Assembly: GCA_951406725.2 (NCBI GenBank)
Contig: OX597814.1
Coordinates: forward strand, 56,048,001 to 56,112,000
Direction: 5' to 3'
Source: Octopus vulgaris
Taxonomy: Eukaryota
Length of the DNA: 64,000 nucleotides
Shown: one piece after another, positions 1-64,000 of the stretch
Position numbering within the stretch: position 1 is the first letter of the stretch
Layout: each line of letters opens with the position of its first letter
Position numbers and translations under genes: made by a program
Notes under the pieces: model-generated
Seen by the model: the letters and a program-made list of their open reading frames with translations, nothing else
Told to the model about the DNA's origin: nothing
Databases searched by the model: none

Positions 1-73
1 AACTGTAAAGTACTTAATTCTATGGTAATAGTTTAGCTCAACAGGAAAAATAAAACTGTGTAAATGGTATGAC

Positions 74-105
<32 letters not shown>

Positions 106-551
106 GAGGAAGAGATGGAGAGAGAGAGGAGGAAGAGATGGAGAGAGAGAGGATGAAGAGATGGAGAGAGTGAGAGGAGGAAGAGGTGGAGAGAGATAGA
201 GAGAGGAGGAAGAGATGGAGAGAGAGAGAGAGGAGGAAGAGATGGAAAGAGAGAGAGGAGGAAGAGATGGAGAGAGAGAGAGGAGGAAGAGATGGAGAGA
301 GAGAGAGGAGGAAGAGATGGAGAGAGAGAGAGGAGGAAGAGATGGTGAGAGAGAGAGGAGGAAGAGATGGAGAGAGAAAGAGAGGAGGAAGAGATGGAGA
401 GAGAGAGAGGAGGAAGAGATGGTGAGAGAGAGAGGAGGAAGAGATGGAGAGAGAGAGAGAGAGAGGAGGAAGAGATGGAGAGAGAGAGAGGGAGGAGGAA
501 GAGATGGAGAGAGAGAGAGAGGAGGAAGAGATGGAGAGAGAGAGAGAGAGA
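74..551. repeat. Compound (TG)n/(GA)n microsatellite grading into a ~23-27 nt purine-rich minisatellite
   Basis: Repeated unit (GA)nGGAGGAAGAGATG read directly; almost all purine on +. ORFs at 186-580 are artefacts of it. Confidence 0.95.
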
Positions 552-2766
552 TCATTTTAAAAGTTCCTTTTAACAGTTAGAAAAGAATATATGTGTCATC
601 AGTTGGTGTTAAAAGTTCTACATAAGTCAGTAAATAGGAGATGATAGTGATGCTGAGTTAAGTGAGTCCTTCCTAGATCCTTAAAGATTAGTCAGTCAGT
701 GAGCCAATAAGAGGTCCTTCATGATCTCTCAATCTGTTAGAAGTAGCAGTCTGCTCAACCAGAGATGAACTGAGGCTAAACAAAAGCAGCTATTCAATCA
801 AGTACTGTATTAATTTTAATATTTTAAATTGTAAAACTGTCTTTGACACACCTAATAATTGAATGTACTCACAAAAAGATAGCCTTGTTACGAATACTTA
901 CTAGAGCTACAGCTATATTCCATTATATGTCTGAAAGCAAAAATCAATTGATTCATCAAGGATAGGGCATGGTTGAATGCTTTTTTTTAATATTATGTGT
1001 GGATAAAACAAGTACTTTTGATGCAGCAAAGTAGACTTGATGGCTTTATCACCATCATTATCAGTATTATCATTAATATTCTAAGGACAATAAAATGTTT
1101 ATGGACAAGTAGAAATAAATTGATATGGTTTGAATATAATTCTTGTTTCTAACTACTTTCTGTACCCATCATAAGTTTTTGATATAGAAAAACATTTGTT
1201 ATGAAAAATTAATCACTATAGAAACCAATTATTTCTTTTGAAGCTAACAAGTGAAACTGTATATGGTTAGCAGCTCAACCTGCTGGAAATAGAAGTAAAA
1301 TCTCATATTCTATTATTTGGCTAAAGCGGACTTATTGGATGAGATGGTTCTATATGCATTCTGAAAATGAAGATGGGATGATCATGACTGAAATATTTTT
1401 GACCATGGGTCTGCTCTATTAGAGTTTACCCTTAGCTAAACAATGACGTTCCTTCTTCTGAATAAGCACAGGGACAGTATTTATTGAAAGGCTGGCATGA
1501 GATACTGTTGAATGGTTCAAATCCAATGTATGATAGCTGCTGGCACCTATTCTATCAATTCTTTAGATGACCAGCCATTGGCTAATGTAAACTTAGGCAC
1601 ATTATGCTTGAAAAAGAAACACAAAGTTATCATAACTAGAACATCTTTGATATTTGGCCTGCTGGAATAGTACTGATCAAAAAATGCAAGATCAAAAAGT
1701 ACAAGGATAAAAAGTGAAGTCAAGCTAGGAAACTGTTAACTTAGAATAATGATGCATTTTTACTAGAGATAAGGCCAATTTTCATTGGTGAGTTGTATAA
1801 TCAACAGATTAAATCCCAGTAGATGACTGATATTGGCATTTGTTTTATTGACTTGCTGAGACAGAAGAGATGAAGATAACTCAATCAGAATTTGAATTCA
1901 CAACTAAGAGATGAAACTACACTAACAGTTATGAATCCATTCCTTTTATTGTAATTCAATTCAATTCACATCTAGGAAACATTATAAGAATTGACAGCAC
2001 TGTATGTCTGGTATTTTATTTAATTGATCCAGGAAAAATGAAAAACAAAGTTGACCTTGGTGTGATTTGAACTCCAAAATACAAAGGACCATAACTGGAA
2101 ACTAGAGGGACTTTGTCCATTGTTCTTACAATTCTTTTCATTTTATGACTTTGAATTGACAATTCATCTCCAATTTTATTATGTAAATTAAAAAGGAAAT
2201 TAAGGTCAATGATGATATTTCTTGGATCTGACACAAAACTGTTTTTATAAAGGAAACATGGAACTAAGTGCATCAACACCAGTATATTGCCTTGACAATA
2301 GAGAAAAAGCTAGGCTGACTGAGGTGACATTCGAACTTAGAGAAGGGAATTGTTGCTTGAACCCAAGTCAACCCTAATTAAGTAAAATCTATGACCAAAA
2401 GCATTTCAATTATGTCCAACTGTTTTTCTTGCACACTTAACTACATTATCCAGTGTGTCCTTTTATAAGATCACTATCTGATGAGGTGACCATGTAGAAG
2501 CTGCATCATTAACTCAAGAATAAGTGAATTGTTAAACTAGATGCAATGGACCATAATTCTTCTGACTTAATTATTTTTGCTACTCTTATCAGAACCAATA
2601 ATAATATTTCCTTAAATAAGTATTAGATCTTAGATGAGTAAAGATCTTCAGTACATGAACTAGTAGTTGTAAATAATTATTTTAGAGTAGACAGTAGTCT
2701 AACATTTGTCATTGACTTCAATATATCACTGACAGTTGGCATACTTGGTGACTCAGAAGAGTTTAA

Positions 2767-2986
2767 CCCTTTAGCATTCAGACTACTTTGTTAAATTTAA
2801 TGCTTATTTATCCACATCATTTTGAATTGATTATGCACTATCTCATAGCTTTGAGATTTTGATGATGTGATTGTTTGTTTTTAAAATGACATTGTAGCAT
2901 AGGTGTGAGAGGCCAGATCAGGCTGATTTTGAGATAAAAGAGGTAGAATATTTTGACCAGATATGGTTGGTTTAAATGCTAAAGGG
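2767..2986. mobile_element. piggyBac-type MITE
   Basis: TTAA|CCCTTTAGCATT ... AATGCTAAAGGG|TTAA: 12-bp TIRs with CCC/GGG ends and TTAA TSD; related copies at 6158 and 58012. Confidence 0.85.
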
Positions 2987-3289
2987 TTAAAAATAAAGCC
3001 AGGCCCAGTGTGATTTGAACAGAAGACAGTAAGGTCCTGAACTTGACAATGTAAAACATTTATTCAACATTAATTCAGCATATATTCACTTATGTTAAAG
3101 TCAGGCACTTTGCATTCCCTCAGTGTCATAATAATATTTATTAGTCCACATTGGAAGGATGACAGGCTTCTTTGCTATCTAAATGTGTATATGAATGTGC
3201 TATCTTTGCTATCTGAATGTGTATATGTGTATATATGGGCATATCAAAAACTTTTATCATTGAACTATCTAAAGTTTTGTTTCTTTCAG

Positions 3290-3675
3290 TCTATTATCTT
3301 AGGTTTTGTCACTCCACCACCAAATATTTTTGTCATTCTACCATCTAATGTTTTTATCATTACTCCATCTAATATTTTACTTATGCTGTTGTCTAATATT
3401 TTCTAATATGCCTCCTATTATTTAATGTCATTCATTATACCATCTAATATATCAGCCATTACAGTATCTAATGTCTCAGCTATTATATCATCTTATAAAT
3501 GTAACACTACACCATTTTATGTATCAGCCATTATATCATTTAGTATGTCAGATATTTCACCATCTAATAAGTCAATCATTACACCCTTGTTGGTTGCTAC
3601 ACTATCTAATAGATTAGCCACTATGCCAACTAATATGACAGCCATTGCAGTATCTAATATGTCTATCATGATACC
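3290..3675. repeat. Degenerate 24-bp tandem repeat (consensus near CATCTAATATATCAGCCATTACAC)
   Basis: ATCTAAT-like motif recurs every 24 nt; gives 8-aa periodic ORFs (SNISAITV SNVSAIIS ...). Scattered monomers also near 4310-4480, 5100-5160 and 5490-5530. Confidence 0.7.
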
Positions 3676-4023
3676 TTGTCATAGTTTTGCTGCATTAATT
3701 ATTATTGTGTATCAGGCAACAAGAGTGTTATGTGGTCTCATGATCTATAAGAGACAGTTGCCAAATTTCTCCTATCATACACTATTGTTATTAAAGTAAG
3801 TCATATCTGAGGAAAATGGCAGGATTGGTATAGCCCAAATACTGCCTTTTACCAAAGGTCTACTTGAACAGGACCAAAACGACAACAACGACATATCAAA
3901 CATGTCATGTCATTAGCTCATTTTATTTTTAACTATGTAAATTATACAGTCCAAAGACTCTTTCTAACTCTTTCTAAATGTAAAAATCTACATCACCTGA
4001 TCAACAAGCTTGTTTAGACTATC

Positions 4024-4063
4024 CTATGCTGATGAGTTCTTGCAGACTGAAATATGACCATAG
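4024..4063 (+). ncRNA. Degenerate minimal type I hammerhead-like motif
   Basis: CTATG-CTGATGA-G(ttcttgcagac)T-GAAA-TATG-AC-CATAG; stem I CTATG/CATAG pairs, but stem II is weak and the cleavage-site U is replaced by A. Confidence 0.3.
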
Positions 4064-6157
4064 TTGTATTTTTGCTGCAATAGTCAGACTTTCCTTCTCC
4101 TTGGCATGAAAATTAACATTGAGAAATTAATTCTGCATTTCTTGAAATTATCTTCCCTTTTCTCTGTGAGTTTCTAAATAACCATTTATTGCTAAGTTTG
4201 TGTTTTCTTTTTCCAACTTTGAGAGATCTTTTTTCCTTTTTAATTGGTTAAGGATTTTTTTTAGATATATCATTCAGTACATTATCTCTTAATTTAATTA
4301 TCAGCCACTTCATTGTCTAATATGTATGCCTCTCCACCATGTAATCTCTTTATCATTTCCTACAGTATGTGTGGCATTTCCCCATATAGTGTCTGTCATT
4401 CCCTCATCTAATTTGTCTGCCACTGCGCTATTTATTATACCAAACATTCCATTATCTGATATTTATGTCAGAAAACCATCTGAGATATTCCTAAGTTTGG
4501 ATAGGAGTGGGCACAGCAAGGAAGGAAAGTATTTACTTTATTAAAATCATTTCTCAGAATAAAATCATTTACTAAGTCTTAAAAATAACTTTATGGAATA
4601 TTCAGGATCTTTGTTTCAGAAATTACCAGGAACTGTGTTCTCATTCTATTTGAAATGACAGGCTTGTGTGAATCTGAATTCAGTTCTGGGAATTTAGGAA
4701 TAGTCTAAATTCACAGGCAGCCCTGTTGATTGCAAAGAGCAAGAAAGTTCTATAGTTTGATATGAAATCATGAATGAAAAGCAGGAACAAAGAAGTTGCT
4801 AAAATTTATGCTTATAATTGATTTCCCTGTTTATAGTTCTTTTTTGAATGCTCAATTAACATCTGCATTTTATACTCCGAGTCAAAAGCTTAATTTTTAA
4901 GTTCAGTGTGTTCAACCACAGTACTACTGTATGTAGTATAATTTTTAAAAAATAAATTGCATATTCAAAACTTGAGTTTTCATTTTACATGATACTACTT
5001 CTGTAAGGAGTATGAAAATTAACCAAATATGTTGGGTGGGTGAGGGGCGTATAAGAAAGGTTGGAAACTGCAGATCTAATGTTTCTACCACTCCACTGCT
5101 TGATATTTATATCACTTCACCCATCTAATATTTACTTCACTTCATTATCTAATATACAGGTCCCTAACAACCAGGCTACATACCAGTACTGGATCATGGA
5201 TCATTTGGCACCAAGCCACACAGAAAGAATACATTTCTTAATTTTATTTCTATTTTATTGACTATCACAGTCTGTAGGGTGTTTTTGCATTATATATGTA
5301 TGTATATGTTAATAATTAAATTATATATTATACACTTTATTGTGTTTTGTTATGCACATAATCCCCCCGGTCTGTCAAAAAACTGTCTTGCATGAAACTA
5401 GTCCATGGTTCAAAAAGAAAAAAGGTTTGGGACTATTGATCTAATTAATAAATCAGCCATTCATAAACTCTATGCTTCTGTTTCTCTACTATCTAATATT
5501 TCTCTGCTACTCTATCTGCAACTAATATGGCAAAATCTTGAATCAGAGGATTGCATTAGCAAAAATAATCCTAGAGGAAGTGTGGTAGTTCAAATAATTA
5601 TAGTTACCATGAGGGATAGATGTGTAACATTAGGCCTTTTACAGAAGAAAAGAAGAGAGTTCTGACTACTTCCAGATAAATTTCGGCTACAACACATACA
5701 TCTCTCATATCTTCTCTTTGATAAAATACCTGTAGCCTGAAACAGTGGACCTCTTTCTTCCTTATGCTTAAACTTACCACACCAGCTATTTTCTCTGCCG
5801 TTTCCCTCTCTAATAACTCTGCCACTTTATTACTACCTTTTTTTTTACCAACCCAGGAAGTATGAAAGACAAAAACAAACTTAGCAGGATTTGAAATCAC
5901 AACATAAATAGATTAACTAGATACTGCATGATATTTAGTGCGCTTTTCTGTCAGTGCTGTTACTCAGCACCCTACAACAACAACAACAACAACAATAATA
6001 ATAGTTTCTGATTTAGGCACATGGCCAGCAATTTTGTGATAGTCAATTACATTGACCCAAATACTTGATGACAGTTAAAGTTGCCCTTGGCAAGATTTGA
6101 ATTCAGAATGTAAAGAGCCAGAAGAGATAGTGTGATATATTTTCACCAATACTTTAA

Positions 6158-6329
6158 CCCCTTTTATGTTCAAACCGGTCAGATGTGGCCTCTCACACAT
6201 ACAGTGTCATTCTAAAAAGAGACAATCACATCATTGAAATCTTGAAGTTATGGTACAGTGCATGATTAATTTAAAACAATGTGAATAAATAAGCATTACA
6301 TTTGATAGAATAATCTGAATGTTAAAGGG
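6158..6329. mobile_element. piggyBac-type MITE, internally deleted and inverted relative to the 2767 copy, inserted in an old SINE
   Basis: TTAA|CCCC... ...TAAAGGG|TTAA; internal similarity to the reverse complement of 2767-2986. Confidence 0.8.
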
Positions 6330-6448
6330 TTAATGATTCTGCCCATCCACCATTCTGAACAACAGCATCAGTACCTATTATTATTGTTGTTGTTCTTGTT
6401 GTTCCTGTTGCTGCTGCTGCTGTTGTTGTTGTTGTTGTTGTTGTTGTT

Positions 6449-6655
6449 AGCTGGCAGAATTGTTAGCACACCAGGAAAAATGCTTAGCAGCATTTTGTCT
6501 GTCCTTGTGTTCTGAGTTCAAATTCTGCCAAGGTCAACTTTGCCTTTCATCCTTTCAGGGTCAGTAAAATAAGTGGTAGTCCAGTGCTGGGGTTGATGTA
6601 ATCAACTATCCCCCTCCCCCCTATCTCGGGCCTTGTGCCTATAGTAGAGAGGCTT
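6449..6655 (+). mobile_element. tRNA-derived SINE, family A
   Basis: A-box-like TGGCAGAATTG, B-box-like GAGTTCAAATTC, central GTCAACTTTGCCTTTCATCCTTTCAGGGTC domain; many copies in the window. Confidence 0.85.
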
Positions 6656-7080
6656 AGCCCATTTAAGAGTACCCTTCAATTGTCTGGCAATTGGCTCTGC
6701 TTGAGAAGACATGTTGAGTCAAGTAAAATTGTCGTCATGGCCGATGTCAGTACCACCTGACTGGCACCCATGCCAGTGACATGTGAAAAGCACCATATGA
6801 GCTTGGTCGATGCTAGCGCTGCCTGACTGGCTCCCATACCGGTGGCACGTGAAAAGCCCCATTCGAGTGTGGTCAATATCAGTGCTGCCTAATTGGCCCC
6901 CGTGCCAGTGGCACATAAAAAGCACCCACTACTGTCTCGGAGTGGTTGGCATTAGGAAGGGCATCCACTTGTAGAAACCTTGCCAGATCAGATTGGAGCC
7001 TGGTGCAGCCTCTTTGCTTGCCAGTCCTCAGTCAAACTGTTCAACCTATGCCAGCATGGAAAGCGGATGTTAAACGATTA
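6656..7080 (+). mobile_element. 5'-truncated RTE LINE 3' UTR with three 66-nt tandem units
   Basis: Homologous to 56970-57540, which follows an RTE RT C-terminus; ends TAAACGA(TTA)n. Confidence 0.8.
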
Positions 7081-7111
7081 TTATTATTATTATTATTGTT
7101 GTTGTTGTTAA

Positions 7112-7325
7112 GGTGGCAAGCTGGCAGAATCGTTAGCACACTGAGCAAAATGTTTTGCATCATTTCATCTGCCTTTACATTGAGTTCAAATTCCACCGAG
7201 GTCGACTTTGCCTTTTACTCTCTTGGGGTCAATTAAATAAGTACCAGTTATGCACTGGGGATGATGTAATCAACTTGCCCCTCTGCCCAAATTTCAGGCC
7301 TTGTGTCTATAGTAGAAAGGATTAT
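7112..7325 (+). mobile_element. tRNA-derived SINE, family A
   Basis: GGTGGCAAGCTGGCAGAATCGTTAGC ... GAGTTCAAATTCC ... GTCGACTTTGCC ... (ATT)n tail. Confidence 0.9.
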
Positions 7326-7397
7326 TATTATTGTTGTTGTTTCTTTATTACCCACAAAACCCCAAATATTGAATACAAATTACGTTAGACAAAAGGC

Positions 7398-7434
<37 letters not shown>

Positions 7435-7699
7435 ACCACATGCATACATATCCCTATTAAGTTTTCATCTACTGCCCTCTTGCATTATCCTCTTATCTGT
7501 CAGTATTCACTTCTACCACTGTCACTCTTTTTCACTCTACCTCGCTTCTACTAATATCCCTCTATCATTCTATATACTTATGTAGTTTCAGATCTACTCG
7601 TATTCAGCACTCCTTACTCTTACCATTCTTTACCACTAGCCATCACTTATCTTTTTTACTGCATCCTATATTTACCCAGCTTTGATGTACTGGATCATA

Positions 7700-8565
7700 A
7701 TTTCTTATATTGGTACAAAGTTAGAGACTTGTGCAAGTGTGCGACACTCAGGTGAAATAATTTTCAGCACATAACTGGATAACTGGTACTTGTTTTTATC
7801 AACCACAGAGAGATGAGAAACGAACTTAGCTAGAACAGGATTTGAAATTGGAACACAGAGAACTGGAGTTAGTCCAGTGTGATACAGTTTCTGCTGTTAA
7901 GTTACCTTTCTGCATTATAATTGCTACATATACTGGGACAAGGCCACGCATTTATAGTAGTACTAGTATATAGTAAATGGATCCATCCTCATTATATTAC
8001 TGGTACTTGTATCGATCCAGATGAATGAAAGGTAAAGTTGACAACAGCAGGAATTGAAATCAGAATGTATTGGATACTAAAAGTTATTCCGTTTTGCAGC
8101 TTCTCACAAATACTTACAAAAATACCAAGCCTTCTATCTCTAAAAGCAGTGTTAGTTCATGCATAGTGTTTATTATAACTCACATGTATTGGGTTTGGGG
8201 AAATATTTCTTACAAGTTAATTCCAGCACTTGACTGGTACTTTAACTTAGCAACTCTGGAAGGATGAAAGGCAAAGATAACCATAGCAGTATTTGAACAC
8301 AGAAAATTAAGAACTGAAAGAAATATCATGAGGCCAATGTTGTTCTGATTCTATCAATCCATGGGCCAAATAATAATAATTTCTAACTTTGGTTCAAGGC
8401 CAACAATTTTAAGAGGAGGAGGAAGGCAATTACTTATTTTATCGACCCCAAAAAGCTGAAAGGTGAAATTGACCCTAGAAGTATTTGAACTCAGAAAGAT
8501 AAGCCAGAAGAAATACAGCTGAGCATTTTGTCTGACACAGTTATGATTCTGGTGGCTCACCACCT

Positions 8566-8611
<46 letters not shown>

Positions 8612-9925
8612 TGATGTTTCTGATTTAGGCACAAGGCAAAAAATTTTGGTGGAGAGAGTCAATTAAACAGGCCTGAGAACTTGATTGTTGTTATATTTTG
8701 TCAATCCAGAAAGAACGACAAGCAAAGTTAAACTCATTGACATTTGAACTCAGAACATAAATAGCTGTAGATATACCTATTTCTTTATTACCCACAAGGG
8801 GCTAAACACAGAGCGGACAAACAAGGACAGACATAGGTATTAAGTCGATTTCATCGACCCCAGTGCGTAACTGGTACTTAATTTATCGACCCCGAAAGGA
8901 TGAAAGGCAAAGTCGACCTCTAAATAGCTGTAGATATACCACAAGGTATTTTGTCCTGCTCTGTAACAATTTTGTCAACTCACTGCTCTAAATGGTTTGT
9001 AGAGTAGGTGCAAGGCCAGAAATTTAGGGAAGGGGTTTAATTAATCAGATTCATACTAGTACTTGACTGGTACTTTATCTTACTGATTCCCAATGGATAA
9101 AAGGCAAAGTTAACTTCATTTATGCTTGAACTCAGAATATAAAAAAACCCAAAAGTAGTTCCACAAAACATTTTGTTTAACACAGCTTTGATTCTGCAAT
9201 TGTAGTAGTAGTGGTAGCAGTAGTAGTAATGATGATGATGATAACGAATTCTAATTTTGGCACAAGGCCAGCAATTTTGGGGAGGCGTTAAGTTGATGAT
9301 ATCATCCCCAGTGTTTCACTGGTATTTAATTTATTGACCCTGAAAGGAAAAATTGACCTCGGCGGAATTTGAACTCAGAATGCAAAGACGGACAAAATGT
9401 TGCTAAGCATTTTGCCCATTGTGCTAATGATTCTGCCAACTCGCCACCTTAATAATAATAATAATAATAATAATAGTAGTAGTAGTAGTAGTAGTAGTTT
9501 CAAATTTTGGTACAAGGTCAGCAATTTCAGGGGTAGTGTAAATTGATAACATCAACTCTAGCATTTGACTCTGAAAGAATAAAAGGCAAAGCTGATCTCA
9601 GCTAAATAGAACATAAAGATGGACAAAATGCTGCCAAGCATTTTGTCTGGTGTTTTGCCTTTGGTTCCAAGTTTTGGCACAAGGCTAGCAATTTCAGGGA
9701 GTGGGTAAGTTGATTATATAGATCTCAATGCTCAGCTGGATTCATGTTATCAACACCTAATATTACTACTAATAATAATGATATTAATTTTCTACAGAGA
9801 CACAAGGCCTGAAAGTTTGGGAGTGGAAGTTAGTCAATGTTGTTGTCACGGTAGTTGACCAGTGCTTTATCTTATCGATCCTGGTGGGAGTAAAAGTTGC
9901 TCTCAGCAGTATTTGAACTCAAAAC
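7700..9925 (-). mobile_element. Cluster of roughly ten head-to-tail, minus-oriented family A SINE copies and fragments
   Basis: Repeated GGCACAAGGCC...ACTGGTAC...GGCAAAGT...TTTGAACTCAGAA blocks separated by (AAT)n/(AGT)n runs; boundaries approximate. Confidence 0.8.
8778..8920 (-). mobile_element. Young 5'-truncated SINE copy with a 20-bp TSD
   Basis: TAAATAGCTGTAGATATACC occurs exactly at 8758-8777 and 8921-8940; CpGs are retained; tail ...TAGCCCCTTGTGGGTAATAAAGAAATA on the minus strand. Confidence 0.9.
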
Positions 9926-12336
9926 ATAACAATTATAACATTAGTAGTAGCACAGGTAGTGGTGGTGGTGGTGGTGGTGGTGGTGGTGGTGGTGGTGGTG
10001 GTGGTGGTAGTAGTAATAATAGTAGTAAGGATGGTGGTAGTAGTTGTAATAAGAGTAACAAAAGGAATATGAATGTGTTTATTCTTCCAATGTGATATCG
10101 GTGTTTTTTATTTTTTCATCTACTCCAGCCACATGTGACCAGGCTTACTTAAGAAGTATCATCGAATCATAACTAGGTCACTGCTGGATATGGAACAGTT
10201 GTTGGCGTTGCATACTGAATCGAATCAAAAGTTATGTCACAATGCATTTTGATATTTGTAAAAAGCAACACATCAACTTGTTTGTCTATTTTTTTTCCCC
10301 CAAAGCCTAGTTTCACTTTTAAAATGATATCAAGTTAGTAGTTTTTTCTTACCTATGTATTTGTTCTCTCTCTCTCTCTCTCTCTCTCTCCCTCCACCCC
10401 ACATTTCTGTTTTGGAGAGGTACATGTAAAAGGTACAAAATGTGGAAACATTACGAAAAATACCTTATTTTTAATGTGTTCTTTATGCTTGTTCAAAGTA
10501 ATCAATGATTTTTAGCAGGGGTTGGAAAACAACAGCTGGTGACATTTTTTAGGAATTAATATATAATAAAATATTTGAAATATACGTAAATGCTGTATCA
10601 TTATCATACTATACAACAAGACATATTAATGTATTTGCATGTTATAAGAAAAAAACAAAATGACAATAATATATAATTGCATTGTTTTCCTTTTTTTTTG
10701 CTTTTGTTGTAATGAGTTCAATATTTAAATCCTTTTTATTTGTCTTCTTTAATAAAATAATGTGATTTATGAAAAATGTCATGTCACTTAGTCATTTGAT
10801 CAACAATACATACATACACACGTGTGCATACATATATGTGTGTGTGTGTGTGTGTGTGTGTCTGTGTCTGTGTGAGGATATTATGTACAGGTAGATAGAT
10901 AGATGGATAGATGTTCAATAAAATATACAACAGCTGATTGTATAGACCTAACTAATGTTCACTACTGTTACAATATCAATTTATCTCTACACGTGTTTAT
11001 GTATATTTTTTTTGTTTTATTTTATCTTTATTCATTTATTTACTTCTCTTCGGTTGCAATGGATAGTAGAAAACACTACAAAAATATAAATTTAAAATGT
11101 TCACGTTTTGCATGCGGGGGTTAAAAACAGTGGAAATTTGGGGAGTTAATTGTTAAAATATTGAATTATGTGAGCCATGCTGTCTGTTTACCAATTCATC
11201 GCTTTTAATTACTATTCCAATATATGAGAGATTACATTAGGTATTTGTGACAATTTCTCTGCTTCATATACAAGAATCTGTTAGTTGATTCCAGTGAAAT
11301 ATCTTAGCCTGTTAAAGGGATAGCAGTAGCTCTTGTTATTTGTTGCAAATAAGTGTGTATTGCTGCAATATTCCCCGTTACTTGTTGCCTCATAAACATT
11401 GAGTGATGAGGACTTGTATTTTATTTTCTCTGAGAAATTATCAGGTGATGAGCGAATAAATCTAAAAATTTATTAGGAATTTATTACTAAGGCATGTTTA
11501 TGACAGTTGTACATATTTCCCCGAAAGCTTATAGTTTGATTACTTTTCATGGGGAAAAAGGAATGATTTACTTTTAAACTTCAATTATGTAAGAGATTTT
11601 TTTTTTGTGATGTTATTTTTTTTCTAGTTTTTACTACAAGTATATTTTCAGTGTGTAATGGTTTGGTTGTTTCACATAAAATTATTCATTAAGTTGTTTT
11701 GTGTTTCTGTATCTTTATATATGATTCAAGTAGATCTCTGTTTGGACAAAAAAAAAAAAAAGGCCAGACAAAAAGAAAAGAGCCAAAATACCACCTCTAA
11801 ACATTTAAGAATTTTCTAAGTTATACAATTCAAATATATCAGTTTCTAAAGAAAGAAAATAAAATCAAAACAACAAATAATAAACAGAAATACAAAAAGA
11901 AAGCTTTGATGCAAAATAAAAAGAAAACTTGCTGCATTATGTGTACAGGTGTGTGTGTGTATTACATGAATGAATGAAATTGTAAATGTGGAGAAATGTG
12001 TTTGTGTGTGTGTGTGTGTGTATACATATAAGAATATGTGTGTGTGTGTGTGAGTGTTAGTATGTATACATACAACACGCATATGTGTGTGTGTGTGTAT
12101 ATAATATATATATATATATATATAATACATACACACACACATGCACACATACACACATCTCTCTATATACAATGCAACTATATAGATAGGCAACACTAAA
12201 TTGATTTTTGCTTCTCTGAAGCATCTGTGCTGTATATATCTTTCAACTGAATTGCTTTCTTCTCTCTATTAAACTAGTCTTCTAAACCAACTGTGAAATG
12301 CATGCTTTCTATAAACAAAAGAATTAGATATCTAAC

Positions 12337-12437
12337 CTGTGCTGAAATCCGGACCGATTCTGAGGAAATGTAAACATTATCTCATCCTTTTCTTCCTCCA
12401 TTTTGGAAGTATTCTTCGACAGCAATTCTTCATCCAT
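12337..12437 (-). CDS. Candidate first coding exon of an unidentified minus-strand gene (MDEELLSKNTSKMEEEKDEIMFTFPQNRSGFQH+AG)
   Basis: ATG at 12437, 101 nt open, phase-2 donor CAG|GTTAGA; unique sequence retaining CpGs; in-frame stop upstream and no strong acceptor. Confidence 0.5.
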
Positions 12438-12560
12438 GATTCCGATTTGAATGTGAAATAGCGTAAATTTAGCCTTGATAGATTTCCACTGAAGCTTTCT
12501 CTACATTACCGATTGGTTACAGTTTGTTATTGTAGTTGTATGAGAGGCAGCTGAACTGGT
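12438..12560. promoter_or_regulatory. Possible bidirectional promoter / 5' UTR region
   Basis: ATTGG (CCAAT on minus) at 12512-12516; plus-strand donor CTG|GTATGT at 12558/12559 facing away from the minus-strand exon. Inference only. Confidence 0.25.
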
Positions 12561-13717
12561 ATGTCTACATTTCTATTCAACCATTGGTTAATTTCAAATA
12601 TGTAACTGCTTGAGTAAATTTTTTAACTTTCTTTCCTAGAGATGTACAATTTCTAAGCTCATCCTTTGATATTTATGCTAGCTGCAATTTCATGGAAACT
12701 GTCCTATTTCATCATCATCATTATGATCAGTGTGTTTGTCATAAGGAGATTTCTCATGTCCACATCTATAACATATCTTTTATAAATATAGGCAAATTAG
12801 TCAATAAATTTTACACTCCTCTCAAAATAATGCTTCACAGATATATTCCTTTCAAAATTAAATTACTGATAGTATGTACATACATGCATATATATAATAT
12901 ATAATGGATATATGCTCTTTGTTATTTATTTTTAATACCTGCATTTATGTATTTAAAAAAGGAATAAATTTTAAATTCTTGTTGAAGAAATGCTAACCCT
13001 GATTTGCTTCCAGTCTATAGAACTTACAATAATGTATGTAGCACTAGAAGTCTCTTATCACCGGCAAACTCTCAGCATTAACTGGTTACATCAACTGAAT
13101 GCATACATTTAGATACACATGCACATTCACACAGGCAATACATATGGGGTATGAAAGTATGCATATATATATATATATATGTATTTATGTATTATAGGTA
13201 GTAGGGAGCCTGTGTGATGTGTGAATTTTTTATTGGCTAGTTAGAGGAGCAAGACTGCTCATGGCTTTTTTTTTTAATCCCAGGGCCTCTGGAGTTGGCA
13301 GGGAGGAAGTTATCCTCAGACCAAATACCTGGCCCATTTACTTGCAGAGTAGTGTGGTCTCTGCTAAAAGTACTCAATAACCATATAGTGATGTTGGTGT
13401 TAAACTGGATGACAGATTGTGATGCCACATCTTATGGAAATATTGGCACTGAAAATGGGAGATTTGCATAGATATGATGAGAACATGGTTCAGTATGATC
13501 TTTTAAATGTGGAAGGATAATCTGTATGAAAAAGTGTAAAAGTTAGTATGAAAGAACTATTGGTGTAATGCATTCTAGGCAATATGTATATAGGCGAGAT
13601 GGCTGCAATGTGATATGAATGAATGATGAGAATTGTGAGGGACAAAAATAAGATGTACTGACAATGGAAGGTTTGCACAGAAGAGGAAGGTCAAATTTGA
13701 TAGGGGGAAAATTTTGG

Positions 13718-13920
13718 TTTCAGATTTTGGCACAAGACCAGCAGTTTTGGGAAATGGGTTAAGTTGATTAAATCAATCAACAAGTATTTATTTTACCAAC
13801 CCTGCCAGAACAAAAAGCAAAGTTGATCTCAGCAGAATTTGAATTCAGAATGTAGAGACAAACAAAATGCCACTAAACATTTTGCCCAGCTTACTAATGG
13901 TTCTGTGAGCTTGCCTCCTT
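13718..13920 (-). mobile_element. tRNA-derived SINE, family A
   Basis: Reverse complement matches 7112-7325 along its length. Confidence 0.85.
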
Positions 13921-14519
13921 AATATTGGGAAAATATTGAGATCAGATCTTAAGATGCAGGACCTCAAAAATAATGATAATGACAGAAAATTAAGATAGTG
14001 GATATATACTGCAATGTATTTTACTGCAGATCTTGACAGCCTGGAGAAATACAAACAAATGATTAAATACTGACATATATATATACTATATACATAGCTA
14101 TCTATGTATCATACTTAATGTATATACACCACTGAAAGGCCAGTTACTATGGTATTCATCCCATGATAATATCACTTATGGCTGTACTGTGTTAAAAACA
14201 GAGCAAATATTGGAATGAGATGAAAAATTACTCCAGCAGTGGCCAGTGAGAATACCTGATGCATTTCATCCTTTTTGAGTCTTTTCAGTGGTGTGTACTC
14301 ACAGCCAGTCACATGCTTGAATGAGAATTCATTGCCTCCAATATAGGAAACAATAAATAAAACATTTATTAATGTTGCAAATGGCTGAATTAAAATCTGG
14401 TATATGATCTTGAAACAGTATTGAATTAAAATAGCCATCCTTGTATCATACTTAATGTATATACACTGTTAATAAGTAAGTTACAGCAGTAACTCTCTTT
14501 CCTACTTACTAAAGCCTTA

Positions 14520-15720
14520 GTCTTTGTTAAGTTTACTTTAAGGTCTCTTGATATTAAGTTTAACTTCCATACTTGGAATTTCCTCTCTAATTCTCTTATA
14601 GATGGAGATATGGGAACTAGAGCATCAGCATATAGGAGTTCTCTTAGACCTCCAGTCTTAAACTCGTCTGTGATGGCCCTTAAGACTATGATGACTAGGT
14701 GAGAACTGAGGACTGACCTTTAATGAACTCCAATCTTCATGCTACATTCACCAATGAAATAGTTGCTAGCTCTCACTTTGCTTACCACATCTTTATACAG
14801 CCCTCACATTTAGTTTCCTCAGTGCTATCTTGTCAAATGCCTTCATCAAGTCAATGAAAGCAGGAAATAGTAGGTTATTCTTAGCCAAGTTATTTCTCCT
14901 GTAGTTACCTTGCCAAGAAAATTGCATTTTAATGTCTCTTCTAGACATGGAACCAAACTGCATCCCAACTAGGTCTGTTCTGTCATAAATGAATTGTGCC
15001 ATGACTTTTCAGTGACATTCAAACCCTAATCTGGTGGTTTGATTATTCCACAGTTGCTTCTCTCCAAGGCATCTCCTTTGCCTTTGTGGGAGTATATGAT
15101 GATACTGCTATGCCTAGTTTGACACCTTCCTGTATTACTTGATTGAGTATCTAGCTACTGATCAAGTACACAGATATTCTGATTATCTCCATGCCTATCG
15201 CTGAGAGATCCAGAGCTTTCCCTCTTTTCATGTCCTTAATCACTTTATCTACTACACTGCTGTCAACTTGAATTGCTAATCCCTCCCTAGCATTAGTATG
15301 AGGTAACCCCTCTTTATCTCATGCTTTCTTCACGTTTAGCAGCCTCTCGTAATAGCACTTTCATGCTACTTTCTTGGCAAGTATACATTCAATATTCAAT
15401 ATTCCAAATACATATCTTGTCAATGATGTTTTGGTTCTTTCTTACTGTCTCACAATCCTGAACAATTCATGCCTCTGGTCCTCATGTAGAACATGTGAAA
15501 ATCTCTTTTTTTGATCTCACCCTCAGCCAAATTTAACTGTCATTTAGCTTCTCTTCAAGCAATTCAATAATGCTCCCTATTACCACTTTCCTTCCAGGTT
15601 TTCCAATCTTGTCTCTTAGCCTCTCTTTGCTTTTACTGCTCTATCAACAGTGTTATGTCACTGCCATGTTATCTTTAGTTTGGTTGGGATTTTACCCCAG
15701 CTGCATGTCTAATTTGTAAC
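14520..15720 (-). mobile_element. Decayed RTE-clade LINE reverse transcriptase fragment
   Basis: Minus-strand translation gives MQFG..., AFIDLMKAFDK and an LLYADAL (YADD-like) motif, with stops and frameshifts. Confidence 0.75.
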
Positions 15721-16303
15721 CCTAAACTGGTTATTCCATGGAAGTTTCTAGTTGTCATCTATGTTGCAGGTATCAAAATCTTTCTCCTTACAGTCAGCTG
15801 CATCAACTAAAATTTCTCGAAACCTATTCTTGGCAGCAATATCTTTTAATTTCTATATCTGCTTCTCTGTACTGTCTTCTGCTTCTGTTTCTGACTGAAG
15901 TTCTGAGATGCAACTGCTCTAACTATTTGCAACACACACTTTGAGAAACTAGCCAATGATGTAGCTTTAACAAAGGCCAGCTTAAAGTAGGCAATTATGG
16001 TCAAGTTGGCAACTTCACTGATTGTAGGGTATGGAAAGGGCACACAGTACACTCTGTAAAGTGGTTGGCATTAGGAAAGGTATCCAGCTGTGGAAACCAT
16101 GCTAAAGTAGACACTGGAGCACAATGCAGTCCTTTAGCGAAATGGATGATGATGATGATATATACATATATTATTATTTTTATGAATTATATGCTATTAT
16201 TTTTACATGGAAAATGTCAACAATTCAAAATTCATTTTGGTTTAGCACTTCATAAGACTGTAGATAACTTTAGATGTCAAACTTTTCTAATACACACACA
16301 CAC

Positions 16304-16453
16304 ATGTGGTAAGTAGCTTGCTTATGAACCACATGGTTCCGGGTTCAGTCCCACTGTGTGGCACCTTGGGCAAGTGTCTTCTACTTTAGCCTTGGGCCGA
16401 CCAAAGCCTTGTGAGTGGATTTGGTAGACGGAAACTGAAAGGAGCTCGTCATA

Positions 16454-16504
<51 letters not shown>

Positions 16505-16710
16505 ATGTGTTTGTGTGTCTGTGTTTGTCACCCCAACATCGCTTGACAACTGGTGCTGGTGTGTTTACATCCCCGTAACTTAGCGGTTCTGCAAAAGAAA
16601 TCGATAGAATGAGTTCTAGGCTTACAAAGAATAAGTCCTGGGGTCGATTTGCTCAATTAAAGGTGGTGCTCCAGCATGGCCACAGTCATATGACTGAAAC
16701 AAGTAAAAGA
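16304..16710 (+). mobile_element. tRNA-derived SINE, family B, with a CORE-like domain and internal (TA)/(TG) microsatellite
   Basis: GGTTCAGTCCC B-box, CCTTGGGCAAGTGTCTT CORE-like motif, 3' end GACTGAAACAAGTAAAAGA; other copies near 25915-26255(-), 29430-29790(-), 30800-31255(+), 59355-59510(+). Confidence 0.85.
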
Positions 16711-16715
16711 TATAT

Positions 16716-17097
16716 GGAAGCACTCCATCGGTTCCGACGACGCGGGTTCCGGTTGATCCGATCAATGGAACAGCCTGCTCGTGAAATTAACGTGTAAGTG
16801 GCTGAGCACTCCACAGACACGTGTACCCTTAACGTAGTTCTCGGGGATATTCAGCGTGACACAGAGAGTGACAAGGCCGGCCCTTTGAAATACAGGTACA
16901 ACAGAAACAGGAAGTAAGAGTAAGAGAAAGTTGTGGTAAAAGAGTACAGCAGGGATCACCACCATCCCCTGCCGGAGCCTCGTGGAGCTTTAGGTGTTTT
17001 TGTTCAATAAACACTCACAACGCCTGGTCTGGGAATCGAAACCGCGATCCTACGACCGCGAGTCTGCTGCCCTAACCACTGGGCTATTGCACCTCCA
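16716..17097 (-). mobile_element. tRNA-derived SINE, family C (young, CpG-rich)
   Basis: Minus strand begins GGAGGTGCAATAGCCCAGTGGTTAGGGCAGCAGACTCGCGGTC...GGTTTCGATTCCC (A and B boxes); tail-to-tail with the family B copy. Confidence 0.85.
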
Positions 17098-19672
17098 CAG
17101 ATATATATATATATATATAAGGTGGCTGATAGTTATTGAATGATCCTTCAACAAGTTAATGTTTTAGGTATAACTATTCCAAACAGCAACCATTAATATA
17201 TCTATGTGTATCTGCCTGTCTGTCAGTCTGTCTGTGCGCATGCACATGTGTGTGTATTTACATATAAAGGCTTGTGAGACTGTTAAACAGATAGTTTTAC
17301 ATCTTGCTACAAGCAGGAAGTATATTGAATGATTGGTAAATATTTTGTTACTTTGCAATGTTGGATTCAATTCTTATCATGGGAAATAACTGCAATAAAC
17401 TGATGTGCCACTCTACTGACCTGATTAAACACACACACACACAAAAAAATGTGATAGAACTTTACATACTACTATTCTATCCAGCAGTGAGGTTCTGGGG
17501 GTGATAAATGAAAATCAATGTACAAAAATCATTAGAAAGAGTCATTTTTCATATGGTGGGTATAAAATAAATAAATTTAATCTACATGTATTATTTGCTT
17601 CGTTTTTGGAACACTGGATCTTAACTAGATAAGTTATAAATAATAGTGTATTCACCTAAAAAAACTTTTAGATAGGCTCTGTATTAAAGTTGGATTGCAG
17701 GTAAGCAGTAAAGAAAACTATTTGTATAGGTGTGAATATGAATAGAAAAAGTGCTGTATGTTGATGTTGGAGAGCACTCAAGGAATAGGAGAATCAAGTA
17801 AGTTGTAAGAAGTGGTCAGATAGAACATTTTAGCCCCATGTCAGATGAGAAAAGACCTCGTATGATATGTTGTACAGCCATCCAGCATGGACTTACAAAG
17901 AAAAATAACCATTCAAATGTTGATAATTATGATGAGTTTTTTTTTTTTTCATTAATAACTACAATCAAAGGATGTTGACACGTGACTCATAGACCAGAGT
18001 TTAAAATTCACTTATTTACATTTTGCTAACTTCACATATAGCACATTGATTACTTTTTCAATTTTATATTTTATTTGCTCCTGTAAATCTAGACTGAAAA
18101 TAATTAGTATCAGTTTAGTTCATTTTGTCTCAAAGCAAGACACATAACTCTGTTATTTCACCATCTGGAAACAGGCATCATCTGCTTGCAACCTAAACAT
18201 CATACGCTGACTCTCTGAACAGAAAACCTTCAGATTATACTACATTGAAGGCATGGTAATTGTTTCTTCAACAGTACAAATATTCAGTTGTGCATACCAA
18301 AGAAAGTGTTTTATACCTCATGGATCTAGTTATGCATAATACACAGTAAAAACCCTCAAAAGTCTTTACACATACTTTTACTTACAATCTCCAAGGACCT
18401 CTCATAGTAAATCCACATATATACAGCTGTCAAAATTTCATCACAGACTAGAATTCCTCTTTACAGTCAGGAAACACTCAGGCCTCAGTCAATTGCATAC
18501 CATTTACAATGCTGTAAGAACTACTTTGCACTAACATTCAAGACCAAATCTAGGAGAAATCCATTCAGCTAATGAGAAATGCTTCAATTACCAATGTACT
18601 TAAATGACTAACTCACAAATGTTCTGTTTATTCTTGAATTCAATAAAAAAGGTACAATGTTGCAAAGTATGGCACTCATCTCTTAGATTGAAAAATGGAA
18701 TTATTTTGTGGACTATCATTCCTTAGTTGTATAGCTAACTTTTTCTGTGATGTTTAGGAGGGTTGAGAATTAAAATCATCTGTGGTGAGTAAATGGTAAA
18801 TTACAAGAGTTCTGTTTATGAATGATATGAGGAATTGATTGTTTTTAGAATTACGATAGGTTGTGGTAAAATGGAAGTAAAACAAAGTAGATTGCAGAAT
18901 GCTAGGTAATTGGTTATTGCATGTTTGCCCAAATCCAATCTAATAGTATCTTGTGACGTTCATGTTCATGACTTTGTCAATGCCATCACATGCTATTGTT
19001 ATTGTCATTGTCATTATTGTCATTATCATTGTCACCTTCATCTTGGTAAGAATATATTTTTCTTGATCATAATTTTAAATGTTAAACATAATTGTAATGA
19101 ATCAGTTAAACATGTCAAGATGTAAGATTATTAACAATATCATACTTTCTATTTTGTGGTCAGTAGTAATTGGTATAAATGATTAAATTTAGATGGAGAA
19201 AACTGTATTTAGTAATAAAATTAACTTAGGTGTAAGACTATATTTTTCTTTATATACCTCTGAATATACTATGTTAAAAAAGAGAAGTATTTTATTGGAA
19301 TATCTTATGTTCTGCCATAAAAAAATATTGTTTTGCCATAAAATGAATATTGCATTGTCTTCACTATATTTATAATAAAATGTCTGGAGAGAAATTATTG
19401 GATGGACCAAGAATGTGAATCTGAAAGCATCGTTGTCAGTGTATGAAAGTTGATAATGAGTCAAACCTTAAAGTGAGGTACAATAGCCATAAATGTAAAG
19501 AACTGACCCACTAAAAACAAATTCTACTACAACAACCACGATGTATGAGTGAAATATATGTTTCAGTGTCTTGCTTCTCATCTCATTCTATCATCATTGG
19601 GCATACAACAAATGTATACACACATGAACATACATGCACACACACACACAGGTTGCATTACTTTCAGTTTCC

Positions 19673-19856
19673 TATTTCTTTATTGCCCACAAGGGGCTAG
19701 AAAAGACCTCTTGATCAGACGGGGCCTCAGGACGATGGGATCCCAGAGCCGCAATGTGCATTCGAGGTGTCGATGTTTACTGAGTCCTGCAATTTGCATC
19801 AGTTCATGCAGATAGCCGCACTCTTCTTTGACAGACGAGCCAAGTGATCCCCCGTC
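19673..19856 (-). mobile_element. Chimeric retroposon (5.8S rRNA body + 27-nt SINE tail) inserted in a family B SINE (about 19640-19980)
   Basis: 8-bp TSD CAGTTTCC at 19665-19672 and 19857-19864; tail 19673-19699 matches 8778-8804 at 26/27; the host SINE resumes (GGAAACTGAAAG on minus) after the insert. Confidence 0.85.
19700..19856 (-). pseudogene. Near full-length 5.8S rRNA retro-pseudogene
   Basis: Minus strand reads GACGGGGGATCACTTGGCTCG...AAGAAGAGTGCGGCTATCTGC...AATTGCAGGAC...AACATCGACACCTCGAATGCACATTGCGGC...GAGGTC, collinear with the metazoan 5.8S consensus; no 18S/ITS/28S flanks. Confidence 0.9.
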
Positions 19857-20359
19857 CAGTTTCCATCTACCAAATGCACCCAAAAGGCTTTGATCAGCCT
19901 AGGGACAAGAAGCTACTTGCCTAAGGTGTCACATAGGGCCTGAACTTGAAACCATTTGATTGGGAAGTAAAACTTCTTATAGGTCTCATTCATTTAATTA
20001 GATGAATATATTGAATTAGAATATGTCAGCAATATTTATTAAATGCAAACTGGAATGGAAAATTGTTTATATCTAACAGCATAGGTTTTGGTACCAGTCC
20101 AGGTTCTTTGCAATCAGTTATAGTTGTTGTTACAAATATCATCTTAATGAAATTGTTGGTTCTTGCCATGATTAATGTTTTATTATTTCTTGTGTGTGTG
20201 TGTGTGTGTGCGCATGTGCTTTCATATATATGTGTGTGTGTGTGCATGTATGTATGTATGTCAGTATTATCTATTTATATATGTATGTATGTATTTATTG
20301 ATGTATATATGTGTGTGTGTATGTATGTATATATATATATATATATTCAAAATGTTACC

Positions 20360-20549
20360 ACATGTGAATTGCTGATGATTTTCTTCCTCCGTCTTCCTTT
20401 CTATTGGACTTTCATCTGTTTCTGAAGAAGAGTGTTGCTCAAAACATTAAATCATCTTTCTTTCCTTCCTTGAGCATTTGCTAATACTTTACATGTGCCA
20501 TGTACTTGCGTTGTTGATTTTTTTGTGTTTGTTGTTCTTTTTTAGGATT

Positions 20550-20552
<3 letters not shown>
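20360..20552 (+). mobile_element. Penelope-related short repeat with a decayed minimal hammerhead motif at 20418-20452
   Basis: GTTT-CTGAAGA-AGAGT-gtt-GCTC-AAAA-CA-TT-AAAT; reverting two CpG-decay changes gives CTC-GAAA-CG-TT. Flanked by (TA)n. Confidence 0.55.
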
Positions 20553-20597
<45 letters not shown>

Positions 20598-20612
20598 GTA
20601 TGTATACATATG

Positions 20613-20659
<47 letters not shown>

Positions 20660-20830
20660 TGTGTGTATGTATACATATATATGTATGTATATGTATGTGT
20701 ATGTGTGTATATATATGCATGTGTATATATACATATATGTGTTTATGTATATGTGTGTGTATATATATATATGTATGTGTGTGTGTATATATATGTCTAG
20801 ATATATATGTGTGTATGTGTGTGTGTATGT
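20553..20830. repeat. Long compound (TA)/(TG) microsatellite
   Basis: Read directly; the YIYI/VCVC ORFs here are artefacts. Confidence 0.95.
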
Positions 20831-21006
20831 AATAACTGCTTATTAGTAATGCTTTAGCTGTGTGAAATCATAAAATACACACATACATGCACTATCTTGA
20901 TTTACAAGGTATCAGTCTGAGATTAGTGTAGCTCACTTGAGGTATTAAAATACACCAAATAAAATGTATACTTCACTTTTGTTTCCATATAGTTGTAAAT
21001 TTGGGA

Positions 21007-21037
<31 letters not shown>

Positions 21038-21569
21038 CTATCTAGATTAGTAATCTTTAGTTATATTAATATATTAGTTATTTTCCCCTCTTTCATCGTC
21101 ATCATCATCATCACTGTCATCATTGTCATTAACACCACCATTAACATCATCAAATTCATCGCCATCATGATCATTAATCATGATCATTATTTTTAAACAT
21201 TTTTTCCTTGATTAAAAAATGCTAAACTTTTGAGCTAGAACAGGCTGCATATTGGCAGAGTCGTTAAAGCCTTATATAAAATGTCTTATAGAATATGTTC
21301 CACTCTCTGTGCTCTGAGTTCAAATCCAACCATGGTTGTCTTTGCCATCCATTCTTTTGGCATTGTTAAAAAGATGTACCATTTTAGATGGTTGGCCTTG
21401 GGTCTCTTTTCTGGTGCTGTGTTCTGGCAGTGGTGTCTGCAATTACATTGGTGCCATGCTATATTGGCTTAAGTCAATGGTCTTTCATATGGACAACATG
21501 GAGATAGTGAGCTTGGAAATAATGAGACCCTCATGGGCAATTACTAGCTTCCCTTAAAAAAAAAAATTT

Positions 21570-21945
21570 ACCTGTATTTAGCTTCTGGAACATCCCTGTT
21601 TTAGTGACCAACAATAATCAGCCAACATAGAAGAACTCCACTTTCCTTAGTACTGGGTTTCCTTGTTCTAAATGTCCCGGTGAAACCTCTTGCCATGCTC
21701 ATCACTGGTAGCTTCAAGATTAACAGGGAAAAAGTCCAAGTGGGAGTTCAAGAAGTGGATTTTGAGGTTCATATTGCATCTCAAAACCTTGTATGATGTC
21801 GGTAGCTCTTTCACAATGTCGAAATAGTCTTCTCTTCTGAGATTCTCCCAAAACTCTCTGCAAACTTTCTTAAATGACAGCCACACAGCTTTTTCAGCAT
21901 CATTAAGCTCTTCATCAAACTTTTGGTCTCTCATCAGCTCAGTAC
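21570..21945 (-). mobile_element. Chapaev (CMC superfamily) transposase C-terminal fragment
   Basis: NMNLKIHFLNSHLDFFPVNLEATSDEHGKRFHRDI followed, after lesions, by GKWSSSMLADYCWSL; matches the recalled Chapaev3-type motif MSLKIHFLDSHLDFFPENLGAVSDEHGERFHQDI...MLADYCW. Confidence 0.8.
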
Positions 21946-24419
21946 ATAAAGATGAACTAGATGCTGCAAAGTACTTTACCTGGTGTGCTAGCAATTCTGC
22001 CAACTTGCTGCCTTAAAGGTCTGCAATAATGATTTAATGTTTTACCTCAGTTAGGTCTATACTAAAATAGTTATGACTGACCAAAACTATCACTTATTTA
22101 TGTAATCATATTGAGTAAACTGTTGTTTAGCAAATTTAGATATTTGTACACGAAATACTAAACTAAATACTTTAACACTTGGGTGGATATCTTTCCTACT
22201 GCTAATTAGTCTTTAGTAAAGTGTTTACTTGATTTCATTAAATTAAACATAATATTGACTCTTGTCCAAATTACAACAAAGTATTCATTGTAGCATGGCT
22301 TGAAACCATTGCTGTGTGGCAGTATAACCACCTCAAGGTCATCTGGTCATCATTTGAATATAAAAGTTATAGTAACATAATATTACATTAGTATAGTATT
22401 CAGTGTCTTGTCTTTCAAGGTTGTAACCTCTGACATTCAAGACTTTTCAATATTTTAAGGGTCTCTTATTTTTTAACAACATTATGATGGAAGAACTAAA
22501 AGTTATTTGGTTGCTGGAGGAGAGAATTATATACATTTTATATCTTTTTTGGCATTAAGTCAAGAATTAGCAAGAAAACATGGAGAGAAATTAGCTAGAA
22601 AGAGTACATGAAAAGATTGTTGAAATCCTCATAGCATGATAGATGCATTAGAAATATGTTAATGGATTTTACTGAAATAAGGACTTCCTGAATAAGGTCA
22701 GTATATACAGAGAAAACAAAATCATATCAAATCTAATTGGTTTTGGTGTTTTGATACAGCCCCTATCTGAGACAGACCCCAGTTCCATGATGCATGCTTT
22801 CTGGTTTAAAGTGATCTAAATTAAGACCTTCCATCAAAATTTCATGCTAATTAATATTCTTAATATCAGTTAGTTTACTAAATATTTTGTAATTTTCAAA
22901 ATTAATAGCAGCAAAGGCAGTATATGTCAATAGAAATATGGTAAGGAGAAAAGGTTAATTCAGAGATATTAGTAGACTAGTATATCAGTAGTGGAGTTGA
23001 ATGGTGAATGATTAATAATCATGAACAGGTGTAGAAAATTGGCAGTCAAAGGCAGATAATATTGTTATTATTGTTGTCATAGTAGTCATAAAAATATATT
23101 TGAAATAATTGAATTGCAAATGCTGACTTCCATGATATTTCTTAAGTCATTTCAAAGACTGACTACTTTACTCTGTTCTTGTGAAATTAAGGGAATTAGC
23201 AATATAATTTGTTTTCATGTCAAGAGACTGAAGTGCATGCTAAAGCATAGATTGACAGAAAAAAATATTTTCAATTAGTAAAGTTAATGATATTTGAAAT
23301 TATAAGCTTTCTTTCACTTAAAATCTCCTGCTGTCATGTTTTAAGACAATTTAGAAACTAATTAAGCACATAGTTTTAACTGTATTTATAAACAGTTGGA
23401 GAAAGATAGTCTTAGATGCAGTTTTTATAACATTTTTTTTGTCTTGGGAGTTACTTTGTTTAATATGACCGGTTTCATTCTGATTTGCATGCATATTTTT
23501 GATGTATAAATAAAAAACAATGATGGAATTTCTGATCTGCTCTATACTTGATTCGAATATCTAATTTGCTATCTGAGATAAGTTCATGAAGCATAGTACT
23601 GATGAAGCTAAGATGACACCATTTCAGACAGTGAAAGTTTGAAAATATATAAAAGAAAATAATGTTTTAGTTAAGAAATTTCAAACTAATCATTTGTTTA
23701 TCAAAAGCCAACTAAACATTTAAGAGATTGAAATGTAGTACTTAGATATATGGAGGTACTTAAATAGACATTTGAAAAAGACTAAGCTGAAGGTAGAAAG
23801 GAATTATCAGCTTTCAATCAAATGTAGATAAATACATTTGAATGTACTCCACAAGATGATTAATAAGCCTAAATCAAAAGTGTGGAAAATCACTGAAACA
23901 CTGACACAATAAAACACTTTCAAAATTGGACAAAATATATTATATAGCTCAGTCTTATAACTTTATTTTTGTAACCACCAGGTGCTAAGAATATTTTAAA
24001 ATATTATCTTAATCAATTATTCTAATCAGTGAACTTTACCAGTATTCTAATCAATGAATTCAACTCAATTAACTCTACCTTTTCAGATCTAAGTAAATTT
24101 ATTGATAATTACATTAGAAAAAACAGTCTTTCTTCGTTTTACATAAACTTGATTCTTTATTTATTTTAAAGGGCTCTGTTATCAAAAATTTTCTCTTTCA
24201 CTTCATTTTTCCATGTTTCTTCTGATTAAAGTAAAAAAAATTGCTATGTATTATAAATATATTTATAAAAATTAATGTAGCAAATAACTCTTTTTTTTTT
24301 TTTGCTCTCTTTATCCAGGTTCTGATAAATTCTGTTTAATGATGAAGTTTGAGAACTGCTGAAGATGAGCTCACAGTAATGATGGTGGACTATCGAACAC
24401 AAACAAGCAAAAAACAACT

Positions 24420-24828
24420 ATGTTCCTGGGTATTTTTAGGGTTCGCAGAAAGAAGCATCTCGTTGTGGCTGGATTGCTTTGTATTATACTGTTTCTATTA
24501 TATGAAATCCAACAGCTAAGTTATATTGATAATCAGCAGAGACTGGATACACCTTTACATAAAGAAAAATATAATGTTGCTGAAAGTAATGCTGTTAAAA
24601 ATAACGAGCAAGATGTAATGCAACCCATATTAAATGAATTAGAAAAAGATAATGACAATTTTAATGATAATTTTGATTCAATCCATCCTGAAGATATAAG
24701 TTGGGAATTAATTGAAAAGTTTAAAGTTGACTATGACGATCATTTTCAACCTATTGTTTCACCTTGGGATGTGTCAAAAAGTTGGGTTAATTCAAGAGAA
24801 ATCTTTCCAGATGTTGTTCCTGAGCTAG
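24420..24828 (+). CDS. FAM20B: Glycosaminoglycan xylosylkinase (FAM20B orthologue), first coding exon; exon spans 24319-24828
   Basis: Type II membrane N-terminus (RVRRKKH + hydrophobic TM), acidic stem, then SPWDVSKSWVNSREIFPDVVPELG, matching vertebrate FAM20B [24 protein letters not shown]. Acceptor (T)nGCTCTCTTTATCCAG| at 24318; phase-1 donor TAG|GTAAAT at 24828/24829. Confidence 0.9.
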
Positions 24829-26257
24829 GTAAATATTAAGATTTCAATTTCAAATTCTAATTGCTGCAAACCTCGTTTGTTTGCTGATAGATTTTCTCTC
24901 TTACTTTCTTTTATTAACACAGGAACAGTTTTCATTGAAAAAGATTTTAATTTACCATTCATGACACAATTTAGAAAATCAAATCCAATTTTCATCATTA
25001 GTCTTAGAATGTCTGTTGTTTATCAGATCATTATTATTGTCTCAGTTTCAGTTACGACAGGAACATTAACTTGTAAGGTGTAATCAGGTTGGATGTAGGC
25101 CAAGACAAATATGGTTTCAAACTGATAAATTAACAGAGAGTATGTGAGAAAAGAAAGACAAATAAATGTTTTCAGTCAGTAAGAAACAAAATCTATAAGC
25201 ACATCTCTCTAGTATTTTCATTCAAGACTAAATAAACATTTTCTTAGTCTGTTGTAATTGACTGATCAATTAAGATTATAACTCGTAGAAGTGACACTAT
25301 GGCTTTGATAATAAATACAGTTGATAATGTCCTTTTCCCTTTCAGTTAATGATTTAATTAAATTCTTCTCACTTACAGTCAATTTCTCCTACATTGTCAG
25401 CATTAAAGCAATGTGCAAGACCAACTTTAAATTTGTTAAGAGATCTTGTGTGGTTTATGATTATCACTAGATATTAGAGCAATGCTATTTGTTAACTGAA
25501 GTGTCTTAATTGAATGTCTTTTTTTTTTTTCCTATGAAATCCATTGTATAAGCAGTAGAAGAAATTTCATTAATTTACTATTTGTATATTTTTTTGTGCT
25601 CTCTGATAATATTGTAACGCATTATATTATCTAATATCATTACACATTTCAAAATGTTCAATTTTTCATTTTTTTCTGTGGCATATTAAAAATTATTGAA
25701 ATAGAAAAAATATATAGACTATAATAATGAACACACATAAAATCTTCTTTACATATCTATAATAGGATGACCAACACATACACACATGTGTATGAGTGTG
25801 TCTGGACAGACACACACACACACACACACACACACAAGTATATATATATATATATATGTTTGTGTGTGTGTATGTGTGTACATACACACAAACGTATTTT
25901 AAAAATTTTTACGTGTTTCATTCATTGGACTGTTGGGACAATGCCTTGAGGGATTTTTGGTGGACAAATCAACCTCGGTGCTTATTATTATTATAAAGGC
26001 AGATACTTATTCTATTGGGTATCTTTTGCTGAACCACTAAGTCACAGGGGTGTAAACAAACCAACACCGATTGTCAAGCAGTGGTGGTGGACAAACACAA
26101 ACATACATACACATACATATATACATATGTGATGGACATCTTTCACTTTCCATCTACCGAATCCACTCACATGGCACTTATAGCACAAGGTGTCACGCAG
26201 TGAGTCTGAACTTGCAACAATGTGTTGGGAAGCAAAATTCTTACCACACTGCATATA

Positions 26258-27473
26258 CGAGGGGCGTTCAATAAGTAATGCCCCTGACCCACTTCCCATT
26301 GCAGTAGAGCAATGAAACTTGGCACAGTTATTAGTCTTTTTCTACATAGGAACCACCCAGAGTTACGCATTTCTCCCATCATTTGATGCAGCTCTGGAGA
26401 CCGTTTTTGTAGAAGACCCCAGCTTGGTCCTCCAACCACGACGTGACTTCAGAAATCAAGGGTGCATCATCTGGGAAACGCTTTCCTTTCAAAAATAACT
26501 TCATGGCTGGGAAGAGGTGAAAATCAGAAGTTGCAAGGTCAGGAGAGTAGGGGGATGGGGGAGGAGTTCATAGCCGCACGCCTGTGCTTCTGATCTGGCG
26601 ACAAGCGAGTTGTGGACCGGAGCATTGTCCTGCAGGAGGAGGATACCTTTGCTGATCTTGCCCCGCCTCTTGATTTTGATAGCTTCTCTTAATTTCCTCA
26701 AAAATGAAGCATAATAGGCTCCTGTAATTGTGGTACCCTTTGCCAGGAAATCTGTATCACTACTCCGTCCTGGTCCCAGAAGACTGTGAGCATGACCTTG
26801 CCAGCGGAGGGCTGCACCCTTGCCTCCTTTGGAGGAGGTGAGTCACGGTGCTTCCACTGCATTGACTGGGCTTTGGTCTCTGGATCATAGTGATGGACCC
26901 AGGTTTCATCCTGTGTAATCAGACTTTTGAAAAATTTTGACTCATCTTCTTGGCACATCTCCAAATTCATCCTCGAGCACTCGACACGTTCTTGCTTCTG
27001 GAAAGGTGTGAGCAACCTGGCAATCCATCTGGCAGACACCTTTTGCATATGCAAATGGTCATGAATGATAGTGTCCTCAGACCCGGTACTAATCTTGACC
27101 TCATGGGCTATTTGGCGAATAGTTATGCGTCGATCTTCCAAAATGGCAGCCTCAACTTGACGTACAGATGCCTCATCAATGGCAGAAGTGGGGCGACCAG
27201 ATCTGGGAGCTGTTTCCACAGAGTTCCGACCATGTTTGAATTCACGTGGTGTGCGTCCTTTCAAATACAAAAACCGGATCACTACTCGACACTCAACTGG
27301 CTCCATTTCACACTTGACTCAGTTCAAACACCTGTAATTCAGAAACCACAATTAGTTCAGAGCTGTAATTTGCCACTTAATCTATAGAGATATAAATAAT
27401 TGCACATGCAAAATTTCAGCTAGATCAAACAACTGCAAGTGGGTCAGGGGCATTACTTATTGAACACCCCTCG
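26258..27473 (-). mobile_element. Mariner transposon (irritans-like) with both TIRs and an inactivated transposase
   Basis: 37-bp TIRs CGAGGGG(C/T)GTTCAATAAGTAATGCCCCTGACCCACTT with one mismatch, TA TSD on both sides; motifs ITQDETWV, GKVMLTVFWD, LLQDNAPVH, YSPDLATSDF split by frameshifts. Confidence 0.95.
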
Positions 27474-27576
27474 TATGTATATAGATATATATTATGGATC
27501 TGAACCTAAAAATTTCTTTCCCAAGATATAGGCTGAGGATTATTTTGTAGGTAGAAGAGCAGTTGTAGCCCATGTT

Positions 27577-28499
27577 TGCAAATCACTGCCTGAAGTATTC
27601 AATGGTGATAGTTAAAAATCAGTACTGTTAATGTCAATCTAGTACAGCAATCATTTTGCAGTAAATTATTATGAAGTTCTGTATCAGATATATGACCATA
27701 AATAACATCTCTGTTTTCATATCCTGTATATCTTACAGAAATTATATGTTTACAACATGTAAACCAAATACTGTATTACCCATTTTTAAAAGTGAAAATA
27801 TGCATGTTTACAGATCTGTTCTCTACTACAGGGAAAGAAATTTACGTGACTAGAGCAAAATATTTCACATATTTTAACACTGATGTTGGTCAAAGGAAAG
27901 GGGAAAATGCCTATACAGCTTGGCTTCAGTATCATTGTAAGGAGTGCTGTCAGAGCACAAAAAGTCAAATCAGATGATTCAATGCATCACATGTAATGTC
28001 CTAGCAATTTCATCAATCTACTGTCCTGAACTGCTACTAAAGTTGAAATTAGTGGGGTTTTAACACATCATAATCATCAGCATCATCATTATTGTTTCAA
28101 CATCCACTTTTCCTTGTTTGCATTACTTGGACAGAATTTGTTAAGGTGGATTTTCTATGGCTGGATGCCCTTCCTGTCACCAGCCCTCACCTGTTTCCAA
28201 GCTAGGTAATATTTTCCCACGAGATATTTTTTCATGGAAGTTTGGAAACACAGGACATTGCTTGTATGATTGCTAACACTTGCTTATAATTATCATGCAA
28301 AGTCAAGGTAAAGAGACAGTAAAACAAATACACAAACATACATACATGTGCGCACACACAAACACACATATGTACATACATATGGAAAACACGAATAATG
28401 GAGTGGAATGTAATTTTGAGGACCGTATGAGTTGCAGTGACTTAGACTGGTGATTAAAAAGTGTGATTAAAAAGTATTTGCCTATATTTTTAATTTTGT

Positions 28500-28551
<52 letters not shown>

Positions 28552-29043
28552 CCCCCCACACACACACACACCCACACACACACACACACAAAAGCATCTT
28601 TCAGTTTCTGTCTCCCAAATCAGTGCACAAACCATTGGTCAGTGTAGGGATATCATGGAAGACACTTGCTCGAGGTGCTGTGCAGTGGAATGAACCCAAA
28701 TCTATGTGGTTAAAAAGCAATCTTCTTTCCTCACAATTTTGCTAAATCACTGCCTGAAGTATACAATGGTGATAGTTAAAAATCAGTACTGTTAATGTCA
28801 ATCTAGTACAGCAACCATTTTACAGTAAATCATTATGAAGTTCTGTATCAGATATATGACCATAAATAACATCTCTGTTTTCATATCCTGTATATCTTAC
28901 AGAAATCATATGTTTACAACATGTAAACCAAATACTGTATTACCCATTTTTAAAAGTGAAAATATGCATGTTTACAGATCTGTTCTCTACTACAGAGAAA
29001 GAAATTTACGTGACTAGAGCAAAATATTTCATATATTTTAACA
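27577..29043. repeat. ~300-bp direct duplication (27577-27879 and 28740-29043) separated by ~860 bp
   Basis: Offset 1164 bp; about seven substitutions by eye; near-identical short ORFs at 27671 and 28835. Confidence 0.95.
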
Positions 29044-29582
29044 TATAAATAAAGGAGGGTTAACAGTACAACCATAGTGGTCTATAGTTACTATTAAACA
29101 AGTGCTGTAGAAACATCTGCTGAGTTGGTGACTTGATTTCATATCTGGTTAATGTTATTTCCTTTTATATCACTAATGATCTTGGTGGAAAAGCATTAAT
29201 GTTACGCATCCATTTTCTTTACTGTCAAAGACATTGACCTCAATAACTTCTTGAGAAATGGTTCATCAGTTTTGAAAAAAGTTGAAATGAAGTGATTGGC
29301 ATTAAAGGGTAGCATTAAAAGTGGGTAGTGATCTGATAGGAAAATAGTGCCCATCTTTTGAAGTACTGTTTGATGTTAGTGGAAATGTCTGACAACAAGG
29401 AGTTTTGTCTAACGTTTTTTTGTTTTTGTTTCAATCATTGAACTATGGGCATATTGGGGCTCCTTGAAGAGTTTAGTCAGATAAATCAACCCCAGTACTT
29501 ATCTTTTGGCCACACTGCTAAGCTATGAAGGTATAAACAAACTAGCATTGGTTGTAAAGTAAAGAGAGAGAGAGAGAGAGAG

Positions 29583-29615
<33 letters not shown>

Positions 29616-29929
29616 CACAGAGAGAGAGAGGGAGAGAGAGAGGCTTCTTTCAGTTTTTGGCTATTATCAGATCTTCTCACAAGGCTTTGTTTGGTCTGGG
29701 GTTGTAGTAGAAAACACCCAAGGTGGGTTTGAACCTGGAACCATGTGGTTGAGAAGAAAACTTTCTAACACACAGCCATGTCTGCACCTATTATAGAATG
29801 ATGTCTAGAATTAGGAATTGTCTAGCATTAAAGATGGTGTCTAGTAGTGATGTCTAATACTTGGAGAAGTCTAACGTTAGGTATCTTGGCAAGGAAATAT
29901 ATATATATATATAGGGCGGGTAAAATTCC

Positions 29930-30190
29930 TGAGATCCATGGTTGAGTTCTCTGTAACAGTCCTTGTCCCTCACCATCACTACCATGTCCTGTGTCTCCCA
30001 GAGACCAGTGTCTGTCCTTAGGACATCAACATATCTCATCCTCAGTCTCCCTCTTCTAGTGTGTCAATGTAGGGACTCCCACAGCATTCTCATGTAGCAC
30101 CCAACCACCATCTGAGTGAGATTCTTGTGTTCAAGTCTCAGACCTGTACAACAGCACAGACTCCATTGCAGCAATGAAGAGACCGATCTT
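29930..30190 (-). mobile_element. Decayed RTE-type LINE 3' coding fragment
   Basis: RRGRLRMRYVDVLRTDTGL resembles RTE ORF C-termini; a similar remnant lies near 51170-51390(+). Confidence 0.5.
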
Positions 30191-32220
30191 CAGTTCTTTA
30201 TGAAGGGCTGAAAATAAATGAGATTAAGATGAGGTATCTGGTAGAGAACATTAAGAAACCAGAGAAGATTATGAATGTAGGTGGGAAGCCACTAGAGTTG
30301 GTTGAGGATTCCTGTATCTGGGAGCAAAGATTGGGAATATAAAAGGAAATATAGTTGAGAGGAAGAGCAAATCCTGGATGGCATGCCACAGTTGTGATCT
30401 GTATGGAAATTATATATATATATATATATATAGTAAATATTAGTCATATGATATAGTATATATTTAAACACATGAGGAATCCACTCATAGGAATTCAACA
30501 CGCTAGAAAGAACAGCTAGGTTCTATAACCTATAGATACACTATATTGTATGACTAATATATAGTCTTTTGGACTAAATTTTTACACGTTAGACCACTGG
30601 AAATGTAAATTTTAATTAATTTCCATTTCCTTTTGATATGATTAAATATATATAGTAAATATATATTTACTGTTTACTTATTTTACAAATATAATACTTG
30701 AGTTACAGAGAGTAGCATTTGATTGAATTTATCTCCTCTCTGTTATATCTATCAAGCCATCTCCACTACAAAGTGTTCATGTCTTCCACTAATATAAGTA
30801 CAGGCATGACTGTGTGGTTAAGAAGGTCACTTTGCAACTGTGTGGCTTCGTGTTCAGTTCTGCTGCACAGCCCCTTGGGCAAGTGTCTCCTATTATAACC
30901 TCTAATCAACCAATACGTCGTTAGTGAATTCGGAAGGTGAAATTGTATGGAGGCCTGTCACATATGTATATATGGCTATGTGTGTGTGTTTGTATATAAT
31001 ATATATATATATATATAGGTGTGTGTGTATATAGATGAGTATGCATCTTAGCCTTTGTGTTCATTCCTTACCTCTGCTTTACAACGACTATTGTTTTGCT
31101 TATGTCCAGGTAAGTTAGCAGTTCAGTAAAAGAGACCAAAGGAGTAATTGCCAGACTTGAAAATAAGTACTGGTATCAATTTTTTCAACTAAACCCTTCA
31201 AGGTAGTGCCTCAACATGGCCACAGTCCAGTGACTGAATCAAGTAAAAGATAAAAAATAACTCCTGTACATATAAAGTATCAGAAATCTTGTTTTTCTAT
31301 AGGTTGTATAATATTGACTTCTAAGATGGGTTCAAATACATACAACAGAGTGGTCTCTGCTAAAGGCCCTTGACAACCTGATAGCGGTGTTAAGCCAGGA
31401 GACTGATTGAGTCTACCAGCCTAGAATAGGAACAGTCAATCCAACAGGCTTCCAGGGAGTTTCCGTCTACAAGACTTAGTACACAAGGATTTGGTTGACC
31501 AGAGGTTATGGTAGAGTGTCTGACATGTTGTGTAGTAGGATTGAATTTGAAACCTTCCACAGAGCCATACCTGTGTGCCTATGTATAAATACACTTCCAT
31601 CTATATATATAATCATCATCATTTAGTGTCCATTTTCCATGCTGGCATGGGTAAGAGGGTTTGACTAGAGCTGGTAAGCTGGAGAGCTGTACCAGTCTCC
31701 AGTCTGTTTTGGCTTCATTTCTATGGTTGAATGCCCTTCCTAATACCAATCACTGCACAGAGTATACTAGGTGTCTTTTATGTGTCACCAGCACAGGTGC
31801 CATGTATACACATGTACAAGTATATATACACATACATACATTGATGACAAGAGGATGAAAAACAAAGTTGACCATGTCAAGATTTAAACAACAAATGTAA
31901 AAGTATGTAACTAAATACTACAGAACCTCTTACAATCTACTGATGCTCTGACATTCCACCTCTTGTTATGTTTAACATTGTGCATAGTTATAATAAGATT
32001 TACTGTCTATGATGCTGAAGCTTTATGTCCTCAGGCATTTGATAGCCCCAACCATATTCTCTGTGTAGTATTTATTTTTCTTTCTTTTCCATACAGCATC
32101 AAGTTCTTCTTTCCTGAAAGTGATTGAATAGATCTGGAAATTCTGTTTATATTAGTTATTTTGTTTTATTTATTTATAGTCTGTTGTAGTTTGTAAACAA
32201 GAATATCATGGTTACATAGA

Positions 32221-32257
<37 letters not shown>

Positions 32258-35017
32258 AATAAGTTGCTTACTGGGAGAGTAGCGATGTAGAATCTGTACA
32301 TCAGTGCAAAGATTTACTGGTATTCACACCCAACACTGTCATCATTGTGTAAATTAGAAAAAACTATAAACACACACAGACACACACATTATACAAGCTT
32401 TTATATAGTTCCTGCCTTCTAGGCTCCACTTATACGTTATCATTAGGTCTTAGATTTCTATGAAACTGCTTTATGTATTCTTTTCCATATTTCTATCACC
32501 CCTTATGACAGCTCATCAAAAATAAGTGAATGGATCCCTCTGCTAGTTTCAACAATGAATATATCCTTAATTCAGTCTACAGAAATGCCTACTGATTGTA
32601 TTAGTCAGTGCTCTCTTAAGGCATGGGCACAGTGGGCATTTGTCTGAGGACCATCTTGGGCCTAGGGGCCCAATTCTGATCTGTATATGCTGGATTTGTT
32701 ATCAATAAATAAATACTATAAGGTCCAGTGCATTGATTTGCTTGGGGCAGGGTGGGGGTCAATAATGCTCTAAGATGGCCTTGGTATTAGTATGTATGTG
32801 ACTGTATAATTCTATTAACATGTATACCCTTAAAGTAATCCTTAGGTGGGATCTGCATGACACTGTGTATGACAAAGCTCATACTGATTTATGGACACAA
32901 CTCATCTGCTGCACTTCCACACAATTTCTGTCCACCCACTTCCATTCATATAAGGCTTGTGTTGACATGAGACTCTGTTGAAAGGTGCCCTAAGTTGCCG
33001 TGCTGCAGAATTGAACTTGGGATTTTATGATTGCAATGGGTATCTCCTTAACCATTCAGCCATTCTTGCATCTCTATGTGGCAATACACACATACACATG
33101 TGCATGCACACATGCATGTGCGCGCACACACACACACACACATTCACACACACATATCCCCCCTCCCCATTTACACCTTTTCTGTCCCCGGTTATATTTT
33201 GATTAATGTTTTTTTTCCTTTTTCATGTTCATGCAAACATTTATCTCCATGGATTATATTTGGTTTATAATTCTCTAAGGGAATCAGAAAGCCATTGCAT
33301 GCAACCACATGATGTGATGAATACATCTGGGACTTCACCAACAAAGCAAAATACAAATATTTTTATTTCAAATCCGTTACAGTATAATCTTTTATTATAT
33401 TGTTCTGGAATACCAAAATACATCCTATGGAAACATGATTGTTTTTCTATTATATTTTATACTTCTTAGAATTATAATGAAAAAATTATATTTTTCTGTT
33501 TAGAAATTGGTCATAAATCAAAACTTATTTTATTGTTTTGCATTTTTTTGTTCAAAGTGTACCTGATAGCTAATAAGAGAAAACGTCATATTACTGCAGA
33601 TACTGAAATTATAAAAATCTTAAATATATTAAAGATATTTAAAAGAATATTAAAAAGAAAATCACTGACTTTACTATCATAAAATTTAAATTTATGTTGG
33701 CTTATAGTGCTATGGTGCTACCCATGCTTGAACCCCTGTATGACAGACACCTTAATCCTCATGTGGCATACTTTAATGTTTGTGTTAACAGACACTACAG
33801 TTCCTTATATAGATATTAGACAGCAATAAAATTTATTTAATCAGTTTTATGCCCCATTTTATGTAATGTAATGGGAAGCAGATGGATTTGGTATTAATCA
33901 AAAGTTTGAATCTTGGAATTGAGCTCAGTAGTTCTCCATGCCATCAAATACTTATGGAAGTTATCCTTATCACTGCCAGCACCATCATCATCATCACAAT
34001 CTTCACTGTCATCATCACCATCACCATCATCATCGTCATCAGTATCATTTAGTTACTATTTCTGTTATCCATCCCAGCATTCGTTGGATAAATTCTAAAG
34101 CTAATGTGTTTTCATATATCTTTAGTCTACACCATATCATCTATGATCATAAAGTAAGTAATTTCATTCTTTCGACTATTTTTAGGTTTTATATCTTCTG
34201 CTACCAACTTTTGTATACACGGTGAGCTGGCAGAATCATTAGCATGCTGGCAAAATGCTTAGCAGCATTTCATCCATCTATATGTTCTGAGTTCAAATTC
34301 TGCTGAGGTCAACTTTGCCTTTCAACCTTTTGGGGTCAGTAAAATAAGTACCAGTTGAGTGCTGGGGTCTTTGTAATTGACTTGCCCCCCCCCCCCCCAA
34401 ATGATTGATATCACATGTCCATATTAACAACATATTTGTTTGATGTTCAATAAAGCTCACTTGCCATAGACATCTTTACATACTTCTTATCATATAACTG
34501 AGCTTTGTATGGTGCCATTTAGAACAAGGGACTCCCTAAATCATTATTCTCAGGTGCCCAACCTCATTGTACTTTGAAATCCAGTTCAAGAACAATAAGA
34601 ATCATCCGAAGAATGTTAACTGGTGATAGCTAGTTCTGATATCATTGTTATGTGGGTTTATGCAAGAATGTATCACCTGAAATGTAATGAGACAAAATGG
34701 GACTAAACCAGGGGTTTGGATTTGTGACTGAGGTCAAATAACTAGTTGATGTGTTTGGAAAATTGCTTGTTACTTGTGCTTTGCAGAATGTTTTGGGTTG
34801 TAGACGTAAGCAGGCATTTACTTTTTACTCCCTAAGAGAAATAAAAAAGGATACAACTCAATAATGAAAGAATGTAGGATTACTGACAATGAATAGACTG
34901 AATAATAACAACAGAGTGCTGAGATTGACTTTAACAAAATCCATAGATAGGAGTCAGTGTTCTTAATATCACATACTAATCCTACTAATCCTTGTCTTAC
35001 AAATACCTATAATTCTT

Positions 35018-35171
35018 CATTGTTTACATTATTTACATTTGATGGATATTTGTCCTCATCTTGTTTGTTGTTAACACAACATATCAGCTGATATACCTTC
35101 CAGCCTTCATCAGGGGAAATTTTGAACCTGGGTTCTCATTCCTAAGGTATTTTTTGATGTTATTATCATCA

Positions 35172-35213
<42 letters not shown>

Positions 35214-35291
35214 TCACTGCCTGGAATTGAACTTGGAATCTTGGGGTTAGTAGCCCATGCTCTTAACCACTACACCATATGCCCATGGGCA
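35018..35291 (-). mobile_element. tRNA-headed short element with an (AAT)n linker and a Penelope-type hammerhead motif
   Basis: Head TGGTGTAGTGGTTAAGAGC (A box) ... AGTTCAATTCC (B box); hammerhead-like CTGATGA-A-GGCTG(10 nt)CAGCT-GATA-TG-TT-GTGT at 35113-35074; 10-bp direct repeat TATAATTCTT at 35008-35017 and 35292-35301. Confidence 0.75.
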
Positions 35292-35449
35292 TATAATTCT
35301 TGTTTTATAGATTCTTTAAACCCTACTACAAAACAGATGTATACAAAATGTGATGTAGGTAGATAGAAGGGAAGCAATAGTACAAAAGACTTTTATTATT
35401 GTTGAAATAATTAAAAAAAAGGTATATAAGATCTTTTCCAAGCCATAGC

Positions 35450-35668
35450 CTCTTAAGACGGGTTTCTTGGATTTTGTGCCTTATACATTCATCCCTCTAG
35501 ATGGGACACCAGTCTTTGCAGTGTTACTCTTTTTGCCAGTTGAGTGAACTGGGGCAACATGAAATGAAATGTTTTGCTCAAAAACACAATGCAACACCCA
35601 GTTCAGGAATTGAAACCACAATCATAAAATCATGAGTGCAGAATCTTAACCACTAAGTCACAAGCATC
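35450..35668 (-). mobile_element. tRNA-derived SINE, family D
   Basis: Minus-strand TAGTGGTTAAGATTCTGCACTCATGAT...GGTTTCAATTCC head; related copies near 50830-51068(-) and 50350-50530(+). Confidence 0.7.
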
Positions 35669-36918
35669 CAGTTAAGGTAATTAATCATCATTGTCATTAT
35701 CATCATTTTAATATCCACTTTTCCCTGCTCACAGGGAAAAGTGGACAGAATTTGTTGAGGCAGATTTTCTACTGTCAGCTGTTCCTGTCATCAACCCTAT
35801 GGGCCTGGGTACAGGGGGTGCAAAATCAAAATTTGCACCCCTACTTTTCTCAGGTTTAGAGTACAGTGAATAAAAAGTGATCTGTGACAAGTAGCTTGAA
35901 GCTAGGTTTCTTCTCAAAGAAGAAAAATAAATTTGAAAAAGAAAACAATTAGATCTTGTGTGTAAAAATTTTTGGACCTGGGTTTGCACCCGCTAAACAA
36001 ATTTTGTTCCCGAGCCAGTGCCTTCACCTCTTTCAAAGTAAGGTAATATTTCTCTATGAGCCGACATACATGTTTCCACTGAAGATTGGAAACTTGTTTA
36101 CAACTATCATGTTAATTCAAGGCAAGAAAACAGTAACACACGTGCATACAAGCATAAATGCATGCATATGCACTCACACACACACACATACATGCATGCA
36201 CACATGTTTTGTTCAATTCTTGTCTACTAAATCCACTGTCCACCAACAAGGCTTTGGTCAGCCTGGTACTACAGAGGAAGACATTTGCCCCATGTGGTTG
36301 GGAAATACAATCATCACACAGCCACCTTTGCACCTAACATAAAAAAAAATTTTAATATTAAAAAAATACAGAGATGTGTGTACCTTGATAAAGTTAACAA
36401 TTTATCTAAGAACACCCATAAATGCTTTCTGATTCTACTGAATATGGAGAAGTTTTATAATCCTATGATTATTAATGTGAGTTGACCTCATCGGTCAAAA
36501 GATTATTTTAATTAAGGAATAAACCATAAAATATTGGTAATAAGAACAGCTATAAAAATATAACATAATGAAGTAGAAAATAACTAAGGAAGTAAAATAT
36601 ACAGAAAAAATTCTTTAAGTGATGGAAATAAATATTTTCAATGAGGCAAGTGACCGGGTGGTAAATAAGCGGTAAATAAAGAAATACTGGCTATGGTGAG
36701 AATACTGTTAGCCCAACAAATTCTTTCGTAAGAGGTTTATCGTAACAGTAGTTCACTTGGATTATATTTTTCTTAAACAAAAAAAAAAATGAGAGAGACA
36801 AAAAACTTCTTTTCACACACAAACAAATGTACATATATATATGCACACACTTATACACACAAATAGATGCATATATCCACATACACACATAACCATAAAC
36901 ACTCATACATACTCAAGT

Positions 36919-36962
<44 letters not shown>

Positions 36963-37421
36963 TGCATGAATGCACTACATAAATAGAGACTGTGCTAAAG
37001 TATTTTTTCTTTAAATATTAGAAAATATAAATGAATAAATAAATAAATAAAAAACAAGTTGAAGATAAAATTCAGTGTTATGAATGAATAGGATCTAAAC
37101 TTTTGGATCTCAGTTCATCCAATCAGATTCTTCTGTTGTTACCTCTTTTTTTTTTATAAATGTCATATGCACCATGATGTAATGACAGTAGCGTTACAAA
37201 ACAGAATGTTGTTATAGTATTTTATTTAAAACAAACATCTATTCAAACACCAACAGGGGATTGACTGCACAATTTAGAATTTTTCAAGAAAATATCCTGC
37301 ATTTAATGTTGATACTGAAAACTGTTGCAGTTGTGCAAAAAATTATTGATTTTTATAAGATAGTAGTATTATTATCAATAATCTTAAGTATGAAAAAAAA
37401 AACCAACACACTTATTCTTAC

Positions 37422-37603
37422 CTTTGCATAGCTGAATCATCGGGGTCCAAAAGAGATTCTACAAATGATTTTGTACTGTGTAGCCTAGCCATAAACTGTC
37501 GATGCTTACTACTGTGGTTACTGTTGTTCATCGCCTCTTCCTCTTTGTCTTCTTCTGAATGGCAGCTTTCCTTCATGCTGCCTGAAGTTTCAGTTACCAT
37601 CAT
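37422..37603 (-). CDS. Coding exon of an unidentified minus-strand gene lying in the FAM20B intron; exon probably 37422-37734
   Basis: Non-repetitive 60-codon ORF (MMVTETSGSMKES...SFVESLLDPDDSAMQ) ending at a consensus phase-2 donor AAG|GTAAGA; pyrimidine-rich acceptor TTTTTTACTCTTTTGTTTAG| at 37735; higher GC than the flanks. Confidence 0.7.
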
Positions 37604-40124
37604 CGCCGATCAATAACTCATCAATGCTGTAGATTGGCTGCAGAAATTTGCTGCTTTAGTTAGAATTTAAGGCGAATAAAATCTGAAGGAATGTCGCAGT
37701 GTTAGTATTGATGTTTCAAATCTTATTTTACTATCTAAACAAAAGAGTAAAAAAATACATATATAATTAAAAAAAATTTTTTAATTAAATATTTAAATAA
37801 ATACAGTGTTTAATTTTATTTCTGTGAATGTTACTTTATTGCTATTTTAAAGAATGTATATCTCTGAAGTATGTGAGAATTGATTTCTTACTTTGAATTT
37901 ATTGGTGCAAAGAGACAAGAATGTATAATGTTTGTTTTTCTCTGTGACTAGTAAAATAAGTAATGTGTCTGGCTTCAGTTGGAATTGAAACCCTTAATCC
38001 TCCAATATGAGCTTGTCTTTACTCAATGGTATAAATAACTGAAAAAAAATTTTTTTCTCTTGTTATGTATATCTTATAAGGATAGATGTTTAATAACACT
38101 GTTACTTTCTAAGATGATTAGTTTTAAATGATAAAATTCTCTTTTATTGTAATTATAACTTATTTTAAATTAAATTAGTTTCTCAAGAATTACTTATTTT
38201 AAACATAAAAAAAAAATATTTATGTGCTTAACTCTCTTGATACCAACCTGCTCAATATTGCTCTATGTCCTAAAGTACAAAACCACTTGTTTGAAAGTAT
38301 TCATATTTAGATTAAAAACTTAGCTAATTATTTTATCTGGAAAGCTTCTTTGTTAAGATATTTTCTTAACATCAGGTTTATAATGTAAAAAGTTTTAAGT
38401 GGCTTGTAATAAATACCATCAAATTCTTTATTTTCAAACTTAGTTGAAAGAGATAGACAGCAAACTAAGTATAAATGCAGCTTATAAAGATGTGAAAAAA
38501 ATCAAAAGGGATAAATTTGTGGGGATTGAACGTTTTTACTATCTTCTCAGTTGTTATAAGTAGAGTGAAGTTGTATGGTATCATATGTGCTTTTTTAACA
38601 CAGAGGACAGGGTGAAAATTCAAGCCCAAATTTTATGTGATTCACCTGTCTGTAAACTAGTTCTGTAGTATTTGGGAAGGAGAAGTAGAAGGGTCACTGT
38701 CAGGGACATTGTTGATGACATTGATCTCTAGCTAGTAATTATCTTCATAGTGCTATCATGGGCATGTGGTCAGGGCAGACATAACGGGTGTTAGTATGAG
38801 ATGAGGTGGGATAACCATATACATATGGTTATCCCACCAAAAGAGAGACCTTTACATTCAGCATAGAAGATAGACAACCAAGATGCTACACTTGTGGCAC
38901 TAAAAGCCATTAAGAGGTTACAGCCATGCCAGCATGGAAAATGGGCATTAAATGATGATGGTGATTATGACACCAAGCATAATTCTTAAGTCAACAAATT
39001 AGATTACCCCATCCACATTGCCAGGAGCAAATCATAAGATCCAACAAACTTCCTCCATCTTACCCAGCCACAACCATTGAAAACAAGGGGCATCACTTAC
39101 AACAGCAACAACAACGTAAGTTAGAGCTAAGTGACATCCTAATTTAGTAGTACTGCTCTATCCACTTGTGAGGATAAGGCCCAAACAAAGGTTGAAGGAG
39201 ATAAGCAGTATCTTTAAAAAAAAATAAGAAAAGAAAAAGACCCGATAGAGAAAACACTAAGCTGGGTACATCTGCTTTGGAGAAATGATACTCTTTACTG
39301 AGAAAGTACTCATATCATATAGAGAGCCATCCTTTGAGGGAGAACCAGCCTCATCCTGCAAAGAAATGAAATTCACAGTCCTTCACAACACTAACAAAAC
39401 ACTAATAAGTCACTTATACTATATTTACAAAGGATTTCCAGATGAAGTATGGATTGAGAAGGAAATGAAATCACATTTTAAACAGCATAAAAATGACAGA
39501 GTACTTGTAAAAACTTAGATAGACTTTAAGAAGTGCAACAGTTCAACAGTCTGTGAAGGACTAGCATCCCATTCAGGGATAATGTGATCTTTGTCACCTA
39601 TACACTGTGGAAACTGAGTAACTGGCTCTATGAGTGTTTTCTATACACTACCTAAATTTAGATATAACAACAACTGAGGTGAGAAAAATGTTCAGTTCTT
39701 AGTTGGGAATTTGTAACTTTGTAAGCTGTGTATATTCTGAATTCTAGCATTCTTTACTGACATCATCAGATTTTCCCTACTTTATATAACTTGCACCAAC
39801 CAGAACAAGTGTAAAATAAATTTTTAGTTTGGAAGATTTATTCCATTAAAATGTAATCTTCTTTGAAAATTGATAATAGTCTTGTGGCCCTCTTAGCCCC
39901 AATCTCTTTTCTATTTTTCTCTCATACACAAGGCAGTAAATTAGCTGTCATTAGAGCAATGGCTAAAATGCCTTGTATTGTTTGTTTTGACTCTCTATGC
40001 TTTCTGTTCAAATCCTAAAGAGGTTAACTTTGCACATTTCTGTAATACTTTTATACAAACAAGAGATAAAAGATTCACATTTGTATGGGCTTAAAGGACA
40101 GAAATTTAGAGTGGAATGTTTTAT

Positions 40125-41388
40125 ATAATCAAACATTTCCTGGACTAGTTCTGTAGCATGCCAGCAGTTGATAGCATAAGGTTGCATGCACATTAAGAGC
40201 TAGCAGTGACCTTCATGACGCAGTGTGCTGAGTGACATTACTGTGTTTACTTTGTAAGTTGTGAAGTTTGTGTTTTTGTGATCACGTGTATACTGCAGTC
40301 TGTAGTTTTTGTCATGGACAGAAAGTTGAAACAAAGAGCCAATGTGAAATTTTGCATTAAACTTGAGAAGTCTGCTACAGAGACATTGAGCATGCTTTGG
40401 CAAGCTTACAGTGATGAGGCAATGGGTTGCATGCAATGTTTCAAGTGGCATGGGTGCTTCAAAAGCAGAAAAAAATCTCTGGAAGACGATGAGTGATCTG
40501 GAAGACCTGCTGTGAGCATTACTCCCAAAGAAAATTCATCAGCTTGTGCGTGAGGAATGTTGAAGGACAATCAACAAAATTGGTGATGTTGTTGGTCTGT
40601 AGTATGGGTTCATACAGGCAATCCTAATGTCTGAATTGAATATGTGGTGTGCCTCTGCTAAGTTTGTCTCTCACCTGCTGACCACTAAGCAGAAAGTACT
40701 TCACGTCAGAGTCTGTCAAGATCTTCATCAGCATGCCATTGATGACCCATCCTTCATGTCTAGGATCATCACTGGATTTTCGTAAATGACCCTGAGACAA
40801 AGAAACAGTTGTCACAATGGAAGAGGCTTTCATCTCTATGACTGAAGGAAGCACAACAGAGCTGCAGCTCAATCAAGTTCACGCTCATCAGTTTTTTGAC
40901 ATTGATGGCATTGTGCATCAAGAATTCATCCCCCAGGGCCTGAAGCATTTGAGGGAGGGCATTCAGCGAAAGTCACAGGGTCTGTTGAGTGAGAAGAATT
41001 GGATTCTTCATGATGACAATGCACCCTGTCACCAAGCTTTCCTCACCCATGAGTTTCTTACTGAAAAAAAAACATGGTATTGCTTCTTCACCTACCCTAT
41101 TCACCAGATTTAGCACCTGAAGACTTCAGTTTCTTCCCCAAGATGAAAATGAAGCTCAAAGGTCACTGTGTTGACACCATTATTGAGATCGAGGGTGAAT
41201 TGCAGAAGGTCCTTGGCTCGCTTATGGAAAACAACTAACTGGTCCGATTCAAAAAGTGCAGGAATGCTGGGACTGGTGTATTGCTTTGCAAGGGGACTAT
41301 TTTGAAGGAGATGATGTTAAAACTTAAGTAAATAGGTTTTTTTTTTTATTAAACATAACTAGTCCCGGAACTTTTGGATACCACCTTG
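40125..41388 (+). mobile_element. Decayed mariner transposon (second family)
   Basis: QRANVKFCIKLEKSATETL..., FFDIDGIVHQEFIPQG, WILHDDNAPCH, YSPDLAPEDF across frames; right TIR ACTAGTCCCGGAACTTTTGGATACCACCTTG|TA, left TIR partly eroded. Confidence 0.9.
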
Positions 41389-41731
41389 TACTTTATTTGT
41401 AGCTAAAAGGAAAAACGTTATTTGTGGTTAGAAATCTGAAATATATATCAGTTAGATTATGTTATTTTGTTATGAACAAGTCAAACTACCTAAATGAGTC
41501 AAACTGTTTAAAATAGTTCATCTCCCTTAGATCCTAAAAGAAAATCATTGTTTTAATCTATTATTTAATTCAGATCAAATCCTGAAGTTGTGAAATTAAG
41601 TTGTTGACCAACTTATCGAAAAACCCTCTGTTGAACATTTGTTACACCCATTATATGATATTACTAAGTAAGATATTTTGATTTTGGATTTGGTTTGCAA
41701 ATTTTTTTATATGAGATTGTGTGTTGAAGTA

Positions 41732-41950
41732 TATTTTGTTGTGTCTGGGGAGAGTCATTTTCTTTTTGTGCCATATAATTTAACACACTCACCAGTAAAA
41801 TTTCCACTTATTTCTTATTCCAAAAAGGCTACAAGACATAACGAAAATTTTAGGAAAATAAAAATAAGAAATAAGTGGAAATTTTACTGGTGAGTGTGTT
41901 AAATTATAAGGCACAAGAAGAAAATGACTCTCCCCAGACACAACAGAATA
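41732..41950. repeat. Foldback / MITE-like long inverted repeat
   Basis: Arms 41732-41819 and 41863-41950 (88 bp each, about three mismatches) with a 43-nt spacer. Confidence 0.9.
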
Positions 41951-44227
41951 AGTAAGATATGTTCACCAGTTTCCACATTGTATAAGTGACCAAGAGTACA
42001 ATACTTCTCACTTTTTGAGATACTACTCCATTGCAGGATTAATAACCAGCTGTTGCTAATACTCATTTTCAGCTGACTGGATTGAAACAGCATAAAATAA
42101 ATCATTTTACTCAAGAACACTAAGCACTGATTGATCTTGGAGCATTAAATAGCTAACTTGCAATAATTATGAAATAAGAAAAAACAACAAAATAATATTA
42201 GGTGTTAGTTAATGATATTTTAATTATTGCAGGAAGTATAGGAGGTAACTTTGAGTATATTTTGGTCATGGTCCTTGCATCAAATGTATTAAATCTAACT
42301 CAACTATTGTTTTGCATGCAAGTAGCATTTCTGAAAATATTTTGCTCTCTCTAAATAATTCTATTTTCTTATACCAACAACTGTGCAATGCAATCCTGCA
42401 CATTTACTTAGTGATCCTCCTGTTACTACTTTATCAAATATAGTGAAGTATATGCTTTGCTGAGGAGGTCATTATGTGTTTCAAAGTTGTCTCATGTTCT
42501 TGTAAAAATAATAAAAATAATATTAGTCATGACTAATATTATTTTCCCTTTCAATGCATAAGTCTTCCTAATAACCTTTTTAAATGATAATAAGGATGAT
42601 GGGGAGGGGGAGGAGGGTGGTGACAATGACCATGACTATTTAATGTTCACTTTTTCATGCTTACATGGATCAGATGGAATTTGTTGTGAAAAATTTTCTG
42701 TGATTGGAAGTCCTTCCTGTCACCAACCTCCCCCTGTCTCAGGCCAGGTATGTATTTCCATGGAAGATTGGAAATGAGCAATATCACTGTATTAAAAACG
42801 TTAGCACTAATTTTACTGTTGTTTATCAGGATAATAGCATCTCTGAATGAAAACTTAAATGCTAATTTCATTTCATGGTTAAATAGTTAGCTTTAGGAAG
42901 TACGTATAGCTGTGAATATTTTCTGACAGTTCATATGCAAATATTGAAATGGTAAAGATCCACTCAGTGTATGCTGTGGTGTGAGGTAAAGAATTTAAAA
43001 CTTCAAAAAATATAAACTAAGTCATTAAGATAATCATATTATTAATGAAAATAATTTAAATTCTGCTGAGGTCGACTTTTTCTTTCATCCCTTCAGAGTT
43101 GATAAAGTAAGTATCAGTTGAGCACTGGAATCAGTTAATCGACTTACCCACTACCCGAAATTGCTGGCCTTGTGGCAAATATTTAAAATCAATATTAGTG
43201 ACAGGAATGTTAATGAAGACATGACAGTAAGGGTGACAATGACAATGACGGTGATAATGATGATTATGATGGCAAAAAGGCAACAACAATTGTGGTGACA
43301 ATGCTTATGAAAATAAAACATAACTGATCATAATTTATAAACTATTCCTGTGATTATATCCTTACTGTGTGTGGCCAATGATGATGGTGGTGTGGAAGGG
43401 ACATTTGGTTTTGTTTTTAGTTTTGGAAGATTCTCCTAAAGGCTTTCCTTTTTGTGTACCTCTTACAAGCTTCTGTATGTACTTCTCTCTGATTAAAAAT
43501 GTGTAATAATTAATTTTGTTTGTGCAAAATGTTTAACTGTTGGCAATAAATTATTTCATATTCTATGTAATCAGGTTTATCCATACATTAAACTTTGGGG
43601 ATCTTGTTATGTAATGCAAGAGGAGTAACTCAGATTAATGTGAAGCTATCCAATAAGGAGTTAGATATTTATGTATTTAATTCAAGGCTGAAAATGTTGA
43701 TGCTTCTGTAGTGCAGTATGTCTATGGTTTCATTTCTGCTATATTGCTTTTCCACATTCAAATTGTATGATTAAAATATATACCAATTAATTTTGTTTCT
43801 ATTATGATCTTAACTAATGATAATTTTTATACATACACACACACACCAACCACTTGTATACTAAAACTTTTGTTGCATTAGTTAATTTATATCAGTAATT
43901 GCAAATTAAGAACTAAACTGATAGTAAGCACTTCTGTCAATTGTAATTCCTTAAACACTAACTCATACTTTTAAACATGTTCTGCTTCCTTTGCTCTGTC
44001 ATATATCTGAGTTGATTTTTGTAAAAGACCTTGTCACCAAAAATGATATAGATTTAACCACCAACCACTTCAAACTCAGACTCAGTCATCACAACCACAC
44101 CTTTAGAAATCCAGTTAGCAAAATTCTCACTATTTATAGTCTTTTAACCAAAAATAAAAGACATCAAAAACTATTTTGGGATTTTATTGGCATCAGGCTT
44201 TCCTATTTCTAATTATCAAGGATTCGC

Positions 44228-44460
44228 AATCTGTGTCCTGCAGAAACAATACTTTTCACTTGGAAACACAAAAATAAATTCTTTATAAGAAATTATATAA
44301 ACGCAAACGGAAAAGATGTACATCATATAGTTGTTACCTTCTAACTCACAATCTATGTGTCACAGAAATGATACTTTTCTCTTAGAAACACAAAAATAAA
44401 TTCTTTGTAAGAAATTATATAGATTCAAATGGAAAAGATGTACACCATGTAGTTGCTGCT
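44228..44460. repeat. Two-copy ~122-bp tandem duplication, diverged
   Basis: GAAACACAAAAATAAATTCTTT...GGAAAAGATGTACA occurs twice at 122-bp spacing. Confidence 0.85.
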
Positions 44461-46166
44461 CTCTGGCCTTAAAAACCTCACTTCTTTTAACGCAGTCGCA
44501 TGCTCCCTGCATTCTTATCTGCTGTCTCATTCTGACACATGTTAAGGACATAGTACCTAGAACTGACAACAATATAACTGTCATTCACTGATTGATTCAA
44601 CCAATTGCAGCACTAATTGTTTCCAAAAGTTTTCTCTGTCTCCATCACCCTGTGCCACTCTACTGTCCAGTCAGTCAGTCAGTCAGTGGAATATTGGTTC
44701 TTTGTATTTGCCTGACATTTAAAAGTGAGAAACTTTAAGTAGTAAATTCTGAATAATATCTAAATTCTGTAACCATGTATTGAGTTCTCGCTCAGTTGTA
44801 TAAACATGATCATGTTTATATATATATGACAGCAGTGTTATAAGCATCACTTGTAATATAATGCAATATTATATCTTCATTTGTAATGTTGTCACAATGA
44901 AATACACGAACATACGCACACACACATTTATAAATATGTATATATGTGTGTGTGTATGAGAGAGAGAAAGAGAGAGAGAGAGAGAGGTGTATAATATCTT
45001 GTTATAACAACACTGGAACATAAGATATTAAGTTATATAGTGAGTGTTATTAATAACGTGGCTGTCATAAATTTCTATTTGTTTTCTGTGAAGTTTTTCC
45101 CATTTGCAGAGTTTGTGCTTCAATATTTATATAAAAGAAAAAAAATGGGGACTAGTTCTTATTTAAACAGTTGTGTGTAGTTGTGCATGTGTCCATGTGC
45201 TTGTGAGTGTTTGTGTGTTGTGTGATTGCATGCATGAGTGAGTGAGTATTTGTGCAAGTGTATGTGTGATTTTGATGAGCTTCCTTTACTAGTGACATTC
45301 ATAGAACATCACATGATTTTTTTCCCCTCATGCAACCTTTAGTGTCTATTTCAACTGTAAATTATTTGCTTTTTCTAATCTTTTAGTGTTTCACTGGTTT
45401 CAGTTATTAGACTGCAGCATTGCCTTCAAGGATTATTAGTTGATCATAGTTTACTCTTGTACTTATATATCATTTCCTACATATCAAATTACTAAGTTAC
45501 AGAAACAATAAAAGCAGCAACACTGGCTTTATTTCAACCAATGCAAATATAAATTACACACACGTGTGTGTATATATACATGTCGGTGTGTGCATGTGTG
45601 CTTGTGCATATATATGTATGTATACACAGGCTTTTGTAGTTTCTGCCTATCAAATTTCACTAACAGGCGTTGGTCAACACAAGGCTATTGCAAGAAGGCA
45701 CTTGCTTAAGGTGCTACACAGTAGGATCGACCCTAAAACCATGTAGTTGCAAGCAAATTTCTCATCTACAAGGCCATGCTGAAGCCTAATGAATTCATTT
45801 AATTGTTTAAAATCCTAATTTGATTTGAAAACTCTGTGTGAATGGTTATTTATGGGTTGTGTAATAAGTTTGAATATGCTGTGGTGTGAGAAAATCAATA
45901 ATGGCCTGCGAAGATTTCTTATACCAAAAAGCAGTGTTTGATCTCATTCAGTAGTTGACCCACTTTGTGCAAAAATTCTTATTGGTGATAGATATTAACG
46001 GAAAAAAAATATAAAAACCTCTCTCTGTGAAGAAAAACCATAATTTGTTTCAGGCCATTAAATAATAGCATTTTGTGAAACTAGATTAGTAGAACATATA
46101 AATTCTTATTTAGTTAGTGTTGTGTATGTATGCATGGGCATACAATGTGTGTATTTATTTATTTAG

Positions 46167-46204
<38 letters not shown>

Positions 46205-48899
46205 TGTATGTATGTGTGCATGCATGTGCATGTGTATACATATATGTGCATGTAGTGTGTGTGTGTAAATTTTGAGCATACTAAATCATTGCATTATTAT
46301 TACACTGTTGGAGAAGGTATGTAAATTTCAATTTAAGAAATCCTTCAGTTTGTGAAGATGAAAAGGAAATTAAGGTTTATTGATTGCTAAATACAAAAGA
46401 GAGATTTTTCTCACTTAGTTTACAATGACAGTCCAGTAAAACCTGTTTCAAACAGTGTTGCCTTCAGTTTTCTGTTTGATTACTTTTGCAGTTTGTCTTG
46501 CTAAGAGCCAATAAAATATATCTGTTCAAAGTTACTTTACTAGTGATACTCAATTTTAGATTAAATCTGTTCAGTGGCTAAAACAATAGAATGCAAGACT
46601 AGATTAAATGTCTTGTAATATTTGGCTTCATTTAAGTTTTGCGTTCAAGTTTTCTGCCAGTGTTGTATTTCATCCTTGCATGGTTAATAAAACAAGTGTC
46701 CGATACCATACTGGAGGCAATGATAGGAGTAATCATCTTTTCTCTTCTGGACAACTTTGTTAGCCTTGTGGCAAAGTGGAAATCTGTATTCAGTTTCATA
46801 TTGACTACTAAAGGAATCATCATTTATTGATTTTAAGATATAATCAATAAATATAGTGTTTGAATACCATTCTATAATATTCACTTTCTTTTATTTGTTA
46901 GCATTTTGACAGTTATTTGATTTAGGGTGAAAAAAAATCAAATATATCAATAGAATTGTAGTGACAGAGGAAAACATTGTATATTCTTGATAGAAAATCT
47001 GTATAACCAGTAAGAGATTTTGATTCAATGTTGGATGATATATTAACAGCTTAATTGTAAAAAGCTTCAACTAGAATTTGTCAAATCTGTTAGTTTTTGA
47101 AATCACAAAATCAACTCTTCAGCTCAAGGCATGTTTTTGAAATACAACATATAATTGGTAAAAATAATAATTTTTATGTGTCACTTCTGTAATATGAAAT
47201 TATGCAAAAATATTGATGTTTGTGATCTCTGACATTTATACTGAAACTGAATTTGTAGGAGTTCTGTCACCTTATATGTATGATACATCTAAAAGAGGGT
47301 TGGTAAAAGAAACCCTGGCTTTGATGAGGCTCTGATCAATTTAGATGAACTATAAGATCAACTATTGCTAATTAGCAACTGCCCTCAGGACAGCTGGTTT
47401 TTTGAAAGGCTAGGTTGCTTCAGTGTTCAATGACAAACATCCTAGTGATCAGATTAAATGGTCACCTATTGGATCATTTTGAATCACATGCTCAGTCCAT
47501 CGAGTGTGACCACTCACATTGACTTTTGTATATTCTGCATATTTGTATACACTGATTAGTCACAATTGTGGAAGTTAGAGGTGTTGAAAGATGTTTGTTC
47601 AAAGTAGGATATAAAAGAGTTATGTCAGCACACTTGGCAAACATAATTGTAATGGTGTTGAATAATATGGAGATCAAGATGATTGATACTGTTGTAAAGA
47701 GATATAAGGCAGTAACAGGGTAAAGATTAACCTGAACAAGCCAGAGAGTTCATAGATTGGCATATAGGTAGTAATATGGCATGCTGGACAGGTGGAACAG
47801 TCAAGTTGCTTGAGATTTCGTTCAGTGTACTCCTACAGGTTAATAGGAACTGGGGTGAGGTTATAGCAACGTGGTCAGTCTCATTCAGAAATGGACTGAG
47901 AGAAAGCTATTCCTGAAAGCTTGGGCAGAAGTGGCACATGTATATGTCATCTCTGTTATTCACAAATTTAATATATAGGTATTAATGACCTGTACAATTA
48001 TATGAAACAATTGTTGTGGAATATAGAGCAACCAACAAGGGCAGGCATTTTTCTTCTTTTTTGGTAATTATGATAGATGAAGTTGTGTGGTGGAGAAAAC
48101 TGAAGGCCAACACTTTGCTTTTTTTGTTAAGCTCTCATAGACTTTTTCAAGTTTCACATGGAAAAGAAAGTAAGATTGGATAAAGAAGTGCTCTCCCTGT
48201 AAATTTGTTTAAATGTGAAAGACAGTAGCAAATTTGGCACAAGTGAATGGTTCTACTCTAAGCATGTGCTTTGGACCAGAAAATGATATTTGGTAGAAAG
48301 TACCTTACTTTGGTAATCAGCTTAATCCTAGATGTGTGAGGTCCCTTGACTCTAGGAGGTGATTTTTCCTCTCTAAGGACTATATCACATATTTGTATAC
48401 ATTGTGCAAAATTTGTTCATCTTCATCAATTTTATTTCTCACTATGCAAAACCCCACAATTTTTGTAATTTGCATTTGCAATGTCATCTTCATTCTGAAT
48501 TCAAATCCTATTGAGTGATGTATTTCATCCTCCTGAAGTTTGATAAATTAAGTACCAGTCAAATACTGAGATCAGTACAAACAACTGACCCCCCCCCTCT
48601 CAATTTGCTGCATATTGATGTTGTTGCTAAGCCTGTGTAAGCTTGGCTGCAAATCTACAAAGATGTTCTGGTAATGATCAGTGTCCTTCTTTCAGACACT
48701 ATACATCTAGAACTACATTATCCAATATATCTTTCTCTTCTCATGACAATGTGGTATAACAATAAGAAATATTTAGCTGCTCTTTCTTGCCAGTTGAATA
48801 AATTTCTATCAAATTTTCTCATTTCTCCTCATAACCAGTTTTTATTTCAGTTTTTGCTTTTGATTTATTGGCTTCCTTGAAGATAGAAAATTGTTACTT

Positions 48900-49500
48900 T
48901 TTGTACAAGTTTTGCAGCAATTTGTGTTATTTTCCTCTTATTCTTTACTAAATATGTTTTGTAGTCCTACAGTAGATGCATCATGTTAATTTTCTAGTTG
49001 CAGCTATCTTTCTGTAGTTGTGGTAAATATAATTTTTTCTGTATCAGATTTTGGGTGGGTAGCCTATTCTGAATGTCGTCATTATTTTCCTTGTTTTCAT
49101 GTCTAGTCATGTTGATTCACCTAGCATATAGTTGGGATTATCATAACAATGACTTAATACTGAGATAGCAAGAGTATTGATGTTTTTGCGTCTAACTGTG
49201 TTTTAATGCATCTACATTGTCCTTCTCCACTTTTACTTTCATTTGTGTGTATTATATTCCATCTCATTCATTAATTCTTAAGTATTTGTAAATCTGTATT
49301 TGATATTCTTTTATCTTTGTTTCTTTATTTAACACTATATTATCGATCTTCATCTTTCAAATTTACTGTACCTCATTTCTCTAAACTGAATTTCATATTA
49401 GTTCTTTTAGTGAATCTTTGTGTAAGCCTTTTAAACAGTGTTTCCAGTTGTTTATCACCTGTGAAGTACAGCTTGAGACCATTTATATTTTTTAAAATGG
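48900..49500 (-). mobile_element. Decayed R4/Dong-like non-LTR retrotransposon fragment
   Basis: Minus-strand pieces YKYL, INTLAISVLS, DMKTRKIMT and HPKSDTE resemble the post-RT region of R4-clade elements; heavily interrupted. Confidence 0.55.
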
Positions 49501-52500
49501 TTGATTGTTTTCCTGTGACATTTTCATCGAAGTCCAGTCTTGTTTACTAAACAAGACTGGATTTGGATGAAAATGTCACATTAATACCTTGGTTAAAGGT
49601 ATTAGTGTCACATTAATACCTTGATTAAAGTTATTAATGCCAAGCATAAACAGGTAAAGAGAGAAAGTATCCTTGAAATATTTATTTTCTAATAGTGTTG
49701 AGATTCATATTTATCTGAAATGATTTGAAAAATATACATTATATGTTTTAGATACCTGCTTACTATTGGTGTACCTTACTCATGGCTCATGTCCTTAGAA
49801 AACAGTGGGAAATTTTGTCAAAAATTTTCCAAGTCAGTCTATGCCATGCTAAAACTCTTCTTTCTCCTTCTTCAGACATTAGTTATGGCTTTGCTGGGTT
49901 TTTTTTAATCTCAGAGATTATGATGGTTTTCTTCTTGAGGAGGCATCCAGGTATTGCTTCAGGCTCTTTCATTAGATTATTACATATTTTTGTCAGTATT
50001 CTGTGTGAAATAAATCAAATGGATGTTAGATTGATGTATGAAGAACTAGTGACTTTCAGTTGTTCATCTTTTTCTTTTCTTTTTTTTTTGTAGCTGCTGA
50101 GCTAGTTCTTGAATTGGTATTGCTTTTCGTGATCGTTCAGTTGCTAGGATTATTTTTTGAAACACACTTGTCCATAGCAACCCCTTCAAATTCCTGTACA
50201 TATCTTGTTGGCAAATATATGATATTTTATTTCCATATTGACCAAATCATTGTGGATTAGCATAAAACTGTTTTGTTTTGTTCAGAGTCATTGCTACTTT
50301 TCATAATGCCAGACTTTTTTGTGATTTATCAGATAGATTAAGTGGAAGTATATGGCTTAAGATTGGGATTTAAATTCCTGGACTGAGTGATGCATTGATT
50401 TCTTGAGGAAAATACTTCATTTCACATTGCTCCAGTTAACTCTGTTGAAAAAATTGAGTATTCCTGTGATGGACTGGTGTTCCATCCAGGGGTAGTATAT
50501 ATGCCACTGAATCCAGTCTGTATGACTCAGGGAGGAGTTTTTTTTTTATTAAGATAAGTTTTAATTTATACTTTTCTCTGTTTTACTTATTGTTTAAATT
50601 TTGATATTCCTATATGGGTAGTGGTACTGCATAAATTATTTAATTTTGTTTTTTACATCTGTTTTCATTAAACATATCAAAGACAAGTTTGCATTATTTG
50701 TTGCCCTTGCTGTTTTATGACAAAGTTCTATTATTGATAGAAGGGTGCTTTTGTTTGTTTGTAGTAATGTCTGCTATCAATTTTGATTGTTTAACTATTT
50801 CAACCTTTATTGTATGGTAAAGATAAAGATACTTCCTGAGTCAAATAGACTCATAGGGCCTGTTTCCCAGTTTCAATGGTATATATATTCACCTCCTGGT
50901 TGGGACACTGGGCAGGATCGCAGGATTACTCACTTTTGCCAGCTGAATGAACCAGAGATAATGTGAAATGCAGTGTTTTGCTCCAGAGCACAATGCATTG
51001 CTTGGCCAAGCAATCGAAACTACAATCTTTTGATCATGAGTTCAACACCCTAACCTCTAAGCCACATGTCTCCATACCTTTCCATTTAAAAATTTTTCTA
51101 TTCTTAAATTTTCTTACAATCCATTTTATTCCTGTTTTCATTAGTGTAGAACTTACACCTGAATGTTAAGAGGAGTATCTTGGAGAACTCATCCCATCAA
51201 AGAACAGCTGCATGGAGATCTACCTCTTTCCACCATCATAAGGGAAAGGTTCTTGCATTTTGTGGAACATTGCTGGTGAATTAAACAAAAACTGGCAAGT
51301 GACCTCTGCAAAGACCTCCCTCAATTAATGCAGGACCAAGATGGATGGCATGCACAGGTTAAAGATATTTGAGCAAGCTTGACTAGATAATGATATGAAT
51401 TCTGGTCTGCTGTTTGCTGCTCTGTATTCTGTAGGAGTTCTAGGTTTTCATTTTATTATTTTGCTATTTATTTTATTTGTTTCACATGTGCTAGATCTGT
51501 TTTTGTGGTTTATAGTCTCAATGTTTATATCAAAATGCTTTTATTGTCATTGCCTACAGTTTTATTGTTATTTTGTTTGAGGTTTTTATTTTCCTCATAT
51601 ATTCCCCAAAGTGTCTCTATTTGTGGATTTTATATCTGTATAAAGTATTTTAATAGCATTGTTACCTGTTGAAGAATACCATACAGCTGTCGTATCTTCA
51701 ACATTTTTTTCTCTGAGAACAGAATAAGAAGTCTTTTAGCCTTTCTGTGATCAAAATGGTAACAAAATGGCAAAAGCTGAGAAATATATTTTGTTTCTAA
51801 CTTAGGCACAAGCTCAGAAGTTTGCAGGAAGGGAGCAGTCAATTATACTTAGTCAATACTTGACTGGTACTTTGTTTTAATGACTCTGAAGGATGAAAGA
51901 TAAATTGATCTGAGTGGATTTTGAACTCAGAATGTAAAGCACCAAAAGAAATACTACCAAGTGTTTTGTTTGATATTTGACTGTTTTGCCAATTTGCCTC
52001 TAAAGTATATTAGCAACACTTCTAGATTGCAATTATTGAATTATTTCTTTAAAGGTTCATTGAATTGATGATGCCTTGACTCAAGTTTGATACTTTAGAT
52101 TTTTTCTTTAGAAGTGATTCCACAATAAGTAACAGAAGATTAAAAATTATTTTGTTGTATAACTTAGCAGAAATAGAAAGTAAAGATAAGATACCCCTCA
52201 ATAGTCAGTTGGCAATATGAGGGCACCTTGCTTTGAAACAGGAATTATTTATTTAAAAAAAAAAGAAGCTTTATGATGGGATAAAGTATGTGCATTTTAA
52301 TTCAATCAAAATAGTATTTCATTCATATGTAATAAAAAACTAATGAAAAATATAAGCTTTAACAGAAGAATTTAGCAATATCATTTCACTCAGGAAAATC
52401 ACGCTCCATGTTTTTCATATCTAAAGATAACCTGATTTCACTTAAACACTGAAGAAACCTTTCAAGTACTCGACCAAAACTCAACAATTTTACAATATTG

Positions 52501-54139
52501 TACATTATGAAAATATTGTAAACTGATTTAATTTCATTTAGAAATAAATTGAATTTTCTTTTAAGTAAAGTCTTAGCAGCTATGAAATTGATTTTGCCAC
52601 AATTCTTACCACTTCATGAAAATTTTTACAGCCTAGTTCACACAGTTCTTTTTGTAAATTAAAATTGAAAGAAAGAGTTGGGCAACGGTTTTTCTAAATT
52701 ACTTTATATAATGAATATTTCAACCTACCATATTTTTGGCAAATCTATTTGTCTTTCATGAATTATTTTACATGCCTTTTCCTAGCTTAATCAATTTCTC
52801 ATAAATAGATTGTCTGAAAATATTTTAGTTAAATTTAACATGACGCTAAACGATGATGATGATGATCACCATTTGGATATTTACAGGCCCAAAGCTGATT
52901 ACATAAAAACTTCATTGGTAAGAATACTGTATTCTTCCAAGAAATCAGGCAGTCCCCCACCCCACCAATTTCTCTTTGCATGCTAAAAGTAAATTTAGCA
53001 GCCATAAACTTATTTTTGCATTAGAGTCCTCTGGGACTAGTAAAAAAAATTGTAGGATATAATATAGTCAAGAATTCAACATAAATTATGATAGGACACT
53101 TTTGACTCTTCAGCAGAATTATGAAGACTCTAGTGGGAAATAAGTTATTTTTAAGATAGCCCCAAATGTCAGAGCTAACATACATGCTGATATAGATTTG
53201 TTATGGAAGTGGCTATCAAAATCTTCTTGTGATGAAAGGAGAAAAATTAGCCCACTAATAATGGAGTTTACACTGTTCTTGATTGCAGATGAAATAATTA
53301 GTCTGTCGCTATCAACAGATTGATAATAGTCAATATCAGTGTGAGGATGAAAGAATCTGTGCTCTTGTATGGCAAATCACTTATATCTTTGCATCTTTTA
53401 CTTGTTCTTGTATGACTTATAATATTTTAAGTTTGAGCATTGAAAGTGTTAATTAGAAATTATAGAAGAACAGAGGTGACTTCTTCAAAGGCTTCCTTGT
53501 GGTAAACAAGTTCTGAAATGAGACCTAATGTGAAAGGGCCTGAATCAAACATCATAGGTCTACTAATTTGTACAGTTCCTTGATGTTTTTGAACCATGGT
53601 GCAATTAATTATGCAATGCACTTTTCCAGAAAAATAATTGATATGACTACATGCATCATGTAATCATATCAGTTGACCACTAACCCTTGTTTTTATTCAG
53701 AAACCATATCTCTTGGGGATTACCAGCTAAAGTTAAAGAGCTCATTATCTGCCAATGTGATATGATTATCCTCTGCTAGATATCAATCATGTATTTCAGT
53801 AGTTTTTGCCACAACCTTGTACAAGGACTCATACCAAATACAGTCAACTGTAGCCATCTAAAACTGGAACTCATGTCAGATGGAATCATCATTCCCTGAA
53901 GTAGTGATTGAAGTCACTGCCTTGATGGTGAGATAATGACCATAATTTCAGTGTGATTCATGAGCACCCTTCTTTTTCTTTAATAATTATGATACTTTGA
54001 GTATCATAAATACAATAAATACAATAAATGCTGCCTGTTCAGATATAAAACTAATACTGGATGCATGAATGTAAAATGGATTTCCTCCCCCAAACAGCAA
54101 TGCTACGGTTAGTTTGCAACAAATATTTGGAGTTTGGAA

Positions 54140-54945
54140 GGTGGTGAGCTAGCAGAATTGTTAGCATACCAGACAAAATGCTTAGCAGCATCTATTCTGG
54201 TTTTACATTGTGAGTTCAATTCGGTCAAGGTCTGCTTTGTCTTTCAGGATCAATGAAATAAGTACCAATTGAGCACTGGCGTCAATGTAATTGACTAACC
54301 TGCATCTCCAAAGTTTCAAGCCTTGTGCTTATAGTAGAAAGAATTATTTGGAATTTCAATGTTTGCTTGAAGCTAATCCCTTAAAATTAATCTTTCACAT
54401 TCTTGTTGAGCCAGTTCTCTGATATGGCTAAGAAATGCTATATGTAAGGTTCTAATGGAACATCCAGGGTATGACTACTGGAGAGAGAGAGGAGGAGAGG
54501 GAGAGAACAGTGGGGTATACCAACACAAGGAAAGAATCGTTTCTTTATTGACCTTGACCCTAGAAGGGTGAAAGACAAATCTCACCATGATGGTAAGATT
54601 TGAGTTCAGAGTACAGAAAACCAGAACAAATATCGTAACATATTTTATCTGACACCAACAACTTTTACAATCAATCATCTAAAATAATGTTGCAATTATT
54701 GATTATATTTGTTATTATAACATTCAATGAGGTATGAAAATGACAGAATTGGTTAGCACATTAGACAAAATACTTAGCGGCATTTCTTCTGAATTTTATA
54801 TTGAGTTGAAATTCTGTTGATGTTGACTTTACCTTTCAACCTTTTGGGCTCAATACAATTAGTACCATTTGAGCATTGGGCTTGATGTGCATCAACTAGC
54901 CCCTTCCCCATAAAATTTCATGTCTTGTGCCTGTAGTAGAAAGGA
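54140..54945. mobile_element. Three family A SINE copies in + / - / + arrangement
   Basis: Approximately 54140-54345(+), 54500-54660(-), 54730-54945(+), by similarity to 7112-7325. Confidence 0.75.
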
Positions 54946-55195
54946 TTATATACATTCAGTGGACATACTTGTGTCAGAAAAAACCCCTAAGATTTTTGCA
55001 CAGATTGACTAGTAAAATGTGGCTGGAGCATCATCACCTGAGCCAATCATGCTATTTTGATTATATAACTCTACAGAAAAGATTAAGCGAATTCCTACTG
55101 ATGTCTGAAATTCAAACAGTTTAAAAGCAAGTTGATTGGTAGATGTTAGAATAAAATCAATGGATTAATGCACACATAGATACATAAAAGTGCAT

Positions 55196-55261
<66 letters not shown>

Positions 55262-55291
55262 ACTCACACACACACACACACACACACACAA
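55196..55291. repeat. (CA)n microsatellite
   Basis: Read directly. Confidence 0.95.
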
Positions 55292-56311
55292 GATTTATAG
55301 CCAAGTTATATGCCATTAAAAATACTTTTGCTACTTATCATTTATCATGTAGATGGTGCCTGAAAACTTCAATTTGTATGCTAGTTTCTTCTCTCCCCAC
55401 TCTACTGTTCCTTGCTTTCTCTCTCTCAACAAATATTTGCTATTGCATGTTCACAGAGTTGATTCAATCTTCAACACTTCAGCTATTATAACAGGATTAT
55501 ATATCTGTCTACTGAAGATTCCAAGCGAGAGAGACTGTTCAGATTTATCTCCCATATGTATTGATAAAAAGAAAGCAATTACTCAATTTTCTTTTTCTGT
55601 ATATCAAATATATTCAACTTTTTTAATGTTTCAAGCATGAAAAATATTTTCATTCATATAACTGTTACAGCAAGACACTTGTTACAAATTCAGCTATTTA
55701 AATATTCAAATTACTTCAATTTAATTAAGAATACATTTTTTCAATCATTTCAGTCACTAGTTAAAGTCATGGTGGATGTTTAAAAATAAAGATGTGTGTA
55801 TGTGCATATATGTGTGTCTGGTGCATGTGTATGTATGTATGTGGCCAGTTACATCATTGAAAGACACTTTACTGCATTGTTCACCTAGAGATAACATCGC
55901 TTATTGACATACTTTATTTAAAAACACAATATATATTAGAGAGAGATGAAAATTGTACCAGCAGCAAGAATAGCTGATTCATTTTAGCCTTATACTCTTA
56001 ATCAACCACATGCTTAGACAAAATTCATTGCTTCCAATATATAGGAAACACTGAAGAAACAGCCACTGGTATTGCAAATAGGCATCTGGCTGACTAAAAG
56101 TCCACTAAATGTAACTTTTAAATCAAAGGCATTTTCTTCTTTCCTTTTTGTTTTCTTTCCTTTCTATAGAAGAGCGTAAGCTTGAAACATAAAAGACTTC
56201 TTCCATTTATGTTGAGTAATAAATTAATACACTCTGTTTGTTGTTCTTTCAGCTTATCGTTGTTGTTTTTGTTTTGCATCTTTGGACTATATATATATAT
56301 ATATATATATA

Positions 56312-57540
56312 TGCTCAGGGGCAATAAACTCTGGAAATGTGCAGAGAACAACTTCTGTCGCATTCCAGGGAGAAAAACTAGAAGTAGTTGATAGCTTCCA
56401 TTACCTAGGTGACCAAGTCATTAGTAGGGGTGGATGCTCTGAAAATGTAGCTGTTAGAATAAGAATAGCCTGGGAAAAGTTCAGAGAGATCCTACTTCTG
56501 CTGGTGACAAATGGCCTCTTGCTCAGAGTAAAAGGTAGATTGTATGATGCATGTGTATGAACAGCCATGCTATATGGCAGTGAAACATGAGCAGTGACTG
56601 CTGAGGACATGCGTAAGCTTGGAAAGAATGAAACCAGTATGCTCCACTGGATGTGTAATGTCAGTGTGCATATGTGACAGAGTGTAAGCACCTTCAGAGA
56701 AAAGTTGGACATAAGAAGCATTAGATGCACTGGTATGGACATGTAGTGTGAATGGATGAGGACAGCTATGTGAAAAAGTGTCACACCCTAGCAGTTGAAG
56801 GAATCTGTGGAAGAGGTAGACCCAAGAAGACCTGGGATGAGGTGGTGAAGCACGACCTTCTAACATTGGGCCTCACCAAAGCAATGATGAGTGACTGAGA
56901 CCTTTGGAAATATGCTGTGCTTGAGAAGACCCGGCAAGCCAAGGGAGATCATAACCCATGGCCTATGCCAGCAGTATAACCAGCCTATTTATGTGTTGCT
57001 TGCGAAAACCAGTTAAGGCAAGTGAAATCACAATTAAAATCAAATTCGCTGATGTAGCCACTGACAGCACCGCCTGACTGGCACCCGTGCCAGTGGTATG
57101 TTAAAAGCACCATCCAAGTGTGATTGTTGCCAGGGCCGCTGACTGGATCCCGTGCTGGTGGCACATAAAAAGCACCATTCGAGCGTGATCATTACCAGTG
57201 TTGCTTTACTGGCACTTGTACTGGTGGTATATGAAATGCAACATTTGAGCGAGGTCGTTGCCAGTGCTGCTGGACTGATTCCTGTGCAGGTGGCACATAA
57301 AAACCACCATTTGAGTTTGGCCATCATCAGTACCGCCTGACTGACCCTCATGCTGGTGTACGTAAAAGCACTCACTACACTCTCGGAGTGGTTGGCATTA
57401 GGAAGGGCATCCAGCTGTAGAAACTCTGATTTAGTAGATCAGATTGGAACCTGGTGCAGCCGTCTGGCTTGCCAGTCCTCAGTCAAACCACCCAACTCAT
57501 GCCAGCTTGGAAAGTGGATGTTAAACGATGATGATGATGA
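56312..57540 (+). mobile_element. 5'-truncated RTE LINE: RT C-terminal region plus 3' UTR with five 66-nt units and a (GAT)n tail
   Basis: GEKLEVVDSFHYLGD...RIRIAWEKFRE...KGRLYDACV*TAMLYGSET, then GRGRPKKTWDEVVKHDL; ends TAAACGATGATGATGATGA. Confidence 0.9.
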
Positions 57541-58011
57541 TATATGTATCTTGTAATTGTATTATCTGAGATTTTTACTACATCATTAAATCATACTCTT
57601 TATCTAATTTGTAATGGTCATCTTTCTCTCCATTCAGTACAGATTCTCCATTTTACTGCAAAAATGCCCCCCCTGCTCAACACACCCTTTCAACTGTAGT
57701 TTAGAGTTCAGTTCAGTTTTGTTGTTGTACAACTGAATTCAATGAGAGTGAATGTTGTCAATAAATGCATTTTTCTCTCACTGCCATGACAATTAGGTCA
57801 CATAAGCAACAGATGGTACAGTTTCAATGATACATCATAACAAAATTATATAGATCCTAATTTATGTCTGTATGTATATATAGAATCATTTTGAATGGAA
57901 CAGGTTACTTCATTTACTTCTTTTTAATGGTGTGAGGGTAGGACAATGCTCCTGTTTTTGCAAACCTTTGGAGACTGTTGAGATTGATATGACTAGTGTT
58001 CAGTATATCAA

Positions 58012-58227
58012 CCATTTAGCATTCAGATTTCTTTGTCAAGTGTATTATTTATTCACATTGTTCTGAATTAATCACACATTATCCTGTTGTTTCAAGATTT
58101 CAATGGTGCTTTTGTATATTTTTAGGGTGATATTGTAAGGTAAGTGTGAGAGGTTGGATCTGATTAGTTTTAACATAATACATGGAGAATATTTGGGTCG
58201 GATATGGATTAATTAAATACTAAAGCG
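58012..58227. mobile_element. piggyBac-type MITE (older copy)
   Basis: CCATTTAGCATTCAGA ... AATACTAAAGCG|TTAA, collinear with 2767-2986. Confidence 0.8.
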
Positions 58228-58269
58228 TTAAACATTTGTAAATCAATGTCTGCAGGAAAATCTTGAGTG

Positions 58270-58620
58270 AGTTGATGTTCAAGGGATGAAAGAATGGTCA
58301 GGGGAATTAGCATAGGGTTTGTAAGCAGTAAGTGATACATAGCATGGATAACAAGATGAAAGAGAGGGATGTGTTGAATGGGTTAGCTTGTGATGGTATA
58401 AGAGTGCTTCTGAACAGCAGAAGAAAAGACAGAGTAAGGAAACTCCGTAGAGGTTGATTGCGTATTTTCCTATCAGGCAGATAGCCTTCTTTTGAATGTT
58501 GTCTAGGATGTTTATGTGTAGCAGTGGCACCATCCCAGATGTTGGAGCAGTATTCTACTTTGAGTTTTAGATGAACTTTGTACATAATCAACAGTTAATC
58601 AAAGCCAGGTTTTAATTTGG
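58270..58620 (-). mobile_element. CR1/L2-group LINE RT C-terminal remnant
   Basis: MYKVHLKLKVEYCSNIWDGA and LDNIQKKAICLIG resemble the YK..VRP.LEYCS.IW...LD.IQ..A.RLI motif; a weaker related remnant lies near 47560-47910(-). Confidence 0.65.
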
Positions 58621-59560
58621 TGTTCAGAGTGTCATCAATCATGATGGATAATAGCATAGAATACATGGTTTCTAGGGGCTACCAAAGGTAAGTAACATGA
58701 AAAACATAGCTTCTATGGGTTACCCCTCAATATTTCCTTAAGATTGGGAGGCTAGTATATATCAAGATAATAAAAGATGTATTGTAAACTTAACCTATCT
58801 TACTATAACAATGCTCTAAACATTGCTGGGATGTACTCATTGTCATATGCAACAGCTGATGAACTGTAAACAATCTCTTTTCCAATGTCAGAGTACTCTT
58901 TTATACAACATTTTCAAGGTACTCGTCCAGCTGAGGCTTTCAAAAAAAGTGTAGATAAGCAAATGTATTAGCTAACCTGAAGTTATATACACACATGCAC
59001 GCACATGTTGATTGAAAATGTACTGAATGTACTTGTACTATTTCACTATTAGTTCAACTGGATAAGTACAAGTTATTGCCTAACTCTAGGTCAGTTGTCA
59101 TTCAACAGGCCTAGGATCAAAAGTATACAAAAGAACATGACATCATTTTTGAGGGATGTATAAGACTACATTGTCTTCCTGTTTTTAATACAGTGGGAAG
59201 TGATTTGAGGGACATTTGGTACCTTTTCCTAGCAGGTCAAGCAACCACATAATGACTCTTCTTAGAGCTCAATAAGTGCAGGCTAGTATAAAGTTATGAA
59301 AGATGAGCAGCTGATAACTGATTGGGGAGAGAAAAGGCAACTGCTTATGTTGGTGTAGGCATGGCTATGTGGTCAAGAATATTTGCAACCACATGGATTT
59401 GGGTTTGTTCCCATTGTGTGGTGCTGTAGGCAGTTGTCTTCTACTATAGTCACAGGTTGACCAATGCTTTATACATGGGATTGGTGGTGGGAAACTGTAC
59501 GGAAGCCCACCATATATATACATATATAATTACATACACACAGACAGACAGATACAGATA

Positions 59561-59591
<31 letters not shown>

Positions 59592-61636
59592 GTGTGTATA
59601 TTTATACATTCAAGTATACAAAGTGTGTGTATTTGTACCCTGACATTATTTATATGCTTAAGCTTAAAAGATATCACCATTTAGGTGGATGTGTTGCTGT
59701 TTACATTTCTCATAGAAACAAATAAATACTTTATTTCAAAACAAGGATTGGCAATAGGAAGTGCATCTGACCTTCAATACTGCCTCAGCAAGTTTCATCT
59801 AGTATTAAAAATATGCACGTAAAATTCCTGATGACAATGATAAGGCGACTGGATGCAAAACTTGATTCCCAGAATCTCCATCTGAAATGTAGCTTTTGAG
59901 GTATACTCACTACTTAAGACTGCTTGCAGCAGTAGCTTACACGTGTCGACTTTGCTTCAATGTATGGAAATTTTGAACAAGGTAAATATGTTTTTAATAT
60001 GCTTTGGTATACAGTGAACTAAAACCAACACTTGTAATCTACAGTTACCAAAGTTATAAAGGTTTCCACATAGCATTAAAGATATTTCCATTTATGTCAA
60101 CAAAACCACCCCACATAAGTTCTCATTTAGACACTATTTTTCTCAAGGAAATTATCATTGGGTTCCACTTAGTTCCTGTAATGCATGAATGTGCTAGAGT
60201 AAATCTTATTTATTCATGTCTTATTGTTTTTAGTAACAATCTTTTTATGATCTCTGTATCTATAGTTCAAGTACCAAGCATATCAAAGTTCATTGGTGTT
60301 TCATCCTTGTTTCACATATTGTGTATTATGTAGCAACAGAAATTTGAAATTTTAACATAAAGATTTACTGCTAATTTCTGTTCTATTTTAGTTTCTATCT
60401 CAGTACTAGATCATTTCTTTTTAATGCACATAAACACACAAGCACATTTTGTGTTTATGTGCATTATGGTTTACATACAAATATCTATTTCAGGTTTTAA
60501 GTTTAAATGAAATAACTTTTATTTGAAATTGTCGATTTGTTGTGAATGATTATCACGTCTGTATCATTTAAAATTGAGTTAATGCATTATAAACAGATTT
60601 ATTTATTTATGTATTTACTTATTATTTGTTAGTGCATGATTATGAACACTTTGCTTGTGAGAAATGTTAACTGCTTCATCTGACTTAGGTGATGTATGAT
60701 TGATAACAACTTTCATAACATTTGTCATATTAACTTGTGAACAAAATGAATAGTAATACAATTTTTAGATAACTGGAATATTATATTTATTGTTTACTAT
60801 ACGATACACTACTTTTCTTTTTGTCTTGTTGAAAGTATGATTAACAATGTGATTGCCAAAGTGGTAATAAAATCAAATATGAAACTTAGTTTCTATGAAT
60901 CTAAGGTTTGGCATGAAAAGAAACATGTTAAGGTTAAATTTTGTGCATTTAATTCATCATAATTTTGAAAAGAAAACAAGTAAAAGAATGTATTGTAATG
61001 ATATACATATCCTCCATCAATTGAATAAACAAGGTTGAACAAGAAAAGTTCCAGAAAAATTAGTTCCCATTTTTCAACAACGAGATATTTTCGTTACTAA
61101 CACATAGTTCTAAAATAAAGTTCTGTATTATTAATTATGAAGAATTTGTGGTATTTTCCAATCAGATTCTGAAGATAATTTACTGTTGAATATTTTTTTT
61201 CTTCCAAAACTGAAACTATGTCTTCAAAATCATTATAAAATGTTTAGTTTTTTTTTCTCTCCTCTAATTGGAAGATGGTGACTACTTTATATTTTGCACA
61301 CATCAAACATGTTCTGTAAGCAAAAGATTTGATTCTACTGCCTTTATAATGTTTGTGTATTTGAATGATTGCTTGAATATCCAAACTGCTATCTTAAAAC
61401 TTTTAAGCTAAAACATTCTGTGATAATAATGCAAAACTACTGGTTTTGTTCGTTTTCCCTTAATTGTTACTATTGAAAATTTACATATAAGGTCAGCAAC
61501 CTATCTCTGTTCATTCAGCATGTTATATACTAAGTGAGCTGTAGCTTATATGGAAAAGGAAACCATTTATGCGTTGTCAATGAAATACACCTGAGCACTT
61601 CATACAAGTTCATCATCATTATCTTAATAATAATAA

Positions 61637-61990
61637 TGATTTCAAATTTTGGCACAAGGTCAGCAATTTTTGGGGAAGAGTAAGTCAATTACATCAACCT
61701 CAGTGCTTGACTGGTACTTATTTTATTGATCCCAAAAGGACCAAAGGCAAACTTGACCTTGGTGGAGTTTGAACTCAGAACATAAAGATGGATGAAGCAT
61801 GCCAGGTAAAATGCCTAGCGACATGTCATCCATCTTTACGTTCTCAGTTCAAATCCTGCCAAGGTCAACTTTGCCTTTCATCCTTTTGGGGTCTATGAAA
61901 TAAGTACCTGTTACTCGCTGGGGTTGATGTAATCGACTAGCCCCTTTCTCCATAATTTCAGACCTTGTGCCTATAATAGAAAGGATTATT
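61637..61990. mobile_element. Head-to-head inverted pair of family A SINEs
   Basis: A minus copy (61637-61796) abuts a plus copy (about 61797-61990); both have clipped 5' heads. Confidence 0.9.
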
Positions 61991-63361
61991 ATTATTATTA
62001 TTATATGTACATATGAGCCAATGAAGGTTTGTCTTCTCAGTTACTCAACCCACTACAACAGCTGCTAAATCTTCCACATACCATTTCTCTTTCCCTAAAG
62101 CAGGAAGTACACATTAGCTTCCAGATATCCCTAAAAATGTGGTATGGTCATGGCTGGAGTTCCTCTAGTCATATGTCTACTTGATCAGGGCTGGCCTTGG
62201 GCTAAACAACAAAAACATAAGTATGTGGCAATACAATTTCTTTCAGATCAAAAGCATTCTGACTGTAATTGTCCTGTCTTTTTCTTTTCTTTTAGTACAT
62301 CACAAATTACTTTGTTCAGTATATTTAAAATGGTAGAATTTGATTTGAGGAAATTTGACAGCTATTTCTAACAGGTCAGGTAATTGCATAGAGGTTTTCT
62401 CATTGGATTTTAGAATGATTTTCAGTTTTACAGGTTTATTGTTGTTTTTAAGACAGAGTTCTTCTTGTCTTGTGGTAGCTATTTACAATTAGATGGTCAA
62501 AGTCTTTTGAGTTTTTGGTGTTTTCCCTATACACAATACTTTGCTAGCAATAGGGTATTGAAATATGGCCTTCTGGCAGCTCAGGTATTCTGAGCTAACA
62601 TAGTAAAATGTATGTAACTTAGTAAATAAAAATCTTTGTAAGACATAATCATTATCATAATTTTACTATGCTGGTATAAGTTCAATGGCTCAATGCACTC
62701 CAAGTCAGTTCTTACACAAGGTTCTTGATTTCTTAGATAGGTTAGGAATCTTGCCTTGCCCATTTGATCAATTTTGACATGGTTTTTGTGGTTCAGTGCC
62801 TTTCCTATCACCAACTGCTTTAAAGACTGTACTGTGTGAATATTATTTACTGGCCTTGTAGAGGTTGTCTTGTCTTTGGTAACACTAAAGACTTCTCTCA
62901 GTGTTGTCTTCATTCATTTATTCACCAGTACCAGCTGAATATCCTTCTTAATGCCAACCACTTTACAGAGTGTACTGGGTGCCTTTTATCTGTGACACCA
63001 GCTCTAGTAAGGTTTACCAAGTACTTGCATTATCCATTGACCGAGCTAGGTATAATATTGAAGGATGTGAAAGTATGATAGAGAAACAGGAACAGGTTTC
63101 TTGTTTAGGAGGTAGATACATGGCTTTCCCAGCTGGGGAAAGAGAGAGAGAGAGAGAGAAATGATGATGATGATGACCATTACACCTTCAAGGTAAAGGG
63201 TGATATATGAGAGAATAGGGATAGAGGAACAGAAAAGGTAGGTAAGTGTACTAGACTATGAAAAAGTGTATGACTTGGTTAGATGCATCATTCAAATGCC
63301 TTCTGTGAATTTGTTGTCTCAAATTCCTCTTTATAACATCTAATATTATTTACATAATTGA

Positions 63362-63810
63362 AGTGGTGATATGGCAGAATCTTTAGCATGCCAAGCAAAA
63401 TGCTTAGTGGCATTTCATCCATCCTTACCTTCTGGGTTCAAATTCCACCAAGGTTGACTTTACTTTTCATCTTTTGGGGATCAATAAAATAAATACCAGC
63501 TGAGTGCTTGGGTTGATGTAATCAACTTGTCTCCTCCCCTAAAATTGTTGACCGTGTGCCAAAATTTTGAAACAATATTATTTACATAATTAAGGTTGTG
63601 ATCTGGCACAATCATTAGCACACCAGGCAAAATGCTCAGCAGCATTTCGTTCGTCTTTACATTCTGAGTTCAAATTCTGCTGAGGTCATCTTTGCCTTTC
63701 ATCTTTCCTGGATTGATAAAAAAATGTACCAGTTGAACACTGAGGGCAGTATATTTGACTTACCCCTTCCCCTGAATTTGCTGACTCTGTGAAACCAATA
63801 TTTGAAACCA
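63362..63810 (+). mobile_element. Two tandem family A SINE copies
   Basis: About 63362-63575 and 63593-63810; TATTTACATAATT occurs before the first copy and again after it (possible TSD). Confidence 0.85.
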
Positions 63811-64000
63811 ATATTACTTACATAATTTTTCATAATTTCATTCATGGGATTATGTCTCTTAGCAAACATTAAATTGAAGAGGGGCATTTGCTGTACTGGT
63901 CTCCAATACATAAAGAATATTTATATATGTTTTATAACCTATCCTGCTATACTAAGTAACTGAACAATTTTGGAGTTGATATATAGTAGTGGCCATTTAG

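What the first reader, a model, noticed from the sequence alone, without database searches (positions are those of the whole stretch)
19665..19864. 5.8S rRNA::SINE-tail chimeric retroposon with target-site duplication
Seen, on the minus strand: family B SINE head ...GGAAACTG | ~157 nt collinear with nearly the whole mature 5.8S rRNA | 27-nt tail matching the young SINE at 8778 (26/27) | GGAAACTG, then the host SINE resumes. Known: SINE heads derive from tRNA, 7SL, 5S, 28S fragments or snRNA, and LINE RTs make template-switch chimeras such as U6-L1. 5.8S is a processed Pol I product with no promoter of its own, and I do not know of a 5.8S-based SINE family. Inference: either a one-off template switch or RNA ligation onto the 3' end of mature 5.8S, or a member of an undescribed 5.8S-headed retroposon family. 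Because it lies in the same sense just downstream of the host's tRNA-like head, it could also be transcribed by Pol III as a tRNA-CORE-5.8S composite.
Basis: partly seen in the sequence, partly recalled or inferred. Interest (0 to 1): 0.8.

Follow-up and report, generated by a model that had tools for sequence, protein, structure and literature searches.

The report
Recurrent 5.8S rRNA–SINE chimeric retrocopies
This is a DNA copy of mature 5.8S ribosomal RNA fused to the tail of a jumping element, one of at least 45 separate such fusions in this genome, likely made when a retrotransposon enzyme hopped from one RNA to another; the process is known for other small RNAs, but we found no report of it for 5.8S.

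Summary
Window 19859–19707 (minus strand) is a near-complete 5.8S copy (Rfam 89.4 bits; 88% to this genome's rDNA; no ITS). A 7-nt linker and a 27-nt SINE tail follow, and an 8-nt target-site duplication flanks the whole inside an older SINE. The junction is single-copy, yet the structure recurs: 45 of 62 ITS-free 5.8S copies are followed by a same-sense SINE of four families (0 of 62 antisense; 0 of 20 ITS-bearing ends), with different junctions and no shared diagnostic mutations. 5S (18 of 21) and U6 (18 of 30) copies join the same SINEs, and 5S copies outnumber 5.8S. Best reading: independent template jumps by LINE reverse transcriptase from a SINE RNA onto 5.8S, as published for U6/SINE chimeras in platypus and lizard. 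It is not a 5.8S-headed SINE family, and a Pol III composite transcript is unlikely. New: 5.8S as a recurrent donor, and hints that this animal's 5.8S starts about 6 nt inside the Rfam model and ends in an added U.

The parts
19857..19979 (-). 5' part of the host SINE (family B), decayed; first 21 nt of the family head absent; T4 runs at 19972 and 19885
   Evidence: local alignment to natural copy L030, positions 22-149
19857..19864 (-). 5' target-site duplication GGAAACTG (last 1-3 nt also match 5.8S positions 5-7)
19707..19859 (-). retrocopy of mature 5.8S rRNA, rDNA positions 5/7-157 counted from Rfam position 1, no ITS1 or ITS2; carries the older 127C variant
   Evidence: rDNA contigs of three public runs cover the same span with 18 differences
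19700..19706 (-). 7-nt pyrimidine linker TCTTTTC, not in rDNA (rDNA continues CGGTC); likely non-templated, though it can also be aligned weakly to the SINE just upstream of the tail
19673..19699 (-). 27-nt 3' tail of SINE family A (predicted small hairpin plus AATAAAGAAAT end), the likely priming end
   Evidence: (26 of 27 to the copy at 8778), (fold)
19665..19672 (-). 3' target-site duplication GGAAACTG
19608..19672 (-). 3' continuation of the host SINE (family B) into its TG-rich body
8778..8922 (-). young 5'-truncated family-A SINE copy used as the comparison for the tail

Best explanation
This is a 5.8S rRNA::SINE chimeric retrocopy, one of at least 45 separate ones in the genome, likely made when a LINE reverse transcriptase primed on a SINE RNA's 3' tail at a nicked target, copied to the end of that template, added a few untemplated bases and jumped onto the 3' end of a mature or 3'-trimmed 5.8S RNA. 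Shown: the architecture, the TSD around the whole composite, the absence of ITS, the strict same-sense order, four partner families, independent junctions, and the same pattern for 5S and U6. Inferred: the order of synthesis, the jump itself (against RNA ligation), and that the SINE tail is needed because the LINEs are of the stringent, tail-recognising type. The partner LINE was not identified. The copies are likely dead on arrival: 5.8S has no promoter, and no amplification of any copy is seen.
For: A 22-nt internal 5.8S pattern gave 98 matches, control 1; all were fetched and aligned: 62 ITS-free (one local duplicate dropped) and 35 ITS-bearing. A same-sense SINE starts within -10..45 nt of the 3' end in 45 of 62, at the SINE head in 37. 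Controls: antisense 0 of 62, mirror side 5 of 62, ITS-bearing breakpoints 0 of 20, random positions 3.9% (window) and 9.7% (flanks); Fisher p 2.6e-9. Partners among 47 chained loci: A 30, C 7, B 5, D 5. TSD score of 7 or more around the whole composite in 17 of 47 against 3.3% of 369 shuffled pairs; 10 or more in 10 of 47 against 0. Pairs sharing 3 or more non-CpG variants: 3 against a null mean of 3.1; sharing within partner family 0.113 against 0.121 between. Copies with today's 127T variant are younger than 127C copies (0.039 against 0.081, n 9 and 42, p 7e-4), so new copies keep sampling current rRNA. 5.8S and SINE divergence correlate (rho 0.44, p 0.023, n 26). Ordinary young SINE-A copies also often carry T-rich extra bases between TSD and head, and 0 of 30 have 5.8S, 5S or U6 upstream. 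Intact SINE heads imply a 5' triphosphate, which blocks RtcB ligation (PMC6789731, passages). Published parallels: U6/SINE chimeras in platypus and Anolis (PMC4476161 section 10); R2 jumps to U12 and tRNA (PMC3414825, passages).
Against: The jump cannot be seen in DNA; ligation gives the same orientation. The window copy has only a truncated tail, whose RNA could have had a 5'-OH, so ligation is not excluded for it. 30 of 47 composites have no TSD of 7 or more by my scan, and two of the 17 (L028, L115) look doubtful. 17 of 62 ITS-free copies have no partner in my four-copy library. Total sharing of non-CpG variants is slightly above the null (288 against 258 +/- 15; 2.4% of shuffles). L086 and L110 share one junction point, though no variants. 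No LINE sharing a tail with these SINEs was found among 30 RT loci.
Confidence: 0.75

Rival explanations
1. RNA ligation (RtcB type) joined a 5.8S 3' end to a SINE RNA before reverse transcription, as shown for U6/L1.
For: Same-sense order in 45 of 45. About 8 copies, the window's among them, have 5'-truncated partners whose RNA could carry a 5'-OH. RtcB joins U6 to diverse RNAs (PMC6789731, passages).
Against: 37 of 45 keep the SINE head, and a 5' triphosphate strongly reduces RtcB ligation. Most junctions have extra bases of variable sequence. 5S donors keep genomic trailer ending in T runs, as nascent Pol III RNA would.
Confidence: 0.15
2. Sequential insertion: a stand-alone 5.8S retrocopy or rDNA fragment came first and a SINE later landed in its T/A-rich 3' end.
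For: SINEs are dense (9.7% background in flanks). 30 of 47 lack a clear composite TSD.
Against: 0 of 62 antisense neighbours and 0 of 20 at ITS-bearing breakpoints. TSDs enclose both parts. In the window the host SINE is split exactly around the composite.
Confidence: 0.05
3. A self-amplifying 5.8S-headed SINE family descended from one or a few masters.
For: 5' starts cluster at positions 5-9 in 31 of 62. The variant 127C is shared by 42 of 52. Slight excess of total variant sharing.
Against: The window junction is single-copy. There are four partner families and variable ends and linkers. 127C also occurs in 11 of 32 ITS-bearing copies, the older ones, so it is an old rDNA allele. There are no clusters of shared variants.
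Confidence: 0.03
4. The locus is transcribed by Pol III from the host head as a tRNA-CORE-5.8S composite RNA.
For: It lies in the same sense, about 120 nt downstream of the host's 5' end.
Against: The host lacks its first 21 nt, where the A box would lie (box position recalled). Two T4 runs precede the 5.8S part.
Confidence: 0.02

Closest known systems
U6/SINE and U6/L2, U6/RTE chimeric pseudogenes of platypus (Mon-1) and Anolis (AnolisSINE2) (PMC4476161, section 10 read)
   Same: Small RNA 5' of a SINE or SINE tail, same sense, one TSD pair, attributed to template switching by stringent LINEs.
   Different: Here the donor is 5.8S, a processed Pol I product; 5S and U6 also take part; the host is an invertebrate; most partners are full-length SINEs of four families; at least 45 loci for 5.8S alone.
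Human U6/L1, U3/L1, 5S/L1 and 28S/L1 chimeras (PMC13174262, passages; PMC6789731, passages)
   Same: Small-RNA::retroelement composite inserted in one event; rRNA (28S, 5S) already known as donor.
   Different: '5.8S' occurs 0 times in the main text of either paper. Human partners are truncated L1. Human 5S/L1 chimeras are often truncated and antisense, whereas 18 of 21 5S copies here are sense.
R2 template jumps to U12 snRNA and tRNA in Drosophila (PMC3414825, passages)
   Same: Jump from the 5' end of a full template onto a small stable RNA.
   Different: R2 is site-specific and autonomous; there one jump may have founded a subfamily, here no copy has amplified.
rRNA- and snRNA-headed SINE families: SINE3 (5S), SINE28, SINEU (as listed in PMC4758252, passages)
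   Same: A structural RNA forms the head of a retroposed element.
   Different: Those are amplifying families with a fixed structure; these 5.8S copies are independent dead ends.

Membership tests
Small-RNA::retroelement chimeric retrocopies (U6/L1, U6/SINE type) | 5' part is a copy of a mature cellular RNA, without precursor flanks | tested here: met
   No ITS1/ITS2 in the window copy; 62 of 97 distinct copies ITS-free
Small-RNA::retroelement chimeric retrocopies (U6/L1, U6/SINE type) | 3' part is a retroelement with its 3' end, in the same sense | tested here: met
   27-nt family-A tail in the window; 45 of 62 sense, 0 of 62 antisense
Small-RNA::retroelement chimeric retrocopies (U6/L1, U6/SINE type) | One TSD pair encloses both parts | tested here: met
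   8 nt in the window; 17 of 47 against 3.3% null
Small-RNA::retroelement chimeric retrocopies (U6/L1, U6/SINE type) | Independent origin of copies (variable junctions) | tested here: met
Small-RNA::retroelement chimeric retrocopies (U6/L1, U6/SINE type) | Mobilising LINE identified by a shared 3' tail | tested here: inconclusive
   No shared tail seen among 30 top RT loci, mostly one family (part's output was cut)
RtcB-ligated chimeras (U6/L1 mechanism) | Donor ends in 2',3'-cyclic phosphate and acceptor has 5'-OH; chimeric RNA exists apart from the genome | not testable with these tools
   Only contigs were offered, no raw reads
SINE family with a 5.8S head | Many copies with one junction and shared diagnostic mutations | tested here: not met
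   Junction single-copy; no variant clusters
SINE family with a 5.8S head | Internal or upstream Pol III promoter able to transcribe the whole element | tested here: inconclusive
   In the window the host head is truncated and T4 runs precede the insert; other loci not examined for upstream promoters
   ARAGORN found no tRNA gene in 5 loci, which does not test a decayed head; no CORE reference was available

The most novel reading that the evidence does not exclude
These retrocopies are a fossil record of this animal's 5.8S ends: the mature RNA starts about 6 nt inside the Rfam model (starts at position 3 or less in 5 of 62 copies, against 10 of 21 for 5S) and its 3' end at position 157 carries an added U (T follows in 15 of 18 copies ending there, where rDNA has C). 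The LINE enzyme would then jump preferentially onto U-ended RNAs (U6, pre-5S, uridylated 5.8S), so that genomes with stringent LINEs archive rRNA processing and tailing over evolutionary time.
Probability: 0.35. Interest if true: 0.65.

Novelty: new variant of a known kind. Interest (0 to 1): 0.5.

Why it matters
It extends the small-RNA chimera class to 5.8S, a promoter-less Pol I product, and to an invertebrate, with dozens of independent loci. Because most partners keep the SINE's 5' head, the set favours template jumping over RtcB ligation, a question still open for U6/L1. It shows the raw step by which SINEs are thought to gain new heads happening repeatedly, and that 5.8S fusions do not go on to amplify, which fits the absence of known 5.8S SINEs. 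The copies also give testable predictions for the 5' and 3' ends of this animal's 5.8S RNA.

Tried and rejected
Family hypothesis: rejected. A special preference for 5.8S: rejected; an equivalent 22-nt 5S pattern gave 823 matches against 98 for 5.8S, although an unknown share of the 823 lies in the tandem 5S array. Linker as a pure uridylation tail of 5.8S: weakened, because about half of ordinary young SINE-A copies with a clear TSD also carry T-rich extra bases; only the first-base bias remains. Linker as an old ITS2 variant: rejected; old ITS-bearing copies continue with C or CpG-decayed T then GG. Expression: no RNA holder listed on record; in 4 runs of contigs no listed piece spans the stretch or a joint, which is not evidence of silence. 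Partner LINE: not found. U2: the 30 best copies all had shared gene flanks and no SINE, so the search was uninformative about retrocopies. ARAGORN, the window repeat scan and the bacterial promoter scan added nothing. Earlier scan notes: none found. Literature searches that found no 5.8S chimera or 5.8S SINE report; these cover only the open library, and supplements were not read, so repeat-library entries or tables could still list such copies.

Full report
Observation. On the minus strand the window reads: host SINE, GGAAACTG (19864-19857), 5.8S (19859-19707), TCTTTTC, a 27-nt tail (19699-19673), GGAAACTG (19672-19665), host SINE again. RF00002 matches at 89.4 bits, E 1.7e-22. Against an rDNA unit of the same genome the copy is 135 of 153 identical and has neither ITS1 nor ITS2. 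Most differences are CpG transitions (11 of 17 at positions 10-150). The tail matches the young SINE at 8778 at 26 of 27, and the host aligns to a natural family-B copy on both sides of the duplicated octamer. The genome has 2.8 Gb in 227 contigs. I take it to be an octopus from the recalled look of its SINEs; this was not tested.

Genome-wide census. A 22-nt CpG-free internal 5.8S pattern with up to 2 mismatches gave 98 matches, against 1 for the reversed control. All 98 were held or fetched and aligned to an rDNA unit with flanks. 35 carry ITS sequence (rDNA units and DNA-level fragments). 63 do not; one is a local duplicate (L087) and was dropped, leaving 62. This is a lower bound, since older copies fail the pattern. 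With four natural SINE copies as a library (families A-D, my labels), 45 of 62 have a same-sense SINE starting within -10..45 nt of the 5.8S 3' end, 37 of them at the SINE head. Controls: antisense 0 of 62, mirror side 5 of 62, 3' breakpoints of ITS-bearing fragments 0 of 20, random positions 3.9% in the window and 9.7% in flanks. Some of the 17 unassigned copies are followed by other repeats (L078, L093, L101). A TSD score of 7 or more encloses the whole composite in 17 of 47 against 3.3% of 369 shuffled pairs, and 10 or more in 10 of 47 against none; two of the 17 look doubtful.

Family or independent events. The window's junction occurs once in the genome at up to 2 mismatches. The junction table shows variable 5.8S ends (positions 91-161), variable linkers and variable partner starts. 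L086 and L110 share a junction point but no variants. Frequently shared variants are CpG decay, except 127 T>C in 42 of 52 ITS-free and 11 of 32 ITS-bearing copies. 127T is today's allele (rDNA units; public contigs), and 127T chimeras are younger than 127C ones (median divergence 0.039 against 0.081; p 7e-4). New chimeras therefore keep drawing on the current rRNA, not on an old master. Pairs sharing 3 or more non-CpG variants number 3, against 3.1 expected; sharing is the same within and between partner families; total sharing is slightly above the null (288 against 258 +/- 15). Divergence of the two parts is correlated (rho 0.44, p 0.023, n 26).

Other donors. Of 12 dispersed full-length 5S copies, 11 are followed by the same SINEs or tails by inspection. 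In a sample chosen by an internal pattern, 18 of 21 dispersed 5S copies are followed by a sense SINE and none by an antisense one (9 array loci left out). For U6, 18 of the 30 best copies hit the library, and 5 of the remaining 12 form a gene-like array. The 5S pattern has 823 matches against 98 for 5.8S (array share unknown), so 5.8S is a minor donor in a general process. The 30 best U2 copies were genes. None of 30 ordinary young family-A SINEs, the first listed of 1920 exact matches, has 5.8S, 5S or U6 upstream.

Mechanism. In target-primed reverse transcription the 3' part is copied first (established knowledge), so the SINE tail primed and 5.8S was added second. Template jumping and RNA ligation both give this order (PMC13174262, passages). 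I favour jumping (0.75). First, 37 of 45 partners keep the SINE head, whose Pol III 5' triphosphate would hinder RtcB (PMC6789731, passages). Second, most junctions have extra bases, and ordinary SINE-A insertions often carry similar T-rich extras at their 5' end, as expected if the enzyme adds bases at the end of a template. Third, several linker-free junctions show microhomology between the 5.8S end and the SINE head. For the window's tail-only copy ligation is not excluded. Sequential insertion is contradicted by orientation and TSDs. The mobilising LINE was not found among 30 top RT loci. The Pol III composite is unlikely: the host lacks its first 21 nt and has T4 runs at 19972 and 19885. 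No listed contig spans the junction in four runs, which cannot show silence.

Ends of 5.8S. 31 of 62 copies start at positions 5-9 and only 5 of 62 at position 3 or less, against 10 of 21 for 5S (Fisher p 2e-4). TSD-bounded copies agree with a start near 7. This suggests a mature 5' end about 6 nt inside the Rfam model, but 8 of 21 5S copies also lose 2-6 nt, so loss during insertion contributes. At the 3' end, 18 copies reach position 157 and 15 continue with T where rDNA has C; copies ending before 150 continue with A in 13 of 21. Germline uridylation of 5.8S is reported in C. elegans (PMC7472701, passages), but bases added by the enzyme would look the same. Both points are inference and need RNA end mapping; only contigs were available.

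Comparison and novelty. The closest published cases are U6/SINE chimeras in platypus and Anolis, attributed to template switching by stringent LINEs (PMC4476161, section 10 and passages), human small-RNA/L1 chimeras including 5S and 28S (PMC13174262), and R2 jumps (PMC3414825, passages). The window copy meets the structural tests for this class and fails the test for a SINE family. Seven full-text searches (listings only) found no report of 5.8S chimeras or a 5.8S SINE. PMC5322556 names 5.8S only as a search input (one passage). A recent octopus repeat annotation lists 5S, U and U-L1 SINE categories but no 5.8S one in its Table 1 (PMC13282606, first of three parts read). PMC4824008 and PMC4758252 were read as passages and PMC6007223 as abstract. 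Supplements and subscription papers were not seen.

Verdict. A real feature and a new variant of a known kind: recurrent, independent 5.8S::SINE retrocopies, not a family. Interest 0.5.

Noticed in passing
window 8759-8940: The young family-A SINE piece at 8778-8921 is flanked by a 19-nt direct repeat (8759-8777 and 8922-8940) and sits inside an older copy of a related SINE: a nested insertion with a long TSD.
   Followed up: partly
L150-L158, L250, L260-L279: 5S::SINE chimeras often keep 5-14 nt after the 5S end. Some match the trailer of the held 5S array; two other trailers recur across unrelated partners and may come from older or unseen 5S gene variants, which points to nascent pre-5S as the template.
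   Followed up: partly
L025, L052, L116, L151, L155, L157, L173, L174, L178, L184, L187, L272, L273, L279: A ~45-nt tail with a predicted double hairpin is joined to 5.8S, 5S and U6 at almost the same nucleotide many times, suggesting a discrete minimal template or a strong stop for the enzyme.
   Followed up: partly
L001, L047, L075, L095; L073, L079, L086, L089; L023, L071: Chimeras ending in family A repeatedly inserted at the same few sites inside other SINEs, at motifs resembling the family-A 3' end, suggesting target choice by tail-target pairing.
   Followed up: no
L076: A 5S-like stretch lies directly upstream of the 5.8S part, which would make a tripartite 5S::5.8S::SINE chimera (seen flank, compared by eye).
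   Followed up: no
L019, L023, L050, L071, L073, L089, L110: Family-A SINEs often carry tandem re-duplications of their 3' 180 nt inside one TSD pair.
   Followed up: no
L191-L219: A young LINE family with an (ATT)n end and open frames up to about 950 aa dominates the best RT hits; its tail does not match the four SINEs.
   Followed up: partly
L167-L171; G000:C20:23.96-24.07 Mb; G000:C4:35.2-35.3 Mb: A tandem array of variant U6 genes, an rDNA array with about 18.4-kb spacing, and the 5S gene array.
   Followed up: no
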